Below the pieces are notes generated by a model. The model was given only the letters and a program-made list of their open reading frames with translations, searched no databases and was not told the origin of the DNA. The translations under genes and the position numbers were made by a program. From Escherichia coli (lineage in GTDB: Bacteria; Pseudomonadota; Gammaproteobacteria; Enterobacterales; Enterobacteriaceae): DNA of 64,000 bases. Shown here in pieces: positions 1 through 64,000 of this stretch. The DNA lies in the NCBI RefSeq assembly GCF_013122565.1, contig NZ_CP053258.1, one strand, 5' to 3'. How positions within the stretch are numbered: position 1 is the first letter of the stretch; every line of letters starts with the position of its first letter.

Positions 1-60
1 GCGTAACTGGAGAACAGCGTTTTCGGTCATAAGAGAGCGTCGAAAAAACGCCATTGTCGC

Positions 61-91
61 AGAGGAGAAAACGGGGCACAAGATGCGCCCC
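61..91 (-). terminator. Putative intrinsic terminator downstream of trxC
   Basis: Hairpin GGGGC(73-77)/GCCCC(87-91) with 9-nt loop; on the minus strand it is followed by a U-rich stretch; lies just 3' of the trxC stop. Confidence 0.4.
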
Positions 92-98
92 GGTAAGA

Positions 99-518
99 TT
101 AAAGAGATTCGTTCAGCCAGCTATCAAACGGCGCTTTCGGTACTGCGCCATTAAGCATGTCGACAACCTGACCGTTTTTGAAAATCATGATCGTCGGTAT
201 ACTACGAATTCCAAAGCGGCTGCTTAATTCACGTTCAGCTTCGGTATTCACTTTCACAAAGCGCACTTTACCGCTACGCTCTTGCGCGACATCTTCAAAA
301 ATTGGTGCGAAATTACGGCAGGGGCCGCACCACGGTGCCCAGAAGTCGATCACCACAGGTAGATCATCTTTCAGCAATTTGTCGAGCGTTTCACCGGTCG
401 CATTAATCACCTCTCCGTCAAACAAGTCGTGACCGCAGCGTCCGCATTTTGCCGCATCTTCGATCCGATCGTCGGGAATGCGATTGATGGCCTGACAATG
501 GGTACAAACGGTATTCAT
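99..518 (-). CDS. trxC: Thioredoxin 2
   Basis: 139-aa ORF with N-terminal CxxC-x-CxxC zinc-finger motifs and WCGPC thioredoxin active site; length matches E. coli TrxC. Confidence 0.95.
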
Positions 519-724
519 AACTAACCTCGGGATGAGTAAGGAGACTTATCGGCAACGACGCCGGTATGTTTCTAATATGTTACATATTATCGGGGACATT
601 GTTCCAGACAACAATCTGTTTTATTCAATAGGTATGATAGTCGTAGGCTTTGGTACGAAATCATGGCGAACCGCGCGGACTTCGGGTAATCTGCGCGCTT
701 CGCGCAGCGCTGGGGGAGAAAAGC

Positions 725-1762
725 ATGAACGATGAAATGAAAGGTAAAAGCGGCAAGGTCAAAGTGATGTATGTCCGCAGTGATGATGATTCTGATAAAC
801 GTACCCACAACCCGCGTACCGGGAAAGGGGGCGGGCGTCCAGGAAAATCTCGTGCTGACGGTGGCCGTCGCCCCGCCCGCGATGACAAACAGAGTCAGCC
901 CCGTGACCGCAAGTGGGAAGAGTCGCCGTGGCGCACAGTTTCCCGCGCGCCGGGTGATGAGACGCCGGAAAAGGCCGATCACGGTGGTATCAGTGGTAAA
1001 AGTTTTATTGATCCGGAAGTGTTGCGTCGTCAGCGTGCGGAAGAAACCCGCGTCTACGGCGAAAACGCCTGTCAGGCACTGTTCCAGAGCCGCCCGGAAG
1101 CGATTGTTCGCGCCTGGTTTATTCAGAGTGTAACGCCGCGTTTTAAAGAAGCCTTGCGCTGGATGGCAGCAAACCGCAAAGCGTACCATGTGGTAGATGA
1201 AGCGGAATTGACAAAAGCGTCAGGCACGGAACATCACGGCGGCGTTTGCTTCCTGATCAAAAAGCGTAATGGCACAACTGTGCAGCAGTGGGTAAGCCAG
1301 GCAGGCGCGCAGGATTGTGTTCTGGCACTGGAAAACGAATCTAACCCGCATAACCTGGGTGGCATGATGCGCAGCTGTGCGCACTTCGGCGTGAAAGGTG
1401 TTGTGGTGCAGGATGCGGCACTGCTGGAGTCGGGTGCGGCTATCCGTACCGCAGAAGGCGGCGCAGAGCACGTTCAGCCGATTACTGGCGACAACATTGT
1501 TAACGTGCTGGATGATTTCCGTCAGGCGGGTTACACCGTAGTGACAACTTCCAGCGAGCAGGGGAAACCGCTGTTCAAAACCAGCCTGCCAGCGAAAATG
1601 GTACTGGTGCTGGGTCAGGAATATGAAGGGTTACCGGATGCCGCACGCGATCCGAACGATCTGCGCGTGAAGATTGACGGTACGGGCAACGTTGCCGGGC
1701 TGAATATCTCTGTTGCAACAGGCGTTTTGCTTGGTGAATGGTGGCGTCAGAATAAAGCCTGA
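725..1762 (+). CDS. yfiF: SpoU-family RNA 2'-O-methyltransferase (putative)
   Basis: ORF track 650..1762; ATG at 725 (MNDEMKGK...) gives 345 aa as in E. coli YfiF; basic Arg/Gly-rich N-terminus followed by SpoU methylase domain. Confidence 0.9.
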
Positions 1763-1769
1763 TAAATCA

Positions 1770-1800
1770 GCCGGGTGGCAACTCTGCCATCCGGCATTTT
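1770..1800. terminator. Bidirectional hairpin terminator between convergent yfiF and ung
   Basis: 11-bp stem gccgggtggca/tgccatccggc (one G-U) with loop actc, followed by ATTTT on plus strand and T-rich run on minus strand. Confidence 0.55.
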
Positions 1801-1809
1801 CCCGCAAAT

Positions 1810-2499
1810 TTACTCACTCTCTGCCGGTAATACTGGCATCCAGTCAATCGGCGTCTCGCCATGTTGTTCCAGCCACTGATTTGCCAGCACAAAATGGTTA
1901 CAGCCAAAGAATCCACGATGCGCAGAAAGCGGTGACGGATGCGGTGCTTTCAGTACGTGATGGCGTTGCTTATCTATAATCGCCCCTTTCTTTTGCGCAT
2001 GCGATCCCCACAACAAAAACACCACGCCTTCGCGATGCTGGTTAATCAGGCTGATCACTTTATCGGTGAAGGTTTCCCAGCCGAGGCTGGCGTGGGAATG
2101 CGCCTGACCTGCGCGTACCGTCAACACAGTATTGAGTAGCAGAACGCCCTGACGCGCCCAGCTTTCAAGATAACCATGATTAGGGCGGGTGAAGCCCGGA
2201 ATAGTATTTTCCAGCTCTTTATACATATTCAGCAGTGACGGAGGAGTGGCGATTCCGGGGCGAACGGAAAATGCCAGCCCATGCGCCTGTCCCGGTCCGT
2301 GATAAGGATCCTGGCCGAGAATCACCACTTTAACGTCACCCAACTCTGTAAAGCGGAACGCGTTAAAGACATCCTTTTGTGGCGGATAGATAGTGACGCC
2401 GGCCTGCCGCTCGCTGGCGACGGTCTGTAGGGTATTAAGAAAATAGGGTTGTTGCTTCTCTTCAGCCAGCACGTCATGCCAGGTTAATTCGTTTGCCAT
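1810..2499 (-). CDS. ung: Uracil-DNA glycosylase
   Basis: 229-aa [23 protein letters not shown]...; contains the GQDPYH active-site motif; length matches Ung. Confidence 0.97.
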
Positions 2500-2629
2500 C
2501 TCGCTCTCCCGCGAATCTTCAATCCGCCTAGCTTAACTGCTTCTTTCTACAGAACAAAATCATGCTCATTTTTTAGACTTAAACGAGTGCAAAAAAATGT
2601 AAATTGGTAAAATTTCACACCTGCATAAG

Positions 2630-2643
2630 TTGATGTAAAACAA
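2630..2643 (+). promoter_or_regulatory. FNR binding site (distal) in grcA promoter
   Basis: TTGATgtaaAACAA, 53 bp upstream of the proximal site; grcA (yfiD) is known to have FNR sites near -93.5 and -40.5. Confidence 0.6.
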
Positions 2644-2682
2644 TAAAATCCATTTGCGACCATACTTGATGTGTGGTTTTTA

Positions 2683-2696
2683 TTGATTTAAATCAA
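2683..2696 (+). promoter_or_regulatory. FNR binding site (proximal) in grcA promoter
   Basis: Perfect FNR consensus TTGAT-ttaa-ATCAA about 110 bp upstream of the grcA ATG. Confidence 0.7.
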
Positions 2697-2803
2697 AGAT
2701 TCAAGGGTGTTTGAGGAGTATATATACACTCAAGCAACAATGGTTTTACCAATTGGCCGCGACAGGCTGAACAAATCAAATAATTTTGCCGGGGAGGCAT
2801 CAC

Positions 2804-3187
2804 ATGATTACAGGTATCCAGATTACTAAAGCCGCTAACGACGATCTGCTGAACTCTTTCTGGCTGCTGGACAGCGAAAAAGGCGAAGCGCGTTGCATCG
2901 TTGCAAAAGCAGGTTATGCAGAAGATGAAGTGGTTGCAGTAAGCAAACTGGGTGACATTGAATACCGTGAAGTTCCAGTAGAAGTGAAACCAGAAGTTCG
3001 CGTTGAAGGTGGTCAACACCTGAACGTTAACGTTCTGCGTCGTGAAACTCTGGAAGATGCAGTTAAGCATCCGGAAAAATATCCGCAGCTGACCATCCGT
3101 GTATCCGGATATGCAGTTCGCTTTAACTCTCTGACTCCGGAACAGCAGCGCGACGTTATTGCTCGTACCTTTACTGAAAGCCTGTAA
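2804..3187 (+). CDS. grcA: Stress-induced alternate pyruvate formate-lyase subunit (glycyl-radical cofactor)
   Basis: ORF track 2786..3187; ATG at 2804 ([12 protein letters not shown]...) gives 127 aa; C-terminal glycyl-radical motif RVSGYAV. Confidence 0.95.
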
Positions 3188-3209
3188 GGCTTAAGTAGCA
3201 AGTTACTAA

Positions 3210-3240
3210 GCGGAAGAGGGCGACTTCTTCCGCTTTTTTT
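3210..3240. terminator. Bidirectional intrinsic terminator between grcA and eamB
   Basis: Stem gcggaaga/tcttccgc with 8-nt loop followed by a T7 run; A/T-rich on the other side. Confidence 0.7.
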
Positions 3241-3242
3241 CG

Positions 3243-3830
3243 TTAATAGAAAATGCGTACCGCGCAATAGACCAGCAACAGTGCAAGCACGATATTCAAC
3301 TGGCGACCATACTGGCGAAACAATCGCTGAAACAGATGCCCCGCCAGCGCCCAGCACACATTGCCAAACGTCCCAATCATCGCCAGCAAAACGCTGACGC
3401 CAACTACCCAGCTTAACGCCTGTGTTTGCGGCAGAACAAATGTCGACAGTGCCGTAACACCGTACAAAATGATTTTGACGTTCACAAACTGCAAAGCAAA
3501 GCTGGCCCAAAAACTGATTGGTTTTGTCTGAAGCCCGTCTTCCTTTGTTGGACTGGTAGCGATTTTCCACGCCAGCCAGACAATATATGCCGCTCCTGCC
3601 CAACTCAACAGATGCACTGCTGCCGGGTCGATAACAGCCAGTGAAAACGAAATGCCCGCACACAGCAACATGACGATTAAAAATCCCAGACTCATCCCTG
3701 CCAGCACGCGAGTACTCTGACGAAATCCGTGCGTTGTAGCTGAGCTAAGGGCGAGAATATTGTTCGGTCCTGGCGTCATGGCGGTAATCAGGGTGTAAGT
3801 CCAAAAAGCACTTAAAAGGGTCGGTGTCAC
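3243..3830 (-). CDS. eamB: Cysteine/O-acetylserine exporter (LysE/RhtB family)
   Basis: 195-aa hydrophobic ORF MTPTLLSAFWTYTLITAMTPGPNN...; matches EamB (YfiK). Confidence 0.93.
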   Translation of the reverse strand: MTPTLLSAFWTYTLITAMTPGPNNILALSSATTHGFRQSTRVLAGMSLGFLIVMLLCAGISFSLAVIDPAAVHLLSWAGAAYIVWLAWKIATSPTKEDGLQTKPISFWASFALQFVNVKIILYGVTALSTFVLPQTQALSWVVGVSVLLAMIGTFGNVCWALAGHLFQRLFRQYGRQLNIVLALLLVYCAVRIFY

Positions 3831-3932
3831 TTGTTATCTCCTCTGTTTTGGTAGACAGTACCCGACACGGAACATTTAAAAAAATGAATGTTTTTACATT
3901 CTAAATTCGATATTTTCGATAGGTTTGGGGTT

Positions 3933-4814
3933 ATGGATCTGCGCCGTTTTATTACGCTTAAAACCGTGGTGGAAGAGGGTTCCTTTTTGCGTGCTTCGCA
4001 AAAATTGTGCTGCACACAATCGACGGTGACTTTTCATATTCAGCAGCTTGAGCAGGAGTTCTCGGTACAGTTATTTGAGAAAATTGGCCGACGGATGTGC
4101 CTCACTCGCGAAGGTAAAAAGCTGCTGCCGCACATTTATGAACTCACCAGAGTGATGGATACCCTTCGTGAGGCTGCCAAAAAAGAGTCGGATCCGGACG
4201 GGGAGCTGCGCGTTGTTTCGGGCGAAACGTTGCTCTCTTACCGAATGCCGCAGGTGTTGCAGCGTTTTCGGCAACGCGCACCAAAAGTACGTTTATCGTT
4301 GCAGTCACTGAACTGTTACGTGATCCGTGATGCGCTACTGAATGATGAGGCCGATGTCGGAGTTTTTTATCGCGTAGGGAATGATGATGCTCTGAACCGA
4401 CGAGAGTTGGGTGAACAATCGCTGGTGCTGGTGGCTTCACCGCAAATTGCAGATGTCGATTTTACTGAGCCGGGAAGACATAACGCCTGTAGTTTTATAA
4501 TCAATGAACCGCAATGTGTCTTCCGGCAGATATTTGAGAGCACGCTGCGCCAGCGACGGATCACGGTGGAAAACACCATTGAGCTTATAAGTATCGAAAG
4601 CATCAAGCGTTGTGTCGCGGCGAATATCGGGGTCAGTTACTTACCGCGTTTTGCGGTGGTAAAAGAGTTGGAGTGCGGAGAATTAATTGAATTGCCTTTT
4701 GGCGAACAGTCGCAGACCATTACGGCAATGTGCGCACACCATGCTGGAAAAGCGGTTAGCCCGGCGATGCACACTTTTATTCAGTGTGTTGAAGAGAGTT
4801 TTGTGGCTGGATAA
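3933..4814 (+). CDS. yfiE: LysR-family transcriptional regulator
   Basis: ORF track 3888..4814; ATG at 3933 (MDLRRFITLKTVVEEGSF...) gives 293 aa; N-terminal HTH typical of LysR regulators; divergent from eamB. Confidence 0.9.
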   Translation: MDLRRFITLKTVVEEGSFLRASQKLCCTQSTVTFHIQQLEQEFSVQLFEKIGRRMCLTREGKKLLPHIYELTRVMDTLREAAKKESDPDGELRVVSGETLLSYRMPQVLQRFRQRAPKVRLSLQSLNCYVIRDALLNDEADVGVFYRVGNDDALNRRELGEQSLVLVASPQIADVDFTEPGRHNACSFIINEPQCVFRQIFESTLRQRRITVENTIELISIESIKRCVAANIGVSYLPRFAVVKELECGELIELPFGEQSQTITAMCAHHAGKAVSPAMHTFIQCVEESFVAG

Positions 4815-4872
4815 AAATAATGTCGGGATTAAACCCGGCATTTAACTTGTCGACAAAGTGCGCTTTATTCAT

Positions 4873-4970
4873 GCCGGATGCGGCGTGAACGCCTTATCCG
4901 GCCTACAAGATCGTGCAAATTCAATATATTGCATGAGCCACGTAGGCCTGATAAGCGTAGCGCATCAGGC
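4873..4970. repeat. BIME (two inverted REP elements)
   Basis: GCCGGATGCGGCGTGAACGCCTTATCCGGCCTAC and GTAGGCCTGATAAGCGTAGCGCATCAGGC, canonical REP palindromes between convergent yfiE and srmB. Confidence 0.9.
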
Positions 4971-5022
4971 AGTTTTGCGTTTGCCAGCACTTTTAATACC
5001 AGGCTTAAACCCGGCATTGAGA

Positions 5023-6357
5023 TTACTCTTCTGTCGTTTGCGGTGGCACGCCCGTTCCGCTTGGTTTACGGCGCTTACCAATATTTTTGGTGTCGCGATG
5101 GCGTTTTTTCACCCGCGGCTTCTCTTTCTCTTTAGCTTTTTTCTTCTCGGCGCGTTTTGCCAGTACTTTCTTCGATGGCTTGCCGGTCTGCTTCTCGCTT
5201 GGCGCACGCGTTTTCGGGCGTAACTCATCAATTACGCGAGCTTTAATTGGCTCTTCAATATAGCGACCAACTTTGCCCAGCAGCAGATGGTCATGGGCTT
5301 CTACCAGCGAAATTGCGGTGCCTTTACGACCGGCGCGCGCGGTACGTCCGATACGGTGCAAATAAGTATCGCCACTGCGCGGCATATCGAAGTTAAAGAC
5401 GTGGCTGACGTCAGGAATGTCGATACCGCGCGCGGCAACATCGGTTGCAACCAGTACGTTTACGCGACCTTCGGTCAAACGCTTGATCGCTTCGTTACGC
5501 TTGCCTTGTACCATCTCACCTTCGAGATAGCAGTTGTTGATGCCCGCTTCGCGCAGCCAGTTTGCCAGCTCATGCACACGTTCACGCTTACGCACAAACA
5601 CAATTGAGCGGGTCGCTTCCGGCTGTTTTAACAGATGCACCAGCAACGCGGTTTTATGCTCAAGATCATCGGCACGGTAATACCACTGATGAATTTTTTT
5701 GCGCTCACGGGTGGACGGATTGGCAGAAACTTCCACCGGATCTTCCAGCAGACGCTCGGCAAAGTCCTGAATCGCATCGCCTTCCAGCGTTGCCGAAAAG
5801 AGCAGGGTCTGTTTACGCCAGCGCGTTTCGCCAGCAATATGCTCGATATCCTGAGCGAAGCCCATATCCAGCATACGGTCTGCTTCGTCGAGGATCAGCG
5901 TTTCAACCGCGCGGCAATCGAAGTTCTCTTCTTTTATGTATTGCAGCAGACGTCCGGTCGTGGCGACCACGATGTCCTGATTTTCGCTGAACACTTCCGC
6001 GTGGTTCATATAGGCTACGCCGCCGGTGATGGTGGCGATATCCAGATGCGTATGTTTCGCCAGTTCGCGGGCATGATCGGCTACCTGCATCGCCAGCTCG
6101 CGAGTTGGGGTGAGGATCAAAATACGCGGCGGACCGGATTTCTTACGTGGGAAATCGAGCAGGTGCTGCAACGCTGGCAGCAGATACGCCGCCGTTTTAC
6201 CGGTGCCTGTCGGCGCAGAACCGAGTACATCACGGCCATCGAGCGCAGGCGGAATGGCGGCAGCCTGAATGGCGGTCGGGCGAGTGAAACCTTTATCCTG
6301 GAGGGCTTCCAGCAGGCTTTCGTCGAGTTCAAGTTCGGAAAAAGTCGTTACAGTCAT
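5023..6357 (-). CDS. srmB: ATP-dependent DEAD-box RNA helicase
   Basis: 444-aa ORF with DEAD-box helicase motifs ([25 protein letters not shown]) and a Lys/Arg-rich C-terminal tail. Confidence 0.96.
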
Positions 6358-6488
6358 GTTCTACCTCTGTGTGGGGCGCTGATTATAGACGTTACGGCTG
6401 CAATCTTCATCTGTTTGTATGGATATCGCTTCTCGGGTATTGTTCTCACCCGGTGCTATCGCCGTTTTTCCTGCAAGGTTTTATTTTC

Positions 6489-8842
<2,354 letters not shown>

Positions 8843-9130
8843 TTAATTTACTAAACACGGTTTGGTCAGCATAGCATCATGTTGTGCGAATAAACACCTG
8901 CTATTTTAATATTTGTTACAGTGGCTAAACACGCTGACGCAGGGCGGCGAGAAAAAGAGAAGTTACTGGCTGGTGGAGGATTAGGTGGTGAAATAAAAAG
9001 GCCGTTGGGTTACTCTTCAGGCAGTTAAATGGGCATTTCTACACAGATAATGCGATGTTCAGATTCTGTAGACTTATAATGATAGATAATGATCCGTCTA
9101 CAGCATGACAAACAAAAACAGATGCGTTAC

Positions 9131-9159
9131 GGAACTTTACAAAAACGAGACACTCTAAC
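9131..9159 (+). promoter_or_regulatory. Sigma-E-dependent rpoE promoter
   Basis: GGAACTT -35 element, 16-nt spacer, TCTAAC -10 element; matches the sigma-E consensus about 80 bp upstream of rpoE. Confidence 0.75.
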
Positions 9160-9240
9160 CCTTTGCTTGCTCAAATTGCAGCTAATGGAGTGGCGTTTCG
9201 ATAGCGCGTGGAAATTTGGTTTGGGGAGACTTTACCTCGG

Positions 9241-9816
9241 ATGAGCGAGCAGTTAACGGACCAGGTCCTGGTTGAACGGGTCCAGAAGGGAGATCAGAAA
9301 GCCTTTAACTTACTGGTAGTGCGCTATCAGCATAAAGTGGCGAGTCTGGTTTCCCGCTATGTGCCGTCGGGTGATGTTCCCGATGTGGTACAAGAAGCTT
9401 TTATTAAAGCCTATCGTGCGCTGGATTCGTTCCGGGGAGATAGCGCTTTTTATACATGGCTGTATCGGATTGCTGTAAATACAGCGAAAAATTACCTGGT
9501 TGCTCAGGGGCGTCGTCCACCTTCCAGTGATGTGGATGCCATTGAAGCTGAAAACTTCGAAAGTGGCGGCGCGTTGAAAGAAATTTCGAACCCTGAGAAC
9601 TTAATGTTGTCAGAAGAACTGAGACAGATAGTTTTCCGAACTATTGAGTCCCTCCCGGAAGATTTACGCATGGCAATAACCTTGCGGGAGCTGGATGGCC
9701 TGAGCTATGAAGAGATAGCCGCTATCATGGATTGTCCGGTAGGTACGGTGCGTTCACGTATCTTCCGAGCGAGGGAAGCTATTGATAACAAAGTTCAACC
9801 GCTTATCAGGCGTTGA
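9241..9816 (+). CDS. rpoE: RNA polymerase sigma-E factor (sigma-24)
   Basis: ORF track 9208..9816; ATG at 9241 (MSEQLTDQVLVERVQKGDQKAF...) gives 191 aa. Confidence 0.97.
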   Translation: MSEQLTDQVLVERVQKGDQKAFNLLVVRYQHKVASLVSRYVPSGDVPDVVQEAFIKAYRALDSFRGDSAFYTWLYRIAVNTAKNYLVAQGRRPPSSDVDAIEAENFESGGALKEISNPENLMLSEELRQIVFRTIESLPEDLRMAITLRELDGLSYEEIAAIMDCPVGTVRSRIFRAREAIDNKVQPLIRR

Positions 9817-9848
9817 CGATAGCGGGATACTGGATAAGGGTATTAGGC

Positions 9849-10499
9849 ATGCAGAAAGAACAACTTTCCGCTTTAATGGATGGCGAAACGCTGGATAGTG
9901 AGCTGCTTAACGAACTGGCTCATAACCCAGAAATGCAGAAAACCTGGGAAAGCTATCACTTAATCCGTGACTCAATGCGGGGTGATACTCCCGAGGTGCT
10001 CCATTTCGATATCTCTTCACGCGTGATGGCCGCCATTGAAGAAGAGCCAGTACGTCAACCGGCGACATTGATCCCGGAAGCCCAGCCTGCGCCGCATCAA
10101 TGGCAGAAAATGCCATTCTGGCAGAAAGTACGTCCGTGGGCGGCACAGCTTACCCAAATGGGCGTAGCCGCATGCGTATCGCTTGCAGTTATCGTTGGCG
10201 TCCAGCACTATAATGGACAATCTGAAACGTCCCAGCAGCCCGAAACGCCGGTATTTAATACACTGCCGATGATGGGTAAAGCCAGCCCGGTAAGCCTGGG
10301 AGTACCTTCTGAAGCGACCGCAAACAATGGTCAACAGCAGCAGGTACAGGAGCAGCGTCGTCGCATTAATGCAATGTTGCAGGATTACGAACTGCAACGC
10401 CGACTCCACTCTGAACAGCTTCAGTTTGAGCAGGCGCAAACCCAGCAAGCCGCTGTACAGGTGCCAGGAATTCAAACTTTAGGAACGCAATCGCAGTAA
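9849..10499 (+). CDS. rseA: Anti-sigma-E factor
   Basis: ORF track 9813..10499; ATG at 9849 (MQKEQLSALMDGETLD...) gives 216 aa; single central transmembrane segment; stop overlaps rseB start (TAATG). Confidence 0.95.
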   Translation: MQKEQLSALMDGETLDSELLNELAHNPEMQKTWESYHLIRDSMRGDTPEVLHFDISSRVMAAIEEEPVRQPATLIPEAQPAPHQWQKMPFWQKVRPWAAQLTQMGVAACVSLAVIVGVQHYNGQSETSQQPETPVFNTLPMMGKASPVSLGVPSEATANNGQQQQVQEQRRRINAMLQDYELQRRLHSEQLQFEQAQTQQAAVQVPGIQTLGTQSQ

Positions 10500-11455
10500 T
10501 GAAGCAACTTTGGTTTGCCATGTCATTAGTGACAGGTAGCCTGTTATTCTCTGCTAACGCCTCGGCCACTCCCGCGTCCGGGGCGTTATTACAGCAGATG
10601 AACCTGGCCAGTCAGTCACTGAATTACGAGCTGTCATTCATCAGCATCAATAAACAGGGTGTTGAGTCTCTGCGTTATCGACATGCACGCCTCGATAACC
10701 GTCCTCTTGCACAATTGTTGCAAATGGATGGCCCGCGCCGGGAAGTGGTACAGCGCGGCAATGAAATCAGCTATTTTGAACCGGGACTTGAACCGTTCAC
10801 GCTTAATGGCGATTACATTGTTGATTCTCTGCCATCGCTCATCTATACCGATTTCAAACGCCTTTCTCCTTACTACGACTTTATCTCCGTCGGGCGCACG
10901 CGTATTGCTGATCGTCTTTGCGAAGTTATTCGCGTGGTTGCCCGAGATGGTACACGCTACAGCTACATCGTGTGGATGGACACCGAATCGAAATTACCGA
11001 TGAGGGTTGATCTCCTTGATCGCGATGGTGAAACGCTGGAACAATTTCGCGTGATTGCTTTTAATGTCAATCAGGATATCAGCAGCAGTATGCAGACGCT
11101 GGCGAAGGCAAATTTGCCGCCGTTGCTTTCTGTTCCTGTAGGTGAAAAAGCTAAATTCAGCTGGACGCCAACCTGGTTGCCACAGGGTTTTAGCGAAGTT
11201 TCCAGTAGTCGACGTCCGCTACCGACGATGGACAACATGCCTATCGAATCACGTCTCTATTCCGACGGATTATTCAGCTTCTCGGTAAACGTTAACCGCG
11301 CTACGCCATCGAGCACCGATCAGATGTTGCGCACCGGACGCAGAACCGTCAGTACAAGCGTACGTGATAACGCCGAAATCACCATTGTCGGTGAACTGCC
11401 GCCGCAAACGGCGAAACGCATTGCCGAGAATATTAAGTTCGGGGCAGCGCAATGA
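10499..11455 (+). CDS. rseB: Sigma-E regulatory protein RseB (periplasmic)
   Basis: 318-aa ORF with N-terminal signal peptide MKQLWFAMSLVTGSLLFSANASA. Confidence 0.95.
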   Translation: MKQLWFAMSLVTGSLLFSANASATPASGALLQQMNLASQSLNYELSFISINKQGVESLRYRHARLDNRPLAQLLQMDGPRREVVQRGNEISYFEPGLEPFTLNGDYIVDSLPSLIYTDFKRLSPYYDFISVGRTRIADRLCEVIRVVARDGTRYSYIVWMDTESKLPMRVDLLDRDGETLEQFRVIAFNVNQDISSSMQTLAKANLPPLLSVPVGEKAKFSWTPTWLPQGFSEVSSSRRPLPTMDNMPIESRLYSDGLFSFSVNVNRATPSSTDQMLRTGRRTVSTSVRDNAEITIVGELPPQTAKRIAENIKFGAAQ

Positions 11456-11931
11456 TCAAAGAGTGGGCTACCGTCGTCTCCTGGCAAAACGGGCAGGCGC
11501 TGGTCAGTTGTGATGTTAAAGCCTCATGCAGCAGCTGCGCTTCACGCGCCGGTTGCGGTAGCCGCGTGTTGAATAAACTTGGCCCGCAAACCACGCATAC
11601 CATTGTCGTACCCTGTGATGAGCCGTTAGTGCCGGGGCAAAAAGTGGAATTGGGGATCGCCGAAGGCAGCCTGCTTAGCTCCGCATTACTGGTTTATATG
11701 TCGCCGCTGGTGGGATTATTCCTCATCGCTTCGCTATTTCAGCTACTCTTTGCTTCTGACGTCGCAGCATTATGTGGTGCTGTCCTCGGCGGTATTAGCG
11801 GGTTCCTGATTGCGCGTGGCTACTCGCGTAAGTTTGCTGCCCGGGCAGAATGGCAACCGATCATCTTAAGCGTGGCATTGCCGCCTGGCCTTGTGCGATT
11901 TGAAACATCTTCGGAAGACGCGAGCCAGTGA
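11452..11931 (+). CDS. rseC: Sigma-E regulatory protein RseC
   Basis: 159-aa ORF, ATGA overlap with rseB; cysteine-rich N-terminus and two hydrophobic segments. Confidence 0.93.
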   Translation: MIKEWATVVSWQNGQALVSCDVKASCSSCASRAGCGSRVLNKLGPQTTHTIVVPCDEPLVPGQKVELGIAEGSLLSSALLVYMSPLVGLFLIASLFQLLFASDVAALCGAVLGGISGFLIARGYSRKFAARAEWQPIILSVALPPGLVRFETSSEDASQ

Positions 11932-12128
11932 TTTCACTGGCTTTGTTGCATTTTGCATAACAAATGCGAGGACGTTTCCAGATACCACAATCCATACGGT
12001 ATGAACATTTCCTCGCCTCAATGTTGTAGTGTAGAATGCGGCGTTTCTATTAATACAGACGTTAAGCTCAGAACAGCGACTTCTAAAAGCCTGGTTAACC
12101 GGGCATTAAGGCACAATAATCATACTTT

Positions 12129-13928
<1,800 letters not shown>

Positions 13929-13943
13929 CCCTTAGGAGTTGGC

Positions 13944-14918
13944 ATGGCGAATATGTTTGCCCTGATTCTGGTGATTGCCACACTGGTGACGGGCATTTTA
14001 TGGTGCGTGGATAAATTCTTTTTCGCACCTAAACGGCGGGAACGTCAGGCAGCGGCGCAGGCGGCTGCCGGGGACTCACTGGATAAAGCAACGTTGAAAA
14101 AGGTTGCGCCGAAGCCTGGCTGGCTGGAAACCGGTGCTTCTGTATTTCCGGTGCTGGCTATCGTATTGATTGTGCGTTCGTTTATTTATGAACCGTTCCA
14201 GATCCCGTCAGGTTCGATGATGCCGACTCTGTTAATCGGTGATTTTATTCTGGTAGAGAAGTTTGCTTATGGCATTAAAGATCCTATCTACCAGAAAACG
14301 CTGATCGAAACCGGTCATCCTAAACGCGGCGATATCGTGGTCTTTAAATATCCGGAAGATCCAAAGCTTGATTACATCAAGCGCGCGGTTGGTTTACCAG
14401 GCGATAAAGTCACTTATGATCCGGTCTCAAAAGAGCTGACGATTCAACCGGGATGCAGTTCCGGCCAGGCATGTGAAAACGCGCTGCCGGTCACCTACTC
14501 AAACGTGGAACCGAGCGATTTCGTTCAGACCTTCTCACGCCGTAATGGTGGGGAAGCGACCAGCGGATTCTTTGAAGTGCCGAAAAACGAAACCAAAGAA
14601 AATGGAATTCGTCTTTCCGAGCGTAAAGAGACACTGGGTGATGTGACGCACCGAATTCTGACAGTGCCGATTGCGCAGGACCAGGTGGGGATGTATTACC
14701 AGCAGCCAGGGCAACAACTGGCAACCTGGATTGTTCCGCCGGGACAATACTTCATGATGGGCGACAACCGCGACAACAGCGCGGACAGCCGTTACTGGGG
14801 CTTTGTGCCGGAAGCGAATCTGGTCGGTCGGGCAACGGCTATCTGGATGAGCTTCGATAAGCAAGAAGGCGAATGGCCGACTGGTCTGCGCTTAAGTCGC
14901 ATTGGCGGCATCCATTAA
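13944..14918 (+). CDS. lepB: Signal peptidase I
   Basis: 324-aa ORF MANMFALILVIATLVTGILW...; catalytic SGSMMPTL motif. Confidence 0.97.
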   Translation: MANMFALILVIATLVTGILWCVDKFFFAPKRRERQAAAQAAAGDSLDKATLKKVAPKPGWLETGASVFPVLAIVLIVRSFIYEPFQIPSGSMMPTLLIGDFILVEKFAYGIKDPIYQKTLIETGHPKRGDIVVFKYPEDPKLDYIKRAVGLPGDKVTYDPVSKELTIQPGCSSGQACENALPVTYSNVEPSDFVQTFSRRNGGEATSGFFEVPKNETKENGIRLSERKETLGDVTHRILTVPIAQDQVGMYYQQPGQQLATWIVPPGQYFMMGDNRDNSADSRYWGFVPEANLVGRATAIWMSFDKQEGEWPTGLRLSRIGGIH

Positions 14919-14930
14919 TAGCCATCTTCG

Positions 14931-14971
14931 TTCACGTTGTCGCCGTTATGGCGACAACGTGAATTATTTAT
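14931..14971 (+). terminator. Intrinsic terminator after lepB
   Basis: Perfect 14-bp inverted repeat ttcacgttgtcgcc/ggcgacaacgtgaa (loop gttat) followed by TTATTTAT. Confidence 0.8.
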
Positions 14972-15062
14972 GAGATAAATCTCCCGTGGCTAACGACATC
15001 CCCCGTCGTTGTGTATAGAATATTCCCCCGAAGTTTAAGGTTGGCACCTCCAGGTTGCCACG

Positions 15063-15156
15063 GCACACGAAACAGCGTTGGTCCCCATATACCGGTAAAC
15101 TGAAACTGCAGCGAAGCAGTTAGCAGAACCATGTATATCAGGTCTGTTTCGTGTGC
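15063..15156 (+). promoter_or_regulatory. rnc leader long-range hairpin (likely the RNase III autoregulatory processing site)
   Basis: Perfect 13-bp complement gcacacgaaacag (15063-15075) / ctgtttcgtgtgc (15144-15156) closing an approximately 94-nt structured 5' UTR element ending 34 nt before the rnc ATG. Confidence 0.6.
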
Positions 15157-15159
15157 TGA

Positions 15160-16772
<1,613 letters not shown>

Positions 16773-16783
16773 GAGTCACTCCG

Positions 16784-17512
16784 ATGGAAGGCTGGCAGCG
16801 CGCATTTGTCCTGCATAGTCGCCCGTGGAGCGAAACCAGCCTGATGCTGGACGTCTTCACGGAGGAATCGGGTCGCGTGCGTCTGGTTGCCAAAGGCGCA
16901 CGCTCTAAACGCTCTACTCTGAAAGGTGCATTACAGCCTTTCACCCCTCTCTTGCTACGTTTCGGCGGGCGTGGTGAAGTCAAAACGCTGCGCAGTGCTG
17001 AAGCTGTCTCGCTGGCGCTGCCATTAAGCGGTATCACGCTTTACAGCGGTCTGTACATCAACGAACTTCTCTCCCGCGTACTGGAATACGAGACGCGCTT
17101 CTCTGAACTCTTTTTCGATTACTTACATTGCATTCAGTCTCTGGCCGGTGCCACTGGTACGCCAGAACCCGCGCTGCGCCGCTTTGAACTGGCACTGCTC
17201 GGGCATCTGGGCTATGGCGTCAATTTTACCCATTGTGCGGGTAGCGGCGAGCCGGTAGATGACACCATGACGTATCGTTATCGCGAAGAAAAAGGGTTTA
17301 TCGCAAGCGTCGTTATCGACAATAAAACGTTCACCGGAAGGCAGTTAAAAGCGTTAAACGCGCGGGAATTTCCTGACGCAGACACACTACGCGCCGCGAA
17401 ACGCTTTACCCGCATGGCGCTTAAGCCGTATCTTGGCGGTAAACCATTAAAGAGCAGGGAACTGTTCCGGCAGTTTATGCCTAAGCGAACGGTGAAAACA
17501 CATTATGAATGA
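16784..17512 (+). CDS. recO: DNA repair protein RecO
   Basis: 242-aa [34 protein letters not shown].... Confidence 0.95.
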
Positions 17513-17523
17513 TGAGGATTGTC

Positions 17524-18255
17524 ATGGCTGAATTACTGTTAGGCGTCAACATTGACCATATTGCAACGCTGCGTAACGCACGCGGTACTGCTTACCCGGA
17601 TCCGGTGCAGGCGGCGTTTATTGCTGAGCAGGCGGGAGCAGACGGCATTACCGTGCATTTACGTGAAGATCGCCGCCACATTACTGACCGCGATGTGCGC
17701 ATCCTGCGTCAGACGCTGGATACCCGCATGAATCTGGAGATGGCAGTGACCGAAGAGATGCTGGCGATCGCCGTTGAGACGAAGCCACATTTTTGCTGCC
17801 TGGTACCGGAAAAGCGTCAGGAAGTCACGACCGAAGGCGGCCTGGACGTCGCAGGGCAGCGTGACAAAATGCGAGATGCCTGCAAACGTCTGGCGGATGC
17901 CGGGATTCAGGTTTCTCTGTTTATCGACGCCGATGAAGAGCAGATCAAAGCTGCGGCAGAGGTTGGCGCACCGTTTATCGAGATCCACACTGGTTGCTAT
18001 GCTGATGCCAAAACTGACGCCGAACAGGCGCAAGAGCTGGCGCGTATCGCCAAAGCCGCGACCTTTGCCGCTAGTCTCGGTCTGAAAGTTAACGCTGGTC
18101 ACGGTCTGACCTATCACAACGTGAAAGCCATTGCCGCCATTCCTGAGATGCACGAACTGAATATCGGTCATGCCATTATTGGTCGTGCAGTGATGACCGG
18201 ACTGAAAGATGCGGTGGCAGAAATGAAGCGTCTGATGCTGGAAGCGCGTGGCTAA
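17524..18255 (+). CDS. pdxJ: Pyridoxine 5'-phosphate synthase
   Basis: ORF track 17509..18255; ATG at 17524 ([21 protein letters not shown]...) gives 243 aa. Confidence 0.95.
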
Positions 18256-18635
18256 TGGCAATATTAGGTTTAGGTACGGATATTGTGGAGATCGCTCGCA
18301 TAGAAGCGGTGATCGCCCGATCCGGTGATCGCCTGGCACGCCGCGTATTAAGCGATAACGAATGGGCAATCTGGAAAACGCACCACCAGCCGGTGCGTTT
18401 TCTGGCGAAGCGTTTTGCTGTGAAAGAAGCGGCGGCAAAAGCGTTTGGCACCGGGATCCGCAATGGTCTGGCGTTTAATCAATTTGAAGTATTCAATGAT
18501 GAGCTCGGCAAACCACGGCTACGGCTATGGGGGGAGGCATTAAAACTGGCGGAAAAGCTCGGCGTTGTAAATATGCATGTAACGCTGGCAGATGAACGCC
18601 ACTATGCTTGTGCCACGGTAATTATTGAAAGTTAA
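18255..18635 (+). CDS. acpS: Holo-[acyl-carrier-protein] synthase
   Basis: 126-aa [35 protein letters not shown]...; start overlaps pdxJ stop. Confidence 0.96.
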
Positions 18636-18654
18636 AAAAATACCGTTCTCTTTA

Positions 18655-18727
18655 TAAAGTAAAACCCCCGAACTGGTAAGGAACGGGGGTTTTACTTTAT
18701 TTTGTGCAGCACGCACCCTCAATGAGG
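18655..18727 (-). ncRNA. ohsC: OhsC antitoxin sRNA of the ShoB/OhsC type I toxin-antitoxin pair (ends approximate)
   Basis: Known to be encoded divergently upstream of shoB. Minus-strand RNA from about 18727 would begin with a 20-22-nt segment complementary to the shoB 5' UTR (18952-18973) and end at the bidirectional terminator; a CATAAT -10-like hexamer sits just upstream on the minus strand. Boundaries are inferred, not measured. Confidence 0.45.
18661..18700. terminator. Bidirectional intrinsic terminator (acpS on plus strand, candidate OhsC 3' end on minus strand)
   Basis: Perfect 10-bp stem aaaacccccg/cgggggtttt with 13-nt loop, flanked by A- and T-runs on both sides. Confidence 0.8.
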
Positions 18728-19044
18728 ATAATTATGGATCAGTGTGGTTATCTTTTACAAGCAACTTGCAATCTTTAGTATAAAAACTCGAGCCTTGACG
18801 AAGAAATCGATATTGATGGCAAGATTAACGTGACCGCCAATTCATAAGTACATTAAAATTGGCTTCGTTATTAGAGATTTTGCTGTGCTTTACACCATGC
18901 CACTGAATTCCCCCATTGAAACGAGTGGTGTCGTCAAAGCTCTGGTGTGGAGTGCAGCATGTACCCTCAATAACTCGCACGTTCAGTTTTGGGGAGATGT
19001 AAGGGCTAATCTGAACGGCTGCATTCCTTGTTTAAGGAAAAACG

Positions 19045-19125
19045 AATGACTGATTGCCGATACCTGATTAAACGGGTCATCAAAATCATCATTGCTGTTT
19101 TACAGCTGATCCTTCTGTTCTTATA
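19045..19125 (+). CDS. shoB: Small toxic membrane peptide ShoB (type I toxin)
   Basis: 26-codon ORF read directly from sequence, MTDCRYLIKRVIKIIIAVLQLILLFL, a hydrophobic single-helix peptide matching ShoB; absent from the ORF track because it is short. Confidence 0.85.
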
Positions 19126-19144
19126 ACACAAGGAAACGTACTTA

Positions 19145-19180
19145 AGGTGCGTCCGGTGAACCAGTCGGACGCGCCTTTAA
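19145..19180 (+). terminator. Putative terminator after shoB
   Basis: 10-bp stem ggtgcgtccg/cggacgcgcc (one G-U) with 10-nt loop, followed by TTTAATAA. Confidence 0.45.
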
Positions 19181-19319
19181 TAACTATAAATAAGTGTCTG
19201 GGCAGATACTATATAAATTAACTTAGTGAATGATTATGCCAATGTCATCAATCAAAAAAATATAATAGCGTTAAGGTTTCTCTATAAAATAATTAACACT
19301 CTACATCCAGAGTAGAATA

Positions 19320-19616
<297 letters not shown>

Positions 19617-19635
19617 TTATACGCGCATTCTTTAC

Positions 19636-20484
19636 TCAGACCAGTTTTTTCACCAGCGCTTCACTATGACGAATACGTTCTGGTGCCAGTTCCAGATCCT
19701 GCTGAATCAGCGCAATGAACAGCAAATCCGTTAACATTCCCTGCGCGTGACAAGCAGAGATTGAAGCACTGTTTGTCGCTTGTTCTTCGGCAATGGTATA
19801 CAGGCAATGAGAAGCACGCTGTTGCAGGGCATTGGGAGTAAAGCCGGTAATCGCCAGCACTTTTCCGCCCACTCGCAGCATCTCATCTGCTGCCAGGTTT
19901 AACTCGCGTCGTACACCGGTGTAAGAAATGGCTAATAACAGATCGTCAGGGGACGACGCCTGTACGGTAGCGAGTAGCGCATGCATATCGCGCACTGCGG
20001 CAGCATTGAAGCCAATCTTCATCAGCTTCCAGGCAAAGTTTTGCGCCACCAGACCCGAAGCGCCAATACCGGTCAGAATTATCCGCCGCGCAGAGCGCAA
20101 CATTGTTACGCATTCATGCAGTTTCTCTTCACTATTAACGTTTAGCGTTGCGTACATAGCGGCAGTATTTTCTTTAATCAGTTTTTCGCCGACCAGCCGT
20201 AACGGATCATCACCGCGGATTTGGTTATGAATGGGCACGGAGGGAGATTCCGGCTGGCTTGCCAGCGCTTCACTCAATGCTAACTTAAGCGCCGGAAAAC
20301 CTTTATAGCCGAGTTTTTGTGCGAACTTCACGACGCTGGACTGACTGACTCCGGCTTCGTTGGCCAGTTGCTGAGAGCTTAAATGGCGCGCCGTATCAGG
20401 TTGTAGCAGCAGATAATCCGCCAGTTTTTTATCACTCTGGGCAAGCCCCTGGTAACGCTGACGGATACGAAGTAAGCCGTTCAT
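19636..20484 (-). CDS. yfhH: RpiR/MurR-family transcriptional regulator (HTH plus SIS domain)
   Basis: ORF track 19636..20556; start at 20484 (MNGLLRIRQRYQGLAQSDKKLADY...) gives 282 aa. Confidence 0.88.
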   Translation of the reverse strand: MNGLLRIRQRYQGLAQSDKKLADYLLLQPDTARHLSSQQLANEAGVSQSSVVKFAQKLGYKGFPALKLALSEALASQPESPSVPIHNQIRGDDPLRLVGEKLIKENTAAMYATLNVNSEEKLHECVTMLRSARRIILTGIGASGLVAQNFAWKLMKIGFNAAAVRDMHALLATVQASSPDDLLLAISYTGVRRELNLAADEMLRVGGKVLAITGFTPNALQQRASHCLYTIAEEQATNSASISACHAQGMLTDLLFIALIQQDLELAPERIRHSEALVKKLV

Positions 20485-20692
20485 ATCTTTCCTCGCGATG
20501 AAATAGTGGCGACAACAGGCAATATGAGACAAACGCGAGTGAATTTTATATTCCATTGCCGCTAATTGCCATGAATTAAAAATTCCAGTTAGCCATGATG
20601 CGGTCGATTGTTGCCGGAAAAGTGATGATCTATCTGTTAGGCTATGTAGTAGCGAAAATTAATCAGGATGTTTCAGTCCAGAGGAGTATGGT

Positions 20693-21328
20693 TTGGCAAC
20701 TCACGAGCGTCGTGTGGTGTTTTTTGACTTAGATGGAACATTGCATCAGCAGGATATGTTCGGCAGTTTTTTGCGTTATTTACTGCGTCGCCAACCGCTG
20801 AATGCGTTGCTTGTCCTGCCGTTGTTGCCGATCATAGCCATTGCGTTATTGATAAAAGGCCGTGCGGCACGCTGGCCGATGAGTCTGCTTCTGTGGGGAT
20901 GCACTTTTGGTCACAATGAAGCGCGTTTGCAGGCGTTGCAGGCCGATTTCGTACGCTGGTTTCGTGACAATGTTACCGCCTTTCCGCTGGTTCAGGAGCG
21001 ATTAACCACCTACCTGTTAAGTTCCGATGCTGATATCTGGTTGATTACCGGCTCTCCGCAGCCGCTGGTTGAAGCGGTTTATTTTGATACGCCCTGGCTG
21101 CCGCGGGTTAATCTTATCGCCAGTCAGATTCAGCGTGGCTATGGTGGTTGGGTATTGACGATGCGTTGCCTCGGGCATGAGAAGGTCGCGCAACTGGAGC
21201 GTAAAATCGGCACGCCACTGCGGTTGTACAGTGGCTATAGCGACAGTAATCAGGACAATCCGCTGCTTTATTTCTGTCAGCATCGTTGGCGAGTAACCCC
21301 GCGCGGTGAACTCCAGCAACTGGAATAG
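20693..21328 (+). CDS. pgpC: Phosphatidylglycerophosphatase C (HAD-like)
   Basis: 211-aa ORF MATHERRVVFFDLDGTLHQQDMFGSF...; DxDGT HAD motif followed by hydrophobic segment. Confidence 0.9.
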   Translation: MATHERRVVFFDLDGTLHQQDMFGSFLRYLLRRQPLNALLVLPLLPIIAIALLIKGRAARWPMSLLLWGCTFGHNEARLQALQADFVRWFRDNVTAFPLVQERLTTYLLSSDADIWLITGSPQPLVEAVYFDTPWLPRVNLIASQIQRGYGGWVLTMRCLGHEKVAQLERKIGTPLRLYSGYSDSNQDNPLLYFCQHRWRVTPRGELQQLE

Positions 21329-21340
21329 AGTAAAGCATAG

Positions 21341-23442
<2,102 letters not shown>

Positions 23443-23607
23443 TTAGTTAATTCTCTGTGTCGTGCGCGTCCCAGCTTGAAAAAACGTAATAATAGTGAAA
23501 GGTTTACTCATAAATGAGCGGCATTTTGCGTAAACCTGCGCCAGATGGCAACTTATTACAGCCATTGGCGGCACGCGTTGCTAATTCACGATGGTGATTT
23601 TATTTCC

Positions 23608-23623
23608 ACGCAAACGGTTTCGT
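23608..23623 (+). promoter_or_regulatory. PurR operator (PUR box) in purL control region
   Basis: ACGCAAACGGTTTCGT, near-perfect match to the 16-bp PUR box palindrome, about 80 bp upstream of the purL ATG and adjacent to a TATAAT hexamer at 23641-23646. Confidence 0.7.
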
Positions 23624-23699
23624 CAGCGCATCAGATTCTTTATAATGACGCCCGTTTCCCCCCCTTGGGTACACCGAAAGCTTAGAAGACGAGAGACTT

Positions 23700-26600
23700 A
23701 TGATGGAAATTCTGCGTGGTTCGCCTGCATTGTCGGCATTCCGAATCAACAAACTGCTGGCACGTTTTCAGGCTGCCAGGCTCCCGGTTCACAATATTTA
23801 CGCCGAGTATGTCCATTTTGCTGACCTCAATGCGCCGTTAAACGATGATGAGCACGCACAACTTGAACGCCTGCTGAAATATGGCCCGGCACTCGCCAGC
23901 CACGCCCCGCAAGGCAAACTCCTGCTGGTGACCCCGCGTCCTGGCACCATCTCTCCCTGGTCTTCGAAAGCGACCGATATTGCCCATAACTGCGGGCTAC
24001 AACAGGTAAACCGCCTTGAGCGCGGCGTTGCTTACTATATAGAAGCCGGTACGCTGACCAATGAACAATGGCAGCAGGTTACCGCTGAACTGCACGACCG
24101 CATGATGGAAACGGTCTTTTTTGCTTTAGATGATGCAGAGCAGTTGTTTGCCCACCATCAACCGACTCCGGTTACCAGCGTTGATTTGCTGGGGCAGGGC
24201 CGTCAGGCGCTGATCGACGCTAACCTGCGTCTTGGCCTGGCTCTGGCGGAAGATGAAATTGACTATCTGCAGGATGCTTTCACAAAGCTTGGTCGTAACC
24301 CGAACGACATCGAGCTGTATATGTTCGCTCAGGCGAACTCTGAGCACTGCCGCCACAAAATTTTTAATGCCGACTGGATTATCGACGGTGAACAGCAGCC
24401 GAAATCGCTGTTTAAGATGATCAAAAACACCTTCGAAACCACGCCGGATCACGTTCTCTCTGCTTATAAAGATAACGCCGCCGTAATGGAAGGTTCTGAA
24501 GTGGGCCGCTACTTTGCTGACCACGAAACGGGCCGCTACGATTTCCATCAGGAACCGGCGCATATCCTGATGAAAGTTGAAACTCACAACCACCCGACGG
24601 CGATTTCTCCGTGGCCGGGTGCGGCGACCGGTTCCGGCGGTGAAATCCGCGATGAAGGTGCCACCGGGCGCGGCGCAAAGCCGAAAGCGGGTCTGGTTGG
24701 TTTCTCCGTTTCCAACCTGCGAATTCCTGGCTTCGAACAGCCGTGGGAAGAAGATTTCGGTAAGCCTGAGCGCATTGTCACCGCGCTGGACATCATGACC
24801 GAAGGCCCGCTGGGCGGCGCGGCGTTTAACAACGAATTTGGTCGTCCGGCTCTGAATGGCTACTTCCGTACTTATGAAGAAAAAGTGAACAGCCACAACG
24901 GCGAAGAGCTGCGCGGTTATCACAAACCGATCATGCTGGCGGGCGGGATCGGCAACATTCGCGCCGATCACGTACAAAAAGGCGAGATCAACGTCGGTGC
25001 GAAGCTGGTCGTTCTCGGCGGCCCGGCAATGAACATCGGTCTTGGCGGCGGAGCGGCGTCTTCCATGGCGTCAGGTCAGTCTGATGCCGACCTCGACTTT
25101 GCTTCCGTACAGCGCGACAACCCGGAGATGGAGCGTCGCTGCCAGGAAGTGATCGACCGTTGCTGGCAGCTTGGTGATGCCAACCCAATCCTGTTTATCC
25201 ACGACGTCGGCGCTGGCGGTCTTTCTAACGCGATGCCGGAACTGGTGAGCGACGGCGGGCGCGGCGGTAAATTTGAACTGCGCGATATTCTAAGCGACGA
25301 ACCGGGCATGAGCCCGCTGGAAATCTGGTGTAACGAATCCCAGGAACGCTACGTGCTGGCGGTTGCTGCCGATCAATTACCGCTGTTTGACGAACTGTGT
25401 AAGCGTGAGCGCGCGCCATACGCGGTGATTGGTGAAGCGACCGAAGAACTGCATCTTTCTCTGCACGATCGTCATTTTGATAATCAGCCGATCGATCTGC
25501 CGCTGGACGTCCTGCTTGGTAAAACGCCGAAGATGACCCGCGATGTACAAACGCTGAAAGCGAAGGGCGATGCGCTGGTCCGTGAAGGGATCACCATTGC
25601 AGACGCGGTGAAACGCGTACTGCATCTGCCGACCGTGGCGGAGAAAACTTTCCTGGTGACCATCGGTGACCGCAGCGTAACCGGCATGGTGGCGCGCGAT
25701 CAGATGGTGGGGCCGTGGCAGGTGCCGGTCGCTAACTGCGCGGTCACTACCGCCAGCCTCGACAGCTACTACGGTGAAGCGATGGCGATTGGCGAGCGTG
25801 CGCCGGTTGCGCTGCTGGATTTCGCCGCCTCTGCCCGTCTGGCGGTCGGTGAAGCGTTAACCAATATTGCCGCAACACAGATTGGCGATATCAAACGCAT
25901 CAAACTTTCCGCCAACTGGATGGCGGCGGCAGGCCACCCTGGTGAAGATGCGGGCCTGTATGAAGCCGTTAAAGCCGTGGGCGAAGAGCTTTGTCCGGCG
26001 CTGGGCCTGACGATCCCGGTGGGTAAAGACTCCATGTCGATGAAAACCCGCTGGCAGGAAGGTAACGAAGAGCGTGAAATGACGTCGCCGCTGTCGCTGG
26101 TGATTTCTGCATTTGCCCGCGTGGAAGATGTACGTCACACCATCACGCCGCAGCTTTCTACCGAAGATAACGCACTGCTGCTGATTGATTTGGGCAAAGG
26201 CAATAACGCGCTGGGCGCAACGGCGCTGGCGCAGGTTTATCGTCAGCTTGGCGACAAACCGGCAGATGTACGCGATGTCGCGCAACTGAAAGGCTTCTAT
26301 GACGCGATTCAGGTGCTGGTTGCACAGCGTAAGCTGCTCGCATACCACGACCGCTCTGATGGCGGCCTGCTGGTAACGCTGGCGGAAATGGCCTTTGCTG
26401 GTCATTGCGGCATTGACGCAGATATCGCCTCTCTGGGTGACGATCGCCTGGCGGCGTTGTTTAACGAAGAACTGGGGGCGGTGATTCAGGTTCGTGCCGC
26501 TGACCGTGAAGCGGTCGAGTCCGTACTGGCACAGCATGGGCTTGCTGATTGCGTCCATTATGTTGGGCAGGCGGTTTCCGGTGACCGTTTTGTGATTACC

Positions 26601-27587
26601 GCCAATGGGCAGACTGTATTCAGCGAAAGCCGCACTACGTTGCGTGTCTGGTGGGCAGAAACTACCTGGCAGATGCAGCGCCTGCGTGACAACCCGGAGT
26701 GTGCCGATCAGGAGCATCAGGCGAAATATAACGACGCCGATCCGGGCCTGAATGTAAAACTGTCGTTCGATATCAACGAAGATGTGGCAGCACCGTATAT
26801 TGCCACTGGCGCACGTCCGAAAGTTGCCGTACTGCGTGAGCAGGGCGTGAACTCGCATGTTGAAATGGCGGCAGCTTTCCACCGTGCGGGCTTTGATGCT
26901 ATCGACGTGCATATGAGCGACCTGCTGACTGGACGCACGGGACTGGAGGATTTCCACGCCCTGGTCGCGTGCGGCGGTTTCTCCTACGGTGATGTACTGG
27001 GTGCCGGTGAAGGTTGGGCGAAGTCTATCCTGTTCAATGACCGTGTACGCGATGAGTTTGCAACCTTCTTCCATCGTCCGCAAACGCTGGCGCTGGGGGT
27101 ATGTAACGGTTGCCAGATGATGTCTAACCTGCGCGAACTGATCCCAGGTAGTGAGTTGTGGCCACGTTTTGTGCGCAATACCTCCGATCGCTTTGAAGCG
27201 CGTTTCAGCCTGGTTGAAGTAACCCAAAGCCCGTCTCTGCTGTTGCAGGGGATGGTGGGCTCGCAAATGCCGATTGCTGTCTCTCATGGTGAAGGGCGCG
27301 TGGAAGTGCGTGATGCGGCGCATCTGGCGGCACTGGAAAGCAAAGGGCTGGTGGCACTGCGCTATGTCGATAACTTCGGCAAAGTCACTGAAACCTACCC
27401 GGCTAACCCGAACGGTTCACCGAACGGTATTACGGCGGTTACGACTGAAAGCGGTCGAGTTACCATTATGATGCCGCACCCGGAACGTGTTTTCCGTACT
27501 GTCAGCAACTCCTGGCATCCGGAAAACTGGGGCGAGGATGGCCCATGGATGCGCATTTTCCGCAATGCGCGTAAGCAGTTGGGGTAA
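23700..27587 (+). CDS. purL: Phosphoribosylformylglycinamidine synthase
   Basis: 1295-aa [26 protein letters not shown]...; large single-chain FGAM synthase with C-terminal glutaminase domain. Confidence 0.98.
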
Positions 27588-27610
27588 GTCGTCAGCCCAT
27601 TGGTTTTGCA

Positions 27611-27641
27611 GCCCGGATGAGGCATTCACGCCGCATCCGGC
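27611..27641. repeat. REP element downstream of purL
   Basis: GCCCGGATGAGGCATTCACGCCGCATCCGGC, canonical REP palindrome. Confidence 0.85.
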
Positions 27642-27664
27642 ATTAAGCACCAACCACTATCATA

Positions 27665-27690
27665 AGCTCCCAACTCCGGGAGCTTTTTTG
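27665..27690 (+). terminator. Intrinsic terminator downstream of purL
   Basis: Stem agctccc/gggagct with 6-nt loop followed by TTTTTTG. Confidence 0.75.
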
Positions 27691-27708
27691 TGTCTGTAAA
27701 TCACGACA
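27691..27708 (+). promoter_or_regulatory. GlrR (QseF) binding site 1 upstream of glmY
   Basis: TGTC-N10-GACA (tgtctgtaaatcacgaca), the NtrC-family GlrR recognition pattern. Confidence 0.7.
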
Positions 27709-27723
27709 ATGGGTGGTTTGCCG

Positions 27724-27741
27724 TGTCGCTTTTTGGTGACA
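27724..27741 (+). promoter_or_regulatory. GlrR (QseF) binding site 2 upstream of glmY
   Basis: TGTC-N10-GACA (tgtcgctttttggtgaca). Confidence 0.75.
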
Positions 27742-27786
27742 CATAACTGATTGATTTTACTGAAATCTAATAAGTTTATCTTAAGT

Positions 27787-27804
27787 TGTCTCTTTTTGGC
27801 GACA
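27787..27804 (+). promoter_or_regulatory. GlrR (QseF) binding site 3 upstream of glmY
   Basis: TGTC-N10-GACA (tgtctctttttggcgaca), about 100 bp upstream of the sigma-54 promoter, typical enhancer distance. Confidence 0.75.
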
Positions 27805-27893
27805 CAGTGGCTGAATTACATTCAAATAGCGAAGAAGCCATAAATCCCTCAAAGCAGCGTATAATCAGTACGTTACCAAACTATTTTCTTTAT

Positions 27894-27909
27894 TGGCACA
27901 GTTACTGCA
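27894..27909 (+). promoter_or_regulatory. Sigma-54 (-24/-12) promoter of glmY
   Basis: TGGCACagttaCTGCA: GG at 27895-27896 and GC at 27907-27908 with exact 10-nt spacing; a sigma-70 promoter is known to overlap it. Confidence 0.8.
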
Positions 27910-27920
27910 TAATAGTAAGC

Positions 27921-28104
27921 AGTGGCTCATTCACCGACTTATGTCAGCCCCTTCGGGACGTGCTACATAAAATTCGAATGACGCACAACAAGGTGCCTGC
28001 CGTCCAACTTCTGATATCAGCGTAGCTATATCAACCATCGGGCGAAACGTCGAGTTAGGCACCGCCTTATTCCATAACAAAGCCGGGTAATTCCCGGCTT
28101 TGTT
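27921..28104 (+). ncRNA. glmY: GlmY small RNA (ends approximate)
   Basis: Transcript from about 12 nt downstream of the -12 element (AGUGGCUCAUUCACCGACUUAUGUCAGCCCC...) to a terminator hairpin at 28078-28102; location between purL and glrK matches GlmY. Confidence 0.8.
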
Positions 28105-28110
28105 GTATCT
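28078..28110 (+). terminator. GlmY intrinsic terminator (leaky; glrK lies immediately downstream)
   Basis: Stem aaagccggg/cccggcttt with loop taattc, followed by GTTGTATCTG. Confidence 0.7.
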
Positions 28111-28162
28111 GAACTTCCCCTCGGTTAGCATCAGGCTATTCGCGTCTGACGAGAGTAACACC

Positions 28163-29590
28163 TTGAAACGCTGGCCCGTTTTTCCCCGCTCATTACGACA
28201 ACTGGTAATGCTGGCATTTTTGCTGATTCTGCTGCCCCTGTTGGTGCTGGCATGGCAAGCCTGGCAAAGCCTGAATGCGCTTAGCGACCAGGCGGCGCTG
28301 GTCAACCGCACCACGCTTATCGATGCCCGGCGCAGTGAAGCGATGACCAACGCGGCGCTGGAGATGGAGCGTAGCTACCGTCAGTATTGCGTGCTGGATG
28401 ACCCTACGCTTGCGAAGGTTTATCAAAGCCAGCGCAAGCGTTACAGCGAAATGCTCGATGCCCACGCAGGCGTACTGCCAGACGATAAACTTTACCAGGC
28501 ATTGCGTCAGGATTTGAACAATCTGGCCCAACTTCAGTGTAACAACAGTGGTCCCGATGCTGCCGCCGCCGCGCGTCTTGAAGCCTTTGCCAGTGCCAAT
28601 ACCGAAATGGTGCAGGCCACGCGCACAGTGGTGTTCTCTCGTGGGCAGCAACTTCAGCGTGAAATCGCCGAACGTGGGCAATATTTTGGTTGGCAATCGC
28701 TGGTGCTATTTCTGGTGAGTCTGGTGATGGTGCTACTTTTCACGCGGATGATTATCGGGCCGGTGAAAAATATTGAACGGATGATCAATCGGTTGGGGGA
28801 AGGGCGTTCTCTGGGCAATAGCGTTTCGTTCAGTGGACCGAGCGAGTTACGCTCGGTTGGGCAACGTATTCTTTGGTTAAGTGAGCGCCTGTCATGGCTG
28901 GAATCCCAACGCCATCAATTTTTAAGACATTTATCTCATGAATTAAAAACGCCACTGGCGAGTATGCGCGAGGGCACTGAATTACTGGCCGATCAGGTTG
29001 TCGGGCCGCTTACGCCAGAGCAAAAAGAGGTGGTGAGCATTCTTGATAGCAGCAGCCGCAATTTGCAAAAACTGATCGAACAACTGCTTGATTACAACCG
29101 TAAACAGGCGGACAGTGCGGTGGAACTGGAGAATGTTGAATTAGCACCGCTGGTGGAGACAGTGGTTTCTGCTCATAGCCTGCCCGCACGGGCTAAAATG
29201 ATGCATACCGACGTCGATCTCAAAGCAACAGCTTGCCTGGCGGAGCCAATGCTGCTGATGAGCGTACTGGATAATCTTTACTCCAATGCGGTGCACTACG
29301 GGGCTGAATCCGGTAACATTTGCCTTCGCAGCAGTTTACATGGTGCGCGGGTTTATATTGATGTCATCAATACAGGCACACCCATTCCGCAAGAGGAACG
29401 CGCCATGATCTTCGAACCCTTTTTTCAGGGAAGCCACCAGCGAAAAGGGGCGGTGAAGGGCAGCGGTCTGGGATTAAGCATTGCCAGGGATTGTATTCGC
29501 CGTATGCAAGGGGAACTGTATCTGGTCGACGAGAGCGGGCAAGACGTTTGTTTCCGCATTGAATTGCCGTCGTCGAAAAACACGAAATAA
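28163..29590 (+). CDS. glrK: Sensor histidine kinase GlrK (QseE)
   Basis: ORF track 28100..29590; the 475-aa form (KRWPVFPRSLRQLVMLAFLLILLPLLV...) would start at the TTG at 28163; two transmembrane segments, H-box HELKTPLASM and ATP-binding domain. Confidence 0.9.
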   Translation: MKRWPVFPRSLRQLVMLAFLLILLPLLVLAWQAWQSLNALSDQAALVNRTTLIDARRSEAMTNAALEMERSYRQYCVLDDPTLAKVYQSQRKRYSEMLDAHAGVLPDDKLYQALRQDLNNLAQLQCNNSGPDAAAAARLEAFASANTEMVQATRTVVFSRGQQLQREIAERGQYFGWQSLVLFLVSLVMVLLFTRMIIGPVKNIERMINRLGEGRSLGNSVSFSGPSELRSVGQRILWLSERLSWLESQRHQFLRHLSHELKTPLASMREGTELLADQVVGPLTPEQKEVVSILDSSSRNLQKLIEQLLDYNRKQADSAVELENVELAPLVETVVSAHSLPARAKMMHTDVDLKATACLAEPMLLMSVLDNLYSNAVHYGAESGNICLRSSLHGARVYIDVINTGTPIPQEERAMIFEPFFQGSHQRKGAVKGSGLGLSIARDCIRRMQGELYLVDESGQDVCFRIELPSSKNTK

Positions 29591-29754
29591 TGCTAACAGC
29601 CTATCCCATCAGGCTATTTTATTTGCCAGTTCGGCCCCGGGCAGTGCTCGAAATCCTCACGTACGACGTGTACGCTCTGGTTTCTCCGCACGGTCCATGT
29701 CCAAACTGCCTGCAACAATTATGCCCACTGGGAAAGGCTTTAAGTCTGGTGAAT

Positions 29755-30468
29755 ATGCGACACATTTTTCAACGATTATTGCCCCGACGGCTGTGGCTGG
29801 CAGGGCTGCCATGTCTGGCATTGCTGGGTTGCGTGCAGAGTCACAATAAGCCAGCCATTAATACGCCAGCAGAAGAAAAAATTCCGGTTTATCAACTGGC
29901 TGACTATCTTTCTACTGAATGTAGCGACATCTGGGCGCTGCAAGGTAAATCAACCGAAACCAATCCGCTTTACTGGCTGCGGGCGATGGATTGTGCTGAT
30001 CGTTTAATGCCTGCGCAGTCGCGTCAGCAAGCTCGCCAATATGACGACGGCAGCTGGCAAAATACCTTTAAACAAGGGATTTTGCTCGCCGACGCCAAAA
30101 TTACGCCGTATGAGCGCCGCCAGCTGGTCGCGCGTATTGATGAGTTAAGTACCGAGATCCCGGCACAGGTTCGCCCTCTGTATCAACTCTGGCGCGACGG
30201 TCAGGCGCTGCAACTGCAACTGGCGGAAGAGCGCCAACGCTACGGCAAGCTCCAGCAATCCAGCGACAGCGAGCTGGATACATTGCGCCAGCAACATCAC
30301 GTTCTACAGCAGCAACTGGAACTCACCACCCGCAAGCTGGAAAACCTGACCGATATTGAACGCCAGCTCTCGACCCGCAAACCGGCTGGAAATTTCTCGC
30401 CGGATACGCCGCACGAGGGTGAAAAGCCCGCGCCATCCACCCATGAGGTCACTCCTGATGAGCCATAA
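29755..30468 (+). CDS. qseG: Outer-membrane lipoprotein QseG (YfhG), accessory to GlrK
   Basis: ORF track 29590..30468; ATG at 29755 (MRHIFQRLLPRRLWLAGLPCLALLGCVQSH...) gives 237 aa with lipoprotein signal peptide and lipobox LLGC; coiled-coil C-terminus. Confidence 0.88.
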   Translation: MRHIFQRLLPRRLWLAGLPCLALLGCVQSHNKPAINTPAEEKIPVYQLADYLSTECSDIWALQGKSTETNPLYWLRAMDCADRLMPAQSRQQARQYDDGSWQNTFKQGILLADAKITPYERRQLVARIDELSTEIPAQVRPLYQLWRDGQALQLQLAEERQRYGKLQQSSDSELDTLRQQHHVLQQQLELTTRKLENLTDIERQLSTRKPAGNFSPDTPHEGEKPAPSTHEVTPDEP

Positions 30469-31792
30469 ACCTGCGCATTTATTATTGGTCGATGACGATC
30501 CGGGATTGCTGAAACTGCTTGGCCTGCGCCTGACCAGCGAAGGCTACAGTGTGGTCACGGCGGAAAGTGGCGCTGAAGGATTACGGGTACTGAATCGCGA
30601 AAAAGTAGATTTAGTTATCAGCGACCTGCGGATGGATGAAATGGACGGTATGCAGCTGTTTGCTGAAATCCAGAAAGTGCAGCCGGGAATGCCGGTAATT
30701 ATCCTTACCGCGCATGGTTCTATTCCCGATGCCGTTGCAGCAACACAGCAGGGCGTTTTTAGTTTCCTCACCAAGCCTGTCGATAAAGACGCGCTATATC
30801 AGGCAATTGACGATGCGCTGGAACAATCCGCGCCAGCCACCGACGAACGCTGGCGCGAGGCGATTGTCACCCGCAGCCCGCTGATGCTGCGTTTGCTGGA
30901 ACAGGCGCGGCTGGTGGCGCAATCAGACGTCAGCGTTTTGATTAACGGCCAGAGCGGCACCGGGAAAGAGATTTTCGCCCAGGCTATCCACAACGCCAGC
31001 CCGCGCAATAGCAAACCATTTATTGCTATTAACTGTGGCGCATTGCCCGAGCAATTGCTGGAGTCGGAGCTGTTTGGTCATGCGCGTGGCGCGTTTACTG
31101 GCGCTGTCAGCAATCGCGAAGGTTTATTCCAGGCGGCGGAAGGCGGTACGCTATTTCTCGATGAGATTGGCGATATGCCCGCACCGTTGCAGGTCAAACT
31201 GCTGCGCGTGTTGCAGGAGCGTAAAGTGCGCCCGCTGGGCAGTAACCGCGATATTGATATCGACGTGCGGATTATTTCCGCCACTCACCGCGACCTGCCA
31301 AAAGCGATGGCGCGCGGGGAATTCCGTGAAGATCTCTATTACCGCCTCAACGTTGTCAGCCTGAAAATTCCGGCTCTGGCGGAGCGCACAGAAGATATTC
31401 CGCTACTGGCAAATCACCTGTTGCGCCAGGCGGCAGAGCGACATAAACCGTTTGTCCGCGCGTTCTCCACCGATGCGATGAAACGCCTGATGACTGCGAG
31501 CTGGCCGGGTAATGTACGCCAGTTGGTCAACGTGATTGAACAGTGCGTGGCGCTGACCTCATCTCCGGTGATTAGTGATGCATTAGTAGAGCAGGCGCTG
31601 GAGGGCGAAAACACGGCGCTGCCAACCTTTGTCGAAGCGCGTAATCAGTTTGAACTCAACTATTTGCGTAAGCTGCTGCAAATCACCAAAGGTAACGTCA
31701 CCCATGCGGCGAGAATGGCGGGGCGCAACCGGACAGAATTTTATAAACTGCTTTCCCGACACGAGCTGGATGCAAACGATTTCAAGGAATGA
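30458..31792 (+). CDS. glrR: Sigma-54-dependent response regulator GlrR (QseF)
   Basis: ORF track 30356..31792; ATG at 30458 ([18 protein letters not shown]...) gives 444 aa; receiver domain, AAA+ sigma-54 activation domain with GAFTGA motif, C-terminal HTH; overlaps qseG by 11 nt. Confidence 0.95.
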
Positions 31793-31816
31793 ATTGGCGT
31801 TATGTGTTACGTTTAG

Positions 31817-32191
<375 letters not shown>

Positions 32192-32203
32192 ACCGCGTCA
32201 AGG

Positions 32204-32235
32204 GTTGCCGGATGTTTCCATCCGGCAACATCAAA
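32204..32235. terminator. Bidirectional hairpin terminator between glnB and hmp
   Basis: Perfect 11-bp stem gttgccggatg/catccggcaac with loop tttc between the convergent stop codons. Confidence 0.65.
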
Positions 32236-33426
32236 TCACAGCACCTTATGCGGGCCAAAGCATTCGTAATGAATGTTTTCCTGCTTCACGCCCAGATCCA
32301 CTAACTGTTTCGCGGCAAACTGCATGAAGCCAACCGGGCCGCAGAGATAGAACTGCATTGTCGGATCGCTGAACGCACCTTCCAGTTTGCTCAAATCCAT
32401 CAGACCTTCGCTATCAAACTGACCTTTAGCGCGATCGGCTTCGCTCGGCTGACGATACCAGGTGTGCGCGGTAAAGCGCGGCAGTGACTGCCCCAGTTCC
32501 TTAACTTCATCGGCAAAGGCGTGAACATCGCCATTTTCTGCCGCATGGAACCAGTTCACTTGTGCTGTGTGGCCTGCTTTTGCCAGCGTGTCGAGCATTG
32601 CCAGCATTGGCGTTTGACCGACACCGGCAGAGATTAACGTCACTGGTGTGTCATCGGCCACAGCCATAAAGAAATCACCTGCCGGAGCGACCAGTTTCAC
32701 GACATCGCCAACATTGGCGTGATTGTGCAACCAGTTGGATACCTGCCCGCCATCTTCGCGTTTCACCGCAATACGATAGCCTTTGCCATCCGGTTTGCGA
32801 GTCAAAGAGTACTGACGAATTTCCTGATGCGGGAAACCTTCCGGCTTCAGCCAGACGCCGAGATATTGCCCCGGACGGTATTCTGCCACTGCGCCACCGT
32901 CGACCGGCTCCAGTTCGAAGCTGGTGATAAGCGCGCTGCGCGGTGTTTTAGCCACAATGCGGAAATCGCGAGTACCTTCCCAACCACCGGCTTTGCTGGC
33001 GTTTTCGTTATAGATTTCCGCCTCGCGATTGATAAATACATTAGCCAGTACGCCATAGGCTTTACCCCACGCGTCCAGCACTTCCTGCCCCGGGCTGAAC
33101 ATTTCGTCCAGCGTTGCCAACAGGTGTTCACCGACGATGTTGTACTGTTCCGGTTTGATCTGGAAACTGGTGTGCTTCTGCGCGATTTTTTCTACCGCTG
33201 GCAGCAGCGCAGGCAGGTTTTCAATATTACTGGCGTAGGCGGCAATAGCGTTAAACAGGGCTTCACGTTGATCGCCATTACGCTGGTTACTCATGTTAAA
33301 AATTTCTTTGAGTTCTGGGTTATGAGTAAACATACGGTCGTAGAAATGGGCGGTTAACTTTGGCCCCGTTTCCACCAGTAAAGGGATGGTGGCTTTTACT
33401 GTAGCGATGGTTTGAGCGTCAAGCAT
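32236..33426 (-). CDS. hmp: Flavohemoprotein (nitric oxide dioxygenase)
   Basis: ORF track 32236..33447; ATG at 33426 ([17 protein letters not shown]...) gives 396 aa; N-terminal globin plus FAD/NAD reductase domain. Confidence 0.96.
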
Positions 33427-33452
33427 ATGGTCTTCCTTTTTTTGCATCTTAA

Positions 33453-33475
33453 TTGATGTATCTCAAATGCATCTT
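33453..33475 (-). promoter_or_regulatory. NsrR operator in hmp promoter
   Basis: Minus-strand AAGATGCATTTgAGATACATCAA, an 11-1-11 imperfect inverted repeat resembling the NsrR consensus, 27 bp upstream of the hmp ATG. Confidence 0.6.
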
Positions 33476-33621
33476 ATAAAAAATAGCCCTGCAATGTAAA
33501 TGGTTCTTTGGTGTTTTTCAGAAAGAATGTGATGAAGTGAAAAATTTGCATCACAAACCTGAAAAGAAATCCGTTTCCGGTTGCAAGCTCTTTATTCTCC
33601 AAAGCCTTGCGTAGCCTGAAG

Positions 33622-33637
33622 GTAATCGTTTGCGTAA
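33622..33637 (-). promoter_or_regulatory. Possible PurR box in glyA control region
   Basis: Minus-strand ACGCAAACGATTACCT: first half-site perfect, second half-site weak; glyA is a known PurR regulon member. Confidence 0.35.
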
Positions 33638-33753
33638 ATTCCTTTGTCAAGACCTGTTATCGCACAATGATTCGGTTATACTGTTCGCCGTTGTCCAACA
33701 GGACCGCCTATAAAGGCCAAAAATTTTATTGTTAGCTGAGTCAGGAGATGCGG

Positions 33754-35007
33754 ATGTTAAAGCGTGAAATGAACATTGCCGATTATGATGCCGAACTGTG
33801 GCAGGCTATGGAGCAGGAAAAAGTACGTCAGGAAGAGCACATCGAACTGATCGCCTCCGAAAACTACACCAGCCCGCGCGTAATGCAGGCGCAGGGTTCT
33901 CAGCTGACCAACAAATATGCTGAAGGTTATCCGGGCAAACGCTACTACGGCGGTTGCGAGTATGTTGATATTGTTGAACAACTGGCGATCGATCGTGCGA
34001 AAGAACTGTTCGGCGCTGACTACGCTAACGTCCAGCCGCACTCCGGCTCCCAGGCTAACTTTGCGGTCTACACCGCGCTGCTGGAACCAGGTGATACCGT
34101 TCTGGGTATGAACCTGGCGCATGGCGGTCACCTGACTCACGGTTCTCCGGTTAACTTCTCCGGTAAACTGTACAACATCGTTCCTTACGGTATTGATGCT
34201 ACCGGTCATATCGACTACGCCGATCTGGAAAAACAAGCCAAAGAACACAAGCCGAAAATGATTATCGGTGGTTTCTCTGCATATTCCGGCGTGGTTGACT
34301 GGGCGAAAATGCGTGAAATCGCTGACAGCATCGGTGCTTACCTGTTTGTTGATATGGCGCACGTTGCGGGCCTGGTTGCTGCTGGCGTCTACCCGAACCC
34401 GGTTCCTCATGCTCACGTTGTTACTACCACCACTCACAAAACCCTGGCGGGTCCGCGCGGCGGCCTGATCCTGGCGAAAGGTGGTAGCGAAGAGCTGTAC
34501 AAAAAACTGAACTCTGCCGTTTTCCCTGGTGGTCAGGGCGGTCCGTTGATGCACGTAATCGCCGGTAAAGCGGTTGCTCTGAAAGAAGCGATGGAGCCTG
34601 AGTTCAAAACTTACCAGCAGCAGGTCGCTAAAAACGCTAAAGCGATGGTAGAAGTGTTCCTGGAACGCGGCTACAAAGTGGTTTCCGGCGGTACTGATAA
34701 CCATCTGTTCCTGGTTGATCTGGTAGATAAAAACCTGACCGGTAAAGAAGCAGACGCCGCTCTGGGCCGTGCTAACATCACCGTCAACAAAAACAGCGTA
34801 CCGAACGATCCGAAGAGCCCGTTTGTGACCTCCGGTATTCGCGTGGGTACTCCGGCAATTACGCGTCGCGGCTTCAAAGAAGCAGAAGCGAAAGAACTGG
34901 CTGGCTGGATGTGTGACGTGCTGGACAGCATCAATGATGAAGCCGTTATCGAGCGCATCAAAGGTAAAGTTCTCGACATCTGCGCACGTTACCCGGTTTA
35001 CGCATAA
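33754..35007 (+). CDS. glyA: Serine hydroxymethyltransferase
   Basis: ORF track 33748..35007; ATG at 33754 ([22 protein letters not shown]...) gives 417 aa; PLP-lysine motif [14 protein letters not shown]. Confidence 0.98.
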
Positions 35008-35050
35008 GCGAAACGGTGATTTGCTGACAATGTGCTCGTTGTTCATGTTG

Positions 35051-35144
35051 GATGCGGCATGAACACCTTCTCAGGCCTACAAAATCTTGCAAATTCAATA
35101 TACTGCAATCTCCGTGTAGGCCTGATAAGCGCAGCGCATCAGGC
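35051..35144. repeat. BIME (two inverted REP elements) between glyA and yphH
   Basis: GATGCGGCATGAACACCTTCTCAGGCCTAC and GTAGGCCTGATAAGCGCAGCGCATCAGGC. Confidence 0.85.
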
Positions 35145-35204
35145 AATTTTTCGTTTATGATCATCAAGGCTTCCTTCGGGAAGCCTTTCTACGTTATCGC
35201 GCCA

Positions 35205-36398
35205 TCAAATCTGTCGTAACTGCGTCTCAACATACAAATAGCCAATTCCCAGCACCTGTTGTGCGCGGCTTAATTGCCCGAAGCCAATTTGCGTCGCTTT
35301 CACGCTCGGTCCTTCGTCGCGGTCGAACGGGTTAAATCCTGTCTGGCGAATAATGGTATTAAGCCAGTGCTCACCAAAGGCACAACTGCGACCGTACAAC
35401 CAAATCTGATTAATATTGAGGATGTTGAGGAAGTTATACAGACTCAAACCAATGGCATTGGCACTGCGGTCAACCCAGCTGGTGATCCACGGTTCTCCAC
35501 TCTGCCAGGCAGCGATTAACTGCGCGGTTGTCAGTTTTTCAGGATCAAGTTGAGTATTAACCGGTTGTGATTTTAGCCATACCCGCGCCTGTTTTTTTAA
35601 TGCACTTAACGAGGCGACGGTTTCCAGGCAGCCGTAACGTCCACAGTCGCAGACGACGCCATCCGTATTAACGATGGTGTGACCAATCTGTCCGCTACCA
35701 TACAAACTGCCGCGATAAATTTGCTCGTTAATCACGAACGACGAGCCAATGCCGTAATCAACGTTGATCACGCAGAAATCCCGTTCCTGCGAATTATTTT
35801 GCCATTTTTCCGCCAGCGCCAGCATCACGCAGTCATTATCGACCATCACCCGAATGCCCAGCTTCTCTTCCAGCAGATATTTCACCTCAACCGGCGTTGT
35901 CCACGGCGCTTGCGGCATGGTTTGCGACACTCCAGTCACTGGATCAACCTGACCGTGGATTGCCAGCGCCAGATTGATGGTGCGGTCCGGCCACAATTTA
36001 CGGTGGCGATGCCAGCATTTTTCGATTTCGGACAGCAGCGCCTGCGGCGTCGGTGCATCAATCTGTAAATACTCAAATTCACCTTTCGGACTTAAACAAG
36101 CATTAGCAACCTGACACTCAATACTGGTGGGCGTCACGTTCAGGCACAGCGTCCAGTCACCTTCCGGCGCAATCAGCCATGTACCGCTACTATGCCCGCG
36201 CGTCTGGCTTTCATCGTCGATATTCACCACCCGTTTTTCGCTTTCCAGTTCCTGCAAAATATTACTGACTGCCGGAATCGAAATTTGCGCCAGCCGGGCC
36301 AGCGTTGATTTATTGGCGCGCTTTTGCCGGTACAGCAGTTCCAGAATCACGCATTTGTTATGGTGGCGAATCTGTTGATTGTTAATGCAGGCTCTCAT
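35205..36398 (-). CDS. yphH: ROK-family (NagC/Mlc-like) transcriptional regulator
   Basis: ORF track 35205..36404 (399 aa); N-terminal HTH, ROK sugar-kinase-like fold with Cys-rich zinc motif CDCGRYGC. Start set at the second Met (36398) on remembered length; this is uncertain. Confidence 0.85.
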   Translation of the reverse strand: MRACINNQQIRHHNKCVILELLYRQKRANKSTLARLAQISIPAVSNILQELESEKRVVNIDDESQTRGHSSGTWLIAPEGDWTLCLNVTPTSIECQVANACLSPKGEFEYLQIDAPTPQALLSEIEKCWHRHRKLWPDRTINLALAIHGQVDPVTGVSQTMPQAPWTTPVEVKYLLEEKLGIRVMVDNDCVMLALAEKWQNNSQERDFCVINVDYGIGSSFVINEQIYRGSLYGSGQIGHTIVNTDGVVCDCGRYGCLETVASLSALKKQARVWLKSQPVNTQLDPEKLTTAQLIAAWQSGEPWITSWVDRSANAIGLSLYNFLNILNINQIWLYGRSCAFGEHWLNTIIRQTGFNPFDRDEGPSVKATQIGFGQLSRAQQVLGIGYLYVETQLRQI

Positions 36399-36515
36399 CT
36401 TCACTAAACCTTGTTTAGTTAATTGCGTGATTATTCCGCGAAAACATTGCCAGATTGTTCAATACACTGCCACAAATCTTTTAATTCAGTATGTCTTGTT
36501 AATATTGAGGGCACC

Positions 36516-39500
36516 ATGACTCCAGTAAAAGTGTGGCAAGAGCGCGTTGAGATCCCGACCTATGAAACCGGGCCGCAGGATATACATCCCATGTTCCTCG
36601 AAAATCGCGTTTATCAGGGATCGTCCGGCGCGGTTTATCCCTACGGCGTGACCGATACGCTGAGCGAGCAGAAAACCCTGAAATCCTGGCAGGCGGTGTG
36701 GCTGGAAAACGACTACATCAAAGTGATGATCCTGCCGGAATTGGGCGGTCGGGTGCATCGAGCATGGGATAAAGTGAAACAGCGCGATTTTGTCTATCAC
36801 AATGAAGTCATTAAACCTGCGCTGGTGGGGCTGCTGGGACCGTGGATCTCCGGCGGGATTGAGTTTAACTGGCCGCAACACCATCGCCCGACCACCTTTA
36901 TGCCCGTTGATTTCACCCTCGAAGCCCATGAAGACGGCGCACAGACGGTGTGGGTAGGCGAAACGGAGCCGATGCATGGTTTACAGGTGATGACAGGTTT
37001 CACCCTGCGCCCTGACCGGGCGGCGCTGGAAATCGCCAGCCGCGTCTATAACGGCAACGCCACGCCGCGTCATTTCTTGTGGTGGGCCAACCCGGCAGTG
37101 AAAGGGGGGGAAGGGCATCAGAGCGTCTTCCCGCCGGATGTAACGGCGGTGTTTGATCACGGCAAACGGGCCGTCTCCGCTTTCCCTATCGCCACCGGCA
37201 CTTACTACAAAGTGGACTACTCCGCTGGAGTGGACATTTCTCGCTATAAAAATGTGCCTGTTCCAACCTCATATATGGCCGAAAAATCGCAGTACGATTT
37301 TGTCGGCGCGTGGTGTCACGATGAAGATGGCGGTTTGCTGCACGTTGCCAACCACCATATTGCGCCAGGTAAAAAACAGTGGAGTTGGGGACACAGTGAA
37401 TTTGGCCAGGCGTGGGATAAGAGCCTAACTGATAATAACGGCCCGTATATCGAACTGATGACCGGTATTTTTGCCGATAACCAGCCCGATTTTACCTGGC
37501 TTGATGCTTACGAAGAGAAGCGTTTTGAGCAGTATTTCCTGCCTTATCATTCTTTGGGCATGGTGCAAAATGCCTCCCGCGATGCGGTGATAAAACTCCA
37601 GCGTAGTGAGCGGGGGATTGAGTGGGGGCTGTATGCCATCTCTCCGTTGAACGGATACCGCCTGGCGATCCGCGAAATCGGCAAATGCAACGCGTTACTT
37701 GATGATGCCGTGGCACTGATGCCTGCGACCGCCATCCAGGGCGTGTTGCACGGTATCAATCCTGAAAGGCTGACCATTGAGCTCTCTGATGCCGACGGCA
37801 ATATTGTACTGAGTTATCAGGAACATCAGCCGCAAGAGTTGCCGTTGCCGGACGTCGCCAAAGCGCCACTGGCAGCACAAGACATTACCAGTACAGATGA
37901 AGCCTGGTTTATCGGTCAGCATCTGGAGCAATATCATCACGCGAGCCGTTCACCGTTCGATTACTACCTGCGCGGCGTGGCGCTGGATCCGCTGGATTAC
38001 CGCTGTAACCTGGCGCTGGCGATGCTGGAGTATAACCGCGCAGATTTCCCGCAAGCGGTGGCGTATGCCACTCAGGCTCTGAAACGCGCACATGCGCTGA
38101 ACAAAAATCCGCAGTGCGGACAGGCGAGTTTGATTCGCGCCAGTGCTTACGAACGTCAGGGACAATATCAACAAGCCGAAGAGGATTTCTGGCGTGCGGT
38201 CTGGAGCGGCAACAGTAAAGCCGGAGGCTATTATGGTCTGGCACGACTGGCGGCGCGTAATGGTAACTTCGACGCGGGTCTGGATTTTTGCCAACAAAGT
38301 CTTCGCGCCTGCCCAACCAATCAGGAAGTGCTTTGCCTGCATAATCTGCTGCTGGTGTTAAGTGGTCGTCAGGACAACGCGCGTTTGCAGCGCGAGAAAC
38401 TGCTGCGCGATTATCCGCTGAACGCCACTCTGTGGTGGCTGAACTGGTTCGATGGTCGTAGCGAATCAGCTCTCGCGCAGTGGCGCGGTCTGTGTCAGGG
38501 ACGCGACGTTAACGCCCTGATGACCGCCGGGCAACTGATTAACTGGGGAATGCCCACCCTGGCGGCAGAGATGCTGAACGCACTGGACTGCCAGCGCACG
38601 CTGCCGCTTTACCTGCAAGCCAGCTTGCTGCCGAAAGCCGAACGTGGCGAACTGGTCGCAAAAGCCATTGATGTCTTCCCGCAGTTTGTCCGTTTCCCGA
38701 ATACGCTGGAAGAAGTGGCGGCGCTGGAGAGTATTGAAGAGTGCTGGTTTGCTCGCCATTTACTGGCCTGCTTCTACTACAACAAACGTAGCTACAACAA
38801 AGCCATTGCCTTATGGCAACGTTGCGAAGAGATGTCGCCGGAGTTTGCCGACGGCTGGCGCGGGTTAGCGATCCATGCGTGGAATAAGCAACACGATTAT
38901 GAGCTGGCCGCGCGTTATCTTGATAATGCTTATCAGCTTGCGCCGCAGGATGCACGTCTGCTTTTCGAACGGGATTTGCTTGATAAGTTAAGTGGAGCCA
39001 CACCGGAGAAACGACTGGCGCGTCTGGAAAATAATCTGGAAATTGCGCTGAAACGCGACGACATGACCGCAGAACTGCTCAATTTGTGGCATCTCACGGG
39101 GCAGGCAGACAAAGCGGCGGACATTCTCGCCACGCGCAAATTCCACCCGTGGGAAGGCGGGGAAGGGAAGGTCACCAGTCAGTTTATCCTCAACCAGTTA
39201 TTACGCGCCTGGCAGCATCTTGATGCCAGACAGCCGCAGCAGGCCAGCGAACTGCTTCATGCCGCGCTGCATTATCCGGAGAATTTAAGCGAAGGCCGTT
39301 TACCGGGGCAAACTGATAACGACATCTGGTTCTGGCAGGCGATATGCGCCAACGCGCAGGGCGATGAAACTGAAGCGACGCGTTGTTTACGTCTGGCGGC
39401 GACTGGCGATCGCACCATTAACATTCACAGTTATTACAACGATCAGCCGGTTGATTATCTCTTCTGGCAAGGAATGGCGCTGCGACTGCTGGGCGAACAA

Positions 39501-39797
39501 CAAATCGCACAGCAACTGTTTAGTGAAATGAAACAGTGGGCGCAAGAGATGGCGAAAACCAGTATCGAAGCGGATTTCTTTGCCGTCTCGCAACCTGACT
39601 TGTTGTCGCTGTATGGCGATTTACAACAGCAGCATAAAGAAAAATGCCTGATGGTGGCGATGCTGGCGTCCGCGGGACTCGGGGAGGTTGCGCAATATGA
39701 GTCTGCTCGCGCTGAATTGACGGCGATTAATCCGGCCTGGCCGAAAGCGGCATTATTCACCACTGTGATGCCTTTTATTTTTAACTACGTTCACTAA
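36516..39797 (+). CDS. yphG: Large uncharacterised protein with C-terminal TPR-like repeats
   Basis: ORF track 36423..39797; ATG at 36516 preceded by GAGGG RBS gives 1093 aa; no signal peptide evident; function unknown. Confidence 0.85.
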   Translation: MTPVKVWQERVEIPTYETGPQDIHPMFLENRVYQGSSGAVYPYGVTDTLSEQKTLKSWQAVWLENDYIKVMILPELGGRVHRAWDKVKQRDFVYHNEVIKPALVGLLGPWISGGIEFNWPQHHRPTTFMPVDFTLEAHEDGAQTVWVGETEPMHGLQVMTGFTLRPDRAALEIASRVYNGNATPRHFLWWANPAVKGGEGHQSVFPPDVTAVFDHGKRAVSAFPIATGTYYKVDYSAGVDISRYKNVPVPTSYMAEKSQYDFVGAWCHDEDGGLLHVANHHIAPGKKQWSWGHSEFGQAWDKSLTDNNGPYIELMTGIFADNQPDFTWLDAYEEKRFEQYFLPYHSLGMVQNASRDAVIKLQRSERGIEWGLYAISPLNGYRLAIREIGKCNALLDDAVALMPATAIQGVLHGINPERLTIELSDADGNIVLSYQEHQPQELPLPDVAKAPLAAQDITSTDEAWFIGQHLEQYHHASRSPFDYYLRGVALDPLDYRCNLALAMLEYNRADFPQAVAYATQALKRAHALNKNPQCGQASLIRASAYERQGQYQQAEEDFWRAVWSGNSKAGGYYGLARLAARNGNFDAGLDFCQQSLRACPTNQEVLCLHNLLLVLSGRQDNARLQREKLLRDYPLNATLWWLNWFDGRSESALAQWRGLCQGRDVNALMTAGQLINWGMPTLAAEMLNALDCQRTLPLYLQASLLPKAERGELVAKAIDVFPQFVRFPNTLEEVAALESIEECWFARHLLACFYYNKRSYNKAIALWQRCEEMSPEFADGWRGLAIHAWNKQHDYELAARYLDNAYQLAPQDARLLFERDLLDKLSGATPEKRLARLENNLEIALKRDDMTAELLNLWHLTGQADKAADILATRKFHPWEGGEGKVTSQFILNQLLRAWQHLDARQPQQASELLHAALHYPENLSEGRLPGQTDNDIWFWQAICANAQGDETEATRCLRLAATGDRTINIHSYYNDQPVDYLFWQGMALRLLGEQQIAQQLFSEMKQWAQEMAKTSIEADFFAVSQPDLLSLYGDLQQQHKEKCLMVAMLASAGLGEVAQYESARAELTAINPAWPKAALFTTVMPFIFNYVH

Positions 39798-39893
39798 ACC
39801 CTATTAACTGTAATATTTGAGCGGCACGCGCTGCCGCTCATCACAAAATAATTAGAATAAGCCGTTGTTAATAAAAACCCTACAGGAGGCTCT

Positions 39894-40877
39894 ATGCCTA
39901 AAAAAATGAGAACAACCCGTAATCTATTATTAATGGCTACGCTATTAGGTAGCGCTTTATTTGCCAGGGCTGCGGATAAAGAAATGACCATTGGCGCAAT
40001 ATACCTTGATACTCAGGGATATTACGCTGGAGTGCGTCAGGGCGTTCAGGATGCGGCAAAAGATTCTTCAGTACAGGTACAGTTAATTGAAACTAACGCC
40101 CAGGGTGATATTTCGAAAGAAAGTACCTTTGTTGATACCCTCGTGGCGCGTAATGTCGATGCTATTATTTTATCGGCAGTGTCTGAAAATGGCAGTAGCC
40201 GTACCGTTCGTCGCGCCAGTGAAGCGGGTATTCCGGTGATTTGCTACAACACCTGTATTAATCAAAAGGGTGTCGATAAATATGTCTCGGCATATCTGGT
40301 GGGTGACCCGCTGGAATTTGGTAAAAAACTGGGTAACGCTGCCGCCGATTATTTTATTGCCAACAAAATTGACCAGCCGAAAATTGCCGTCATCAATTGC
40401 GAAGCCTTTGAAGTTTGTGTGCAACGACGTAAAGGGTTTGAAGAAGTATTAAAAGCCCGCGTTCCCGGCGCGCAAATTGTCGCTAATCAGGAAGGGACTG
40501 TTTTAGATAAAGCGATTTCCGTTGGTGAAAAACTAATTATCTCTACGCCGGATCTCAACGCCATTATGGGAGAATCGGGCGGTGCGACACTCGGCGCGGT
40601 AAAAGCGGTACGTAATCAAAATCAGGCAGGAAAAATTGCCGTTTTCGGTTCGGATATGACAACCGAAATTGCTCAGGAGCTGGAAAACAATCAGGTGCTG
40701 AAAGCGGTAGTGGATATTTCCGGTAAGAAAATGGGCAATGCTGTTTTCGCGCAAACATTGAAGGTTATCAATAAACAAGCCGACGGTGAAAAAGTGATTC
40801 AGGTGCCAATCGATCTCTATACCAAAACGGAAGACGGTAAACAGTGGCTGGCAACGCACGTTGATGGTCTGCCCTAA
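39894..40877 (+). CDS. yphF: ABC transporter periplasmic sugar-binding protein (RbsB-like)
   Basis: 327-aa ORF with signal peptide MPKKMRTTRNLLLMATLLGSALFARA and periplasmic-binding-protein fold. Confidence 0.88.
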   Translation: MPKKMRTTRNLLLMATLLGSALFARAADKEMTIGAIYLDTQGYYAGVRQGVQDAAKDSSVQVQLIETNAQGDISKESTFVDTLVARNVDAIILSAVSENGSSRTVRRASEAGIPVICYNTCINQKGVDKYVSAYLVGDPLEFGKKLGNAAADYFIANKIDQPKIAVINCEAFEVCVQRRKGFEEVLKARVPGAQIVANQEGTVLDKAISVGEKLIISTPDLNAIMGESGGATLGAVKAVRNQNQAGKIAVFGSDMTTEIAQELENNQVLKAVVDISGKKMGNAVFAQTLKVINKQADGEKVIQVPIDLYTKTEDGKQWLATHVDGLP

Positions 40878-40899
40878 TCGCTGATTCGCAGAGGTCCCT

Positions 40900-42411
40900 A
40901 TGTTCACGGCAACAGAGGCAGTCCCGGTAGCAAAAGTGGTGGCAGGAAATAAGCGTTATCCCGGCGTCGTTGCGTTGGATAACGTTAACTTCACGCTCAA
41001 TAAAGGCGAGGTTCGTGCGCTGTTAGGCAAAAACGGCGCGGGCAAATCGACCCTCATTCGAATGCTTACCGGTAGCGAACGTCCGGATAGCGGTGATATC
41101 TGGATTGGCGAGACGCGACTGGAAGGCGACGAAGCTACGCTGACTCGCCGTGCCGCTGAACTGGGGGTTCGTGCGGTTTATCAGGAGTTAAGTCTGGTGG
41201 AAGGGCTGACGGTGGCGGAAAACCTCTGCCTCGGTCAGTGGCCCCGCCACAACGGCATGATTGATTACCTGCAAATGGCGCAGGATGCCCAACGTTGCTT
41301 ACAGGCGCTGGGCGTTGACGTTAGTCCTGAACAACTTGTTTCAACACTAAGCCCGGCGCATAAGCAGCTGGTGGAAATTGCGCGGGTGATGAAGGGCGAG
41401 CCGCGCGTGGTCATTCTTGATGAACCTACCAGTTCGCTTGCGAGTGCGGAAGTTGAACTGGTGATCAGCGCGGTGAAAAAGATGTCGGCACTGGGCGTGG
41501 CGGTGATTTATGTCAGCCACCGGATGGAAGAAATTCGCCGCATTGCCTCCTGTGCCACCGTTATGCGCGACGGGCAGGTGGCTGGCGATGTGATGCTCGA
41601 AAACACTTCCACGCATCATATTGTGTCGCTAATGCTAGGGCGCGATCACGTTGATATTGCGCCGGTTGCACCTCAGGAAATTGTGGATCAGGCCGTGCTG
41701 GAAGTCCGTGCGTTACGCCATAAGCCCAAGCTGGAGGATATCAGTTTTACGCTACGTCGTGGCGAAGTGCTCGGCATTGCTGGTCTGCTGGGGGCAGGGC
41801 GCAGTGAATTGCTAAAGGCGATAGTTGGGCTGGAGACATATGAACAGGGCGAAATTGTTATCAACGGCGAGAAAATCACTCGCCCCGATTACGGCGACAT
41901 GCTGAAACGCGGCATTGGCTATACGCCAGAAAACCGCAAAGAAGCGGGGATCATTCCCTGGTTGGGCGTTGACGAAAATACAGTGCTGACCAATCGGCAA
42001 AAAATCAGCGCCAACGGTGTGCTGCAATGGTCCACCATCCGCCGCCTGACCGAAGAGGTGATGCAGCGGATGACGGTCAAGGCCGCCAGTAGTGAAACGC
42101 CCATCGGTACGCTTTCTGGCGGCAATCAGCAAAAAGTGGTGATCGGTCGTTGGGTCTATGCCGCCAGCCAGATTTTGTTGCTCGACGAGCCAACGCGCGG
42201 CGTCGATATCGAAGCCAAACAGCAGATTTACCGTATTGTCCGTGAGCTGGCTGCCGAAGGAAAAAGCGTGGTGTTTATCTCCAGTGAAGTGGAGGAGTTG
42301 CCGCTGGTGTGTGACCGCATCCTGTTATTACAGCACGGCACGTTCTCGCAGGAGTTTCACGCTCCGGTCAATGTGGATGAGCTGATGTCCGCCATTCTGT
42401 CTGTGCACTGA
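40900..42411 (+). CDS. yphE: ABC transporter ATP-binding protein with duplicated ATPase domains (RbsA/MglA-like)
   Basis: 503-aa ORF with two Walker A motifs (GKNGAGKST, GLLGAGRSE) and two LSGGxQ signature motifs. Confidence 0.9.
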   Translation: MFTATEAVPVAKVVAGNKRYPGVVALDNVNFTLNKGEVRALLGKNGAGKSTLIRMLTGSERPDSGDIWIGETRLEGDEATLTRRAAELGVRAVYQELSLVEGLTVAENLCLGQWPRHNGMIDYLQMAQDAQRCLQALGVDVSPEQLVSTLSPAHKQLVEIARVMKGEPRVVILDEPTSSLASAEVELVISAVKKMSALGVAVIYVSHRMEEIRRIASCATVMRDGQVAGDVMLENTSTHHIVSLMLGRDHVDIAPVAPQEIVDQAVLEVRALRHKPKLEDISFTLRRGEVLGIAGLLGAGRSELLKAIVGLETYEQGEIVINGEKITRPDYGDMLKRGIGYTPENRKEAGIIPWLGVDENTVLTNRQKISANGVLQWSTIRRLTEEVMQRMTVKAASSETPIGTLSGGNQQKVVIGRWVYAASQILLLDEPTRGVDIEAKQQIYRIVRELAAEGKSVVFISSEVEELPLVCDRILLLQHGTFSQEFHAPVNVDELMSAILSVH

Positions 42412-42434
42412 TGAATTTTACCGAGGAACCTAAG

Positions 42435-43433
42435 ATGTCTGCTTCGTCATTACCATTGCCGCAGGGCAAGAGCGTCTCGCTCAAACTATTTGTCAGTCGC
42501 CATATTAATGAGATCGGTTTGCTGGTGGTGATTGCCATTCTTTATCTGGTCTTCTCCCTGAACGCGCCTGGCTTTATCTCATTGAATAACCAGATGAACG
42601 TGCTGCGCGATGCCGCCACCATTGGGATTGCCGCCTGGGCGATGACGCTGATTATTATCTCCGGTGAAATTGATGTCAGCGTTGGGCCGATGGTGGCTTT
42701 TGTCTCGGTGTGCCTGGCATTTTTGCTGCAATTTGAAGTTCCGCTGGCGGTGGCGTGTCTGCTGGTGTTGCTGTTAGGCGCGCTGATGGGAACGCTGGCC
42801 GGGGTGCTGCGCGGCGTGTTTAACGTACCAAGTTTCGTTGCCACACTGGGGCTGTGGAGCGCCCTGCGCGGAATGGGGCTGTTTATGACCAACGCACTGC
42901 CAGTGCCGATTGACGAAAACGAGGTGCTGGACTGGCTGGGCGGACAATTTCTCGGTGTGCCGGTATCCGCGCTGATCATGATGGTGCTGTTTGCGCTGTT
43001 TGTGTTCATTAGCCGAAAAACCGCCTTCGGGCGCTCGGTTTTTGCCGTTGGCGGTAATGCCACGGCGGCGCAGTTGTGCGGTATTAACGTTCGTCGGGTA
43101 CGCATTCTTATCTTTACCCTTTCGGGATTATTAGCGGCGGTGACCGGCATTTTGTTGGCGGCGCGCCTCGGTTCTGGTAACGCAGGTGCCGCAAACGGTC
43201 TGGAGTTTGACGTCATCGCCGCGGTCGTGGTCGGCGGTACGGCACTTTCCGGTGGTCGCGGCTCGTTGTTCGGTACGCTGCTTGGCGTACTGGTGATTAC
43301 GCTAATCGGTAACGGTCTGGTGCTGCTCGGGATTAACTCCTTTTTCCAGCAGGTGGTGCGCGGCGTCATCATCGTGGTGGCGGTGCTGGCGAATATCTTG
43401 CTGACCCAGCGTAGCAGTAAAGCGAAACGCTAA
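42435..43433 (+). CDS. yphD: ABC transporter permease (RbsC-like)
   Basis: ORF track 42411..43433; ATG at 42435 with GAGGAA RBS gives 332 aa; multi-pass hydrophobic protein. Confidence 0.88.
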   Translation: MSASSLPLPQGKSVSLKLFVSRHINEIGLLVVIAILYLVFSLNAPGFISLNNQMNVLRDAATIGIAAWAMTLIIISGEIDVSVGPMVAFVSVCLAFLLQFEVPLAVACLLVLLLGALMGTLAGVLRGVFNVPSFVATLGLWSALRGMGLFMTNALPVPIDENEVLDWLGGQFLGVPVSALIMMVLFALFVFISRKTAFGRSVFAVGGNATAAQLCGINVRRVRILIFTLSGLLAAVTGILLAARLGSGNAGAANGLEFDVIAAVVVGGTALSGGRGSLFGTLLGVLVITLIGNGLVLLGINSFFQQVVRGVIIVVAVLANILLTQRSSKAKR

Positions 43434-43498
43434 ACCTTAACGCCCCTGGCGCGGGTGCGGCAGGGATGAAAATTAATCGTATTGTTAATGAGGGATTT

Positions 43499-44560
43499 AT
43501 GAAAACGATGCTGGCAGCTTATTTACCAGGAAATTCGACCGTCGATCTGCGGGAAGTTGCGGTGCCGACGCCGGGGATTAACCAGGTACTGATCAAAATG
43601 AAATCCTCCGGGATTTGCGGAAGCGATGTCCACTATATCTACCATCAACACCGCGCCACGGCGGCGGCGCCCGATAAACCGTTATACCAGGGCTTTATCA
43701 ACGGTCATGAGCCGTGCGGGCAAATTGTGGCGATGGGGCAAGGCTGCCGCCATTTTAAAGAGGGCGACCGCGTGCTGGTGTATCACATTTCTGGCTGTGG
43801 TTTTTGCCCGAACTGCCGTCGCGGTTTTCCTATATCTTGTACTGGCGAAGGAAAAGCGGCTTACGGCTGGCAGCGTGACGGCGGTCATGCCGAATATCTG
43901 CTGGCGGAAGAAAAAGATCTGATCCTCCTGCCGGATGCGCTGAGCTACGAAGATGGTGCGTTTATCAGTTGCGGCGTTGGCACGGCCTATGAAGGGATTT
44001 TACGCGGCGAAGTTTCCGGCAGCGATAACGTGCTGGTGGTCGGTCTGGGGCCGGTCGGCATGATGGCGATGATGCTGGCGAAAGGTCGCGGTGCAAAACG
44101 GATCATCGGCGTTGATATGCTGCCGGAACGTCTGGCGATGGCAAAACAGTTAGGGGTGATGGATCACGGTTATTTAGCGACCACCGAAGGTCTGCCGCAG
44201 ATAATTGCTGAACTTACCCACGGTGGCGCGGATGTTGCGCTCGATTGTTCCGGTAATGCCGCAGGTCGCTTGCTGGCACTGCAATCCACTGCTGACTGGG
44301 GGCGGGTGGTTTACATTGGTGAAACCGGAAAAGTGGAATTCGAGGTCAGCGCCGATCTGATGCACCATCAACGGCGGATTATTGGCTCCTGGGTGACCAG
44401 TCTGTTCCATATGGAAAAATGCGCCCACGATTTGACTGACTGGAAGCTGTGGCCGCGTAACGCCATTACCCATCGCTTCTCGCTGGAACAGGCAGGTGAT
44501 GCCTATGCGCTGATGGCGAGCGGCAAATGCGGGAAAGTTGTGATTAACTTCCCGGATTAA
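43499..44560 (+). CDS. yphC: Zinc-dependent alcohol/polyol dehydrogenase (MDR family)
   Basis: ORF track 43466..44560; ATG at 43499 (MKTMLAAYLPGN...) gives 353 aa; GHEPCG zinc motif and GLGPVG NAD-binding motif. Confidence 0.88.
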   Translation: MKTMLAAYLPGNSTVDLREVAVPTPGINQVLIKMKSSGICGSDVHYIYHQHRATAAAPDKPLYQGFINGHEPCGQIVAMGQGCRHFKEGDRVLVYHISGCGFCPNCRRGFPISCTGEGKAAYGWQRDGGHAEYLLAEEKDLILLPDALSYEDGAFISCGVGTAYEGILRGEVSGSDNVLVVGLGPVGMMAMMLAKGRGAKRIIGVDMLPERLAMAKQLGVMDHGYLATTEGLPQIIAELTHGGADVALDCSGNAAGRLLALQSTADWGRVVYIGETGKVEFEVSADLMHHQRRIIGSWVTSLFHMEKCAHDLTDWKLWPRNAITHRFSLEQAGDAYALMASGKCGKVVINFPD

Positions 44561-44571
44561 GGAGTTAGCGG

Positions 44572-45444
44572 ATGACCATCTATACCTTATCCCACGGGTC
44601 GCTAAAGCTGGGCGTTTCTGACCAGGGCGGCGTAATCGAAGGCTTCTGGCGCGATACGACGCCGCTCTTACGTCCTGGTAAAAAAAACGGTGTGGCAACC
44701 GATGCCTCCTGTTTTCCGCTGGTGCCGTTTGCAAACCGGGTGAGCGGTAACCGTTTTGTCTGGCAGGGGCGTGAGTATCAACTGCAACCGAATGTTGAAT
44801 GGGATGCGCACTATCTGCACGGCGATGGCTGGCTGGTCGAGTGGCAATGTGTCTCGCACAGCGATGATAGTTTGTGTCTGGTGTATGAACATCGCAGCGG
44901 TGTCTATCACTATCGGGTAAGTCAGGCGTTTCATTTAACGGCGGATACGCTGACGGTGACGCTCTCTGTCACCAATCAAGGGGCAGAGACGCTGCCATTT
45001 GGTACCGGCTGGCATCCTTATTTTCCGTTGTCGCCGCAAACGCGGATTCAGGCACAGGCGAGCGGTTACTGGCTGGAGCGGGAGCAGTGGCTGGCGGGTG
45101 AGTTTTGCGAGCAGCTACCGCAAGAATTGGATTTTAACCAGCTCGCGCCGTTGCCGCGCCAGTGGGTGAACAATGGTTTTGCCGGATGGAATGGTCAGGC
45201 CCGCATCGAGCAGCCGCAGGAGGGTTATGCCATCATCATAGAAACGACGCCATCTGCACCGTGTTATTTCATCTTTGTTTCCGACCCGGCGTTTGATAAA
45301 GGATATGCGTTTGATTTCTTCTGTCTGGAGCCGATGAGCCATGCGCCGGATGACCATCATCGCCCGGAAGGGGGGGACCTCATTGCGCTTGCGCCGGGGG
45401 AATCAACAACCTCAGAGATGTCGTTGCGGGTAGAGTGGCTGTAA
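44572..45444 (+). CDS. yphB: Aldose 1-epimerase family protein (mutarotase-like)
   Basis: 290-aa ORF MTIYTLSHGSLKLGVSDQGGVIEGFW.... Confidence 0.85.
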   Translation: MTIYTLSHGSLKLGVSDQGGVIEGFWRDTTPLLRPGKKNGVATDASCFPLVPFANRVSGNRFVWQGREYQLQPNVEWDAHYLHGDGWLVEWQCVSHSDDSLCLVYEHRSGVYHYRVSQAFHLTADTLTVTLSVTNQGAETLPFGTGWHPYFPLSPQTRIQAQASGYWLEREQWLAGEFCEQLPQELDFNQLAPLPRQWVNNGFAGWNGQARIEQPQEGYAIIIETTPSAPCYFIFVSDPAFDKGYAFDFFCLEPMSHAPDDHHRPEGGDLIALAPGESTTSEMSLRVEWL

Positions 45445-45454
45445 TTTATAAAAT

Positions 45455-45484
45455 GCCGGATAAGGCGTTCACGCCGCATCCGGC
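45455..45484. repeat. REP element between yphB and yphA
   Basis: GCCGGATAAGGCGTTCACGCCGCATCCGGC canonical REP palindrome. Confidence 0.85.
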
Positions 45485-45491
45485 ATCTTTC

Positions 45492-45914
45492 CTAACGGCG
45501 ATCGAGAGAAATTGCCCCCGGCCCGGTAATTGCCAATAGCAAGAACGCGCCAGCGATACTGACATTCTTCCAGAAATTAATCATATTTGGCCCGACGGCA
45601 TCGCCGGTCATATCCCAGTAATGGTGACCAATCACCGCCGTACCCAGCGTGTAGAAAATAAACAGTACCGCCAGCGGACGGGTGAAAAAGCCAAGCACGA
45701 TTAATATCGCGGCGGGCACTTCCATAACTACCGCAATAATCGCTGCCAGCATCGGCATCGGTGCGCCCAGCGAGGCCATATATTGGACCGTACCGTCAAA
45801 GCCCATCATTTTGGGAAAACCAAAAATAATGAAAATTAGGACCACGGCGATACGGGCAATTAATAACAAAACGGGGCGGGCAGCACCAAAATCAAAATAA
45901 CGTAGTGAGTTCAT
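45492..45914 (-). CDS. yphA: DoxX-family inner membrane protein
   Basis: ORF track 45492..45959; ATG at 45914 ([28 protein letters not shown]...) gives 140 aa; four hydrophobic segments. Confidence 0.85.
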
Positions 45915-46010
45915 AACCAATCCCTTTGCAAGATAATGTGATTTAAACGTAATACACACTCTGGTACCTCGCCACGCCCCAAGCGTTGAGATATTCGCTA
46001 ATTATCCTGG

Positions 46011-47222
<1,212 letters not shown>

Positions 47223-48035
47223 TTAAAGATCCAGCCCAGCCGCTACGTGGCGAATGCCGCGAATCGCTAAACCCGCATCAGCGTTGATCATCACACCGCT
47301 TAATGCGCGATTATTGCGCCGCGATGCCAACATCACATACGGACCCGTAAAATCAGCCGGTTGCGGGAAAAATTGCAGCGGTAAAATGGCGGCAATTTTC
47401 TCCGGCGTCAGAGACTGCATTATTGAGGTTTCACTTTGCCCGAGCGCCTGTGGGCCGCGCAGGTCGCTGGCCATACCACAAGGGCCGACGCCATTCACCC
47501 GTACTTTCGGAGCCAGTTCATAAGCCAGTTGGCGAATAAGTCCGGTTGCGGCATGTTTACTGGCGGTGTACAGCGGGCCACCGCCGCCGGGATACCAGGC
47601 GGCATTTGATAGTGTGAAAATCATGCTGCCTTCACCGGCGATTAACGCCGGAGCGCAGGCTTTTGCACCCAGCAGGTAACCGAGTACGTTGACGTTAAAC
47701 AGCTCGTGGAAGCCGGTTTCGAGCGTCTCTGCGGGAGTATTAACCAGTGAGGCATTGTGATCCCAGATGCCCGCATTGCCGATAAAACAATCCAGCTTGC
47801 CGGAACGAGTCAGGATCTGATCGACCGCGCGTTGATAATCGGCATAACAGGTCACGTTGCCTTCCACCGCCAGAATATGTTCACCAAATCGCTGACGCAG
47901 ACTGGCGACTTTCGCCGCCGACAGTTCCAGCGTGGCAACCTGCGCGCCTTCTTCGATAAATCGCTCGACCAGCGCCAGCCCTAATCCCGATCCGCCGCCG
48001 GTAATAAAAATGGACTCGTTATGCAGATCGCTCAT
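47223..48035 (-). CDS. hcaB: 3-phenylpropionate-dihydrodiol dehydrogenase (SDR family)
   Basis: 270-aa ORF with TGGGSGLG cofactor-binding motif. Confidence 0.93.
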
Positions 48036-48351
48036 GGCTGCGCCTCCGGTAAGTCGATGAAAATGTCACCACCTTCAACGTGTACTGGATAAGTGGTGAG
48101 CGGATCGGTGGCGGGCAGGCATAACGCTTTCCCCGTTTTCAGGCAAAAACTGGCGGCGTGTAGCGGGCACTCCACCGTGGCGTCATCTTCCAGATACCCT
48201 TCTGACATAGACGCATTACCATGGCTGCAACGATCGTTAATGGCATAAAACTCGCCGCCAACGTTGAACAGGGCGATGACGGGCGAGGTATCGATCCGGA
48301 GAGCCTCACCCTCCGGCACATCCGCAACGGGACACGCATAAATTCGATTCA

Positions 48352-48352
<1 letters not shown>
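48032..48352 (-). CDS. hcaC: Rieske-type ferredoxin of 3-phenylpropionate dioxygenase
   Basis: 106-aa ORF with Rieske CxH...CxxH motifs (CSHGN, CPLHA). Confidence 0.93.
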
Positions 48353-50264
<1,912 letters not shown>

Positions 50265-50363
50265 CTATTTTTGTGCCATAAGGATGTTGCTGGTTGGTTG
50301 CTAATATGTGAAATAGTTAATTTCTACCAGCTGAGACGTTTTTTCGATAACAAGGGGAAGGTG

Positions 50364-51254
50364 ATGGAACTACGACATTTACGCTATTTCGTCGCAGTGG
50401 CGCAGGCACTGAACTTTACCCGTGCGGCGGAAAAACTGCATACCTCACAGCCTTCGTTAAGCAGCCAGATCCGCGATCTTGAAAACTGTGTCGGTGTTCC
50501 GTTACTGGTGAGGGATAAGCGCAAAGTCGCGTTGACGGCGGCGGGAGAATGTTTTCTCCAGGACGCGCTGGCAATCCTCGAACAAGCGGAAAATGCCAAA
50601 TTACGGGCGCGGAAAATTGTTCAGGAAGACAGACAATTAACCATTGGCTTTGTGCCATCGGCGGAAGTGAATTTACTGCCAAAAGTATTACCGATGTTTC
50701 GTCTCAGACAGCCAGACACCTTGATTGAGCTGGTGAGTTTAATCACCACGCAACAGGAGGAAAAAATTCGCCGTGGTGAACTCGACGTCGGCTTAATGCG
50801 CCATCCTGTTTATAGCCCGGAGATTGATTATCTGGAGCTTTTTGACGAACCATTAGTGGTGGTGTTACCGGTTGATCACCCTTTAGCACATGAAAAAGAG
50901 ATCACCGCCGCGCAACTGGATGGCGTGAATTTCGTCAGTACCGATCCGGCGTATTCCGGTTCGCTTGCGCCGATCGTTAAAGCGTGGTTTGCGCAAGAAA
51001 ACAGCCAGCCAAATATCGTCCAGGTGGCAACGAATATTCTGGTGACCATGAATCTGGTGGGCATGGGGCTGGGCGTCACTTTGATACCCGGTTATATGAA
51101 TAATTTTAATACCGGGCAGGTTGTTTTTCGTCCCATTGCCGGAAATGTGCCTTCCATTGCTTTACTGATGGCGTGGAGGAAAGGGGAGATGAAGCCGGCA
51201 TTACGCGATTTCATCGCCATTGTGCAGGAACGTTTGGCAAGCGTAACGGCATAA
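50364..51254 (+). CDS. hcaR: LysR-family activator of the hca operon
   Basis: ORF track 50271..51254; ATG at 50364 (MELRHLRYFVAVAQALNFTRAAEKLH...) gives 296 aa; divergent from hcaE. Confidence 0.93.
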   Translation: MELRHLRYFVAVAQALNFTRAAEKLHTSQPSLSSQIRDLENCVGVPLLVRDKRKVALTAAGECFLQDALAILEQAENAKLRARKIVQEDRQLTIGFVPSAEVNLLPKVLPMFRLRQPDTLIELVSLITTQQEEKIRRGELDVGLMRHPVYSPEIDYLELFDEPLVVVLPVDHPLAHEKEITAAQLDGVNFVSTDPAYSGSLAPIVKAWFAQENSQPNIVQVATNILVTMNLVGMGLGVTLIPGYMNNFNTGQVVFRPIAGNVPSIALLMAWRKGEMKPALRDFIAIVQERLASVTA

Positions 51255-51413
51255 TTACGCATTATTTTTGCAACATGCGTCGCGGATCGCAGTTTTTTAG
51301 TGCTTGTGAACTGGCGTTACAGACATCGGGAAGCAGACTCGAATATTCTTATTTTTCAACTTGCACCAACATTCGATTAACCCCAGACTAACGCCTCCTG
51401 ACGGGAGGGACTC

Positions 51414-52553
51414 ATGGTTTTGCAATCCACGCGCTGGTTGGCGCTCGGCTATTTCACATACTTTTTTAGTTACGGCATTTTTCTACCTTTCTGGAGCGTC
51501 TGGCTTAAAGGGATTGGTTTAACGCCAGAAACCATCGGCCTGTTATTGGGGGCGGGTCTGGTTGCCCGTTTCCTCGGGAGTTTGCTCATCGCGCCCCGCG
51601 TCAGCGATCCTTCTCGCCTGATTTCCGCCTTGCGCGTGCTGGCACTGCTGACACTTCTCTTTGCTGTCGCCTTCTGGGCGGGGGGGCACGTAGCGTGGCT
51701 GATGCTGGTGATGATTGGCTTTAACCTTTTTTTCTCACCGCTGGTACCGTTGACCGATGCACTGGCGAATACGTGGCAAAAGCAGTTCCCGCTTGATTAC
51801 GGCAAAGTGCGACTGTGGGGCTCGGTGGCGTTTGTCATTGGCTCGGCGCTGACGGGCAAACTGGTCACTATGTTTGATTATCGGGTGATCCTCGCGCTGT
51901 TGACGTTGGGCGTGGCATCCATGCTGCTCGGCTTTCTCATCCGTCCGACGATTCAGCCACAAGGGGCAAGCCGCCAGCAGGAGAGCACCGGTTGGTCAGC
52001 GTGGTTGGCGCTGGTTCGCCAGAACTGGCGCTTTCTGGCCTGCGTTTGTTTATTGCAGGGGGCACATGCGGCCTATTACGGTTTTAGCGCCATTTACTGG
52101 CAGGCCGCTGGCTACTCGGCCTCGGCGGTGGGGTATTTGTGGTCGCTGGGCGTGGTGGCGGAAGTCATTATCTTTGCGCTGAGTAATAAACTTTTCCGCC
52201 GTTGTAGTGCACGCGATATGCTGTTGATCTCGGCGATTTGCGGCGTAGTGCGCTGGGGCATTATGGGAGCAACTACGGCGTTGCCGTGGTTGATAGTGGT
52301 GCAAATTCTGCATTGCGGCACCTTCACGGTCTGCCACCTGGCCGCCATGCGTTATATTGCTGCTCGCCAGGGTAGCGAAGTTATCCGTTTACAGGCGGTT
52401 TACTCTGCCGTCGCGATGGGCGGCAGTATCGCTATCATGACCGTTTTCGCCGGTTTCCTGTATCAATATCTGGGCCACGGCGTGTTCTGGGTGATGGCGC
52501 TGGTGGCGCTTCCGGCAATGTTTTTGCGCCCGAAAGTTGTTCCCTCATGCTGA
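51414..52553 (+). CDS. hcaT: MFS transporter (putative 3-phenylpropionate permease)
   Basis: 379-aa 12-TM-like hydrophobic ORF; 3' end overlaps csiE 3' end by 9 bp. Confidence 0.9.
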   Translation: MVLQSTRWLALGYFTYFFSYGIFLPFWSVWLKGIGLTPETIGLLLGAGLVARFLGSLLIAPRVSDPSRLISALRVLALLTLLFAVAFWAGGHVAWLMLVMIGFNLFFSPLVPLTDALANTWQKQFPLDYGKVRLWGSVAFVIGSALTGKLVTMFDYRVILALLTLGVASMLLGFLIRPTIQPQGASRQQESTGWSAWLALVRQNWRFLACVCLLQGAHAAYYGFSAIYWQAAGYSASAVGYLWSLGVVAEVIIFALSNKLFRRCSARDMLLISAICGVVRWGIMGATTALPWLIVVQILHCGTFTVCHLAAMRYIAARQGSEVIRLQAVYSAVAMGGSIAIMTVFAGFLYQYLGHGVFWVMALVALPAMFLRPKVVPSC

Positions 52554-53825
52554 TTCGAGCATTTTGCGGATCTGCTCCTGTTGATGTGTTGTCAGCGTCA
52601 GGTCCGTATAGATCAGCGGTGGTGAAAAGAGCGGTAACGGCATGGCGTAAGGCGCAATAATCAATGCTGCGCCGCGCGGAGCGCCTGTCTGCAAAAATGC
52701 CTTTACCGACATATGCTTAATGTTGAGCGGCAGTAACGTTAGTTCGCGTAACTGCTGCTCAATCTGCGCTTCTCGCTCGCTATCATTCCCGGTCAGTAGA
52801 ATAATCTGTTTTTCATGCAGATCGTTTTCCTGCATTAGCCAGGCACCGAAAATCACCGCGACCAGACCACTTTCCTCATCAGAAAGATGGACGCCGTATT
52901 CACTTTCAAATCCGGTCAACGCCGCGCGGGTGGTGCGCACCAGGCGTGGGTACAGTCTGGAGAACTCTTCCGGCAGGGTGTTATCAATACCGATGGCAAA
53001 CAAACTGCGATTTAACGCCTGGGCGAGGTGGGTATAAAGCTGATCGCATAACCCCTGTTCATCATAAAAACGAACATTTCCCAGCTCACGAAAATGGTTT
53101 ACCAGACGTTTGATAGACTGACGCAATTGTTTGTCCCGCTGATGCGCATCCCGGAGTGGATCGGGAACCCGCAACATGGAAAAAAGTAATGCCATAAACA
53201 GTGGCTCATCAGGCGGTACAGGCTGGAGCGCCCGACGCTGCCAGTGGCGTCCAATTTCCTGCGCTACTTGAAATTCAAGGCAGGATTCCGCCCAGCGACG
53301 TTGGAGCGGATTAAACTGAGGCGTAATTCCAGCGTGGTGTTGCAGCAAACAATATTGCAGATACAGACACAGGAAATGAATATCGCGCGATTCAAAGCGT
53401 TTTTGCAGCCGTCGGGAGCAGAGATTCACTAACGCTTGTAGATTGGTATCGTCGTAAAAGTTACGCGCAATTCCGCGCCGCTTCAGTTCACTCTTCAGGG
53501 CGGGGGTGAATTGGCTGGTAATAAATGACGGACACAGACGGAAACCACGTCGTAGCCAGTGAAATAAACACAAACGTTGGTTAAGCACTGTACCTTCAAC
53601 CCGGTAGCTACCGTCATAACCAGTCGTCAGTGTGAGTTGATGATAGCGCAGGATCTCCCGTCCTGTTTCGCTGATATCAAGACTGGCAATATCATCATCC
53701 ACACCATTAAGCTCGCTGAAGGTTGCCATGGTGGCGGTCAACCCCGGCTGAAAGAGCGTCAGCAAGATCTGGCAGCGGCGCTGGGGAGCCGAAAGGACAG
53801 ATGGTGGAGCAAGCGTAGGCATCAT
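52545..53825 (-). CDS. csiE: Stationary-phase-inducible protein CsiE (PRD-containing)
   Basis: ORF track 52545..53846; ATG at 53825 (MMPTLAPPSVLSAPQRRCQILLTLFQ...) gives 426 aa. Confidence 0.9.
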   Translation of the reverse strand: MMPTLAPPSVLSAPQRRCQILLTLFQPGLTATMATFSELNGVDDDIASLDISETGREILRYHQLTLTTGYDGSYRVEGTVLNQRLCLFHWLRRGFRLCPSFITSQFTPALKSELKRRGIARNFYDDTNLQALVNLCSRRLQKRFESRDIHFLCLYLQYCLLQHHAGITPQFNPLQRRWAESCLEFQVAQEIGRHWQRRALQPVPPDEPLFMALLFSMLRVPDPLRDAHQRDKQLRQSIKRLVNHFRELGNVRFYDEQGLCDQLYTHLAQALNRSLFAIGIDNTLPEEFSRLYPRLVRTTRAALTGFESEYGVHLSDEESGLVAVIFGAWLMQENDLHEKQIILLTGNDSEREAQIEQQLRELTLLPLNIKHMSVKAFLQTGAPRGAALIIAPYAMPLPLFSPPLIYTDLTLTTHQQEQIRKMLESA

Positions 53826-54015
53826 CTGTAGATCTCCCATAAGCATAATTGATAAGAATAGCTAAAGTTTGCTCAGGGAAATGGCGAAGTGAATGCTAAT
53901 CATCAGAAATGTTGGCAAGCGTCACAGAATTTTTCTCATCTTAAACTGTTCTGACCAGTGGATTAGCATGTCTTAAGGTGGTTTTGTGAATGATTATCGC
54001 GCTAGCGATCATGGG

Positions 54016-54870
54016 TTAGTTCTGCGGATTCAACGCGCTAAGGATAAAGTCCACCATCTGTTCGCGATAAACATCGCCGTGACGATCGGAAAAAGCATCA
54101 ATGTGTTCGCCATCCGGGATTAGGATCAACCGTTTTGGCTCTTTTGCCAGGCTATACAACTTTTCGCTGTGCTGCCATGGGATAACGTGATCAGCTTTAC
54201 CATGTATAAGTAAAAGCGGGATCGGGCTGACGCTGGCGATGTAATTTTCGCCGCTGTAACTCTCATCAAGTAAGTAGCCACTGCCGGGGATCATCTGGTT
54301 GGCGATGGTTGCATAAGAGGCAAATGTGGAGTCGAGGATCACCGCACGTATGCCTTCACGATCACCCTGACCAATAACAGCAAGAATATTCGCCCCGCCA
54401 ATACTCTGCCCGAACAGCACCAGCCGTTGTGGGTTTACATCACTGCGATGGCGCACCACATTGATGGCGCTTTGCGTATCGTCCAGCAATCCGGCCTGGG
54501 ACGGCGTGCCTTTTGATTTACCAAACCCGCGATAATCAAACATAAAAACGTTGAAATTACGCTCGGGTAACCAACTGACCAGCGGCCAGTGGGCGGACAT
54601 ATTTCCGGCATTGCCGTGAGCATGAATGATGGTTGCGATGGCGTTGTCAGCAGGGCCCGTCGAAGAAGGGATAAACCAGCCTTGCAGACGAGTACCGTCC
54701 TTAGCCGTAAATTCGACGGATTCCGCCGACCATGGGTCGGGACCGTAAATTTTATCGTCAGGATAATAGAAGAAGTTGATGGCAACGCGCGGCACTAAAT
54801 AAACGCAGAAGGCAACAACAAAGAGAATAAACAGAATTTTGGGAACGCGTTTGTTCACTGGCAGTGCCAT
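54016..54870 (-). CDS. yfhR: Alpha/beta-hydrolase (S9 peptidase-like) membrane-anchored protein
   Basis: ORF track 54016..54897; ATG at 54870 (MALPVNKRVPKILFILFVVAF...) gives 284 aa; GQSIGG nucleophile-elbow motif. Confidence 0.88.
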   Translation of the reverse strand: MALPVNKRVPKILFILFVVAFCVYLVPRVAINFFYYPDDKIYGPDPWSAESVEFTAKDGTRLQGWFIPSSTGPADNAIATIIHAHGNAGNMSAHWPLVSWLPERNFNVFMFDYRGFGKSKGTPSQAGLLDDTQSAINVVRHRSDVNPQRLVLFGQSIGGANILAVIGQGDREGIRAVILDSTFASYATIANQMIPGSGYLLDESYSGENYIASVSPIPLLLIHGKADHVIPWQHSEKLYSLAKEPKRLILIPDGEHIDAFSDRHGDVYREQMVDFILSALNPQN

Positions 54871-55014
54871 AACCTTTCCTTGCGACTTCTTTATCATCCA
54901 TTAATCGGGGAAAGATGGTGGGAGAGTGACGAAAGAAAGTAAAGCGGTGAGGAAGTATTTCGGAATAGCGCCTGAAAGGCGAGGGCGGGTGAGTGATATC
55001 ACCCGCCTGAGTCA

Positions 55015-55818
55015 TTAACGCTTCAGAGCGTCGCTTAACTCGTCACGCATGTTCGCCAGCATGGCTTTAACAACACGCGGGTTACCAGCAACGATGTTAC
55101 CGGTCAGCATATAGTTATGACCACCGGTGAAGTCGCTGACGATGCCGCCCGCTTCACGAACCAGCAGCTCGCCTGCAGCGAAGTCCCACGGGCGCAGACC
55201 GATTTCAAAGAAACCGTCAACACGACCCGCAGCGACGTAAGCCAGATCCAGCGCCGCAGAACCGGTACGACGGAAGTCTGCACATTCGTTGAACAGTTTG
55301 CCGACGATGTTGATGTAGGTAGTGGCGTACTGTTTTGCTTTGAACGGGAAGCCGGTCGCCAGAATAGTACCGTCGAGATCGCGAGCGGTGCTGCCGCGCA
55401 GACGGTAGCCGTTCAGCTGTGCGCCCTGACCGCGAGTGGCGGTGAACAGTTCGTTACGCATAGGATCGTATACCACAGCAACTTCGGTGCGGCCTTTGAT
55501 ACGAACGGCGATAGATACCGCGAAGTGCGGCAGACGTTTGATAAAGTTGGTAGTGCCATCCAGTGGATCGATAACCCATTGAACATCCTGATCAGTACCT
55601 TCAAGTTCACCGCTTTCTTCGGTGATGATGGTGTGCTGTGGGTAAGATTTACGAATCGTGTCGATAATCACCGCTTCGGCAGCTTTATCTACGTTGGTCA
55701 CGAAATCGTTACTGCCTTTCTGGCTCGCTTCTACAGCGTCCGGGGTTTCATAGTTTTTGGCAATTAAATTACCCGCCTTGCGCGCTGCGCGCACGGCGAT
55801 GTTCAGCATCGGATGCAT
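55015..55818 (-). CDS. suhB: Inositol monophosphatase / NusA-interacting protein SuhB
   Basis: 267-aa ORF MHPMLNIAVRAARKAGNLIAKNYE... with IMPase motifs DPLDGT and WDFAAG. Confidence 0.96.
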   Translation of the reverse strand: MHPMLNIAVRAARKAGNLIAKNYETPDAVEASQKGSNDFVTNVDKAAEAVIIDTIRKSYPQHTIITEESGELEGTDQDVQWVIDPLDGTTNFIKRLPHFAVSIAVRIKGRTEVAVVYDPMRNELFTATRGQGAQLNGYRLRGSTARDLDGTILATGFPFKAKQYATTYINIVGKLFNECADFRRTGSAALDLAYVAAGRVDGFFEIGLRPWDFAAGELLVREAGGIVSDFTGGHNYMLTGNIVAGNPRVVKAMLANMRDELSDALKR

Positions 55819-55936
55819 CGGTCTCTCTCACTGGATGTTAAAGAACGGGAAAACGGCGCAGATTATAGCAGCGAGATCGGCATCTGTCTTCGTTTTATGA
55901 TAAGATGCGCTAATAATCTTTAGACGAAGAAAGACA

Positions 55937-56674
55937 ATGCTGCAAAATATTCGAATTGTGCTGGTGGAGACGTCACACACCGGCAATATGGGTTCTGTTG
56001 CCCGTGCCATGAAAACAATGGGATTAACCAATCTGTGGCTGGTTAATCCACTGGTGAAACCCGACTCCCAGGCGATTGCCCTGGCAGCAGGGGCCAGCGA
56101 TGTGATTGGTAATGCTCACATCGTCGATACGCTCGACGAAGCGTTAGCCGGTTGTAGCCTGGTGGTGGGCACCAGCGCACGCTCCCGCACGCTGCCGTGG
56201 CCGATGCTCGACCCGCGCGAATGCGGTCTGAAAAGCGTCGCTGAAGCGGCAAATACCCCGGTGGCGCTGGTTTTTGGTCGCGAGCGTGTTGGCTTGACCA
56301 ATGAAGAGTTGCAGAAATGCCATTATCATGTCGCGATTGCCGCGAACCCGGAATACAGCTCGCTGAACCTGGCGATGGCGGTGCAGGTTATTGCCTATGA
56401 AGTGCGTATGGCCTGGCTGGCAACTCAGGAAAACGGCGAGCAGGTCGAGCATGAAGAGACGCCATATCCGCTGGTCGATGATCTGGAGCGTTTTTATGGT
56501 CATCTCGAACAAACGCTGCTGGCAACCGGTTTTATTCGTGAAAACCATCCGGGGCAGGTGATGAATAAACTGCGACGTCTGTTTACCCGTGCGCGCCCGG
56601 AAAGCCAGGAATTGAATATCCTGCGCGGGATTCTGGCTTCTATAGAGCAGCAGAATAAAGGTAATAAGGCCTGA
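55937..56674 (+). CDS. trmJ: tRNA (cytidine/uridine-2'-O)-methyltransferase TrmJ
   Basis: 245-aa [33 protein letters not shown]..., SpoU/TrmH-class methyltransferase; divergent from suhB. Confidence 0.93.
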
Positions 56675-56700
56675 GGGCTAAGCCAGATAAATGCACGGAC

Positions 56701-56748
56701 GGTCCCCTCGCCCCTTCGGGGAGAGGGTTAGGGTGAGGGGAAGAGGCC
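56701..56748. repeat. GC-rich imperfect-palindrome intergenic element (possibly a small repeat family member)
   Basis: GGTCCCCTCGCCCCTTCGGGGAGAGGGTTAGGGTGAGGGGAAGAGGCC: stem CCCTCGCCCC/GGGGAGAGGG around a TTC loop plus flanking GGG/CCC tracts; resembles what I remember of enterobacterial Box C-type elements but the family assignment is unverified. Confidence 0.35.
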
Positions 56749-56841
56749 AGCGCTAATGCGAATAATTGCCCTCAACCCGCCCATGGTCTGGAAGGACAAC
56801 AGGTACAAACGCCACGATAAAAAAATGGCACTGAAGGTTAA

Positions 56842-56891
56842 ATACCCGACTAAATCAGTCAAGTAAATAGTTGACCAATTTACTCGGGAAT
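56842..56891 (+). promoter_or_regulatory. Two adjacent type-1 IscR binding sites in the iscR promoter (autoregulation)
   Basis: ATACCCGACTAAATCAGTCAAGTAAAT and ATAGTTGACCAATTTACTCGGGAAT, followed by TTGACC at 56899-56904, about 80-130 bp upstream of iscR. Confidence 0.6.
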
Positions 56892-56974
56892 GTCAGACTT
56901 GACCCTGCTATGCAATACCCCCACTTTTACAATAAAAAACCCCGGGCAGGGGCGAGTTTGAGGTGAAGTAAGAC

Positions 56975-57463
56975 ATGAGACTGACATCTAAAGGGCGCTA
57001 TGCCGTGACCGCAATGCTTGACGTTGCGCTCAACTCTGAAGCGGGCCCGGTACCGTTGGCTGATATTTCCGAACGTCAGGGAATTTCCCTTTCTTATCTG
57101 GAACAACTGTTTTCCCGTCTGCGTAAAAATGGTCTGGTTTCCAGCGTACGTGGACCAGGCGGTGGTTATCTGTTAGGCAAAGATGCCAGCAGCATCGCCG
57201 TTGGCGAAGTGATTAGCGCCGTTGACGAATCTGTAGATGCCACCCGTTGTCAGGGTAAAGGCGGCTGCCAGGGCGGCGATAAATGCCTGACCCACGCGCT
57301 GTGGCGTGATTTGAGCGACCGTCTCACCGGTTTTCTCAACAACATTACTTTAGGCGAACTGGTTAATAACCAGGAAGTGCTGGATGTGTCTGGTCGTCAG
57401 CATACTCACGACGCACCACGCACACGCACACAAGACGCGATCGACGTTAAGTTACGCGCTTAA
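56975..57463 (+). CDS. iscR: Fe-S cluster-responsive transcriptional regulator IscR
   Basis: 162-aa [49 protein letters not shown]..., Rrf2 family with three cluster-ligand cysteines. Confidence 0.97.
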
Positions 57464-57574
57464 TAAAAAGAATTCAGAATCAGGCCGGGGCGTATCGCGC
57501 TCCGTAAACACGGTCGTACATCCAGCCGGTAGCCTGATTCCTTGCATTGAGTGATGTACGGAGTTTATAGAGCA

Positions 57575-58789
57575 ATGAAATTACCGATTTATCTCGACTA
57601 CTCCGCAACCACGCCGGTGGACCCGCGTGTTGCCGAGAAAATGATGCAGTTTATGACGATGGACGGAACCTTTGGTAACCCGGCCTCCCGTTCTCACCGT
57701 TTCGGCTGGCAGGCTGAAGAAGCGGTAGATATCGCCCGTAATCAGATTGCCGATCTGGTCGGCGCAGATCCGCGTGAAATCGTCTTTACCTCTGGTGCAA
57801 CCGAATCTGACAACCTGGCGATCAAAGGTGCAGCCAACTTTTATCAGAAAAAAGGCAAGCACATCATCACCAGCAAAACCGAACACAAAGCAGTACTGGA
57901 TACCTGCCGTCAGCTGGAGCGCGAAGGTTTTGAAGTCACCTACCTGGCACCGCAGCGTAACGGCATTATCGACCTGAAAGAACTTGAAGCAGCGATGCGT
58001 GACGACACCATCCTCGTGTCCATCATGCACGTAAATAACGAAATCGGCGTGGTGCAGGATATCGCGGCTATCGGCGAAATGTGCCGTGCTCGTGGCATTA
58101 TCTATCACGTTGATGCAACCCAGAGCGTGGGCAAACTGCCTATCGACCTGAGCCAGTTGAAAGTTGACCTGATGTCTTTCTCCGGTCACAAAATCTATGG
58201 CCCGAAAGGTATCGGTGCGCTGTATGTGCGTCGTAAACCGCGCGTACGCATCGAAGCGCAAATGCACGGCGGCGGTCACGAGCGCGGTATGCGTTCCGGC
58301 ACTCTGCCTGTTCACCAGATCGTCGGTATGGGCGAAGCCTATCGCATCGCAAAAGAAGAGATGGCGACCGAGATGGAACGTCTGCGCGGCCTGCGTAACC
58401 GTCTGTGGAACGGCATCAAAGATATCGAAGAAGTTTACCTGAACGGTGACCTCGAACACGGTGCGCCGAACATTCTCAACGTCAGCTTTAACTACGTTGA
58501 AGGTGAGTCGCTGATTATGGCGCTGAAAGACCTCGCGGTTTCTTCCGGTTCCGCCTGTACGTCAGCAAGCCTCGAACCGTCCTACGTGCTGCGCGCGCTG
58601 GGGCTGAACGACGAGCTGGCACATAGCTCTATCCGTTTCTCTTTAGGTCGTTTTACTACTGAAGAAGAGATCGACTACACCATCGAGTTAGTTCGTAAAT
58701 CCATCGGTCGTCTGCGTGACCTTTCTCCACTGTGGGAAATGTACAAGCAGGGCGTGGATCTGAACAGCATCGAATGGGCTCATCATTAA
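57575..58789 (+). CDS. iscS: Cysteine desulfurase IscS
   Basis: ORF track 57551..58789; ATG at 57575 ([19 protein letters not shown]...) gives 404 aa; PLP-lysine [12 protein letters not shown] and active-site loop SSGSACTS. Confidence 0.98.
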
Positions 58790-58816
58790 TCGGTATCGGA
58801 ATCAGGAGAATTTATA

Positions 58817-59203
58817 ATGGCTTACAGCGAAAAAGTTATCGACCATTACGAGAATCCGCGTAACGTGGGTTCCTTTGACAACAACGACGAGAACGTCGGC
58901 AGCGGCATGGTGGGTGCACCGGCCTGTGGCGACGTGATGAAGTTGCAGATTAAAGTCAACGATGAAGGTATCATTGAAGACGCGCGTTTTAAAACTTACG
59001 GCTGCGGTTCTGCTATCGCTTCCAGCTCCCTGGTCACCGAATGGGTGAAAGGGAAGTCTCTCGACGAAGCGCAGGCGATCAAAAACACCGATATTGCTGA
59101 AGAACTTGAACTGCCGCCGGTGAAAATTCACTGTTCTATTCTGGCAGAAGACGCGATCAAAGCCGCCATTGCGGACTATAAAAGCAAACGTGAAGCAAAA
59201 TAA
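58817..59203 (+). CDS. iscU: Fe-S cluster scaffold protein IscU
   Basis: 128-aa ORF MAYSEKVIDHYENPRNVGSF... with conserved Cys ligands and LPPVK motif. Confidence 0.98.
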   Translation: MAYSEKVIDHYENPRNVGSFDNNDENVGSGMVGAPACGDVMKLQIKVNDEGIIEDARFKTYGCGSAIASSSLVTEWVKGKSLDEAQAIKNTDIAEELELPPVKIHCSILAEDAIKAAIADYKSKREAK

Positions 59204-59219
59204 GAGTTGAGGTTTGGTT

Positions 59220-59543
59220 ATGTCGATTACACTTAGCGACAGTGCAGCAGCGCGAGTAAATACCTTTCTGGCTAACCGTGGCAAAGGGTTTGGCCTGCGT
59301 CTGGGCGTGAGAACCTCCGGATGTTCAGGTATGGCTTATGTACTGGAATTTGTTGACGAACCGACGCCGGAAGACATCGTGTTTGAAGACAAAGGCGTGA
59401 AAGTCGTGGTCGATGGCAAAAGCCTGCAATTTCTGGACGGTACGCAGCTGGACTTCGTAAAAGAAGGCCTGAACGAAGGGTTTAAATTCACCAACCCGAA
59501 CGTTAAAGATGAGTGTGGTTGCGGCGAAAGCTTCCACGTTTGA
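59220..59543 (+). CDS. iscA: Fe-S cluster assembly A-type carrier IscA
   Basis: ORF track 59214..59543 (TTG); ATG at 59220 ([17 protein letters not shown]...) gives 107 aa; C-terminal CGCGESF motif. Confidence 0.96.
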
Positions 59544-59638
59544 TGCGCATACCGATAACCCCACCGTGGTCGCCTGCGCGTGGGGTTTGTTTTACCTGAT
59601 TCGCCGTTATCGCGGCGGATCGCAGCCCTGAGAATGTT

Positions 59639-60154
59639 ATGGATTACTTCACCCTCTTTGGCTTGCCTGCCCGTTATCAACTCGATACCCAGGCACTGAG
59701 CCTGCGTTTTCAGGATCTACAACGTCAGTATCATCCTGATAAATTCGCCAGCGGAAGCCAGGCGGAACAACTCGCCGCCGTACAGCAATCTGCAACCATT
59801 AACCAGGCATGGCAAACGCTGCGTCATCCGTTAATGCGCGCGGAATATTTGCTTTCTTTGCACGGCTTTGATCTCGCCAGCGAGCAGCATACTGTGCGCG
59901 ACACCGCGTTCCTGATGGAACAGCTGGAACTGCGCGAAGAACTGGACGAGATCGAACAGGCGAAAGATGAAGCGCGGCTGGAAAACTTTATCAAACGTGT
60001 GAAAAAGATGTTTGATACCCGCCATCAGTTGATGGTTGAACAGTTAGACAACGAGACGTGGGACGCGGCGGCGGATACCGTGCGTAAGCTGCGTTTTCTC
60101 GATAAACTGCAAAGCAGTGCCGAACAACTCGAAGAAAAACTGCTCGATTTTTAA
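59639..60154 (+). CDS. hscB: Co-chaperone HscB (J-domain)
   Basis: 171-aa [39 protein letters not shown]... with HPD J-domain motif. Confidence 0.96.
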
Positions 60155-60170
60155 TTTCTGGAAGCTAAAC

Positions 60171-62021
60171 ATGGCCTTATTACAAATTAGTGAACCTGGT
60201 TTGAGTGCTGCGCCGCATCAGCGTCGTCTGGCGGCCGGTATTGACCTGGGCACAACCAACTCGCTGGTGGCGACAGTGCGCAGCGGTCAGGCCGAAACGT
60301 TAGCCGACCATGAAGGCCGTCACCTGCTGCCATCTGTTGTTCACTATCAACAGCAAGGGCATTCGGTGGGTTATGACGCGCGTACTAATGCAGCGCTCGA
60401 TACCGCCAACACAATTAGTTCTGTTAAACGCCTGATGGGACGCTCACTGGCTGATATCCAGCAACGCTATCCGCATCTGCCTTATCAATTCCAGGCCAGC
60501 GAAAACGGCCTGCCGATGATTGAAACGGCGGCGGGGCTGCTGAACCCGGTGCTCGTTTCTGCGGACATCCTCAAAGCACTGGCGGCGCGGGCAACTGAAG
60601 CCCTGGCAGGCGAGCTGGATGGTGTAGTTATCACCGTTCCGGCGTACTTTGACGATGCCCAGCGTCAGGGCACCAAAGACGCGGCGCGTCTGGCGGGCCT
60701 TCACGTCCTGCGCTTACTTAACGAACCGACCGCTGCGGCTATCGCCTACGGGCTGGATTCCGGTCAGGAAGGCGTGATCGCCGTTTATGACCTCGGTGGC
60801 GGGACGTTTGATATTTCCATTCTGCGCTTAAGTCGCGGCGTGTTTGAAGTGCTGGCAACCGGCGGTGATTCCGCGCTCGGCGGCGATGATTTCGACCATC
60901 TGCTGGCGGATTACATTCGTGAGCAGGCGGGCATTCCTGATCGTAGCGATAACCGCGTTCAGCGTGAACTGCTGGATGCCGCCATTGCAGCCAAAATCGC
61001 GCTGAGCGATGCGGACTCCGTGACCGTTAACGTTGCGGGCTGGCAGGGCGAAATCAGCCGTGAACAATTCAATGAACTGATCGCGCCACTGGTAAAACGA
61101 ACCTTACTGGCCTGTCGTCGCGCGCTGAAAGACGCGGGTGTAGAAGCTGATGAAGTGCTGGAAGTGGTGATGGTGGGCGGTTCTACTCGCGTGCCGCTAG
61201 TGCGTGAACGGGTAGGCGAATTTTTCGGTCGTCCACCGCTGACTTCCATCGACCCGGATAAAGTCGTCGCTATTGGCGCGGCGATTCAGGCGGATATTCT
61301 GGTGGGTAACAAGCCAGACAGCGAAATGCTGCTGCTTGATGTGATCCCACTGTCGCTGGGCCTCGAAACGATGGGCGGCCTGGTGGAGAAAGTGATTCCG
61401 CGTAATACCACTATTCCGGTGGCCCGCGCTCAGGATTTCACCACCTTTAAAGATGGTCAGACGGCGATGTCTATCCATGTAATGCAGGGTGAGCGTGAAC
61501 TGGTACAGGACTGCCGCTCGCTGGCGCGTTTTGCGCTGCGTGGTATCCCGGCGTTACCGGCTGGCGGAGCGCATATTCGCGTAACGTTCCAGGTTGATGC
61601 CGACGGTCTTTTGAGCGTGACGGCGATGGAGAAATCCACCGGCGTTGAGGCGTCTATTCAGGTCAAACCGTCTTACGGTCTGACCGATAGAGAAATCGCT
61701 TCGATGATCAAAGACTCAATGAGCTATGCCGAGCAGGACGTAAAAGCCCGAATGCTGGCAGAACAAAAAGTAGAAGCGGCGCGTGTGCTGGAAAGTCTGT
61801 ACGGCGCGCTGGCTGCTGATGCCGCGCTGTTAAGCGCCGCAGAACGTCAGGTCATTGACGATGCTGCCGCTCACCTGAGTGAAGTGGCGCAGGGCGATGA
61901 TGTTGACGCCATCGAACAAGCGATTAAAAACGTAGACAAACAAACCCAGGATTTCGCCGCTCGCCGCATGGACCAGTCGGTTCGTCGTGCGCTGAAAGGC
62001 CATTCCGTGGACGAGGTTTAA
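60171..62021 (+). CDS. hscA: Hsp70-type chaperone HscA
   Basis: ORF track 60117..62021; ATG at 60171 ([31 protein letters not shown]...) gives 616 aa. Confidence 0.97.
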
Positions 62022-62022
62022 T

Positions 62023-62358
62023 ATGCCAAAGATTGTTATTTTGCCTCATCAGGATCTCTGCCCTGATGGCGCTGTTCTGGAAGCTAATAGCGGTGAAACC
62101 ATTCTCGACGCAGCTCTGCGTAACGGTATCGAGATTGAACACGCCTGTGAAAAATCCTGTGCTTGCACCACCTGCCACTGCATCGTTCGTGAAGGTTTTG
62201 ACTCGCTGCCGGAAAGCTCAGAGCAGGAAGACGACATGCTGGACAAAGCCTGGGGACTGGAGCCGGAAAGCCGTTTAAGCTGCCAGGCGCGCGTCACCGA
62301 CGAAGATTTAGTGGTCGAAATCCCGCGTTACACTATCAACCATGCGCGTGAGCATTAA
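62023..62358 (+). CDS. fdx: [2Fe-2S] ferredoxin of the isc operon
   Basis: 111-aa [56 protein letters not shown].... Confidence 0.97.
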
Positions 62359-62369
62359 CAGAGGTTAGT

Positions 62370-62570
62370 ATGGGACTTAAGTGGACCGATAGCCGCGAAA
62401 TTGGCGAAGCACTGTACGATGCGTATCCCGATCTTGATCCGAAAACGGTTCGATTCACCGATATGCATCAGTGGATTTGCGATCTGGAAGATTTCGACGA
62501 CGACCCGCAGGCATCCAACGAGAAAATCCTCGAAGCGATTTTGTTAGTCTGGCTGGACGAAGCCGAGTAA
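62370..62570 (+). CDS. iscX: Fe-S assembly protein IscX
   Basis: 66-aa acidic [50 protein letters not shown].... Confidence 0.95.
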
Positions 62571-62747
62571 TTTCCGCGTCATGCTTCACGCCGCAGATGC
62601 GTTGGCTGCGCTCGTTCACCCCAGTCACATAGTTATCTATGCTCCTGGGGCTTCACTCACTTGCCGCCTTCCTGCAACGCGAATCATTTAGCGGAAAAAT
62701 CCTGGGGCTGCCAACTGGCGGCCCTTTTACAAAGAAGGATAACTAAA

Positions 62748-64000
62748 ATGACAGAAGCGATGAAAATTACCCTCTCTACCCAACCTGCCGACGCGCGCTG
62801 GGGAGAAAAAGCAACTTACAGCATTAATAATGACGGCATTACCCTGCATTTGAACGGGGCAGACGATCTGGGGCTGATCCAGCGTGCGGCGCGCAAAATT
62901 GACGGTCTGGGCATCAAACATGTTCAGCTAAGCGGTGAAGGCTGGGATGTGGATCGCTGCTGGGCATTCTGGCAAGGTTACAAAGCCCCGAAAGGCACGC
63001 GTAAAGTGGAGTGGCCGGATCTGGACGATGCCCAGCGCCAGGAACTGGATAACCGCCTGATGATCATCGACTGGGTGCGTGACACCATCAACGCACCGGC
63101 GGAAGAGCTGGGGCCATCGCAACTGGCACAGCGTGCTGTTGATCTGATCAGCAACGTCGCAGGCGATCGTGTGACTTATCGGATCACCAAAGGTGAAGAT
63201 CTGCGTGATCAAGGTTATATGGGGCTGCACACTGTCGGGCGCGGTTCAGAACGTTCTCCGGTATTGCTGGCGCTGGATTACAACCCAACTGGCGATAAAG
63301 AAGCACCGGTGTACGCGTGCCTGGTTGGTAAAGGCATCACTTTTGATTCCGGCGGCTACAGCATCAAACAGACTGCGTTTATGGACTCGATGAAGTCGGA
63401 CATGGGCGGCGCGGCAACGGTTGCCGGGGCGCTGGCATTTGCCATTACGCGCGGACTGAACAAGCGCGTGAAGCTGTTCCTCTGCTGTGCGGATAACCTG
63501 ATTAGCGGCAATGCGTTCAAGCTGGGCGATATCATCACCTATCGCAACGGTAAAAAAGTTGAAGTGATGAACACTGATGCCGAAGGGCGTCTGGTGCTGG
63601 CCGATGGTCTGATTGATGCCAGTGCGCAGAAACCGGAACTGATCATTGATGCGGCGACCCTCACCGGGGCGGCGAAAACCGCGCTGGGTAATGATTATCA
63701 TGCGCTGTTCAGTTTTGACGATGCGCTGGCCGGTCGCTTGCTGGCGAGTGCCGCGCAGGAGAACGAACCATTCTGGCGTCTGCCGCTGGCGGAATTCCAC
63801 CGCAGCCAGCTGCCGTCTAACTTTGCCGAACTGAACAATACCGGAAGCGCGGCGTACCCGGCAGGCGCGAGCACGGCGGCGGGCTTCCTGTCGCACTTTG
63901 TTGAGAACTATCAGCAAGGCTGGCTGCATATCGACTGCTCGGCGACTTACCGTAAAGCGCCGGTTGAACAGTGGTCTGCGGGTGCTACGGGACTTGGTGT
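62748..64000 (+). CDS. pepB: Peptidase B (M17 leucyl aminopeptidase family); 3' end truncated by window edge
   Basis: ATG at 62748 read directly ([55 protein letters not shown]...); ORF runs open to the end of the window; M17 motif NTDAEGRL visible. Confidence 0.9.

What the first reader, a model, noticed from the sequence alone, without database searches (positions are those of the whole stretch)
27691..28110. GlmY sRNA with sigma-54 promoter and three GlrR enhancer sites, immediately upstream of glrK-qseG-glrR
Three TGTC-N10-GACA sites sit 90-230 bp upstream of a textbook -24/-12 promoter (GG-N10-GC), followed by an approximately 184-nt structured RNA gene and a terminator that abuts glrK. 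The regulator that drives the sRNA is encoded just downstream, giving a compact self-contained circuit. Two spurious ORFs in the track (27786-28025 plus strand, 27931-28350 minus strand) overlap this RNA gene and should not be annotated as proteins.
Basis: partly seen in the sequence, partly recalled or inferred. Interest (0 to 1): 0.4.

Follow-up and report, generated by a model that had tools for sequence, protein, structure and literature searches.

The report
Known glmY small-RNA gene and promoter

Summary
The observation and the interpretation both hold.

- **RNA gene:** Window 27921-28104 (+) is glmY. It scores 147.1 bits against Rfam GlmY (gathering score 33), and both ends coincide with the E. 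coli K-12 b4441 annotation.
- **Control region:** Upstream lie the only three TGTC-N10-GACA sites in the 64 kb, at -230, -197 and -134. A sigma-54 promoter, TGGCAC-N5-CTGCA, sits at 27894-27909.
- **Downstream genes:** glrK (28163-29590), qseG (29755-30468) and glrR (30458-31792).
- **Conservation:** RNA, promoter, sites and gene order recur in about 115 Enterobacterales species, with compensatory base changes in the RNA stems.
- **The two ORFs:** They have no family match, are not annotated in RefSeq and are rarely intact in other species, so they are spurious.

- a weak sigma-70 -10 box (CATAAT, 27908-27913) overlapping the sigma-54 promoter;
- two IHF consensus sites (27744-27756, 27863-27875);
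- 3' processing of the RNA to 148 nt (end at 28068);
- a 58-nt spacer before glrK that holds a separate glrK promoter, so the terminator does not strictly abut glrK and the kinase/regulator operon is not autoregulated in K-12.

Verdict: already known, low interest.

The parts
27691..27708 (+). GlrR/QseF binding site 1 (the paper's 'ABS' sites), TGTCTGTAAATCACGACA, at -230 from glmY +1
   Evidence: Exact TGTC-N10-GACA match. A site at this offset recurs in related species. Published as the site dispensable for promoter activity (PMC3045617).
27724..27741 (+). GlrR/QseF binding site 2, TGTCGCTTTTTGGTGACA, at -197
   Evidence: Exact match. The half-sites are identical to K-12 and only the spacer bases differ. 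Conserved position. Published as essential.
27744..27756 (-). IHF consensus site between binding sites 2 and 3 (AATCAATCAGTTA)
   Evidence: Perfect WATCARNNNNTTR match. A perfect match lies in this zone in 73 of 115 loci, against 6 of 230 zones in shuffled controls. The literature places IHF-like sites flanking site 3 and shows IHF is required.
27787..27804 (+). GlrR/QseF binding site 3, TGTCTCTTTTTGGCGACA, at -134
   Evidence: Exact match. Conserved position. Published as essential.
27863..27875 (+). IHF consensus site between binding site 3 and the promoter (AATCAGTACGTTA), at -58
   Evidence: Perfect consensus match. Found at -59 to -56 on the + strand in 24 of 115 loci.
27894..27909 (+). 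Sigma-54 promoter TGGCACAGTTACTGCA (GG at -26/-25, GC at -14/-13)
   Evidence: One mismatch to TGGCAC-N5-TTGCA. A TGGCA[CT]...TGC motif lies in the last 32 nt before +1 in 114 of the 117 entries with full upstream sequence (116 loci plus the window itself).
27908..27913 (+). -10 box CATAAT of the weak overlapping sigma-70 promoter
   Evidence: Read directly from the sequence. Published as the sigma-70 -10 that overlaps the sigma-54 -12 element in E. coli glmY. Present in 50 of the 117 entries. The generic sigma-70 scan does not call it because the -35 is poor.
27921..28104 (+). glmY, full-length 184-nt primary transcript
   Evidence: Both ends map onto K-12 b4441. Rfam RF00128 scores 147.1 bits. 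The fold has three stem-loops with z = -5.5. Covariation is seen in 112 sequences.
27921..28068 (+). Processed 148-nt GlmY, the form reported to be active in vivo (stem-loops 1 and 2)
   Evidence: The Rfam match ends at 28068, which is 148 nt from +1. The literature describes 184 nt processed at the 3' end to 148 nt (PMC4152352). The processing site is inferred here, not measured.
28076..28104 (+). Intrinsic terminator hairpin of glmY (AACAAAGCCGGG-TAATT-CCCGGCTTTGTT)
   Evidence: 12-bp stem in the minimum-energy fold. The stem keeps pairing through compensatory changes in other genera, such as GCCGGG, GGCAGGG and GCCAGGC. The simple terminator scan missed it because the T run is interrupted.
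28103..28138 (+). Presumed sigma-70 promoter of glrK-qseG-glrR (candidate -35 TTGTAT 28103-28108, candidate -10 TAGCAT 28126-28131, start near 28138)
   Evidence: [quoted passage not shown] The hexamer assignment is my inference from the sequence.
28163..29590 (+). glrK (qseE), sensor histidine kinase, TTG start, 475 aa
   Evidence: RefSeq annotation of 98%-identical E. coli DNA. Pfam HAMP, HisKA and HATPase_c domains.
29755..30468 (+). qseG (yfhG), outer-membrane lipoprotein needed for kinase activity
   Evidence: NCBIfam NF007997 equivalog, 358 bits against a cut-off of 234. Pfam YfhG lipoprotein.
30458..31792 (+). glrR (qseF), sigma-54-dependent response regulator that binds the three sites
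   Evidence: NCBIfam NF011695 equivalog, 982 bits against a cut-off of 763. Pfam Response_reg, Sigma54_activat and AAA_lid_14 pass their cut-offs; HTH_8 matches only below its cut-off (16.9 bits against 22).

Best explanation
The segment is the glmY locus of an E. coli/Shigella-type chromosome.

Shown elsewhere by experiment and inferred here by homology:
1. Phosphorylated GlrR (QseF) binds the three TGTC-N10-GACA sites.
2. IHF bends the DNA between those sites and the promoter.
3. GlrR's ATPase domain opens the sigma-54 RNA polymerase complex at TGGCAC-N5-CTGCA, and transcription starts at 27921.
4. A weak sigma-70 promoter with the -10 box CATAAT overlaps the sigma-54 -12 element. It starts at the same base and gives basal expression.
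5. The 184-nt transcript ends at the hairpin 28076-28104 and is trimmed to 148 nt.
6. GlmY mimics its homologue GlmZ and sequesters the RNase E adaptor protein RapZ. [quoted passage not shown]
7. RapZ free of glucosamine-6-phosphate stimulates GlrK/GlrR, and GlmY binding switches that off. This closes a feedback loop that keeps the supply of cell-envelope precursor steady.
8. The kinase, its lipoprotein partner and the regulator are encoded directly downstream from their own constitutive promoter.

Shown here: the sequence elements, their positions, the RNA family membership, the conserved structure and the gene order.
For: - RNA family: Rfam GlmY at 147.1 bits against a gathering score of 33, full model, + strand.
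- Annotation: both ends coincide with K-12 b4441, with one base difference inside the RNA, at 27974 in an unpaired stretch.
- Distribution within E. coli: the locus is present in 5425 of 5426 complete E. coli genomes.
- GlrR sites: three exact sites, the only ones in 64 kb.
- Promoter and IHF: the sigma-54 motif and two perfect IHF consensus sites.
- Conservation: among Enterobacterales loci found through a pattern internal to GlmY, 114 of the 117 entries scored (116 loci plus the window) have the sigma-54 motif just upstream, and 94 of 117 have at least three site-like motifs (one mismatch allowed) at conserved offsets. glrK follows on the same strand in 101 of 106 loci.
- RNA structure: 97.2% of cells are paired, and 12 of 35 pairs show changes on both sides. 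No shuffle out of 500 reached the observed values, and the slid controls were far lower.
- Proteins: GlrR and QseG pass their equivalog cut-offs.
- Mechanism from the literature: PMC3045617, PMC4152352, PMC6075780, PMC7073468.
Against: - No expression data exist for this particular genome. The transcription start, the processing site and the dependence on sigma-54, GlrR and IHF are all transferred from K-12.
- The generic sigma-70 scan finds no promoter here, so the sigma-70 component rests on the published CATAAT box alone.
- Folding energy does not tell the strands apart (z = -5.5 for +, -4.1 for -). The strand is set by the covariance model, the promoter and the annotation.
- Helix 1 and part of helix 3 were fixed by my search pattern, so their invariance carries no information.
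- The sigma-54 motif with up to two mismatches is not enriched in the window (18 found, 28 expected), so the motif alone would not be significant.
Confidence: 0.97

Rival explanations
1. One or both ORFs that overlap the segment (27786-28025 on +, 27931-28350 on -) are real protein-coding genes, and the RNA-like features are incidental.
For: Both ORFs exist. Their translations give tblastn matches in many related loci.
Against: - Those matches follow from DNA conservation of glmY and of the glrK coding strand.
- The + ORF is never found as a single stop-free match covering at least 90% of its length among 74 loci with any match, including other Escherichia species. The - ORF is found so in only 5 of 112.
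- Neither has a Pfam or NCBIfam match.
- No CDS is annotated there in K-12 or in strain ET565.
- The - ORF matches often split into two pieces: the part antisense to glrK and the part antisense to glmY.
Confidence: 0.01
2. glmY is functionally the leader of a glmY-glrK-qseG-glrR operon. Read-through of the terminator would couple regulator synthesis to its own target promoter, giving positive autoregulation, as the phrase 'self-contained circuit' implies.
For: - Only 58 nt separate the glmY 3' end from the glrK start.
- The T tail of the terminator is interrupted (GCTTTGTTGT).
- An operon glmY-qseE-qseG-qseF is reported for Proteus mirabilis (abstract of PMC8745638).
Against: - In E. coli K-12 the qseEGF operon has its own sigma-70 promoter, starting 25 bp upstream of qseE.
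- An earlier paper states that the two are transcribed independently (PMC3045617).
- The spacer in the window is identical to K-12.
Confidence: 0.08
3. The RNA is GlmZ, the homologous base-pairing sRNA, rather than GlmY.
For: GlmY and GlmZ are homologues placed in the same Rfam clan, CL00011. The literature calls them highly similar in sequence and structure.
Against: - cmscan keeps only the best family of a clan at one place, and that family is GlmY.
- The position between purL and glrK is the conserved glmY position.
- The sequence is 183/184 identical to K-12 glmY.
Confidence: 0.005

Closest known systems
E. coli K-12 glmY (b4441; formerly sroF/tke1), Rfam RF00128
   Same: Same position, same strand logic and same length (184 nt). 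183 of 184 bases are identical. The sigma-54 motif, the CATAAT box, the half-sites of all three GlrR sites, the terminator and the spacer to glrK are identical.
   Different: - One base inside the RNA: 27974 is T where K-12 has A, in an unpaired stretch.
- The base at -2 is G where K-12 has C.
- There are a few substitutions in the N10 spacers of binding sites 2 and 3 and between the sites.
- A REP-like palindrome upstream of the purL terminator is 18 nt longer.
- None of these touches a defined functional element.
GlmZ (Rfam clan CL00011), the homologous sRNA
   Same: Homologous first and central stem-loops. Both bind RapZ (PMC4152352).
   Different: GlmZ carries the glmS-pairing segment and is the direct activator. 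In E. coli it is transcribed from a plain sigma-70 promoter without GlrR sites (PMC3045617). The RNA here is the decoy, not the base-pairing partner.
Other sigma-54 promoters driven by NtrC-family activators with IHF, such as glnHp2, and the QseF-dependent rpoE P2
   Same: Upstream activator sites more than 100 bp away, IHF-assisted looping, a GG/GC promoter, and an activator with receiver, AAA+ and HTH domains.
   Different: This promoter drives a non-coding RNA. It is exactly superimposed on a sigma-70 promoter that uses the same start site (PMC3045617, PMC6358824).

Membership tests
GlmY sRNA (Rfam RF00128) | Scores above the family's gathering threshold against the covariance model, over the full model | tested here: met
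   147.1 bits against 33, E = 8e-33, model positions 1-163 of 163, + strand, 27921-28068.
GlmY sRNA (Rfam RF00128) | Two conserved stem-loops plus an intrinsic terminator, with pairing maintained across species | tested here: met
   The minimum-energy fold gives three stem-loops, z = -5.5. Across 112 sequences, 97.2% of cells are paired and 12 pairs show changes on both sides, above all shuffles and slid controls. The outer helices were partly fixed by the search pattern.
GlmY sRNA (Rfam RF00128) | Conserved position immediately upstream of glrK-qseG-glrR | tested here: met
   The window order is purL, glmY, glrK, qseG, glrR, glnB. glrK follows on the same strand in 101 of 106 related loci.
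GlmY sRNA (Rfam RF00128) | It is GlmY and not GlmZ: no glmS-pairing segment, and it acts as a RapZ decoy | tested here: inconclusive
   Clan competition in cmscan kept GlmY, and the sequence is 183/184 identical to K-12 glmY. Complementarity to glmS was not examined because glmS is not in the window. RapZ binding cannot be tested with these tools.
GlmY sRNA (Rfam RF00128) | Transcript of 184 nt processed to about 148 nt | not testable with these tools
   Transferred from the literature only (PMC4152352). The end of the Rfam match, 28068, equals +148.
GlrR (QseF)-activated sigma-54 promoter | GG and GC elements with 10-nt spacing, placed just upstream of the start | tested here: met
   TGGCACAGTTACTGCA at 27894-27909, with the GC at -14/-13. 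The motif is conserved in 114 of the 117 entries scored, 116 loci plus the window.
GlrR (QseF)-activated sigma-54 promoter | Three TGTC-N10-GACA activator sites more than 100 bp upstream | tested here: met
   Exact sites at -230, -197 and -134, the only three in 64 kb. The same offsets recur in related genera. This matches the published description.
GlrR (QseF)-activated sigma-54 promoter | IHF site(s) between the activator sites and the promoter | tested here: met
   Perfect consensus at 27744-27756 (-) and 27863-27875 (+). Enriched at the same offsets across species, 73 and 26 of 115, against 6 of 230 zones in shuffles. Binding itself was not tested.
GlrR (QseF)-activated sigma-54 promoter | Cognate activator with a sigma-54 interaction domain | tested here: met
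   GlrR equivalog NF011695 at 982 bits against a cut-off of 763. Pfam Sigma54_activat at 247 bits.
GlrR (QseF)-activated sigma-54 promoter | Transcription depends on rpoN, glrR, glrK and IHF | not testable with these tools
   Shown for K-12 in PMC3045617. Not measurable here.
Overlapping sigma-70 promoter of glmY | A -10 hexamer CATAAT that overlaps the sigma-54 -12 element | tested here: met
   CATAAT at 27908-27913 (-13 to -8), sharing its C with the GC element. Present in 50 of the 117 entries scored, in line with the published restriction to some genera. The generic scan does not call a promoter because the -35 matches only 2-3 of 6.
GlrK/QseG/GlrR (QseE/QseG/QseF) two-component operon | Kinase, lipoprotein and regulator genes in this order | tested here: met
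   QseG and GlrR pass their equivalog cut-offs. The kinase has HAMP, HisKA and HATPase_c domains and is annotated qseE/glrK in 98%-identical E. coli DNA. NCBIfam holds no dedicated GlrK model that it passes.

The most novel reading that the evidence does not exclude
The strain-specific substitutions might shift the balance between sigma-54 and sigma-70 initiation, or change GlrR affinity, relative to K-12. These are the changes in the N10 spacers of binding sites 2 and 3, at -2, and at +54 of the RNA. Alternatively, terminator read-through might give this lineage a GlrR autoregulatory loop that K-12 lacks. Nothing in the sequence suggests either. All defined elements are identical to K-12, and the same variants occur in other E. 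coli such as strain ET565.
Probability: 0.03. Interest if true: 0.2.

Novelty: already known. Interest (0 to 1): 0.07.

Why it matters
This adds nothing to biology, because glmY, its dual promoter and the GlrK/QseG/GlrR system have been dissected in E. coli since 2009. Its value is for annotation. It confirms that an unaided reading of raw sequence located the RNA gene to the base. It gives exact coordinates for the regulatory elements in this window. It also shows that the two overlapping ORFs should not be called as proteins.

Tried and rejected
- **Generic sigma-70 and terminator scan.** It found no promoter, and it missed the glmY terminator because the T run is interrupted. It did pick up the purL terminator at 27664-27685. 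It is therefore not informative for this locus.
- **Folding both strands.** Both fold well below shuffled sequence, so energy does not assign the strand.
- **Sigma-54 consensus with up to two mismatches.** It gave 18 hits against 28 expected, so the motif alone is not significant. Only its quality, position and conservation count.
- **Relaxed site pattern TGT-N12-ACA.** It gave 20 hits against 13 expected, only weakly enriched, and is too loose to map sites.
- **tblastn of the two ORF translations.** It gave many hits, but these reflect DNA conservation of glmY and of the antisense of glrK. Counting stops and coverage was the informative test.
- **Chance hits in the genome-collection scan.** Three hits (L073 Clostridiales, L084 Saprospiraceae, L088 Acidobacteriaceae) were chance matches, close to the handful I estimated by hand for a 22-base pattern. 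They were excluded from the RNA alignment and the IHF count but remained in the promoter table.
- **Expensive searches not run.** I did not run protein-database or structure searches, because the proteins are identified by curated equivalog models.

Full report
**What is in the sequence**

The window around 27.6-28.2 kb was read directly. purL ends at 27587. It is followed by a REP-like palindrome and a terminator-like hairpin at 27664-27685.

The pattern TGTC-N10-GACA occurs exactly three times in the whole 64-kb window: at 27691-27708, 27724-27741 and 27787-27804. About 0.86 matches are expected by chance, and all three lie within 114 bp.

TGGCACAGTTACTGCA at 27894-27909 matches the sigma-54 consensus TGGCAC-N5-TTGCA with one mismatch. 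The only other hit with a single mismatch in the window, at 10707, lacks the GG.

A scan of the window against all Rfam families at their gathering thresholds gives GlmY_tke1 (RF00128) at 27921-28068 on the + strand. The score is 147.1 bits against a threshold of 33, E = 8e-33, and the whole model is covered.

**Identity with the annotated gene**

The 901 bases around the finding occur in 5425 of 5426 complete E. coli genomes at 90-98% identity. A 24-kb stretch reaches 98.8%. The window therefore comes from an E. coli/Shigella-type chromosome.

In K-12 MG1655 the ncRNA glmY (b4441) is annotated at 2691157-2691340, 184 nt, between purL and glrK. Aligning the two sequences places its 5' end at window 27921 and its 3' end at 28104.

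Inside the RNA there is one difference from K-12, at 27974, in an unpaired stretch. The following are identical to K-12:
- the sigma-54 motif;
- the half-sites of all three TGTC-N10-GACA sites;
- the terminator;
- the 58-nt spacer to the glrK start (TTG, 28163).

**Structure**

The + strand RNA folds into three stem-loops, at RNA positions 2-66, 72-143 and 156-184. The energy is -64.2 kcal/mol, z = -5.5 against shuffles. The opposite strand also folds well (z = -4.1), so energy does not decide the strand. The covariance model, the promoter and the annotation do.

**Related loci**

By their record titles, all but three are labelled Enterobacterales or carry a glrK homologue downstream. They span Escherichia, Salmonella, Citrobacter, Enterobacter, Klebsiella, Pantoea, Erwinia, Serratia, Yersinia, Photorhabdus, Rahnella, Hafnia and Edwardsiella. 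The three others (Clostridiales, Saprospiraceae, Acidobacteriaceae) are chance matches.

Promoter features were counted over 117 entries with at least 260 nt of upstream sequence: 116 loci plus the window itself.

| Feature | Count |
|---|---|
| Sigma-54 motif within 32 nt of the inferred start | 114 of 117 |
| At least three site-like motifs (one mismatch allowed) at conserved offsets (-230/-197/-134 in the Escherichia type, about -247/-215/-152 in Serratia and Yersinia) | 94 of 117 |
| glrK homologue following on the same strand | 101 of 106 loci long enough to tell |
| purL upstream | 87 of 103 |

An alignment of 112 distinct GlmY sequences gives a consensus structure of 35 pairs. Of the cells, 97.2% are paired. 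Twelve pairs show changes on both sides, covering 176 cells. No shuffle out of 500 reaches any of the five measures, and the slid controls give 28-42% pairing. Helix 1 and part of helix 3 were fixed by the search pattern, so their invariance says nothing. The informative covariation lies in helices 2, 4, 5 and 6 and in the terminator.

- **Overlapping sigma-70 promoter.** The published E. coli glmY promoter is dual. A sigma-70 -10 box, CATAAT, overlaps the sigma-54 -12 element and starts transcription at the same base (PMC3045617). CATAAT is present at 27908-27913 and in 50 of the 117 entries. That agrees with the paper's statement that it is confined to some genera. The simple sigma-70 scan does not call it because the -35 is poor, which fits a promoter described as weak (PMC6075780).
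- **IHF sites.** IHF is required for the sigma-54 promoter, and two IHF-like sites flank the third GlrR site. The window has perfect WATCARNNNNTTR matches at 27744-27756 (-) and 27863-27875 (+). Perfect matches recur in the corresponding zones in 73 and 26 of 115 loci, against 6 of 230 zones in shuffled controls.
- **3' processing.** The 184-nt RNA is trimmed at its 3' end to 148 nt, and that form acts in vivo (PMC4152352). Position +148 is 28068, where the Rfam match ends.
- **Separate glrK promoter.** The terminator does not abut glrK. The 58-nt spacer holds a separate sigma-70 promoter whose start lies 25 bp upstream of the glrK start codon. According to that paper's section heading and figure legend, the operon is not transcriptionally autoregulated in K-12 (PMC6075780). 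By position, TAGCAT at 28126-28131 and TTGTAT at 28103-28108 are candidate -10 and -35 boxes. That assignment is my inference.

**Flanking genes**

- QseG (29755-30468) passes its NCBIfam equivalog cut-off, 358 bits against 234.
- GlrR (30458-31792) passes its equivalog cut-off, 982 bits against 763. It has receiver, sigma-54-interaction and AAA-lid domains above their Pfam cut-offs, plus an HTH_8 match below its cut-off.
- GlrK (28163-29590) has HAMP, HisKA and HATPase_c domains. It is annotated qseE/glrK in near-identical E. coli DNA.
- glnB follows at 31853-32191.

**The two ORFs**

Both exist: 27786-28025 (+) of 79 aa and 27931-28350 (-) of 139 aa. Neither matches any Pfam or NCBIfam family. 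RefSeq annotates no CDS there in K-12 or in strain ET565.

Their translations find tblastn matches in related loci only because they overlie conserved DNA. No locus has a single stop-free match covering at least 90% of the + ORF, out of 74 with any match. Only 5 of 112 do for the - ORF.

**Mechanism (literature, transferred by homology)**

1. RapZ free of glucosamine-6-phosphate stimulates phosphorylation of GlrK/GlrR.
2. GlrR binds the three sites and, with IHF, activates the sigma-54 promoter.
3. Processed GlmY sequesters RapZ.
4. GlmZ then escapes RapZ/RNase E cleavage and activates glmS translation.
5. GlmY binding also stops RapZ from stimulating the kinase, which limits the response.

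The sources are PMC7073468, PMC4152352 and PMC3045617. None of these steps can be measured with the tools here.

**Verdict**

The feature is already known in full detail and the interest is low.

Noticed in passing
window 8834-9240 (nadB-rpoE intergenic region); rpoE about 9241-9816 (+), with rseA, rseB and rseC at 9813-11931: rpoE carries the second published target promoter of GlrR/QseF, the sigma-54-dependent rpoE P2, and rpoE lies in the same window about 18 kb upstream of glmY. The relaxed site pattern TGT-N12-ACA matches at 8840-8857 and 8914-8931 in this intergenic region. There is no exact TGTC-N10-GACA there. I did not locate the sigma-54 promoter itself.
   Followed up: partly
window 27612-27650: The REP-like palindrome between the purL stop and the purL terminator is 18 nt longer than in K-12 and matches strain ET565. 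This is ordinary strain-to-strain variation of a repetitive extragenic element.
   Followed up: no
window 11416-12247 (-), 15030-15244 (+), 18656-18720 (-), 57464-57573 (+), 4907-4949 (+): Other Rfam matches above their gathering scores: AsrC (antisense to rseC), rncO, the ohsC antitoxin RNA, the iscRS stability element and ES036. All are expected for this E. coli chromosome region.
   Followed up: no
window 28076-28104: The glmY terminator hairpin is flanked by an A-rich run (AACAAA) on its 5' side and TTTGTT on its 3' side. It therefore looks like a terminator on both strands. Its 3' tail overlaps the candidate -35 of the glrK promoter.
   Followed up: no
L025 (Edwardsiella hoshinae), GlmY match at locus 2271-2347 (-); L095 (uncultured Erwinia MAG), GlmY region at locus 2681-2885 (-): Two related loci depart from the usual architecture. 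In Edwardsiella hoshinae my strict sigma-54 motif and all site-like motifs were absent from the 260 nt upstream of a good GlmY match. In the Erwinia MAG the sigma-54 motif is present but no GlrR-like site or glrK was found.
   Followed up: no

What the first reader, a model, noticed from the sequence alone, without database searches (positions are those of the whole stretch)
28100..28165. glrK probably initiates at a TTG codon inside the glmY terminator-proximal region
The ATG-initiated ORF in the track (28100) would begin inside the GlmY terminator and add 21 residues. A TTG at 28163 gives the remembered 475-aa GlrK beginning KRWPVFPRSLRQLV..., so translation of the kinase may depend on read-through of the sRNA terminator and a weak start codon, which fits low-level constitutive sensor expression.
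Basis: inference. Interest (0 to 1): 0.2.

Follow-up and report, generated by a model that had tools for sequence, protein, structure and literature searches.

The report
glrK starts at a known TTG

Summary
glrK/qseE starts at TTG 28163-28165 and encodes 475 aa. E. coli K-12 RefSeq (b2556) and NCBI's PGAP use the same start.

Two details are wrong:
- The longer ORF at 28100 begins with TTG, not ATG. That codon lies in the 3' arm of the GlmY terminator stem.
- glrK expression does not depend on terminator read-through. Published work places a sigma-70 promoter just downstream of glmY, with a start site 25 nt before the start codon (A28138). It also reports virtually no read-through.

My comparison of 80 Enterobacteriaceae loci agrees with this:
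- A TAnnnT -10 element (28126-28131), A28138 and a GAGAG ribosome-binding motif are conserved.
- The 21-codon extension shows no codon periodicity, is broken by stops in 41 of 80 loci, and carries frame-breaking indels.

The weak-start idea holds up. The start is TTG in 74 loci, GTG in 6 and never ATG, and its first base changes far less often than neutral sites do. Yersinia-, Providencia-, Proteus- and Morganella-like relatives carry an ATG three codons upstream, so the E. coli TTG looks like a recruited leucine codon.

Overall the finding is ordinary, with one small evolutionary footnote.

The parts
27921..28104 (+). glmY small-RNA gene. The 184-nt primary form runs to 28104. The Rfam match covers the processed ~148-nt core, 27921-28068.
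   Evidence: Rfam RF00128, 147 bits, E 6e-34. K-12 annotates b4441 at 2691157-2691340, which maps to window 27921-28104.
28074..28108 (+). GlmY intrinsic terminator. The 14-bp stem pairs 28074-28087 with 28093-28106, the loop UAAUU is 28088-28092, and the U-rich tail is UUUGUUGUAU. The 3' arm contains the in-frame TTG codons at 28100 and 28103.
   Evidence: RNA fold gives dG -23.4 kcal/mol, z -6.83, and 0 of 200 shuffles fold as well. The hairpin and T-tract are conserved in most of the 80 loci.
28100..28162 (+). Spurious 21-codon 5' extension of the mechanical ORF. It is non-coding intergenic DNA that holds the promoter and the 5' UTR.
   Evidence: Divergence by codon position is 0.19/0.16/0.19 here, against 0.07/0.00/0.30 in the first real codons. 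An in-frame stop falls within 20 codons upstream in 41 of 80 loci. Indels are not multiples of 3. The region lies upstream of the published transcription start.
28103..28108 (+). Candidate weak -35 hexamer TTGTAT, 17 bp upstream of the -10 element and overlapping the terminator T-tract. This is an inference.
   Evidence: It matches TTGACA at 3 of 6 positions, and the spacing is read directly from the sequence. In genera with insertions here (Kosakonia, Klebsiella, Buttiauxella) a different sequence occupies this position, so the assignment is weak. The consensus scan found no strong promoter.
28126..28131 (+). -10 element TAGCAT of the qseEGF (glrK) sigma-70 promoter.
   Evidence: T28126 and T28131 are invariant and A28127 is at least 90% conserved in 80 loci, giving a TAnnnT pattern. 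The element lies 7 nt upstream of the published start site. The K. pneumoniae experimental TSS sequence reads ...CAGTTAGCATCGACCAG-A(+1) (PMC3415461 supplement). The motif is also present in Yersinia-, Providencia-, Proteus-, Morganella- and Pantoea-like loci.
28138..28138 (+). Transcription start site of the qseEGF mRNA, an A. It gives a 25-nt 5' UTR, AUUCGCGUCUGACGAGAGUAACACC.
   Evidence: [quoted passage not shown] A28138 is at least 90% conserved. No ATG, GTG or TTG lies between it and 28163 (printout).
28151..28155 (+). Weak Shine-Dalgarno motif GAGAG, 7 nt upstream of the start codon.
   Evidence: G28151, G28153 and A28154 are at least 90% conserved. Duplex energy with the 16S 3' tail is only -3.4 kcal/mol, which 24% of all NTG codons in 20-40 kb equal or beat.
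28163..28165 (+). TTG start codon of glrK/qseE.
   Evidence: It is the annotated start in K-12 b2556/NP_417051.2 and in PGAP. The codon is TTG in 74 and GTG in 6 of 80 loci, with T and G at positions 2 and 3 invariant. It is the first canonical start codon on the mRNA.
28163..29590 (+). glrK/qseE coding sequence: 475 aa plus the TAA stop.
   Evidence: The exact 475-aa protein is in public collections on at least 1000 contigs, named QseE/GlrK. Synteny is purL-glmY-glrK-qseG-glrR.

Best explanation
This is the ordinary, already-characterised 5' end of the E. coli glrK (qseE, yfhK) sensor-kinase gene.

- GlmY transcription stops at a strong hairpin terminator (28074-28108).
- A weak sigma-70 promoter follows immediately. 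Its -10 element is TAGCAT at 28126-28131, and its likely weak -35 overlaps the terminator T-tract.
- Transcription of qseEGF starts at A28138.
- The resulting 25-nt leader carries a weak GAGAG ribosome-binding motif. Translation starts at the first start codon on the mRNA, UUG at 28163, giving the 475-aa kinase.
- The TTG codons at 28100 and 28103 open the longer mechanical ORF, but they lie upstream of the mRNA 5' end and inside the terminator stem. The 496-aa form is therefore an ORF-calling artefact.
- A weak promoter, a weak SD and a UUG start together keep kinase levels very low.

Shown: the annotation, the conservation pattern, the lack of coding signal in the extension, and the published start site and absence of read-through. 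Inferred: the -35 assignment, and that the weak start is maintained by selection.
For: - Annotation. K-12 b2556 and PGAP qseE both start at the base homologous to 28163, and the codon there is TTG.
- Start-codon conservation. Of 80 Enterobacteriaceae loci, 74 have TTG, 6 GTG and 0 ATG at this codon.
- No coding signal upstream. In-frame stops occur within 20 codons upstream in 41 of 80 loci. Intergenic indels are not multiples of 3. Divergence by codon position is 0.19/0.16/0.19 upstream against 0.07/0.00/0.30 downstream.
- Conserved intergenic blocks match a promoter plus ribosome-binding site: TAnnnT at 28126-28131, A28138 and GAGAG.
- Published experiments. The qseEGF sigma-70 promoter lies immediately downstream of glmY, with a start site 25 bp upstream of the start codon. 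lacZ fusions with and without glmY gave identical activity. Read-through 'does virtually not occur', and QseE is weakly expressed (PMC6075780). The kinase genes are 'transcribed independently' of glmY (PMC3045617) and 'from an independent promoter' (PMC4152352).
- Klebsiella. The experimental yfhK TSS lies just downstream of the same TAGCAT motif.
- Terminator. The stem sequesters 28100-28106.
- Constraint on the start codon. Its first base shows 3 parsimony changes across the tree, against a mean of 18 at 73 fourfold-degenerate sites, and all three are T to G.
Against: - No direct N-terminal peptide or initiation-profiling signal for GlrK was found. The held supplements of INRI-seq and TRAINSPOTTER have no entry, and none is held for the Ribo-RET preprint.
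- The simple SD energy does not separate the candidates: -3.4 kcal/mol for 28163 against -3.9 for 28100.
- The consensus promoter scan did not flag this promoter, in keeping with its weakness.
- I could not read the original mapping paper (Reichenbach et al. 2009). The start site is taken from later papers by the same group.
Confidence: 0.93

Rival explanations
1. One reading: glrK is translated from GlmY terminator read-through transcripts, so kinase synthesis is coupled to leakage through the sRNA terminator.
For: - glmY and glrK lie in the same orientation only 58 nt apart.
Against: - In E. coli, lacZ fusions carrying the whole glmY locus gave the same activity as the short promoter fragment, and RT-PCR found virtually no read-through (PMC6075780).
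- The terminator is strong, with a 14-bp stem and dG -23.4 kcal/mol.
- A conserved -10 element and an experimentally mapped start site lie between the terminator and the start codon.
Confidence: 0.04
2. The 496-aa form is real: initiation occurs at TTG 28100 or 28103, adding 20-21 residues. This form still appears in some older Shigella dysenteriae annotations.
For: - The frame is open from 28091.
- The exact 496-aa protein is deposited for S. dysenteriae Sd197 and WRSd3 and was seen on 54 contigs.
- The frame stays open, with TTG at the same place, in many Escherichia and Citrobacter loci.
Against: - These codons lie upstream of the mapped start site.
- They lie inside the terminator stem.
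- The extension has no codon periodicity, and its amino-acid identity (0.73) is lower than its nucleotide identity (0.78).
- Stops or frameshifting indels interrupt it in about half of the genera.
- The conserved nucleotides there are explained by the terminator, the -10 element, the TSS and the SD.
Confidence: 0.02
3. Initiation at the downstream ATG 28208 (Met16), giving a 460-aa protein and leaving the TTG unused.
For: ATG is the preferred start codon, and residue 16 is Met in E. coli.
Against: - Residues 2-15 (KRWPVFPRSLRQLV) are strongly conserved at the protein level and show third-position-only divergence.
- Residue 16 is Thr, Val or Ile in many genera, so that ATG is not conserved.
- There is no SD upstream: +0.4 kcal/mol, 85th percentile.
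Confidence: 0.01

Closest known systems
E. coli K-12 glrK (qseE, yfhK; b2556, NP_417051.2) and its published qseEGF promoter (Reichenbach et al. 2009; Göpel & Görke 2018, PMC6075780)
   Same: The sequence from the terminator to codon 16 is identical to K-12 over the 151 nt read. The TTG start, the 475-aa product and the purL-glmY-glrK-qseG-glrR synteny are the same. The published start site at -25 falls on the conserved A28138, 7 nt after the conserved -10 element.
   Different: Nothing of substance. Over the 601-nt query, the best match among complete E. coli genomes is 99.5% identical and most lie at 95-99%.
Proteus mirabilis glmY-qseEGF operon (PMC8745638)
   Same: The gene order is the same.
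   Different: The paper reports that Proteus GlmY has no Rho-independent terminator and that no promoter activity was detected upstream of qseE. E. coli has a strong terminator and its own promoter. The Proteus-like locus has an ATG start three codons upstream of the TTG-homologous codon.
Genes whose output is held down by a UUG start, such as E. coli cya (adenylate cyclase). This comparison is from my own knowledge and was not tested here.
   Same: A conserved UUG start with a weak SD on a low-abundance regulatory protein.
   Different: No start-codon swap experiment exists for glrK. The expression-limiting role is inferred from conservation and from low QseE abundance.

Membership tests
glrK/qseE sensor histidine kinase gene (475-aa annotated form) | Same start position and codon as the reference annotation | tested here: met
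   The K-12 b2556 start at 2691098 (minus strand) is TTG and maps to window 28163. The PGAP qseE CDS in NZ_CP027457.1 starts at the same base.
glrK/qseE sensor histidine kinase gene (475-aa annotated form) | Conserved synteny glmY-glrK-qseG-glrR downstream of purL | tested here: met
   ORFs and annotation agree. Rfam GlmY lies upstream in the window and in 7 of 8 distant loci.
glrK/qseE sensor histidine kinase gene (475-aa annotated form) | A family-specific protein model that covers the N-terminus | tested here: inconclusive
   NCBIfam has no QseE/GlrK-specific HMM. Only generic kinase-core hits (CreC, CpxA and others) appeared, all below their cut-offs and starting after residue 160. This gives no information on the N-terminus.
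Rho-independent (intrinsic) terminator | Stable GC-rich hairpin followed directly by a U-tract | tested here: met
   A 14-bp stem with dG -23.4 kcal/mol and z -6.83, then UUUGUUGUAU. The simple scan missed it, probably because the stem extends into the T-tract.
Sigma-70 promoter (qseEGF promoter) | -10 hexamer with the critical A at position 2 and T at position 6, 5-9 nt upstream of the start site | tested here: met
   TAGCAT sits at 28126-28131. T1 and T6 are invariant and A2 is at least 90% conserved in 80 loci. The element is 7 nt from the published start site, and the Klebsiella TSS sequence shows the same motif.
Sigma-70 promoter (qseEGF promoter) | -35 hexamer about 17 bp upstream of the -10 element | tested here: inconclusive
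   TTGTAT at 28103-28108 matches 3 of 6 positions and is not positionally conserved in genera with insertions. The consensus scan found no promoter.
Sigma-70 promoter (qseEGF promoter) | Experimentally mapped transcription start and promoter activity | not testable with these tools
   Taken from the literature: start site at -25, and low lacZ activity from the -70 to +107 fragment (PMC6075780).
Non-AUG (UUG) initiated bacterial gene | The start codon is conserved as a start-capable codon, and coding constraint begins right after it | tested here: met
   74 TTG and 6 GTG among 80 loci. Codon periodicity appears only downstream.
Non-AUG (UUG) initiated bacterial gene | Direct evidence of initiation (N-terminal peptide or initiation-complex footprint) | not testable with these tools
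   No glrK, qseE, yfhK or b2556 entry appears in the held supplements of INRI-seq or TRAINSPOTTER, and none is held for Ribo-RET.
   A conserved -10 element and start site lie between the terminator and the start codon. Published fusions and RT-PCR show independence from glmY.

The most novel reading that the evidence does not exclude
The weak UUG start of glrK is not an accident. It appears to be a selectively maintained expression limiter that arose by start-codon migration.

- Yersinia-, Providencia-, Proteus- and Morganella-like relatives, and some Buttiauxella and Cedecea, read AGGT-N6-9-GAG ATG xxx xxx TTG. Here an ATG start has its own SD, and the TTG encodes Leu4.
- Core Enterobacteriaceae lost that ATG. 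The homologous E. coli sequence is GAG AGT AAC ACC TTG. The old GAG became part of a new SD, GAGAG, and the Leu4 TTG became the start.
- Since then the codon has been kept as TTG (rarely GTG, never ATG) across at least 80 species, even though neutral sites turned over about 18 times on the same tree.
Probability: 0.5. Interest if true: 0.25.

Novelty: already known. Interest (0 to 1): 0.08.

Why it matters
It matters little. The result confirms that the standard 475-aa annotation is right, and that 496-aa entries such as the older Shigella dysenteriae records are over-extended.

For anyone modelling the GlmY/QseEF circuit, the practical point is that in E. coli the kinase operon is transcriptionally insulated from glmY. 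There is therefore no built-in feedback through read-through.

The conserved non-AUG start and its apparent origin from a leucine codon make a tidy example of how sensor-kinase levels are kept low. It is a footnote, not a discovery.

Tried and rejected
SD:anti-SD energies are all weak and similar (-3.4 to -3.9 kcal/mol), so they do not discriminate. The start site and the comparative data decide the question instead.
- NCBIfam scan of the 475-aa and 496-aa forms, to see where a family model begins. No QseE-specific model exists, so this was uninformative.
- Search for initiation-profiling or N-terminomics evidence. There is no entry for the gene in the held supplements of INRI-seq and TRAINSPOTTER, and no supplement is held for the Ribo-RET preprint.
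- Literature search for an explicit discussion of the qseE TTG start. None was found.
- Idea that the conserved CCUC upstream of the -10 element pairs with the GAGAG SD in read-through RNA, acting as an anti-SD. Only three invariant pairs form, the fourth pairs in 47 of 79 sequences, and there is no real covariation. Rejected as unsupported.
- The homologue search with the 230-aa sensor domain returned only short or partial proteins (400 aa or less). I used these as handles to fetch distant loci, not as N-terminus evidence.
- The E. coli TSS table of Kim et al. 2012 had no glrK entry. Only the Klebsiella table did.

Full report
**What is in the sequence.**
- The window carries purL (23700-27587), the small-RNA gene glmY, then glrK/qseE, qseG and glrR, all on the + strand.
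- Rfam places GlmY at 27921-28068 (147 bits). The K-12 annotation of the 184-nt primary transcript maps to 27921-28104.
- The mechanical ORF covering glrK runs 28100-29590 and encodes 496 aa.
- The in-frame stop that bounds this ORF, TAA 28088-28090, lies in the terminator loop.
- A third in-frame TTG sits at 28163 and is followed by KRWPVFPRSLRQLV. Starting there gives 475 aa.
The 'ATG' is an error.

**The terminator.**
- RNA 28066-28112 folds into a 14-bp hairpin, 28074-28087 paired with 28093-28106, followed by a U-rich tail.
- The fold has dG -23.4 kcal/mol and z -6.8 against shuffles.
- Both upstream TTG codons lie in the 3' arm of this stem.

**What the databases already say.**
- K-12 RefSeq annotates glrK (b2556, NP_417051.2) as 1428 nt starting at 2691098 on the minus strand. 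That codon is TTG, and the K-12 sequence is identical to the window over the 151 nt read around this region.
- PGAP annotates qseE at the same base in the best-matching genome.
- The 601-nt region is present in 5425 of 5426 complete E. coli genomes.
- The exact 475-aa protein occurs on at least 1000 contigs under the name QseE/GlrK. The exact 496-aa protein survives on 54 contigs, named from old Shigella dysenteriae annotations.

**Comparative test of the start.** I fetched 80 orthologous loci from one-genome-per-species Enterobacteriaceae, with 77-99% protein identity.
- The codon aligned with 28163 is TTG in 74 loci and GTG in 6. It is never ATG.
- An in-frame stop lies within 20 codons upstream in 41 of 80 loci.
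- The intergenic alignment has insertions of up to about 45 nt that do not preserve the frame.
- In the 26 loci that align without gaps, divergence by codon position is flat in the supposed extension (0.19/0.16/0.19). It is strongly periodic just after the TTG (0.07/0.00/0.30).
- The translated extension is less conserved (0.73) than its own DNA (0.78). For the real N-terminus the figures are 0.90 and 0.84.
- The downstream ATG at 28208 is not conserved. Residue 16 is Thr, Val or Ile in many genera, and there is no SD.

**What the conserved intergenic bases are.** Conservation in 28100-28162 falls into four blocks:
- the terminator T-tract;
- CCTCnGTTAGCAT, with T28126, A28127 and T28131 invariant or nearly so, which is a TAnnnT -10 signature;
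- TATTC around A28138;
- GAGAGTAAC, a weak Shine-Dalgarno motif 7 nt before the TTG.

**Published experiments.** The literature matches this layout exactly.
[quoted passage not shown] That position is A28138, 7 nt after TAGCAT.
- The -70 to +107 fragment gives low lacZ activity, and adding the whole glmY locus changes nothing.
- Earlier RT-PCR showed that read-through from glmY 'does virtually not occur'.
- QseE is weakly expressed and was undetected in a global proteome in which QseG and QseF were counted at 11 and 36 molecules per cell (PMC6075780).
- Earlier papers from the same group say the kinase genes are 'transcribed independently' of glmY (PMC3045617) and 'from an independent promoter' (PMC4152352).
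- A genome-wide TSS study lists a K. pneumoniae yfhK start site whose upstream sequence ends ...CTCCTCAGTTAGCATCGACCAG-A (PMC3415461 supplement). This supports the same -10 element in another genus.
- The mRNA begins at 28138, so the TTG codons at 28100 and 28103 are not on it. UUG 28163 is the first ATG, GTG or TTG in the transcript.

**Verdict on the interpretation.**
- The start-codon call is supported.
- The idea that kinase translation depends on read-through of the sRNA terminator is contradicted for E. coli. The idea is not absurd in general. In Proteus mirabilis, glmY-qseEGF is reported to be a single operon and GlmY is reported to lack a terminator (PMC8745638).
- The idea that a weak start fits low sensor expression is reasonable. 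The SD is weak at -3.4 kcal/mol, the promoter is weak, and the protein is scarce.
- On a neighbour-joining tree of the 80 genes, 73 fourfold-degenerate sites average 18 parsimony changes each. The first base of the start codon changed 3 times, always T to G, and ATG never appears. This is a rough, tree-based argument and not a formal test, but it points to constraint that keeps the start weak.

**A small extra observation.**
- In more distant Enterobacterales loci, an in-frame ATG lies three codons upstream of the TTG-homologous codon, with its own AGGT motif 6-7 nt before it.
- These loci were attributed to Yersinia, Providencia, Proteus and Morganella through their 90%-identity cluster mates. 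All but the short Proteus-like contig also have GlmY upstream.
- The sequence there reads GAG ATG ATT TCN TTG, encoding M-I-S-L-K. The Ser codon varies synonymously (TCG, TCA, TCT), which suggests these codons are translated.
- Some Buttiauxella- and Cedecea-group loci keep GAGATGaagctaTTG, while sister species have ATA in place of the ATG.
- The homologous E. coli 15-mer is GAG AGT AAC ACC TTG.
- The simplest reading is that core Enterobacteriaceae lost the ATG, the former Leu4 TTG took over as the start, and the old GAG became part of the new SD. Two Erwiniaceae-like loci have GTG at the same position.
- This rests on eight distant loci and is an inference.

**What led nowhere.**
- SD energies do not discriminate between the candidate starts.
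- NCBIfam has no QseE-specific model.
- No initiation-profiling or N-terminomics entry for this gene was found in the held supplements.
- No paper in the searchable library discusses the TTG explicitly.
- A possible CCUC:GAGAG anti-SD stem has no covariation support.
- I could not read Reichenbach et al. 2009, the primary mapping paper.

**Conclusion.** This is the known 5' end of a known gene. Novelty: already known. Interest is low.

Noticed in passing
window 28151-28165; L084-L088 about 15 nt upstream of the FPRSLRQ-encoding region; L066, L069, L075, L077, L081: Yersinia-, Providencia-, Proteus- and Morganella-like glrK loci, and some Buttiauxella- and Cedecea-group loci, have an in-frame ATG three codons upstream of the TTG-homologous codon (GAG ATG xxx xxx TTG), usually with an AGGT motif 6-9 nt before it. 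E. coli has GAG AGT AAC ACC TTG. This suggests the start moved onto an ancestral Leu codon after the ATG was lost.
   Followed up: partly
window 28119-28125: The bases CCTCnGT just upstream of the -10 hexamer are more conserved than a weak promoter would need. C28122 is invariant and G28124 is at least 90% conserved in 80 loci, and both are largely kept in distant families. G at -14 could be half of an extended -10 element. The invariant C at -16 is unexplained.
   Followed up: partly
L090 (Klebsiella variicola-like) about 18 nt upstream of the TTG; PMC3415461 supplementary file 5: The old K. pneumoniae annotation KPN_02881 (1440 nt) starts only 5 nt downstream of the experimentally mapped TSS. 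In the related locus L090, the homologous position holds an in-frame ATG. The conserved TTG, 23 nt from the TSS-homologous base and with a GAGAC motif before it, is the more plausible start, and it is the start called on the L090 contig.
   Followed up: partly
public protein collection: The exact 496-aa over-extended form of this protein is still deposited under Shigella dysenteriae Sd197 and WRSd3 names (for example ABB62789.1) and was seen on 54 contigs. The window's protein is identical to those entries, so the window may come from that lineage or a close E. coli relative.
   Followed up: no
window 29590-29754 and 30356-30457: The mechanical ORFs for the next two genes are also over-extended. 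The qseG ORF opens at ATG 29590 but the annotated start maps to ATG 29755, which leaves a 164-nt glrK-qseG spacer. The glrR ORF opens at TTG 30356 but the K-12-length gene starts at ATG 30458, overlapping the end of qseG by 11 nt.
   Followed up: partly
window 27664-27685 and 27894-27921: A terminator-like hairpin with a T-run follows purL (AAGCTCCC...GGGAGCTT TTTTGTG). The known overlapping sigma-54/sigma-70 glmY promoter is visible by eye: TGGCAC-N5-CTGCA at 27894-27909, then TAATAG, then +1 at A27921.
   Followed up: no
L086 (Proteus-like) about 35 nt upstream of its ATG: The -10-like motif TAGCAT is retained upstream of qseE in a Proteus-like contig, although the P. mirabilis study detected no promoter activity there and reports co-transcription with glmY. 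The promoter may be too weak for that reporter assay, or the motif may serve another role.
   Followed up: no

Follow-up and report, generated by a model that had tools for sequence, protein, structure and literature searches.

The yph locus of Escherichia coli: a conserved, uncharacterized sugar operon possibly assembled from two modules acting on a galactose-configured aldose

Several bacterial sugar operons encode an anomer- or ring-form-converting enzyme of their own, examples being rbsDACBK (the pyranase RbsD), fuc (FucU), gal (GalM) and the xyl operon of Lactococcus (XylM). Mutarotases also take part in the oxidative (De Ley-Doudoroff type) route for galactose and L-arabinose, which further comprises an aldose 1-dehydrogenase, a lactonase, an aldonate dehydratase, a kinase and an aldolase. 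The yph operon of E. coli is a sugar operon that has long been annotated and never characterized: the searchable literature held no biochemical data on any Yph protein and no publication assigning a function, and neither curated families nor the literature gave a substrate for the module.

The locus, consisting of yphH (minus strand), yphGFEDCB (plus strand) and yphA (minus strand), is an E. coli core-genome locus flanked by glyA and hcaD. It occupies positions 35205–45914 of the window, i.e. the whole stretch of 64,000 nucleotides of E. coli DNA that was analysed, and its genes lie where an earlier note on this DNA had placed them. All ORFs are intact in this genome, and the 11-kb stretch was found, with at least 80% coverage, in 5369 of 5426 complete E. 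coli genomes. In comparisons with E. albertii, Enterobacter and Klebsiella, dN/dS was 0.003–0.14 for each gene (0.003 for yphC versus E. albertii), showing strong purifying selection throughout the locus. Shine-Dalgarno sequences precede yphG (GAGGG), yphF (AGGAGG), yphE (AGAGG), yphD (GAGGA) and yphB (AAGGAG); together with GAGGGA, upstream of the likely yphC start at 43499, they include the ribosome-binding sites that the earlier note had seen before yphG, yphD and yphC. Tight gene spacing, also described there, holds for yphC and yphB (gap of 11 bp) but is not uniform, since yphG and yphF are 96 bp apart with a GC-rich hairpin, read from the sequence as GAGCGGCA-CGCG-CTGCCGCTC (39819–39839, plus strand), in the spacer. 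Since this hairpin has no T-tract, it may be a processing/stability element or a weak attenuator. A second, terminator-like hairpin (39749–39772) lies within the 3' end of yphG. The gene content bears out a carbohydrate-related unit of regulator, transporter and enzymes. However, no kinase, aldolase, isomerase, lactonase or dehydratase is encoded at the locus (35205–45914), so that the unit is not the complete catabolic one it had been taken for; the parts list given at that time also left out yphG, the largest gene of the locus.

REP/BIME elements are present at both ends of the module, as had been proposed. The BIME between glyA and yphH (35048–35144) consists of a degenerate REP (about 35048–35080) and, in inverse orientation, an exact REP of the second type (35116–35144). 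Another exact REP (45455–45484, minus strand) is located between the convergent genes yphB and yphA, at the site where related genomes carry an MFS porter gene, which follows yphB in three of the loci compared (L014, L015 and L017). Further copies were detected in the window at 4873–4970 and 27612–27641. The elements match the consensus, form imperfect palindromes, are intergenic and occur in several copies per genome, and the pattern search returned no matches in shuffled sequence (0 expected). The gene beyond the right-hand REP, yphA (45492–45914, minus strand), encodes a DoxX membrane protein (Pfam DoxX, 73.3 bits) and had been counted as part of the module. In this genome, it and the operon are transcribed convergently. 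Klebsiella, Lelliottia and others have the gene at the other end of the cluster, where it separates glyA from yphH; it is missing from the Serratia and Aeromonas loci and was detected in only 6–7 of 20 proteobacterial loci. Since neither its linkage nor its co-orientation with the other genes is conserved, membership was rejected, and yphA appears to be a neighbour of the module that cannot be demonstrated to belong to it.

The products of yphFED have the make-up of a CUT2-type sugar ABC importer: i) yphF (39894–40877, plus strand) encodes a periplasmic solute-binding protein with a Peripla_BP_4 domain (Pfam, 115.9 bits) and a signal peptide ending at ...FARA/ADKE, ii) yphE (40900–42411, plus strand) encodes a fused double ATPase with two ABC_tran stretches (Pfam), and iii) yphD (42435–43433, plus strand) encodes a permease (BPD_transp_2, Pfam, 123.6 bits). 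The solved chain closest to YphF is 5HSG (E 2.7e-24), and its best NCBIfam equivalog, the allose binding protein, scored 64 bits against a cut-off of 335, with none being reached. YphE scored 380–452 bits against the AraG, XylG, AlsA, MglA and RbsA models, each time under the cut-off, and YphD resembles RbsC and AraH with scores under theirs. Identity with a transporter of known substrate was rejected, as the Als, Mgl, Rbs, Ara, Xyl, Ytf and Lsr equivalogs all remained far under their cut-offs. YphF has been detected by proteomics, increasing 3–4.6-fold on levoglucosan as compared to fructose (PMC8753852); it is thus expressed, and its level rises under relieved catabolite repression.

Downstream of yphD, yphC (43466–44560, plus strand) encodes a zinc-dependent medium-chain dehydrogenase matching ADH_N (GroES-like), ADH_zinc_N and Glu_dehyd_C, with the GHE ligands of the catalytic zinc and a structural zinc lobe of four Cys, seen in the translation as GHEPCG and CGFCPNCRRGFPISC. 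Its true start is likely to be 43499, giving a protein of 353 aa, as judged from the Shine-Dalgarno sequence and from homologs of 348–354 aa that span 96–97% of the 364-aa ORF. YphC was under the cut-offs for L-threonine 3-dehydrogenase (Tdh, 171 bits vs. 380), scyllo-inosose 3-dehydrogenase (IolM, 169 vs. 450), GatD (107 vs. 550) and IdnD (89 vs. 469), and all four identities were rejected. The last gene, yphB (44572–45444, plus strand), encodes an aldose 1-epimerase family protein (Pfam Aldose_epim, 186.3 bits) with a solved structure of supersandwich fold (PDB 3NRE, match E 1.5e-204). Residues H83 (LHGDGW), H148 (GWHPYF) and E253 (CLEPM), which by their motifs may correspond to the catalytic residues of GalM, are invariant in six orthologs (alignment A3).

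The first gene of the operon, yphG (36516–39797, plus strand), encodes a cytoplasmic protein of 1093 aa with a DUF5107 domain of aldose-1-epimerase fold (aa 1–345), a small beta domain (aa 357–435) and a TPR solenoid (aa 460–1092). In the AF2 model (pLDDT 95.4), the N-terminal domain adopts the galactose-mutarotase supersandwich fold, and the conserved loops were modelled confidently only with the TPR part present. Across Proteobacteria, Bacteroidota and Firmicutes, identity is about 40% over the full length and 53–58% between phyla in the N-domain, where E64, D85, K86, E116, H122, H123, H215, K287, E313 and D325 are invariant. H122, H123, H215 and E313 follow one another in the same order as in YphB, a correspondence of sequence order only, with no superposition. 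Pfam Aldose_epim did not match YphG, and comparison of DUF5107 with YphB-type and GalM epimerase profiles was not significant (hhalign, E 0.1–0.4; 0.4 and 0.12); equivalence of the catalytic residues is therefore unproven. The structural-genomics entry PDB 5CD6 (BDI_1685 of Parabacteroides distasonis, "TPR-domain containing protein"), for which no function or publication was found, is among the closest known counterparts; it is about half as long as YphG (575–580 aa), and identity in the domain is as low as 23%. Judged by its conservation, YphG is the evolutionary core of the yph operon.

Among 88 yphG loci, 20 of them proteobacterial, a XylE-like sugar porter, 42–59% identical between phyla, lies beside yphG in 50, an AraC regulator is present in 47 and a GH2_20 beta-galactosidase in 33, with GH35 (9 loci), GalM (6), GH36 (4) and GH97 (3) being less frequent. 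ROK regulators (19 loci) and YphB-type epimerases (17) were found in Proteobacteria only; outside this phylum, yphG adjoins secreted or cytoplasmic beta- and alpha-galactosidases. A mutarotase gene comes directly after yphG, namely yphB in Proteobacteria and galM in several Bacteroidota, and the genes downstream of yphG in Enterocloster encode an SDR and a sugar-acid dehydratase of the IlvD/EDD family. In the Bacteroidota loci, signal peptides are present on the glycosidases and absent from YphG; the porter, which is of the monosaccharide (XylE) type, therefore stands between them, and YphG meets what the porter imports. The yphFEDCB cassette occurs separately, without yphG, in Acidisoma and Vibrio, where it adjoins dehydratases passing the NCBI galactonate dehydratase cut-off (339 and 577 bits vs. 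311), a link seen in these two loci only. The yph operon thus appears to be a mosaic whose two modules occur apart elsewhere. The earlier view that the substrate could not be deduced from sequence seems too pessimistic, as the neighbourhoods of the 88 + 2 loci indicate a sugar of galactose configuration.

The divergent gene yphH (35205–36398, minus strand) is annotated in RefSeq as encoding a ROK-family transcription factor, and a divergent ROK gene is retained in 19 of the 20 proteobacterial yphG loci. Its product contains the ROK domain (Pfam PF00480, 112.7 bits vs. a cut-off of 22.9), an N-terminal winged HTH (weak MarR/HTH_24 matches, aa 18–56) and the zinc motif CxCGxxGCxE (CDCGRYGCLE). 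Scores far under the NCBIfam cut-offs (109.6 bits vs. 650 for NagC; 107 vs. 530 for Mlc) ruled it out as an ortholog of either. Four nt upstream of the yphH start is a perfect palindrome, ACTAAAC-N3-GTTTAGT (36403–36419), which is conserved from E. coli to Aeromonas (alignment A2, six genera) and has no other exact match in the window (0.06 expected by chance); it is a candidate for the YphH operator. The nearby TTGCGTGAT block (36423–36431), identical in all six genera aligned, matches the left half-site only of a CRP-like site and could be a promoter or a second regulatory element. A consensus scan revealed no sigma-70 consensus promoter in the yphH-yphG intergenic region.

Our tentative reading, for which we would claim somewhat less than an even chance, is that the locus is a ROK-regulated two-module mosaic serving only uptake and the first cytoplasmic steps of a galactose-configured aldose. 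The substrate is most likely such an aldose (of the D-galactose, L-arabinose or D-fucose type) or a close derivative, as we infer from the neighbourhoods. In the first module, yphH-yphG, to which most other genomes add a XylE-type proton porter and a mutarotase, the divergent epimerase-fold domain of YphG would be clasped by the 630-residue TPR solenoid, with the conserved pocket at their interface. The imported monosaccharide, in its free form, would be the substrate of YphG, which would work at the anomeric centre or directly beside it, by converting the ring form or anomer or by opening a small internal or external glycosidic bond. In the second module, yphFEDCB, YphFED is the CUT2 importer, YphB would supply the right anomer, and YphC would carry out an oxidation of the sugar, most likely at C1, that yields an aldonolactone or aldonate; genes elsewhere would finish this product, and for D-galactonate these would be the dgo genes. 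YphH would repress both divergent transcripts through the palindrome until the sugar appears, and catabolite control is likely. Since loss of galK abolishes growth of E. coli on galactose, the operon cannot provide a constitutive route from galactose to galactonate; therefore, either D-galactose is not the inducer/substrate or the operon stays silent under laboratory conditions.

The size of YphG seems excessive for plain mutarotation. It is conceivable, if doubtful, that the protein represents a new enzyme class, i.e. a mutarotase-fold domain closed by TPRs and catalysing, as the first step in the cytoplasm, a previously unrecognised conversion of a galactose-type sugar, with furanose-pyranose or other ring conversion, opening of anhydro-sugars or small glycosides, and epimerisation as candidate reactions. 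If so, this step would be common to gut, soil and marine Bacteroidota, Firmicutes and Enterobacterales, and the E. coli operon would feed an unrecognised oxidative route into aldonate catabolism.

A polyol route, close to the view of the earlier note, is rather unlikely. YphFED would import a hexitol or deoxy-hexitol (galactitol, fucitol), YphC would be a polyol 2-dehydrogenase of the sorbitol dehydrogenase type yielding a ketose or aldose, and YphG and YphB would adjust its ring form before it is passed to a kinase from another locus. Consistent with this, the nearest solved relatives of YphC are alcohol, xylitol, threonine and sorbitol/L-iditol dehydrogenases. Its 60 next-closest homologs (51–56% identity) come from environmental L-fucose loci with FucU and fucosidases, 43 of them directly beside an aldo-keto reductase, as in the classical pair of aldose reductase and polyol dehydrogenase; this pairing fits a polyol dehydrogenase as well as an aldose dehydrogenase. 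The joint occurrence of the ABC-ADH cassette and the MFS porter in L014, L015 and L017 also suggests that one compound enters in two forms, as polyol and as sugar. However, translation of the cassette is coupled to that of an aldose mutarotase (yphC and yphB even overlap in L092 and L093), which would be of no use in a polyol-to-ketose route, nor would the galactonate dehydratase linked to it in two taxa; moreover, the E. coli locus has no aldo-keto reductase, and E. coli already possesses a PTS route for galactitol.

Slightly less probable still is that YphG is a new glycoside-cleaving enzyme, a hydrolase or anhydro-sugar opener, whose substrate, a small galactoside or anhydro-sugar, enters by the porter or the ABC system; YphB would mutarotate the freed aldose, and YphC would oxidise this aldose or the aglycone. 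A mutarotase right after YphG is typical of enzymes releasing one defined anomer, and the many invariant acidic and His residues would suit acid-base catalysis. Firmicutes operons containing yphG also encode cytoplasmic GH2 and GH35 enzymes and lie beside ABC systems for oligosaccharides, and a second class of YphG homologs carries signal peptides and is encoded in polysaccharide-utilisation loci with GH16 and sulfatases. We regard it as improbable that YphG is a non-enzymatic sugar-sensing scaffold, its mutarotase-like domain binding sugar and its TPR part a regulator or transporter partner. TPR solenoids usually make protein-protein contacts, the top fold matches of this one are OGT, Ski3 and Ctr9, and YphG always adjoins a regulator, ROK or AraC; however, this regulator changes family while YphG does not, the N-domain is well conserved between phyla, with dense invariant His, Asp, Glu and Lys residues, and the secreted homologs also argue against such a role. 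Most improbable is the view of the operon as an evolutionary remnant, silent and with no current role in E. coli: although the literature offers no phenotype or inducer, the intergenic scan found no consensus promoter, the MFS gene of relatives has been lost and some strains have truncated yphG products (P0002, P0028 and P0037), the near-universal presence of the locus, its intact ORFs, its low dN/dS values and the proteomic detection of YphF (PMC8753852) argue against it.

The yph operon resembles the rbs, fuc, gal and xyl operons in encoding a transporter, a regulator and a mutarotase-type enzyme together, and would share with them an enzyme that readies the incoming sugar for a following step specific to one anomer. 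Unlike them, it has two mutarotase-fold proteins, one of 1093 aa with a TPR solenoid, and no kinase or isomerase. With the De Ley-Doudoroff route it has in common a mutarotase translationally coupled to a dehydrogenase and, in Acidisoma and Vibrio, the location of this cassette beside a galactonate dehydratase. However, the E. coli locus provides only the mutarotase and the candidate dehydrogenase; a full gene set was rejected, as lactonase, galactonate dehydratase, KDGal kinase and aldolase are not encoded there, and the galactose 1-dehydrogenases described from bacteria are not known to be of the zinc-dependent medium-chain type. As for the regulator, YphH differs from NagC, Mlc and XylR in forming a small, long-branched ROK clade of its own that lacks the conserved GR linker motif (PMC4288165), and its candidate operator differs from NagC and Mlc sites. 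Like these three regulators, it combines a ROK domain, an N-terminal winged HTH and a zinc motif with a palindromic candidate operator, and its gene is divergent from the sugar operon that it presumably controls.

The yph locus, annotated between glyA and hcaD in RefSeq (window 35205-45914), consists of eight intact ORFs that match RefSeq yphH, yphG, yphF, yphE, yphD, yphC, yphB and yphA, as claimed in the earlier note, and the gaps, Shine-Dalgarno sequences and REP elements described there are real. The two REP types flanking the locus have further REP/BIME copies at window 4873-4970 and 27612-27641. The 11-kb stretch was present at ≥80% coverage in 5369 of 5426 complete E. coli genomes (best identity 99.1%). 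Values of dN/dS against orthologs from E. albertii, Enterobacter and Klebsiella were 0.003-0.14 over all genes of the locus, indicating strong purifying selection, with yphC the most and yphB the least constrained. The existence of the locus is not new, as it has long been annotated; intact ORFs, presence across E. coli and purifying selection together confirm the observation and, at the sequence level, mark the locus as functional and as belonging to the core genome. Membership of yphA did not hold: in E. coli this DoxX gene and the operon are convergent, Klebsiella and Lelliottia have the gene on the opposite side, between glyA and yphH, and the Serratia and Aeromonas loci lack it. It is treated here as a neighbour only. 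The other parts listed in the note stand, but yphG had been left out of its reasoning.

None of the eight proteins reached the cut-off of a curated NCBIfam equivalog, and the Pfam matches were to generic families only, i.e. ROK, DUF5107 plus TPR, Peripla_BP_4, double ABC_tran, BPD_transp_2, Zn-ADH, Aldose_epim and DoxX. A structural-genomics structure exists for YphB (3NRE), and 5CD6 is a distant solved relative of the YphG N-domain. In the full-text literature no functional study of any yph gene, DUF5107, PF17128 or 5CD6 was found, nor was any mention of DUF5107 in the searchable literature; yphG or yphH is named in just 16 papers. YphH has been described as a third, uncharacterised E. coli ROK repressor on its own long branch (PMC4288165), and YphF protein increased 3-4.6-fold on levoglucosan vs fructose, alongside MalE, XylF and MglA (PMC8753852). 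We read this rise as a release from catabolite repression and not as specificity of YphF.

YphG is the core of the locus. Homologs of ca. 1100 aa are abundant, forming 3904 clusters at 50% identity (E ≤0.001), and at least 599 relatives were confirmed, among the first 600 matches listed in a pattern scan with one genome per species. A very confident AlphaFold model (78 sequences, pLDDT 95.4, pTM 0.93) predicts a beta supersandwich (aa 1-345), a small beta domain (aa 357-435) and an all-helical solenoid (aa 460-1092). A hidden (alpha/alpha)6 glycosidase barrel in the helical part was rejected, every helical match being to a TPR superhelix. Across Proteobacteria, Bacteroidota and Firmicutes the N-domain retains 53-58% identity, with ten invariant residues (E64, D85, K86, E116, H122, H123, H215, K287, E313 and D325), and a conserved FHPWEGGEG loop lies within the TPR part. 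Mapping of catalytic residues by sequence-profile alignment (hhalign) of DUF5107 with epimerases was not significant (E 0.1-0.4). Since confidence drops in the conserved loops 25-50, 100-110, 215-240 and 320-330 when the N-domain is modelled alone, these loops would pack against the solenoid, and we infer a functional pocket at that interface. Some E. coli assemblies carry truncated YphG products of 955, 741, 643 and 841 aa (proteins P0002, P0028 and P0037; locus L012, 2286-4811), which means that a minority of strains have an inactivated yphG. A 324-aa protein with a weak N-terminal DUF5107 match adjoins a full-length YphG homolog in Paenibacillus and Ruminiclostridium (loci L047, 13318-14292, and L050, 7853-8851) and may be a short paralog.

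Gene neighbourhoods were counted for 88 YphG loci. The commonest neighbour, present in 50, is a sugar-porter MFS gene, the product of which is 42-59% identical between phyla and in 49 of the 50 resembles XylE (38%) more than GalP or AraE (33%). In Proteobacteria a divergent ROK gene is present as well in 19 loci, and a YphB-type epimerase in 17. The loci of Bacteroidota and Firmicutes carry instead an AraC regulator (47), a GH2 of subfamily GH2_20 (33; the family of PDB 8U01), GH35 (9), canonical GalM (6), GH36 (4) and GH97 (3), as well as GH30, GDSL esterases and sulfatases. In Bacteroidota every glycosidase, esterase and sulfatase at these loci has a signal peptide and none of the porter-linked YphG homologs does, consistent with a route in which a sugar freed by periplasmic exo-glycosidases would be imported by the porter and delivered to cytoplasmic YphG. 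In Firmicutes all three of YphG, GH2 and GH35 are cytoplasmic. A minority of YphG homologs are secreted; their genes lie in polysaccharide-utilisation loci, together with GH16 enzymes and sulfatases. Among the 88 loci no kinase, isomerase or aldolase is a recurrent neighbour of YphG; in Enterocloster, an SDR and an IlvD/EDD sugar-acid dehydratase come after YphG.

The yph operon is a mosaic, YphG being found together with the ABC importer and Zn-dehydrogenase in just a handful of enterobacterial lineages (7-8 loci). In Enterobacter sp. BIGb0383, Enterobacteriaceae RIT691 and Budvicia (loci L014, L015 and L017), yphGFEDCB is followed by an XylE-like MFS porter gene, at the position of which E. 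coli has just a 47-bp spacer with a REP element (45445-45491), suggesting clean loss of the porter gene in E. coli. Acidisoma and Vibrio nigripulchritudo possess an orthologous SBP-ATPase-permease-ADH-epimerase cassette (identities of 52-53% for YphF, 61-66% for YphC and 41-42% for YphB) without YphG or ROK; it has a GntR regulator and adjoins enolase-superfamily dehydratases, both of which exceed the cut-off of the NCBI galactonate dehydratase equivalog (339 and 577 vs 311 bits). Because of the dehydratase links in Acidisoma, Vibrio and Enterocloster and the tight coupling of yphC to yphB, a conversion of aldose to aldonate by mutarotase and C1-dehydrogenase is favoured, the evidence being thin since two loci carry it. 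Counter to this logic, the next-closest YphC homologs (51-56% identical) are encoded in L-fucose loci with FucU and GH29 or GH95 fucosidases and are paired in 43 of 60 with an aldo-keto reductase, which resembles a route of reductase and polyol dehydrogenase. Either way, the associations point to galacto-configured sugars, of the D-galactose/L-arabinose/D-fucose or the L-fucose/L-galactose series. A plasmid collection yielded no informative YphC relatives, and a metagenome scan for such relatives returned mostly E. coli copies and the 51-56% homologs in L-fucose loci, with no more yphFEDCB cassettes except on one short contig (L097). The metagenomic loci L116-L175 share a conserved set of aldo-keto reductase, YphC-like Zn-ADH, FucU, MFS transporter, GH29/GH95 fucosidases and LacI regulator, with no recurrent dehydratase cluster within 5 kb of the ADH; this set looks like an undescribed oxidoreductive entry to L-fucose catabolism.

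A perfect palindrome, ACTAAAC-N3-GTTTAGT (36403-36419), lies in the 117-bp yphH-yphG spacer, which can be aligned from E. coli to Aeromonas and in which the block TTGCGTGAT (36423-36431) is invariant. The palindrome, proposed as a candidate YphH operator, is unique in the window except for one near-match. This one-mismatch copy, ACTAAACACGGTTTGGT (8850-8866), lies in the nadB-rseD-rpoE region and is probably a chance match. A consensus scan of 36399-36515 detected no sigma-70 promoter, and the proposal of a canonical CRP site in this spacer was rejected, as by eye only the left half-site CGTGA fits and the right half is mismatched at 4 of 5 positions. A terminator-like hairpin with a T-run within the last yphG codons (39749-39772) and a GC hairpin lacking a T-tract in the 96 bp between yphG and yphF (39819-39839) could jointly uncouple yphG in part from expression of yphFEDCB. 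A possible terminator of yphH or glyA is the perfect stem-loop AAGGCTTCC-TTCG-GGAAGCCTT (35165-35190), which lies in the stretch from the BIME on the glyA side to the stop codon of yphH. The RefSeq-style start of yphC (43466) gives 364 aa, and homologs of 348-354 aa align from residue 12; an ATG at 43499, preceded by the Shine-Dalgarno sequence GAGGGA, is probably the true start, which would make the yphD-yphC gap 65 bp.

In the best-supported model, which we propose tentatively, its chances as a whole falling a little short of even, a galactose-configured monosaccharide would be taken up, its anomeric or ring form handled by YphG and YphB and the sugar oxidised by YphC, with genes elsewhere completing the pathway. 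The architecture is held more firmly than the whole, and the substrate and C1 oxidation less firmly. Since galK mutants are Gal-negative, plain D-galactose is argued against as the substrate. The earlier statement that the substrate is not deducible goes too far, as the neighbourhoods narrow the choice to a few sugars that can be tested in a genetically tractable organism. The most interesting result is YphG, a highly conserved family of probable enzymes spanning several phyla, with an unprecedented domain combination and no published function. YphG is among the largest E. coli K-12 proteins without an assigned function, and its family occurs in major gut and environmental polysaccharide degraders, where it is linked with galactosidases and with a porter dedicated to it. 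The cassette that accompanies YphG in the operon may explain how enterobacterial aldonate pathways are fed. What had been called a coherent catabolic unit is not a complete one, but an annotated, uncharacterised member of a familiar class, the repressor-controlled operons for sugar uptake and early processing.

What the first reader, a model, noticed from the sequence alone, without database searches (positions are those of the whole stretch)
36516..39797. YphG: 1093-aa protein of unknown function embedded in a sugar-transport operon
The largest ORF in the locus has no recognisable catalytic motif in my reading, only TPR-like helical repeats in the C-terminal half and an N-terminal region without an obvious signal peptide or transmembrane segment. 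It sits at the head of an apparent operon with an RbsB/RbsA/RbsC-like ABC importer, a zinc-dependent polyol dehydrogenase and a mutarotase-like protein, divergent from a ROK-family regulator. An unusually large cytoplasmic partner for a sugar transporter suggests an unassigned enzymatic or scaffolding role. This is the least-explained element in the window, though the gene itself is a known unknown rather than new sequence.
Basis: partly seen in the sequence, partly recalled or inferred. Interest (0 to 1): 0.5.

Follow-up and report, generated by a model that had tools for sequence, protein, structure and literature searches.

The report
YphG: mutarotase-fold plus TPR sugar protein
YphG is a real, strongly conserved 1093-residue E. 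coli protein of unknown function; its N-terminal third folds like a sugar mutarotase, and its relatives in many phyla sit beside one dedicated sugar transporter and galactosidases, so it is most likely an uncharacterised sugar-processing enzyme rather than a scaffold.

Summary
It is under strong purifying selection (dN/dS 0.05). The sequence databases call it only DUF5107 plus TPR, and I found no functional paper.

New here:
- **Conservation.** It is concentrated in the mutarotase-like domain: H123, H215, E313, E116, N179 and N192 persist down to 24% identity.
- **Family.** It is large (about 3,970 clusters at 50% identity), keeps the roughly 1100-aa architecture across phyla, and includes signal-peptide forms.
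- **Context.** The yphFEDCB operon accompanies only close orthologues. The conserved context is regulator (AraC or ROK) + one specific XylE-like sugar porter + YphG, often with a GH2_20 beta-galactosidase. That galactosidase is periplasmic in Bacteroidota, while YphG is cytoplasmic.

Best reading, at moderate confidence: a cofactor-independent enzyme acting at the anomeric centre of an imported galactose-type sugar. Substrate and reaction remain unknown. It is a known unknown with a sharper, testable hypothesis.

The parts
35205..36398 (-). yphH, a ROK-family (NagC/Mlc-like) regulator, divergent from yphG
   Evidence: RefSeq annotation of the 99.1% identical genome. NCBIfam gives NagC 110 bits and Mlc 107 bits, both below the equivalog cut-offs. 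A YphH-like ROK gene lies next to YphG in 10 of 13 gammaproteobacterial loci.
36402..36420 (.). Palindrome CACTAAAC-CTT-GTTTAGT in the yphH/yphG divergent region; candidate YphH operator (inferred)
   Evidence: Inverted repeat found. The core is invariant in E. albertii, Enterobacter and Citrobacter. The pattern search gave 3 matches in the window against 0.18 expected.
36516..39797 (+). yphG coding sequence (1093 codons plus stop)
   Evidence: dN/dS is 0.052 against E. albertii.
36516..36647 (+). Residues 1-44: conserved N-terminal lead (IPTY..G.P..NP.F.E.R.YQG..G.VYP.P)
   Evidence: 9 of 44 columns are 90% or more conserved in 55 diverse homologues. It is poorly modelled (pLDDT below 50 at 27-38).
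36648..37550 (+). Residues 45-345: aldose-1-epimerase-like beta-supersandwich (Pfam DUF5107). Candidate active-site residues are E116, H122/H123, N179, N192, H215, D306, Y311 and E313
37551..37880 (+). Residues 346-455: seven-stranded beta-sandwich linker domain, weakly conserved
   Evidence: Strands 357-435 in the model. Only 3.6% of columns are 90% or more conserved. dN/dS is highest here, 0.09-0.17.
37881..39794 (+). Residues 456-1093: TPR superhelix of about 36 helices. Invariant W563, R782 and E880 (motif FHPWEGGEG, 876-884), plus conserved loops at 923-928, 973-978 and 1020-1028
39792..39810 (.). Degenerate second copy of the palindrome (CACTAAACCCTATTAACTG), overlapping the yphG stop codon
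   Evidence: 3 mismatches. The left half and flanks are conserved in four genera. Its function is inferred only.
39818..39840 (+). 9-bp G+C-rich hairpin in the 96-nt yphG-yphF spacer, with no U tract
   Evidence: RNA fold of the spacer gives -22.1 kcal/mol, z -2.5. The stem is conserved with a variable loop in E. albertii, Enterobacter and Citrobacter.
39894..43433 (+). yphF (39894-40877, substrate-binding protein), yphE (40900-42411, ATPase), yphD (42435-43433, permease): a monosaccharide-type (Rbs/Ara/Mgl-like) ABC importer
   Evidence: Annotation. NCBIfam family-level hits are all below equivalog cut-offs. The closest PDB relative of YphF is an unassigned substrate-binding protein, 5hsg.
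43466..44560 (+). yphC, a Zn-dependent medium-chain dehydrogenase
   Evidence: NCBIfam: Tdh 171 bits, scyllo-inosose 3-dehydrogenase IolM 169 bits, both below cut-off. A YphC-like gene is present with YphG only in the 3 close orthologue loci and 3 of 66 distant loci.
44572..45444 (+). yphB, an aldose 1-epimerase family protein

Best explanation
YphG is the catalytic core of a conserved sugar-utilisation module made of a regulator, a sugar importer and YphG.

**Proposed mechanism.** A galactose-type sugar is brought in by the adjacent transporter: YphFED in E. coli, and one specific XylE-like sugar porter in most other lineages. The sugar binds in the cleft of the N-terminal mutarotase-like supersandwich. 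There it undergoes cofactor-independent general acid/base chemistry at the anomeric (hemiacetal) carbon, carried out by conserved His and Glu residues (E313 with H123 and/or H215, and E116). This is ring-opening chemistry that interconverts sugar forms: anomer, ring form or aldose/ketose. The product would then be passed on. In E. coli, YphB would equilibrate anomers and YphC would oxidise or reduce a partner polyol or sugar. The TPR superhelix, through its conserved loops (W563, R782, E880), would act as a lid on the cleft or as an oligomerisation platform. YphH would repress the locus from the conserved palindrome.

**Shown:** fold, conservation pattern, purifying selection, gene neighbourhoods, and compartment predictions.

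**Inferred:** that the conserved residues line the mutarotase sugar site, the chemistry, the substrate class, and the roles of the TPR region, YphB, YphC and YphH.
For: **Fold.**

**Conservation.**
- 19% of columns are 90% or more conserved in residues 45-345, against 1.6-5.7% in the TPR part.
- H123, H215, E313, N179, N192, W110 and Y311 are invariant in 55 homologues down to 25% identity. E116, H123, N179, N192, H215, D306, Y311 and E313 are also present in 5cd6 at 24% identity.
- dN/dS is 0.012 for the N-domain.

**Cofactor independence.**
- No nucleotide-binding domain is detected.
- About 16 of 55 diverse homologues carry signal peptides yet keep the invariant residues.

**Context.**
- In 66 distant loci, AraC is present in 42, the MFS sugar porter in 29 (25 of them within two genes, usually immediately upstream on the same strand), and some sugar transporter in 45.
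- The MFS partners are one orthologous subfamily. They are about 54% identical between Gammaproteobacteria and Bacteroidota, but only about 38% identical to XylE and 33% to GalP or AraE.
- Galactosidases recur nearby: GH2_20 in 30 loci, plus GH35-like, GH97 and GH36-like, giving 38 of 66 loci in all.
- In Bacteroidota loci the GH2_20 has a signal or lipoprotein peptide, while YphG is cytoplasmic and follows the sugar porter. This places YphG after uptake, on a monosaccharide-sized product.
- The transporters are of monosaccharide type: the sugar porter family, and Rbs/Ara/Mgl-like ABC systems.
- The smallest gammaproteobacterial cluster, ROK-YphG-MFS-YphB-like, has no other candidate enzyme.
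Against: - **No direct biochemical evidence.** Nothing shows what YphG does.
- **Sequence membership in the aldose 1-epimerase family fails.** There is no Pfam or NCBIfam hit. hhalign probability is below 1% against GalM-like and YphB-like profiles. An unfiltered hmmsearch recovers only the first strands.
- **The active-site assignment is unproven.** I could not superpose coordinates, so the equivalence of E313, H123 and H215 to the mutarotase Glu and His residues rests on motif order only. I could not find the N-H-x-Y-F-N His motif that I recall (own knowledge) as the mutarotase signature.
- **Canonical mutarotases sit beside YphG.** YphB-like genes are in 10 of 13 gammaproteobacterial loci, and cytoplasmic GalM is in L016, L029 and L068. 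Simple anomer interconversion would therefore be redundant.
- **The TPR solenoid is unexplained.** About 640 residues of TPR are not accounted for by a monosaccharide enzyme.
- **Secreted relatives look like polymer-active CAZymes.** They sit in polysaccharide-utilisation loci (PULs) with GH16, sulfatases and esterases, and one is fused to a CBM9-like module.
- **The transporter argument is not absolute.** Sugar porters can carry disaccharides in some organisms (own knowledge).
Confidence: 0.38

Rival explanations
1. YphG founds a new family of glycosidic-bond-cleaving enzymes (hydrolase, lyase or phosphorylase). The mutarotase-like supersandwich is the catalytic domain, with two conserved carboxylates (E116 and E313, or E313 and E880) as the catalytic pair. 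It acts on small galactose-containing glycosides or oligosaccharides. The adjacent mutarotase (YphB or GalM) then equilibrates the released sugar, and in E. coli YphC oxidises a released polyol aglycone.
For: - Canonical mutarotases co-occur with YphG, as they do with known glycosidases. The examples I have in mind, lacZ with galM and yihQ with yihR, are from my own knowledge.
- Secreted homologues sit in PULs between GH16 and sulfatases, or next to SASA and AXE1 esterases.
- One secreted homologue carries a CBM9-like module (E 4.6e-8).
- Firmicutes loci have oligosaccharide-type (UgpA-like) ABC systems in 10 of 66 distant loci, and GH2_20 and YphG are both cytoplasmic there.
- Photobacterium pairs YphG with a MelB-like glycoside transporter.
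- DUF5107 is listed among digestive-enzyme markers of phagotrophic stramenopiles (PMC8163842).
Against: - The dedicated partner transporter belongs to monosaccharide-type families.
- In Bacteroidota the galactosidase is periplasmic and YphG is cytoplasmic behind a sugar porter, which leaves no obvious glycoside for YphG.
- There is no similarity to any glycoside hydrolase model in Pfam or NCBIfam.
Confidence: 0.27
2. YphG is non-catalytic. It is a sugar-binding sensor or adaptor whose TPR solenoid docks onto the transporter, the regulator or another enzyme.
For: - YphG is always found next to a regulator and a transporter.
Against: - The His, Glu and Asn residues of the N-domain are invariant across phyla, and N-domain dN/dS is 0.012. 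That pattern is typical of an active site.
- The same residues are kept in signal-peptide-bearing homologues, which cannot meet cytoplasmic regulators or ATPases.
- The partner regulator class (AraC versus ROK) and transporter class (MFS versus ABC) are interchangeable, which is hard to square with a specific docking interface.
Confidence: 0.15
3. YphG is simply an oversized isozyme of galactose mutarotase (beta-D-Gal to alpha-D-Gal) that serves the product of the neighbouring beta-galactosidase.
For: - It has the mutarotase fold.
- It lies within two genes of a GH2_20 beta-galactosidase in 28 of 66 distant loci.
- Most of those loci lack a GalM gene (7 of 66 have one).
Against: - Cytoplasmic GalM and YphG occur in the same operon-like clusters (L016, L029, L068).
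- YphB-like epimerases accompany YphG in Enterobacterales.
- No sequence-level relation to the family is detectable.
- The 1100-residue architecture and the dedicated transporter are unexplained.
Confidence: 0.08
4. The ORF is a decaying or spurious gene, or a TPR protein unrelated to the operon (defence, phage or secretion).
For: - Some database entries are truncated (643-955 aa).
- PHROGs gives weak hits restricted to the TPR region.
Against: - dN/dS is 0.05, with an intact 1093-codon frame in four genera.
- The 11-kb yph region is covered at 80% or more in 5369 of 5426 complete E. coli genomes.
- There are no PADLOC hits.
- The sugar-gene context is conserved across phyla.
Confidence: 0.01

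Closest known systems
Aldose 1-epimerases (galactose mutarotase GalM; YphB, YeaD and hexose-6-phosphate mutarotase; Pfam Aldose_epim)
   Different: No detectable sequence-profile relationship exists. The signature His motif was not found. YphG is three times larger, with an extra beta-sandwich and about 640 residues of TPR. It co-occurs with canonical family members rather than replacing them.
PDB 5CD6 (deposited as 'TPR-domain containing protein' BDI_1685, Parabacteroides distasonis; structural-genomics style title; I found no paper on it)
   Different: It is 580 residues with a much shorter TPR part and only 24% identity, so it is a separate subfamily. No function has been assigned to it either.
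Carbohydrate enzymes built on a supersandwich: OpgG/OpgD, GH174 endo-fucanase, PL4 and PL26 rhamnogalacturonan lyases
   Different: Structural similarity is much weaker than to mutarotases. There is no sequence similarity, and none of them carries a TPR solenoid.
GH15, GH65 and GH94 architecture (N-terminal supersandwich followed by a helical catalytic domain)
Bacterial sugar-catabolic operons with a transporter and a mutarotase (rbsDACBK, fucPIKU, galETKM)
   Same: The logic is the same: a regulator, a monosaccharide-type importer and an enzyme that interconverts sugar forms are encoded together (own knowledge, compared).
   Different: The yph-type modules contain no kinase or classical isomerase, and the form-converting candidate is a 1100-residue protein.

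Membership tests
Pfam DUF5107 (PF17128) / TPR architecture family | Significant match to the DUF5107 profile | tested here: met
   E 3.1e-55, residues 39-324. All 21 members of alignment A3 match.
Pfam DUF5107 (PF17128) / TPR architecture family | C-terminal TPR superhelix following the DUF5107 domain, about 1100 aa overall | tested here: met
Aldose 1-epimerase / galactose mutarotase family | Galactose-mutarotase beta-supersandwich fold | tested here: met
Aldose 1-epimerase / galactose mutarotase family | Match to the family's sequence models (Pfam Aldose_epim, NCBIfam galM) | tested here: not met
   No hit in Pfam or NCBIfam. hhalign probability is below 1% against GalM-like and YphB-like alignments. 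Unfiltered hmmsearch scores are 2.6 bits or lower.
Aldose 1-epimerase / galactose mutarotase family | Catalytic Glu (base) and His (acid) plus a second substrate-binding His at the sugar pocket | tested here: inconclusive
   E313, H123 and H215 are invariant and lie in a plausible order. However, no residue-level structural superposition was possible and the sequence alignments do not reach these positions. I did not find the N-H-x-Y-F-N motif, which I quote from my own knowledge.
Aldose 1-epimerase / galactose mutarotase family | Mutarotase activity on an aldose | not testable with these tools
   Needs an enzyme assay.
Known glycoside hydrolase or polysaccharide lyase families | Sequence match to a characterised glycoside hydrolase or lyase family model | tested here: not met
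   None in Pfam, NCBIfam, or the PDB by sequence. The AFDB50 neighbours shown (top 50) are all DUF5107 or generically named TPR/'putative transferase' proteins, none with an assigned function.
GH15/GH65/GH94-type enzymes | (alpha/alpha)6-barrel catalytic domain after the N-terminal supersandwich | tested here: not met
   The full-length model's helical region matches only TPR solenoids.
yphFEDCB-type ABC sugar operon (functional partner of the Rbs-like importer) | Co-conservation of yphG with yphF, E, D, C and B across species | tested here: not met
   All five partners accompany YphG only in the 3 loci with orthologues of 75% identity or more. The 10 gammaproteobacterial loci at 49-58% identity and the 66 distant loci mostly have other transporters and lack a YphC-like gene (3 of 66 distant loci have one).
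Conserved module 'regulator + XylE-like sugar porter + YphG' | An adjacent orthologous MFS sugar porter | tested here: not met
   The window itself has the ABC system instead. The module is met in 6 of 10 gammaproteobacterial loci at 49-58% identity and in 29 of 66 distant loci. The MFS partners are about 54% identical across phyla.

The most novel reading that the evidence does not exclude
DUF5107-TPR proteins are a new class of carbohydrate-active enzyme: a mutarotase fold re-tooled and capped by a TPR solenoid. They would catalyse a step not yet placed in any pathway for galactose-type sugars. That step could be a cofactor-free ring-form or aldose-ketose interconversion, or a new glycoside-cleaving family. 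It would be served by its own sugar-porter subfamily and shared by E. coli, gut Bacteroidota and Firmicutes, bifidobacteria, green algae and phagotrophic protists.
Probability: 0.35. Interest if true: 0.7.

Novelty: new variant of a known kind. Interest (0 to 1): 0.45.

Why it matters
yphG is one of the largest uncharacterised genes in the E. coli core genome. Its family is very large: about 3,970 clusters at 50% identity. It is embedded in glycan-utilisation loci of gut and soil bacteria.

If it is an enzyme, a step in the use of galactose-containing dietary or algal glycans is missing from current pathway maps and genome-scale models. In that case a CAZy-type family or a new sugar isomerase class is waiting to be defined.

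This analysis turns 'DUF plus TPR' into concrete experiments:
- a short list of candidate catalytic residues;
- a candidate substrate class, namely the products of GH2_20, GH35, GH36 and GH97 galactosidases;
- a dedicated transporter subfamily to test alongside it;
- a candidate operator for YphH.

For the scan itself, the finding is a correct observation of a known unknown, not new sequence.

Tried and rejected
- **Sequence assignment.** NCBIfam, Pfam, the PDB by sequence, PADLOC and PHROGs gave only DUF5107, generic TPR and 5CD6.
- **Literature.** Searches for yphG, DUF5107, PF17128, 5CD6, BDI_1685, b2549, P76585, the other yph genes, and 'mutarotase-like' with 'tetratricopeptide' found no functional study. 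They returned only PCR-marker uses, expression lists and one comparative-genomics table. The Luis et al. 2018 paper (PMC5784806) is not held.
- **Profile-profile alignment to mutarotases.** hhalign against GalM-like and YphB-like alignments was not significant. The global mode gave nonsense and the local mode gave probability below 1%. An unfiltered hmmsearch recovered only the first strands. Catalytic-residue equivalence therefore could not be established.
- **GH15/65/94-like idea.** I considered that the conserved C-terminal loops mark an (alpha/alpha)6 barrel. I rejected it because the full-length model matches only TPR solenoids.
- **Full-length AF2 model.** With a shallow alignment of 54-83% identical sequences, the N-domain came out badly (pLDDT below 50 for 27-331). 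It was used only for the TPR part. How the domains pack, and where E880 lies relative to the cleft, could not be assessed.
- **AFDB50 search.** It returned only family members, none characterised.
- **Substrate clues from neighbours.** The closest PDB relative of YphF is an unassigned substrate-binding protein, and YphC has no PDB match at the strict 1e-40 cut-off I used. The small neighbour clusters c36, c27, c42, c61, c63 and c67 gave nothing useful in NCBIfam.
- **Long homologue in L042.** The 1510-aa form was an artefact of my longest-ORF calling.
- **GH2 domain start.** My first attempt to locate it by alignment occupancy failed and was replaced by direct N-terminal inspection.


Full report
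**1. The observation**

The window carries one long + strand frame, 36423..39797. The ATG at 36516 is preceded by GAGGG at 36507-36511 and gives 1093 codons before the TAA at 39795-39797.

The 11-kb region is 99.1% identical to E. coli PapM-32-1 and 96-98% identical to most E. coli genomes listed. It is covered at 80% or more in 5369 of 5426 complete genomes. RefSeq annotates exactly 36516-39797 as 'yphG: DUF5107 domain-containing protein'. The flanking genes are the divergent yphH (ROK), then yphF (substrate-binding protein), yphE (ATPase), yphD (permease), yphC (Zn-dependent dehydrogenase) and yphB (aldose 1-epimerase), then yphA and the hca genes. NCBIfam agrees at family level for all of them, and none reaches an equivalog cut-off.

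Enterobacterales homologues all begin at the Met equivalent to 36516. That supports the 1093-aa form over the 1124-aa TTG form.

The frame is intact and the same length in E. albertii, Enterobacter and Citrobacter. dN/dS is 0.052 against E. albertii: 0.012 for residues 1-345 and 0.078 for the TPR part.

**2. What the databases say**

- Pfam gives DUF5107 (39-324, E 3e-55) plus weak TPR matches between 499 and 954.
- NCBIfam gives only sub-threshold TPR families.
- By sequence, the only non-TPR PDB relative is 5CD6, deposited as 'TPR-domain containing protein' with no function.
- PADLOC finds nothing, and PHROGs finds only TPR-region noise.
- Full-text searches found no functional study.
- One comparative-genomics paper lists DUF5107 among genes typical of phagotrophic stramenopiles, beside digestive enzymes (PMC8163842).

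**3. Anatomy**

Residues 346-455 form a small, poorly conserved beta-sandwich.

**4. Conservation**

A search of 1.84 billion cluster representatives finds 3,969 clusters at E 1e-3 or better, and 897 at 1e-30 or better. Most of the 150 best are 1000-1170 residues, and the shorter ones look like fragments. AFDB50 neighbours include Chlorella proteins.

In 55 homologues down to 25% identity, the invariant positions are T15, P25, Q34, P42, N65, P74, G78, Y94, P101, G105, G108, W110, G113, H123, N179, N192, P206, H215, P224, S252, G273, L304, Y311, E313 and N322. In the TPR part, only W563, R782 and E880 are invariant.

The share of columns that are 90% or more conserved is 19% in residues 45-345, 3.6% in the beta-sandwich and 1.6-5.7% in the TPR region. 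E116, H123, N179, N192, H215, D306, Y311 and E313 are also present in 5CD6.

This is the pattern of an active site in the mutarotase-like domain, with a few TPR residues (the FHPWEGGEG loop around E880) possibly contributing. Whether E313, H123 and H215 are the structural equivalents of the mutarotase Glu and His residues could not be shown. Profile-profile and unfiltered HMM comparisons with GalM-like and YphB-like sequences are not significant and reach only the first strands. The tools give no residue-level superposition.

**5. Cellular location**

E. coli YphG and the homologues of about 32% identity or more have no leader. About 16 of the 55 diverse homologues, mostly those at 25-31% identity, carry typical signal or lipoprotein peptides yet keep the invariant residues. 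The chemistry therefore needs no cytoplasmic cofactor.

Secreted members lie in several contexts:
- between GH16 and sulfatases in a SusC/SusD locus;
- next to SASA and AXE1 esterases;
- next to AraC, Aldose_epim, GH36 and Sugar_tr.

One secreted member has a C-terminal CBM9-like module. Another has an endonuclease/exonuclease/phosphatase domain.

**6. Genomic context in 80 species-level loci** (my own ORF calling and clustering)

*Close orthologues (3 loci, 75% identity or more).* The full yphFEDCB set accompanies YphG only here.

*Gammaproteobacterial loci at 49-58% identity (10 loci).* The common arrangement is ROK< YphG> MFS sugar porter> YphB-like> (a ROK gene in 7, the MFS in 6). Several of these loci lie at the same chromosomal position, next to hcaT and csiE. 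The transporter has therefore been swapped, and YphC is absent from them.

*Distant loci (66 loci, about 40% identity: Bacteroidota, Lachnospiraceae, Ruminococcaceae, Paenibacillus, Bacillus, Bifidobacterium, Ktedonobacter, Spirochaetes).* The recurrent unit is AraC< MFS> YphG> GH2>. Counts are:
- AraC in 42 loci (38 within two genes);
- MFS in 29 (25 within two genes);
- GH2 in 30 (28 within two genes);
- any galactosidase-like gene in 38;
- any sugar transporter in 45;
- SusC/SusD in 11.

*The galactosidases.* The GH2 proteins score 878 bits on the BT4151 exo-beta-1,4-galactosidase model (cut-off 1500) and 634 bits to PDB 8U01. That places them in subfamily GH2_20, for which beta-galactosidase activity is reported (PMC12243196). 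Other recurrent neighbours are GH35-like, GH97 alpha-galactosidase-like, GH36-like and GalM.

*The MFS partners.* They form one subfamily. They are about 54% identical between Gammaproteobacteria and Bacteroidota, but only about 38% identical to XylE and 33% to GalP or AraE. This is a dedicated transporter that travels with YphG.

*Compartments.* In Bacteroidota loci the GH2_20 has a signal or lipoprotein peptide, while the YphG homologue is cytoplasmic and directly follows the sugar porter. In Firmicutes and bifidobacteria both are cytoplasmic. Cytoplasmic YphG therefore acts after uptake, most simply on a monosaccharide-sized product of galactoside breakdown.

**7. Interpretation**

The best-supported reading (confidence about 0.38) is a cofactor-independent enzyme. 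It would bind an imported galactose-type sugar in a mutarotase-like cleft and perform acid/base chemistry at the anomeric carbon, interconverting sugar forms. The TPR solenoid would act as a lid or an oligomerisation platform. YphB, YphC and the transporter would be peripheral, exchangeable partners.

The main rival (about 0.27) is a new glycoside-cleaving family. It is favoured by the adjacency of canonical mutarotases, the secreted PUL members and the CBM9 fusion. It is disfavoured by the monosaccharide-type transporters, the compartment logic in Bacteroidota and the much closer structural kinship to mutarotases.

A non-catalytic sensor or scaffold (about 0.15) is disfavoured by the active-site-like conservation, by the secreted forms, and by the interchangeability of regulator and transporter classes.

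A plain GalM isozyme (about 0.08) is disfavoured by co-occurrence with GalM and YphB.

A dead or spurious gene is excluded.

For E. coli specifically, a polyol-to-ketose (YphC) to aldose (YphG) to anomer (YphB) route is imaginable, but it is pure inference.

**8. Comparison with what is known, and novelty**

YphG is a member of Pfam DUF5107, and of the galactose-mutarotase-like fold class at superfamily level only. It fails the sequence criteria of the aldose 1-epimerase family, and the catalytic-residue test is inconclusive.

It is not a member of any characterised glycoside hydrolase or lyase family that I could detect. It also lacks the (alpha/alpha)6 barrel of GH15/65/94-type enzymes.

The gene is already annotated, so nothing here is new sequence. 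What is added is the fold assignment with quantified support, the candidate catalytic residues, the conserved module of regulator + dedicated sugar porter + YphG (+ GH2_20), and the compartment argument. The fold assignment may already be implicit in public classifications; I could not check that.

I rate it a new variant of a known kind, with moderate interest (0.45).

**9. Operon structure in the window**

- Gaps between yphF, E, D, C and B are 11-32 nt.
- The yphG-yphF gap is 96 nt. It holds a conserved 9-bp G+C-rich hairpin without a U tract (39818-39840).
- No promoter-like site was found in that gap.
- A conserved palindrome, CACTAAAC-N3-GTTTAGT, lies at 36402-36420 between yphH and yphG. 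A degenerate copy overlaps the yphG stop at 39792-39810.

Co-transcription of yphG with yphF-B is plausible but not shown. The second site and the hairpin leave room for separate control.

Noticed in passing
window 36402-36420: Near-perfect palindrome CACTAAAC-CTT-GTTTAGT, immediately upstream of the yphH start in the yphH/yphG divergent region. Its core is invariant in E. albertii, Enterobacter and Citrobacter. It is a candidate operator for the NagC/Mlc-like regulator YphH.
   Followed up: partly
window 39792-39810: A degenerate second copy of that palindrome (CACTAAACCCTATTAACTG) overlaps the yphG stop codon. Two sites flanking yphG would allow NagC-style DNA looping or separate control of yphF-B. 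The pattern search gave 3 matches in the window against 0.18 expected. The third, at 8849-8867, is probably chance.
   Followed up: partly
window 39818-39840: A conserved 9-bp G+C-rich hairpin (UGAGCGGCA/UGCCGCUCA) sits in the 96-nt yphG-yphF spacer with no U tract. The stem is kept and the loop varies across four genera. It could be an mRNA-stability or processing element between yphG and the transporter genes.
   Followed up: partly
L005, L006, L007, L008, L011, L013, L014 (around 10-15 kb in each locus): Citrobacter, Cedecea, Hafnia and Phytobacter carry ROK< YphG> MFS> YphB-like> at the same chromosomal position as the E. coli yph operon, next to hcaT and csiE. The transporter type has been swapped (MFS against ABC plus YphC) around a constant YphH-YphG-YphB core. 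Enterobacter L003 has both transporters.
   Followed up: yes
MFS genes next to YphG homologues, e.g. L075:8513-9898, L005:11038-12537: The sugar porter that travels with YphG is a distinct subfamily. It is about 54% identical between Gammaproteobacteria and Bacteroidota, which is more conserved than YphG itself (about 40%). It is only about 38% identical to XylE and 33% to GalP or AraE. Its substrate is unknown.
   Followed up: partly
P0258 (1417 aa) and P0238 (1399 aa), homologues from the representative search: Both are domain fusions in signal-peptide-bearing homologues. P0258 has a C-terminal CBM9-like module (E 4.6e-8). P0238 has a C-terminal endonuclease/exonuclease/phosphatase domain (E 4e-19).
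   Followed up: partly
L075:2376-3515 (- strand): A GalM-type aldose 1-epimerase with a lipoprotein-like leader (MKKYITGLAIIALALVGCKDN) sits near a YphG homologue. Exported mutarotases therefore exist in Bacteroidota, which weakens 'secreted implies polymer-active'.
   Followed up: no
window 36423-36515: The ORF extends 31 codons upstream to a TTG, giving the 1124-aa form. No homologue uses this extension, so ATG 36516 is the supported start.
   Followed up: yes
protein clusters P0009 (900 aa, 1109 members), P0033 (692 aa, 1402 members), P0002, P0028, P0037: Many truncated E. coli YphG entries exist in public collections. Most are probably contig-end fragments, but some (TPA genome entries of 643-955 aa) could be genuine truncations in particular lineages.
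   Followed up: no

What the first reader, a model, noticed from the sequence alone, without database searches (positions are those of the whole stretch)
56701..56748. GC-rich imperfect palindrome downstream of trmJ
A roughly 48-bp element with more than 70 percent G+C and repeated CCCCT/AGGGG-type runs forming an imperfect hairpin lies between trmJ and the iscR promoter. It is unlike the REP/BIME palindromes elsewhere in this window. It could be a member of another dispersed repeat family, a trmJ terminator (it lacks a clear U-tract), or a structural insulator for the isc promoter.
Basis: seen in the sequence. Interest (0 to 1): 0.3.

Follow-up and report, generated by a model that had tools for sequence, protein, structure and literature searches.

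The report
Known BoxC repeat downstream of trmJ
The GC-rich palindrome between trmJ and iscR is one copy of BoxC, an already described dispersed repeat of E. coli (also called PIT, TMECO or HPG1), in a spacer that carries different repeats in different strains; nothing shows that it controls either gene.

Summary
Window 56701-56748 is 70.8% G+C and holds an imperfect palindrome between trmJ and iscR. It matches exactly, at 56705-56739, the published consensus of the BoxC / PIT / TMECO / HPG1 repeat: one C-rich block and two G-rich blocks (subtype 'A mm', TTA second loop). E. coli genomes hold a median of 19 BLAST matches to it. Holder et al. 2015 already list the copy at this locus for O157:H7 Sakai.

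It is a composite: an intact type A copy, a 28-nt spacer, and a decayed, truncated inverted type B copy. All of this lies in a 123-bp cassette (56672-56794) that also supplies the trmJ stop codon.

The cassette occurs in 1431 of 5426 complete E. coli genomes. The other strains, K-12 included, carry one to three 91-bp REP-pair units between the same junctions. Salmonella enterica has no repeat there, and Klebsiella has a BoxC-like copy.

There is no U-tract, and published tests found no promoter or terminator activity for this family. The conserved iscR control region starts downstream of the cassette. The dispersed-repeat reading is supported. The terminator and insulator readings are not.

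Verdict: already known, low interest.

The parts
56672..56794 (+). Strain-variable 123-bp cassette holding the whole BoxC composite. Other E. coli strains carry 1-3 REP-pair (BIME) units between the same junctions.
   Evidence: Alignment of five alleles. Both of its unique ends are single-copy and occur in only 1431 of 5426 genomes, always at trmJ-iscR.
56672..56674 (+). trmJ stop codon TGA, supplied by the cassette. TrmJ is 245 aa here; REP alleles read GAA TAA and give 246 aa.
56690..56703 (+). Weakly conserved 5' extension of the repeat (GCACGGACGGT before the first block).
   Evidence: Alignment with K-12 copies. The similarity is modest.
56704..56714 (+). Block 1, C-rich arm CCCCTCGCCCC.
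   Evidence: Consensus match. Complementary at 8 of 9 positions to block 2 and at 8 of 9 to block 3.
56715..56717 (+). Loop 1, TTC.
56718..56727 (+). Block 2, G-rich GGGGAGAGGG. It is the Watson-Crick partner of block 1 with one G/A mismatch, the 'mm' of subtype A mm.
56728..56730 (+). Loop 2, TTA, which defines type A (HPG1).
56731..56740 (+). Block 3, GGGTGAGGGG. It mirrors block 2 at 8 of 9 positions and is the proposed third strand of the purine-motif triplex. Blocks 2 and 3 together form a four-G-tract G-quadruplex motif.
56741..56768 (+). 28-nt spacer, homologous to the spacer between type A and inverted type B copies in K-12 BoxC pairs.
   Evidence: Spacer plus B half aligns at 43-44 of 64 columns, score 22 against shuffles -11 +/- 4.7 (maximum 6 in 500).
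56769..56794 (-). Decayed, truncated inverted type B copy. The + strand reads CCCTCAACCC G CCCATGGTC TGGAAG. The middle block differs from the intact K-12 type B middle blocks (CCCTCTCCC/CCCTCACCC) at 5 of 9 positions, and the 5' arm is missing at the cassette junction.
   Evidence: Pairing of block 3 with 56769-56778.
56795..56974 (+). Not part of the element. This iscR upstream region is invariant among the aligned E. coli alleles, and from about 56826 it is conserved in Klebsiella and Salmonella.

Best explanation
The element is one copy of BoxC, the known enterobacterial dispersed repeat also published as the PIT element, TMECO type A mm and HPG1. It consists of a C-rich 9-11-mer followed by two G-rich 9-10-mers. 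Here it is the intact half of a composite, with a spacer and a decayed inverted type B partner, inside a 123-bp cassette directly after trmJ. The trmJ-iscR spacer tolerates extragenic repeats and has been occupied in different ways: BoxC in about 26% of E. coli, REP/BIME units in the rest and in other Escherichia lineages, a BoxC-like copy in Klebsiella, and nothing in Salmonella enterica. The most likely reading is a dispensable, neutral or selfish repeat copy with no role specific to trmJ or iscR. Inferred from the published in vitro work, not shown here: as single-stranded DNA it can fold into a hairpin, an intrastrand triplex or a G-quadruplex, and this may stall polymerases and promote local indels and replacements. 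That would fit the decayed partner and the several alleles at this locus. How the family spreads is unknown.
For: Exact consensus match at 56705-56739 with 0.00 expected by chance. The 36-mer has the same block pattern as 13 MG1655 'A mm' copies. Matches occur in 5425 of 5426 E. coli genomes, median 19 places. The identical 36-mer is listed for Sakai in Holder et al. Suppl. Table S8, and in Sakai it lies between iscR and trmJ. Composite architecture is shared with the K-12 pairs fepB-entC, gcvP-ygfF and alx-sstT. The locus is polymorphic, with allele lengths 441 (BoxC) against 413, 504 and 595 (REP units); the BoxC allele is in 1431 of 5426 genomes. S. enterica has an empty 159-bp spacer, and Klebsiella has a BoxC-like triad at the same spacer. 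There is no T-run and no terminator call. No Rfam family matches. Published results: in vitro triplex by CD and NMR, not detected in vivo by DMS footprinting, no promoter or terminator activity, and more strain-to-strain variability around these elements. A G4/hairpin switch was shown in vitro.
Against: Nothing here tests function directly. The + strand places the element in the likely trmJ 3' UTR, where the RNA hairpin (-30.6 kcal/mol) could affect mRNA decay as REPs do. The allele is fixed in large lineages (O157:H7; the B1-like O26 and O111 strains), so a lineage-specific role is not excluded. The link between structure and instability is a correlation in the literature, and in vivo triplex formation was not detected.
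Confidence: 0.8

Rival explanations
1. The element acts in RNA as a 3'-end stabiliser or decay barrier for trmJ mRNA. The stable hairpin in the 3' UTR would block 3'-5' exonucleases, which is the role shown for some REP sequences. The REP and BoxC alleles would then be functionally interchangeable.
For: The element lies 27-30 nt after the trmJ stop codon on the sense strand. The RNA fold is -30.6 kcal/mol. Most lineages examined carry some palindromic repeat in this position: REP in E. coli, other Escherichia, S. salamae and K. aerogenes; BoxC-like in Klebsiella.
Against: S. enterica subsp. enterica has no repeat in the spacer, so a structured element is not required. The folding z-score is only -1.4. 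No transcript data are available. The family shows no orientation bias relative to genes, which argues against a strand-specific RNA role in general.
Confidence: 0.12
2. It is a Rho-independent terminator of trmJ.
For: A G+C-rich stem-loop lies shortly after the stop codon.
Against: No U-tract: the stem is followed by AAGAGGCCAGCG. The terminator scan does not report it. Published assays found no terminator activity for PIT/BoxC elements.
Confidence: 0.03
3. It is a DNA-structure switch (G-quadruplex, hairpin or triplex) that insulates or regulates the iscR promoter, in line with the Gene Ontology association with iron-sulfur cluster binding that Kaplan et al. 2016 predicted for the HPG1 motif.
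For: Blocks 2 and 3 form a four-G-tract motif, and a G4/hairpin switch was seen in vitro. The GOMo prediction associates the motif with Fe-S cluster binding. The copy lies upstream of iscR.
Against: The element is absent at this locus in 74% of E. coli including K-12, and in S. enterica. The conserved iscR upstream region starts downstream of the cassette. Duplex DNA is preferred when the complementary strand is present, and no structure was found in vivo. The GO association is a motif-scan prediction made on K-12, which has no copy here.
Confidence: 0.04
4. It is a non-autonomous mobile element built like a REPIN (an inverted doublet forming a long hairpin). It would have been inserted, or exchanged with the REP pair, by a hairpin-directed single-strand DNA mechanism that shares target preference with REPs.
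For: The A + spacer + inverted B doublet recurs in E. coli, in Ca. Contendobacter and in a Methylomirabilota genome. An intact K-12 doublet folds into one long hairpin, z = -3.1. BoxC and REP cassettes occupy the same junctions. Copy number is very high in some genomes, e.g. Mitsuaria.
Against: No target-site duplication is visible at the junctions. The unique left 31 nt and the right half of the cassette have no other copy in any E. coli genome, so no donor was found. No associated transposase is known or was looked for here. Holder et al. found no association with transposons, phages or plasmids.
Confidence: 0.12

Closest known systems
BoxC (Bergler et al. 1992; Bachellier et al. 1999 survey), re-described as PIT elements (Hoyne et al. 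2000; Hoyne & Maher 2002) and as TMECO type A mm (Holder et al. 2015, PMC4666352)
   Same: Exact match to CCCTCNCCC-N3-6-GGGNGAGGG-N3-GGGNGAGGG[GTC-]. TTA second loop and one mismatched triplet. Intergenic, multi-copy, at a strain-variable locus, and paired with an inverted type B copy. The Sakai copy at this locus is in the published table.
   Different: Nothing in the intact half beyond a loop-1 variant (TTC; K-12 copies have TTT, TCT, TCC and others). The type B partner here is decayed and truncated. K-12, where most work was done, has REPs at this locus instead.
HPG1 'G-quadruplex-hairpin-duplex switch' motif (Kaplan et al. 2016, PMC5100583)
   Same: Contains the exact HPG1 core GGGAGAGGGTTAGGGTGAGGG with the C-rich 5' flank.
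   Different: This is the same sequence family under another structural interpretation. The proposed regulatory role is a prediction only.
REP / BIME elements
   Same: Extragenic palindromic repeats found after stop codons. They occupy exactly this site in the alternative alleles.
   Different: No sequence similarity to the REP consensus. No GTAG-type motif. No known cognate RAYT transposase and no known IHF or gyrase binding.
Intrinsic (Rho-independent) terminators
   Same: A G+C-rich stem-loop shortly after a stop codon.
   Different: No U-tract, and the family tested negative for terminator activity in the literature.

Membership tests
BoxC / PIT / TMECO | Match to the consensus CCCTCNCCC-N3-6-GGGNGAGGG-N3-GGGNGAGGG[GTC-] | tested here: met
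   One exact match in the window at 56705-56739, followed by G at 56740; 0.00 expected by chance. Consensus taken.
BoxC / PIT / TMECO | Subtype A mm: TTA second loop and one mismatched triplet between blocks 1 and 2 | tested here: met
   Loop 2 is TTA at 56728-56730. Block 1 matches the reverse complement of block 2 at 8 of 9 positions, the mismatch being G/A. Same pattern as the 13 MG1655 A mm copies.
BoxC / PIT / TMECO | Dispersed in many copies in the genome | tested here: met
   blastn with 71 nt matches 5425 of 5426 E. coli genomes, median 19 places each. The literature reports 23 copies in MG1655 and 823 in 56 strains.
BoxC / PIT / TMECO | Intergenic location | tested here: met
   Lies between the trmJ stop codon (56672-56674) and the iscR start (56975).
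BoxC / PIT / TMECO | Frequent pairing of a type A copy with an inverted type B copy across a spacer of about 26-28 nt | tested here: met
   The spacer and inverted B half align to K-12 pairs at 43-44 of 64 columns, score 22 against shuffles -11 +/- 4.7. The B half is degenerate and truncated, so it no longer matches the consensus.
BoxC / PIT / TMECO | Strain-to-strain variability of the locus | tested here: met
   Four allele lengths were found. The BoxC allele is in 1431 of 5426 genomes.
BoxC / PIT / TMECO | Forms an intrastrand triplex (or G4 or hairpin) as single-stranded DNA in vitro | not testable with these tools
   Oligonucleotides differing only in loop 1 were characterised by CD and NMR. 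ViennaRNA models hairpins only.
Intrinsic terminator | G+C-rich stem-loop | tested here: met
Intrinsic terminator | U/T-tract immediately 3' of the stem | tested here: not met
   The stem is followed by AAGAGGCCAGCG, and the terminator scan does not report the site.
REP / BIME | REP consensus sequence | tested here: not met
   The REP pattern hits the window near 4.9 kb and 35.1 kb, not here. REPs fill this site only in the other alleles.
REPIN (REP doublet mobilised by a RAYT) | Inverted doublet able to form one long hairpin | tested here: inconclusive
   The intact K-12 doublet does (-28.7 kcal/mol, z = -3.1). The window copy no longer does; only block 3 pairs with the remnant.
REPIN (REP doublet mobilised by a RAYT) | Cognate transposase gene flanked by the repeats | not tested
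   No search for such a gene was made. None is reported in the papers read.
Any Rfam RNA family | Covariance-model match | tested here: not met
   Only two chance-level hits, E = 0.46 and 2.9, far below the gathering scores.

The most novel reading that the evidence does not exclude
The trmJ-iscR spacer is a recurrent landing site where BoxC doublets and REP pairs replace one another at the same two junctions, the left one removing the last trmJ codon. BoxC doublets would then be REPIN-like mobile elements sharing a hairpin-directed, single-strand DNA insertion or exchange mechanism with REPs, driven by an enzyme not yet identified. The same three-block motif, at high copy number in distant phyla (Burkholderiales, Methylomirabilota, Ca. 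Contendobacter), would reflect the spread of that system.
Probability: 0.12. Interest if true: 0.45.

Novelty: already known. Interest (0 to 1): 0.12.

Why it matters
It matters little on its own. The element belongs to a repeat family described in 1992 and studied again in 2000, 2002, 2015 and 2016, and the copy at this locus is already tabulated for O157:H7 Sakai. The practical points are for annotation. It should not be annotated as a terminator or as an iscR regulatory site. Data on the trmJ 3' end or the isc upstream region from K-12, which has BIME here, cannot be transferred to strains with the BoxC allele (O157:H7, O26, O111 and Shigella sonnei-like). The side result is modestly useful for the open question of how BoxC spreads and decays: a clean exchange of BoxC and REP cassettes at fixed junctions, an empty site in Salmonella, and a BoxC-like occupant in Klebsiella.

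Tried and rejected
- Rfam scan of 56500-57100 at E <= 10 gave only two chance-level hits.
- The promoter and terminator scan found nothing at the element.
- Folding z-scores are weak, -1.4 to -2.1, because G+C-rich shuffles fold almost as well. Folding energy was therefore not used as evidence.
- The single genome-contig scan with the full consensus stopped at its 120-stretch limit, filled mostly by Mitsuaria chitosanitabida. It gave no E. coli copies and no usable taxonomic census. K-12 copies were fetched by coordinates instead.
- A donor locus for the cassette was sought with its unique left 35 nt and right 57 nt. Both are single-copy and occur only at trmJ-iscR, so no donor exists in E. 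coli.
- No target-site duplication is evident at the junctions.
- The idea that a structured element is obligatory after trmJ was rejected because S. enterica has an empty spacer.
- Mitsuaria pairs were tested as a MITE with BoxC-like terminal repeats. Their interiors vary in length and content, with partial hairpin units and tandem repeats, so no simple MITE emerged, and this was not pursued.
- The 36-aa (+) and 44-aa (-) ORFs overlapping the cassette were dismissed because they span strain-variable sequence.
- The figure '4544 genomes with at least 80% of the 71-nt query' was not used as the allele frequency. It exceeds the 1431 genomes that hold the cassette's unique flanks, so it must include other family copies or joined pieces.

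Full report
**Context.** The finding lies in the suhB(-) / trmJ(+) / iscR(+) / iscS(+) region. trmJ occupies 55937-56674, with its stop codon TGA at 56672-56674. iscR starts at 56975. The 48 nt at 56701-56748 read GGTCCCCTCGCCCCTTCGGGGAGAGGGTTAGGGTGAGGGGAAGAGGCC. They are 70.8% G+C, against 52.5% for the window and 50.3% for the 300-bp spacer.

- An 11-nt inverted repeat (56703-56713 with 56731-56741) is 91% complementary.
- The C-rich arm can also pair with the middle G-rich block.
- The hairpin is not unusual by energy alone: z-scores are -1.4 to -2.1 against composition-matched shuffles.
- The motif itself exceeds chance. A 21-nt core, allowing 3 mismatches, and the full published consensus each occur once in the window, with 0.00 expected.
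- REP-type palindromes occur elsewhere in the window, near 4.9 kb and 35.1 kb, and are unrelated to this element.

**What it is.** A 71-nt query around the element matches 5425 of 5426 complete E. coli genomes, with a median of 19 places per genome. It is therefore a dispersed repeat.

The literature search led to Holder et al. 2015 (PMC4666352). They give the consensus 5'-CCCTCNCCC-N3-6-GGGNGAGGG-N3-GGGNGAGGG[GTC-]-3' for 'TMECO', the element first called BoxC (Bergler 1992) and later PIT (Hoyne et al. 2000). The window matches this consensus exactly at 56705-56739, followed by G at 56740. The parts are:
- block 1, CCCCTCGCCCC, 56704-56714
- loop 1, TTC
- block 2, GGGGAGAGGG, 56718-56727
- loop 2, TTA
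- block 3, GGGTGAGGGG, 56731-56740

Block 1 is complementary to block 2 at 8 of 9 positions, with a G/A mismatch. Block 3 mirrors block 2 at 8 of 9 positions. This is the published 'type A mm' subtype, the commonest in MG1655 with 13 of 23 copies.

The same core, GGGAGAGGGTTAGGGTGAGGG, is the 'HPG1' G-quadruplex/hairpin switch motif of Kaplan et al. 2016 (PMC5100583).

Holder's Supplementary Table S8 lists the identical 36-mer in O157:H7 Sakai at 3,383,056-3,383,021. In the current Sakai record the copy lies between iscR and trmJ, 135 bp from that coordinate. I attribute the offset to the record version. The neighbouring table entries are more than 400 kb away. This very copy has therefore already been catalogued.

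**The element is larger than reported.** I aligned the window against the K-12 'pairs', a type A copy followed by an inverted type B copy. These lie at fepB-entC, gcvP-ygfF and alx-sstT.
- 56741-56768 is homologous to the inter-copy spacer of those pairs.
- 56769-56794 (CCCTCAACCC G CCCATGGTC TGGAAG) is a decayed inverted type B copy. Its first block has one change, its middle block has five of nine, loop TGGAA is kept, and its 5' arm is missing.
- The spacer plus B half aligns at 43-44 of 64 columns, score 22 against -11 +/- 4.7 for shuffles, with a maximum of 6 in 500.
- An intact K-12 doublet folds into one long hairpin (z = -3.1). In the window copy only block 3 pairs with the remnant.

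**The locus is polymorphic.** A 441-bp query spanning the spacer is fully covered in only 1432 genomes. In the others the middle is replaced, giving allele lengths of 413, 504 or 595 bp.

Alignment of representatives shows a cassette between fixed junctions...AAGGCC | cassette | GACAACAGGTACAAACGCC...
- In the window the cassette is 123 bp (56672-56794) and carries the BoxC composite.
- In other strains it carries one, two or three 91-bp REP-pair units. K-12 and BL21 have three.
- The left junction lies at the end of trmJ. The BoxC allele reads GCC TGA and gives a 245-aa TrmJ. The REP alleles read GCC GAA TAA and give 246 aa.
- The unique left 35 nt and right 57 nt of the BoxC cassette are single-copy. 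They occur in 1431 of 5426 genomes (26%), always at this locus. No donor locus exists in E. coli.
- There are two sub-alleles. The window type is in about 1110 genomes, including O26:H11 and O111:H8. The O157:H7 type is in about 320 genomes and differs at four positions, none in the triad.

**Outgroups.**
- Divergent Escherichia lineages (trmJ 93-96% identical) all carry the one-REP-pair allele.
- Salmonella enterica subsp. enterica has a 159-bp spacer with no repeat. S. salamae has a single REP.
- Klebsiella has a REP-like half followed by a type-B-like BoxC triad, CCCTCTCTCC TTGT GGGAGAGGG CCG GGGCGAGGG. This is decayed in K. oxytoca, and K. aerogenes has REPs.

Parsimony within Escherichia suggests that the BoxC allele is derived, but an older origin is not excluded. 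The empty Salmonella site shows that no structured element is required downstream of trmJ. From about 56826 the sequence is conserved across all these genera, and from 56795 it is invariant among the aligned E. coli alleles. From my own knowledge, this conserved stretch contains the IscR type 1 binding sites and the iscR promoter. The element lies outside the conserved iscR control region.

**How it most likely works.** What is shown here is family membership, the composite anatomy, the polymorphism and the absence of a U-tract.

From the literature:
- Single-stranded oligonucleotides of this sequence form a stable intrastrand purine-motif triplex by CD and NMR, or a G-quadruplex/hairpin depending on the cation.
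- Duplex DNA wins when the complementary strand is present.
- In vivo DMS footprinting did not detect the triplex.
- PIT elements block DNA polymerase in vitro.
- PIT elements showed no promoter or terminator activity and no effect on RNA polymerase.
- Loci with these elements vary more between strains than control intergenic regions do.

My inference is that this copy is a dispensable, neutral or selfish repeat sitting in a repeat-tolerant spacer. Its transient non-B structures in single-stranded DNA plausibly drive the local decay and replacement seen here.

The rivals are unsupported:
- An RNA 3'-end stabiliser is possible but not required, given the Salmonella empty site.
- An intrinsic terminator lacks a U-tract, and the family tested negative.
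- An iscR insulator or switch is unlikely, because the element is absent from 74% of strains and lies outside the conserved region.

[quoted passage not shown] It was derived by motif scanning in K-12, which has no copy here.

**Wider distribution.** It showed the same three blocks at high copy number in Mitsuaria chitosanitabida (Burkholderiales), in a Methylomirabilota genome and in Ca. Contendobacter. The loops and flanks are specific to each lineage, and the copies often occur as inverted pairs. This agrees with Holder's report of more than 260 genomes and adds nothing decisive.

**Verdict.** The terminator and insulator readings are not supported. The family and this copy are already known. 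The BoxC/REP cassette exchange at fixed junctions is a tidy example of the published 'variable TMECO locus' phenomenon rather than a new kind of feature.

Noticed in passing
L001 (K-12 AB1157) 419-869; L002; L003; window junctions 56671/56672 and 56794/56795: The alternative alleles of the trmJ-iscR spacer hold 1, 2 or 3 tandem 91-bp REP-pair (BIME) units. The first REP starts about 9 nt after the trmJ stop codon. From memory (Liang, Rudd & Deutscher 2015), that is close enough to reduce expression of the upstream gene through ribosome stalling. In the BoxC allele the hairpin starts about 30 nt after the stop codon.
   Followed up: partly
L141/L142 about 1975-2012 (Klebsiella); L143/L144 (K. 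oxytoca); L145 (K. aerogenes); L146 (S. enterica); L147/L148 (S. salamae): The same spacer holds a type-B-like BoxC triad preceded by a REP-like half in Klebsiella, and a decayed version in K. oxytoca. K. aerogenes and S. salamae have REPs, and S. enterica subsp. enterica has no repeat (159-bp spacer). The site is a repeat hot spot across Enterobacteriaceae.
   Followed up: partly
L015-L121 (Mitsuaria chitosanitabida contigs): More than 100 exact consensus matches with a lineage-specific form, CT-CCCTCTCCC-GCTTGC-GGGAGAGGG-CNG-GGGTGAGGG-TCTTCGGGCT. Of 30 close pairs, 27 are in '-+' orientation, the opposite of the E. coli '+-' pairs. Their interiors are 30-272 bp and contain partial hairpin units and tandem repeats.
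   Followed up: partly
L023, L024 (Ca. Contendobacter MAG): These copies are almost identical to E. coli type A, including the TTA loop and an inverted partner after a short spacer, although the host is distantly related. This points to horizontal spread or strong convergence.
   Followed up: no
window 56939-56953: A conserved hairpin, CCCCGGGCAGGGG, lies in the iscR leader just upstream of the ribosome-binding site. On the - strand it reads as a terminator-like GCCCCTGCCCGGGGT followed by TTTTTATTGT. It is conserved in Klebsiella and Salmonella.
   Followed up: no
window 55937-56671 (TrmJ) and 56560-57000: One source labels the exact TrmJ sequence Shigella sonnei, and UniRef groups it from 71 taxa. 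The best complete E. coli genome is 99.3% identical over 441 bp. The window may come from a Shigella or B1-like lineage that is not in the E. coli collection.
   Followed up: no
L130 (MG1655 3,781,028-3,781,156): In K-12 a BoxC A/B pair lies between lldD and trmL, so it is next to another SpoU-family tRNA 2'-O-methyltransferase gene. This is probably a coincidence.
   Followed up: no
window 56756-56866 (+) and 56728-56862 (-): Small ORFs of 36 and 44 aa overlap the cassette and the iscR upstream region. They span strain-variable sequence and are most likely spurious.
   Followed up: partly
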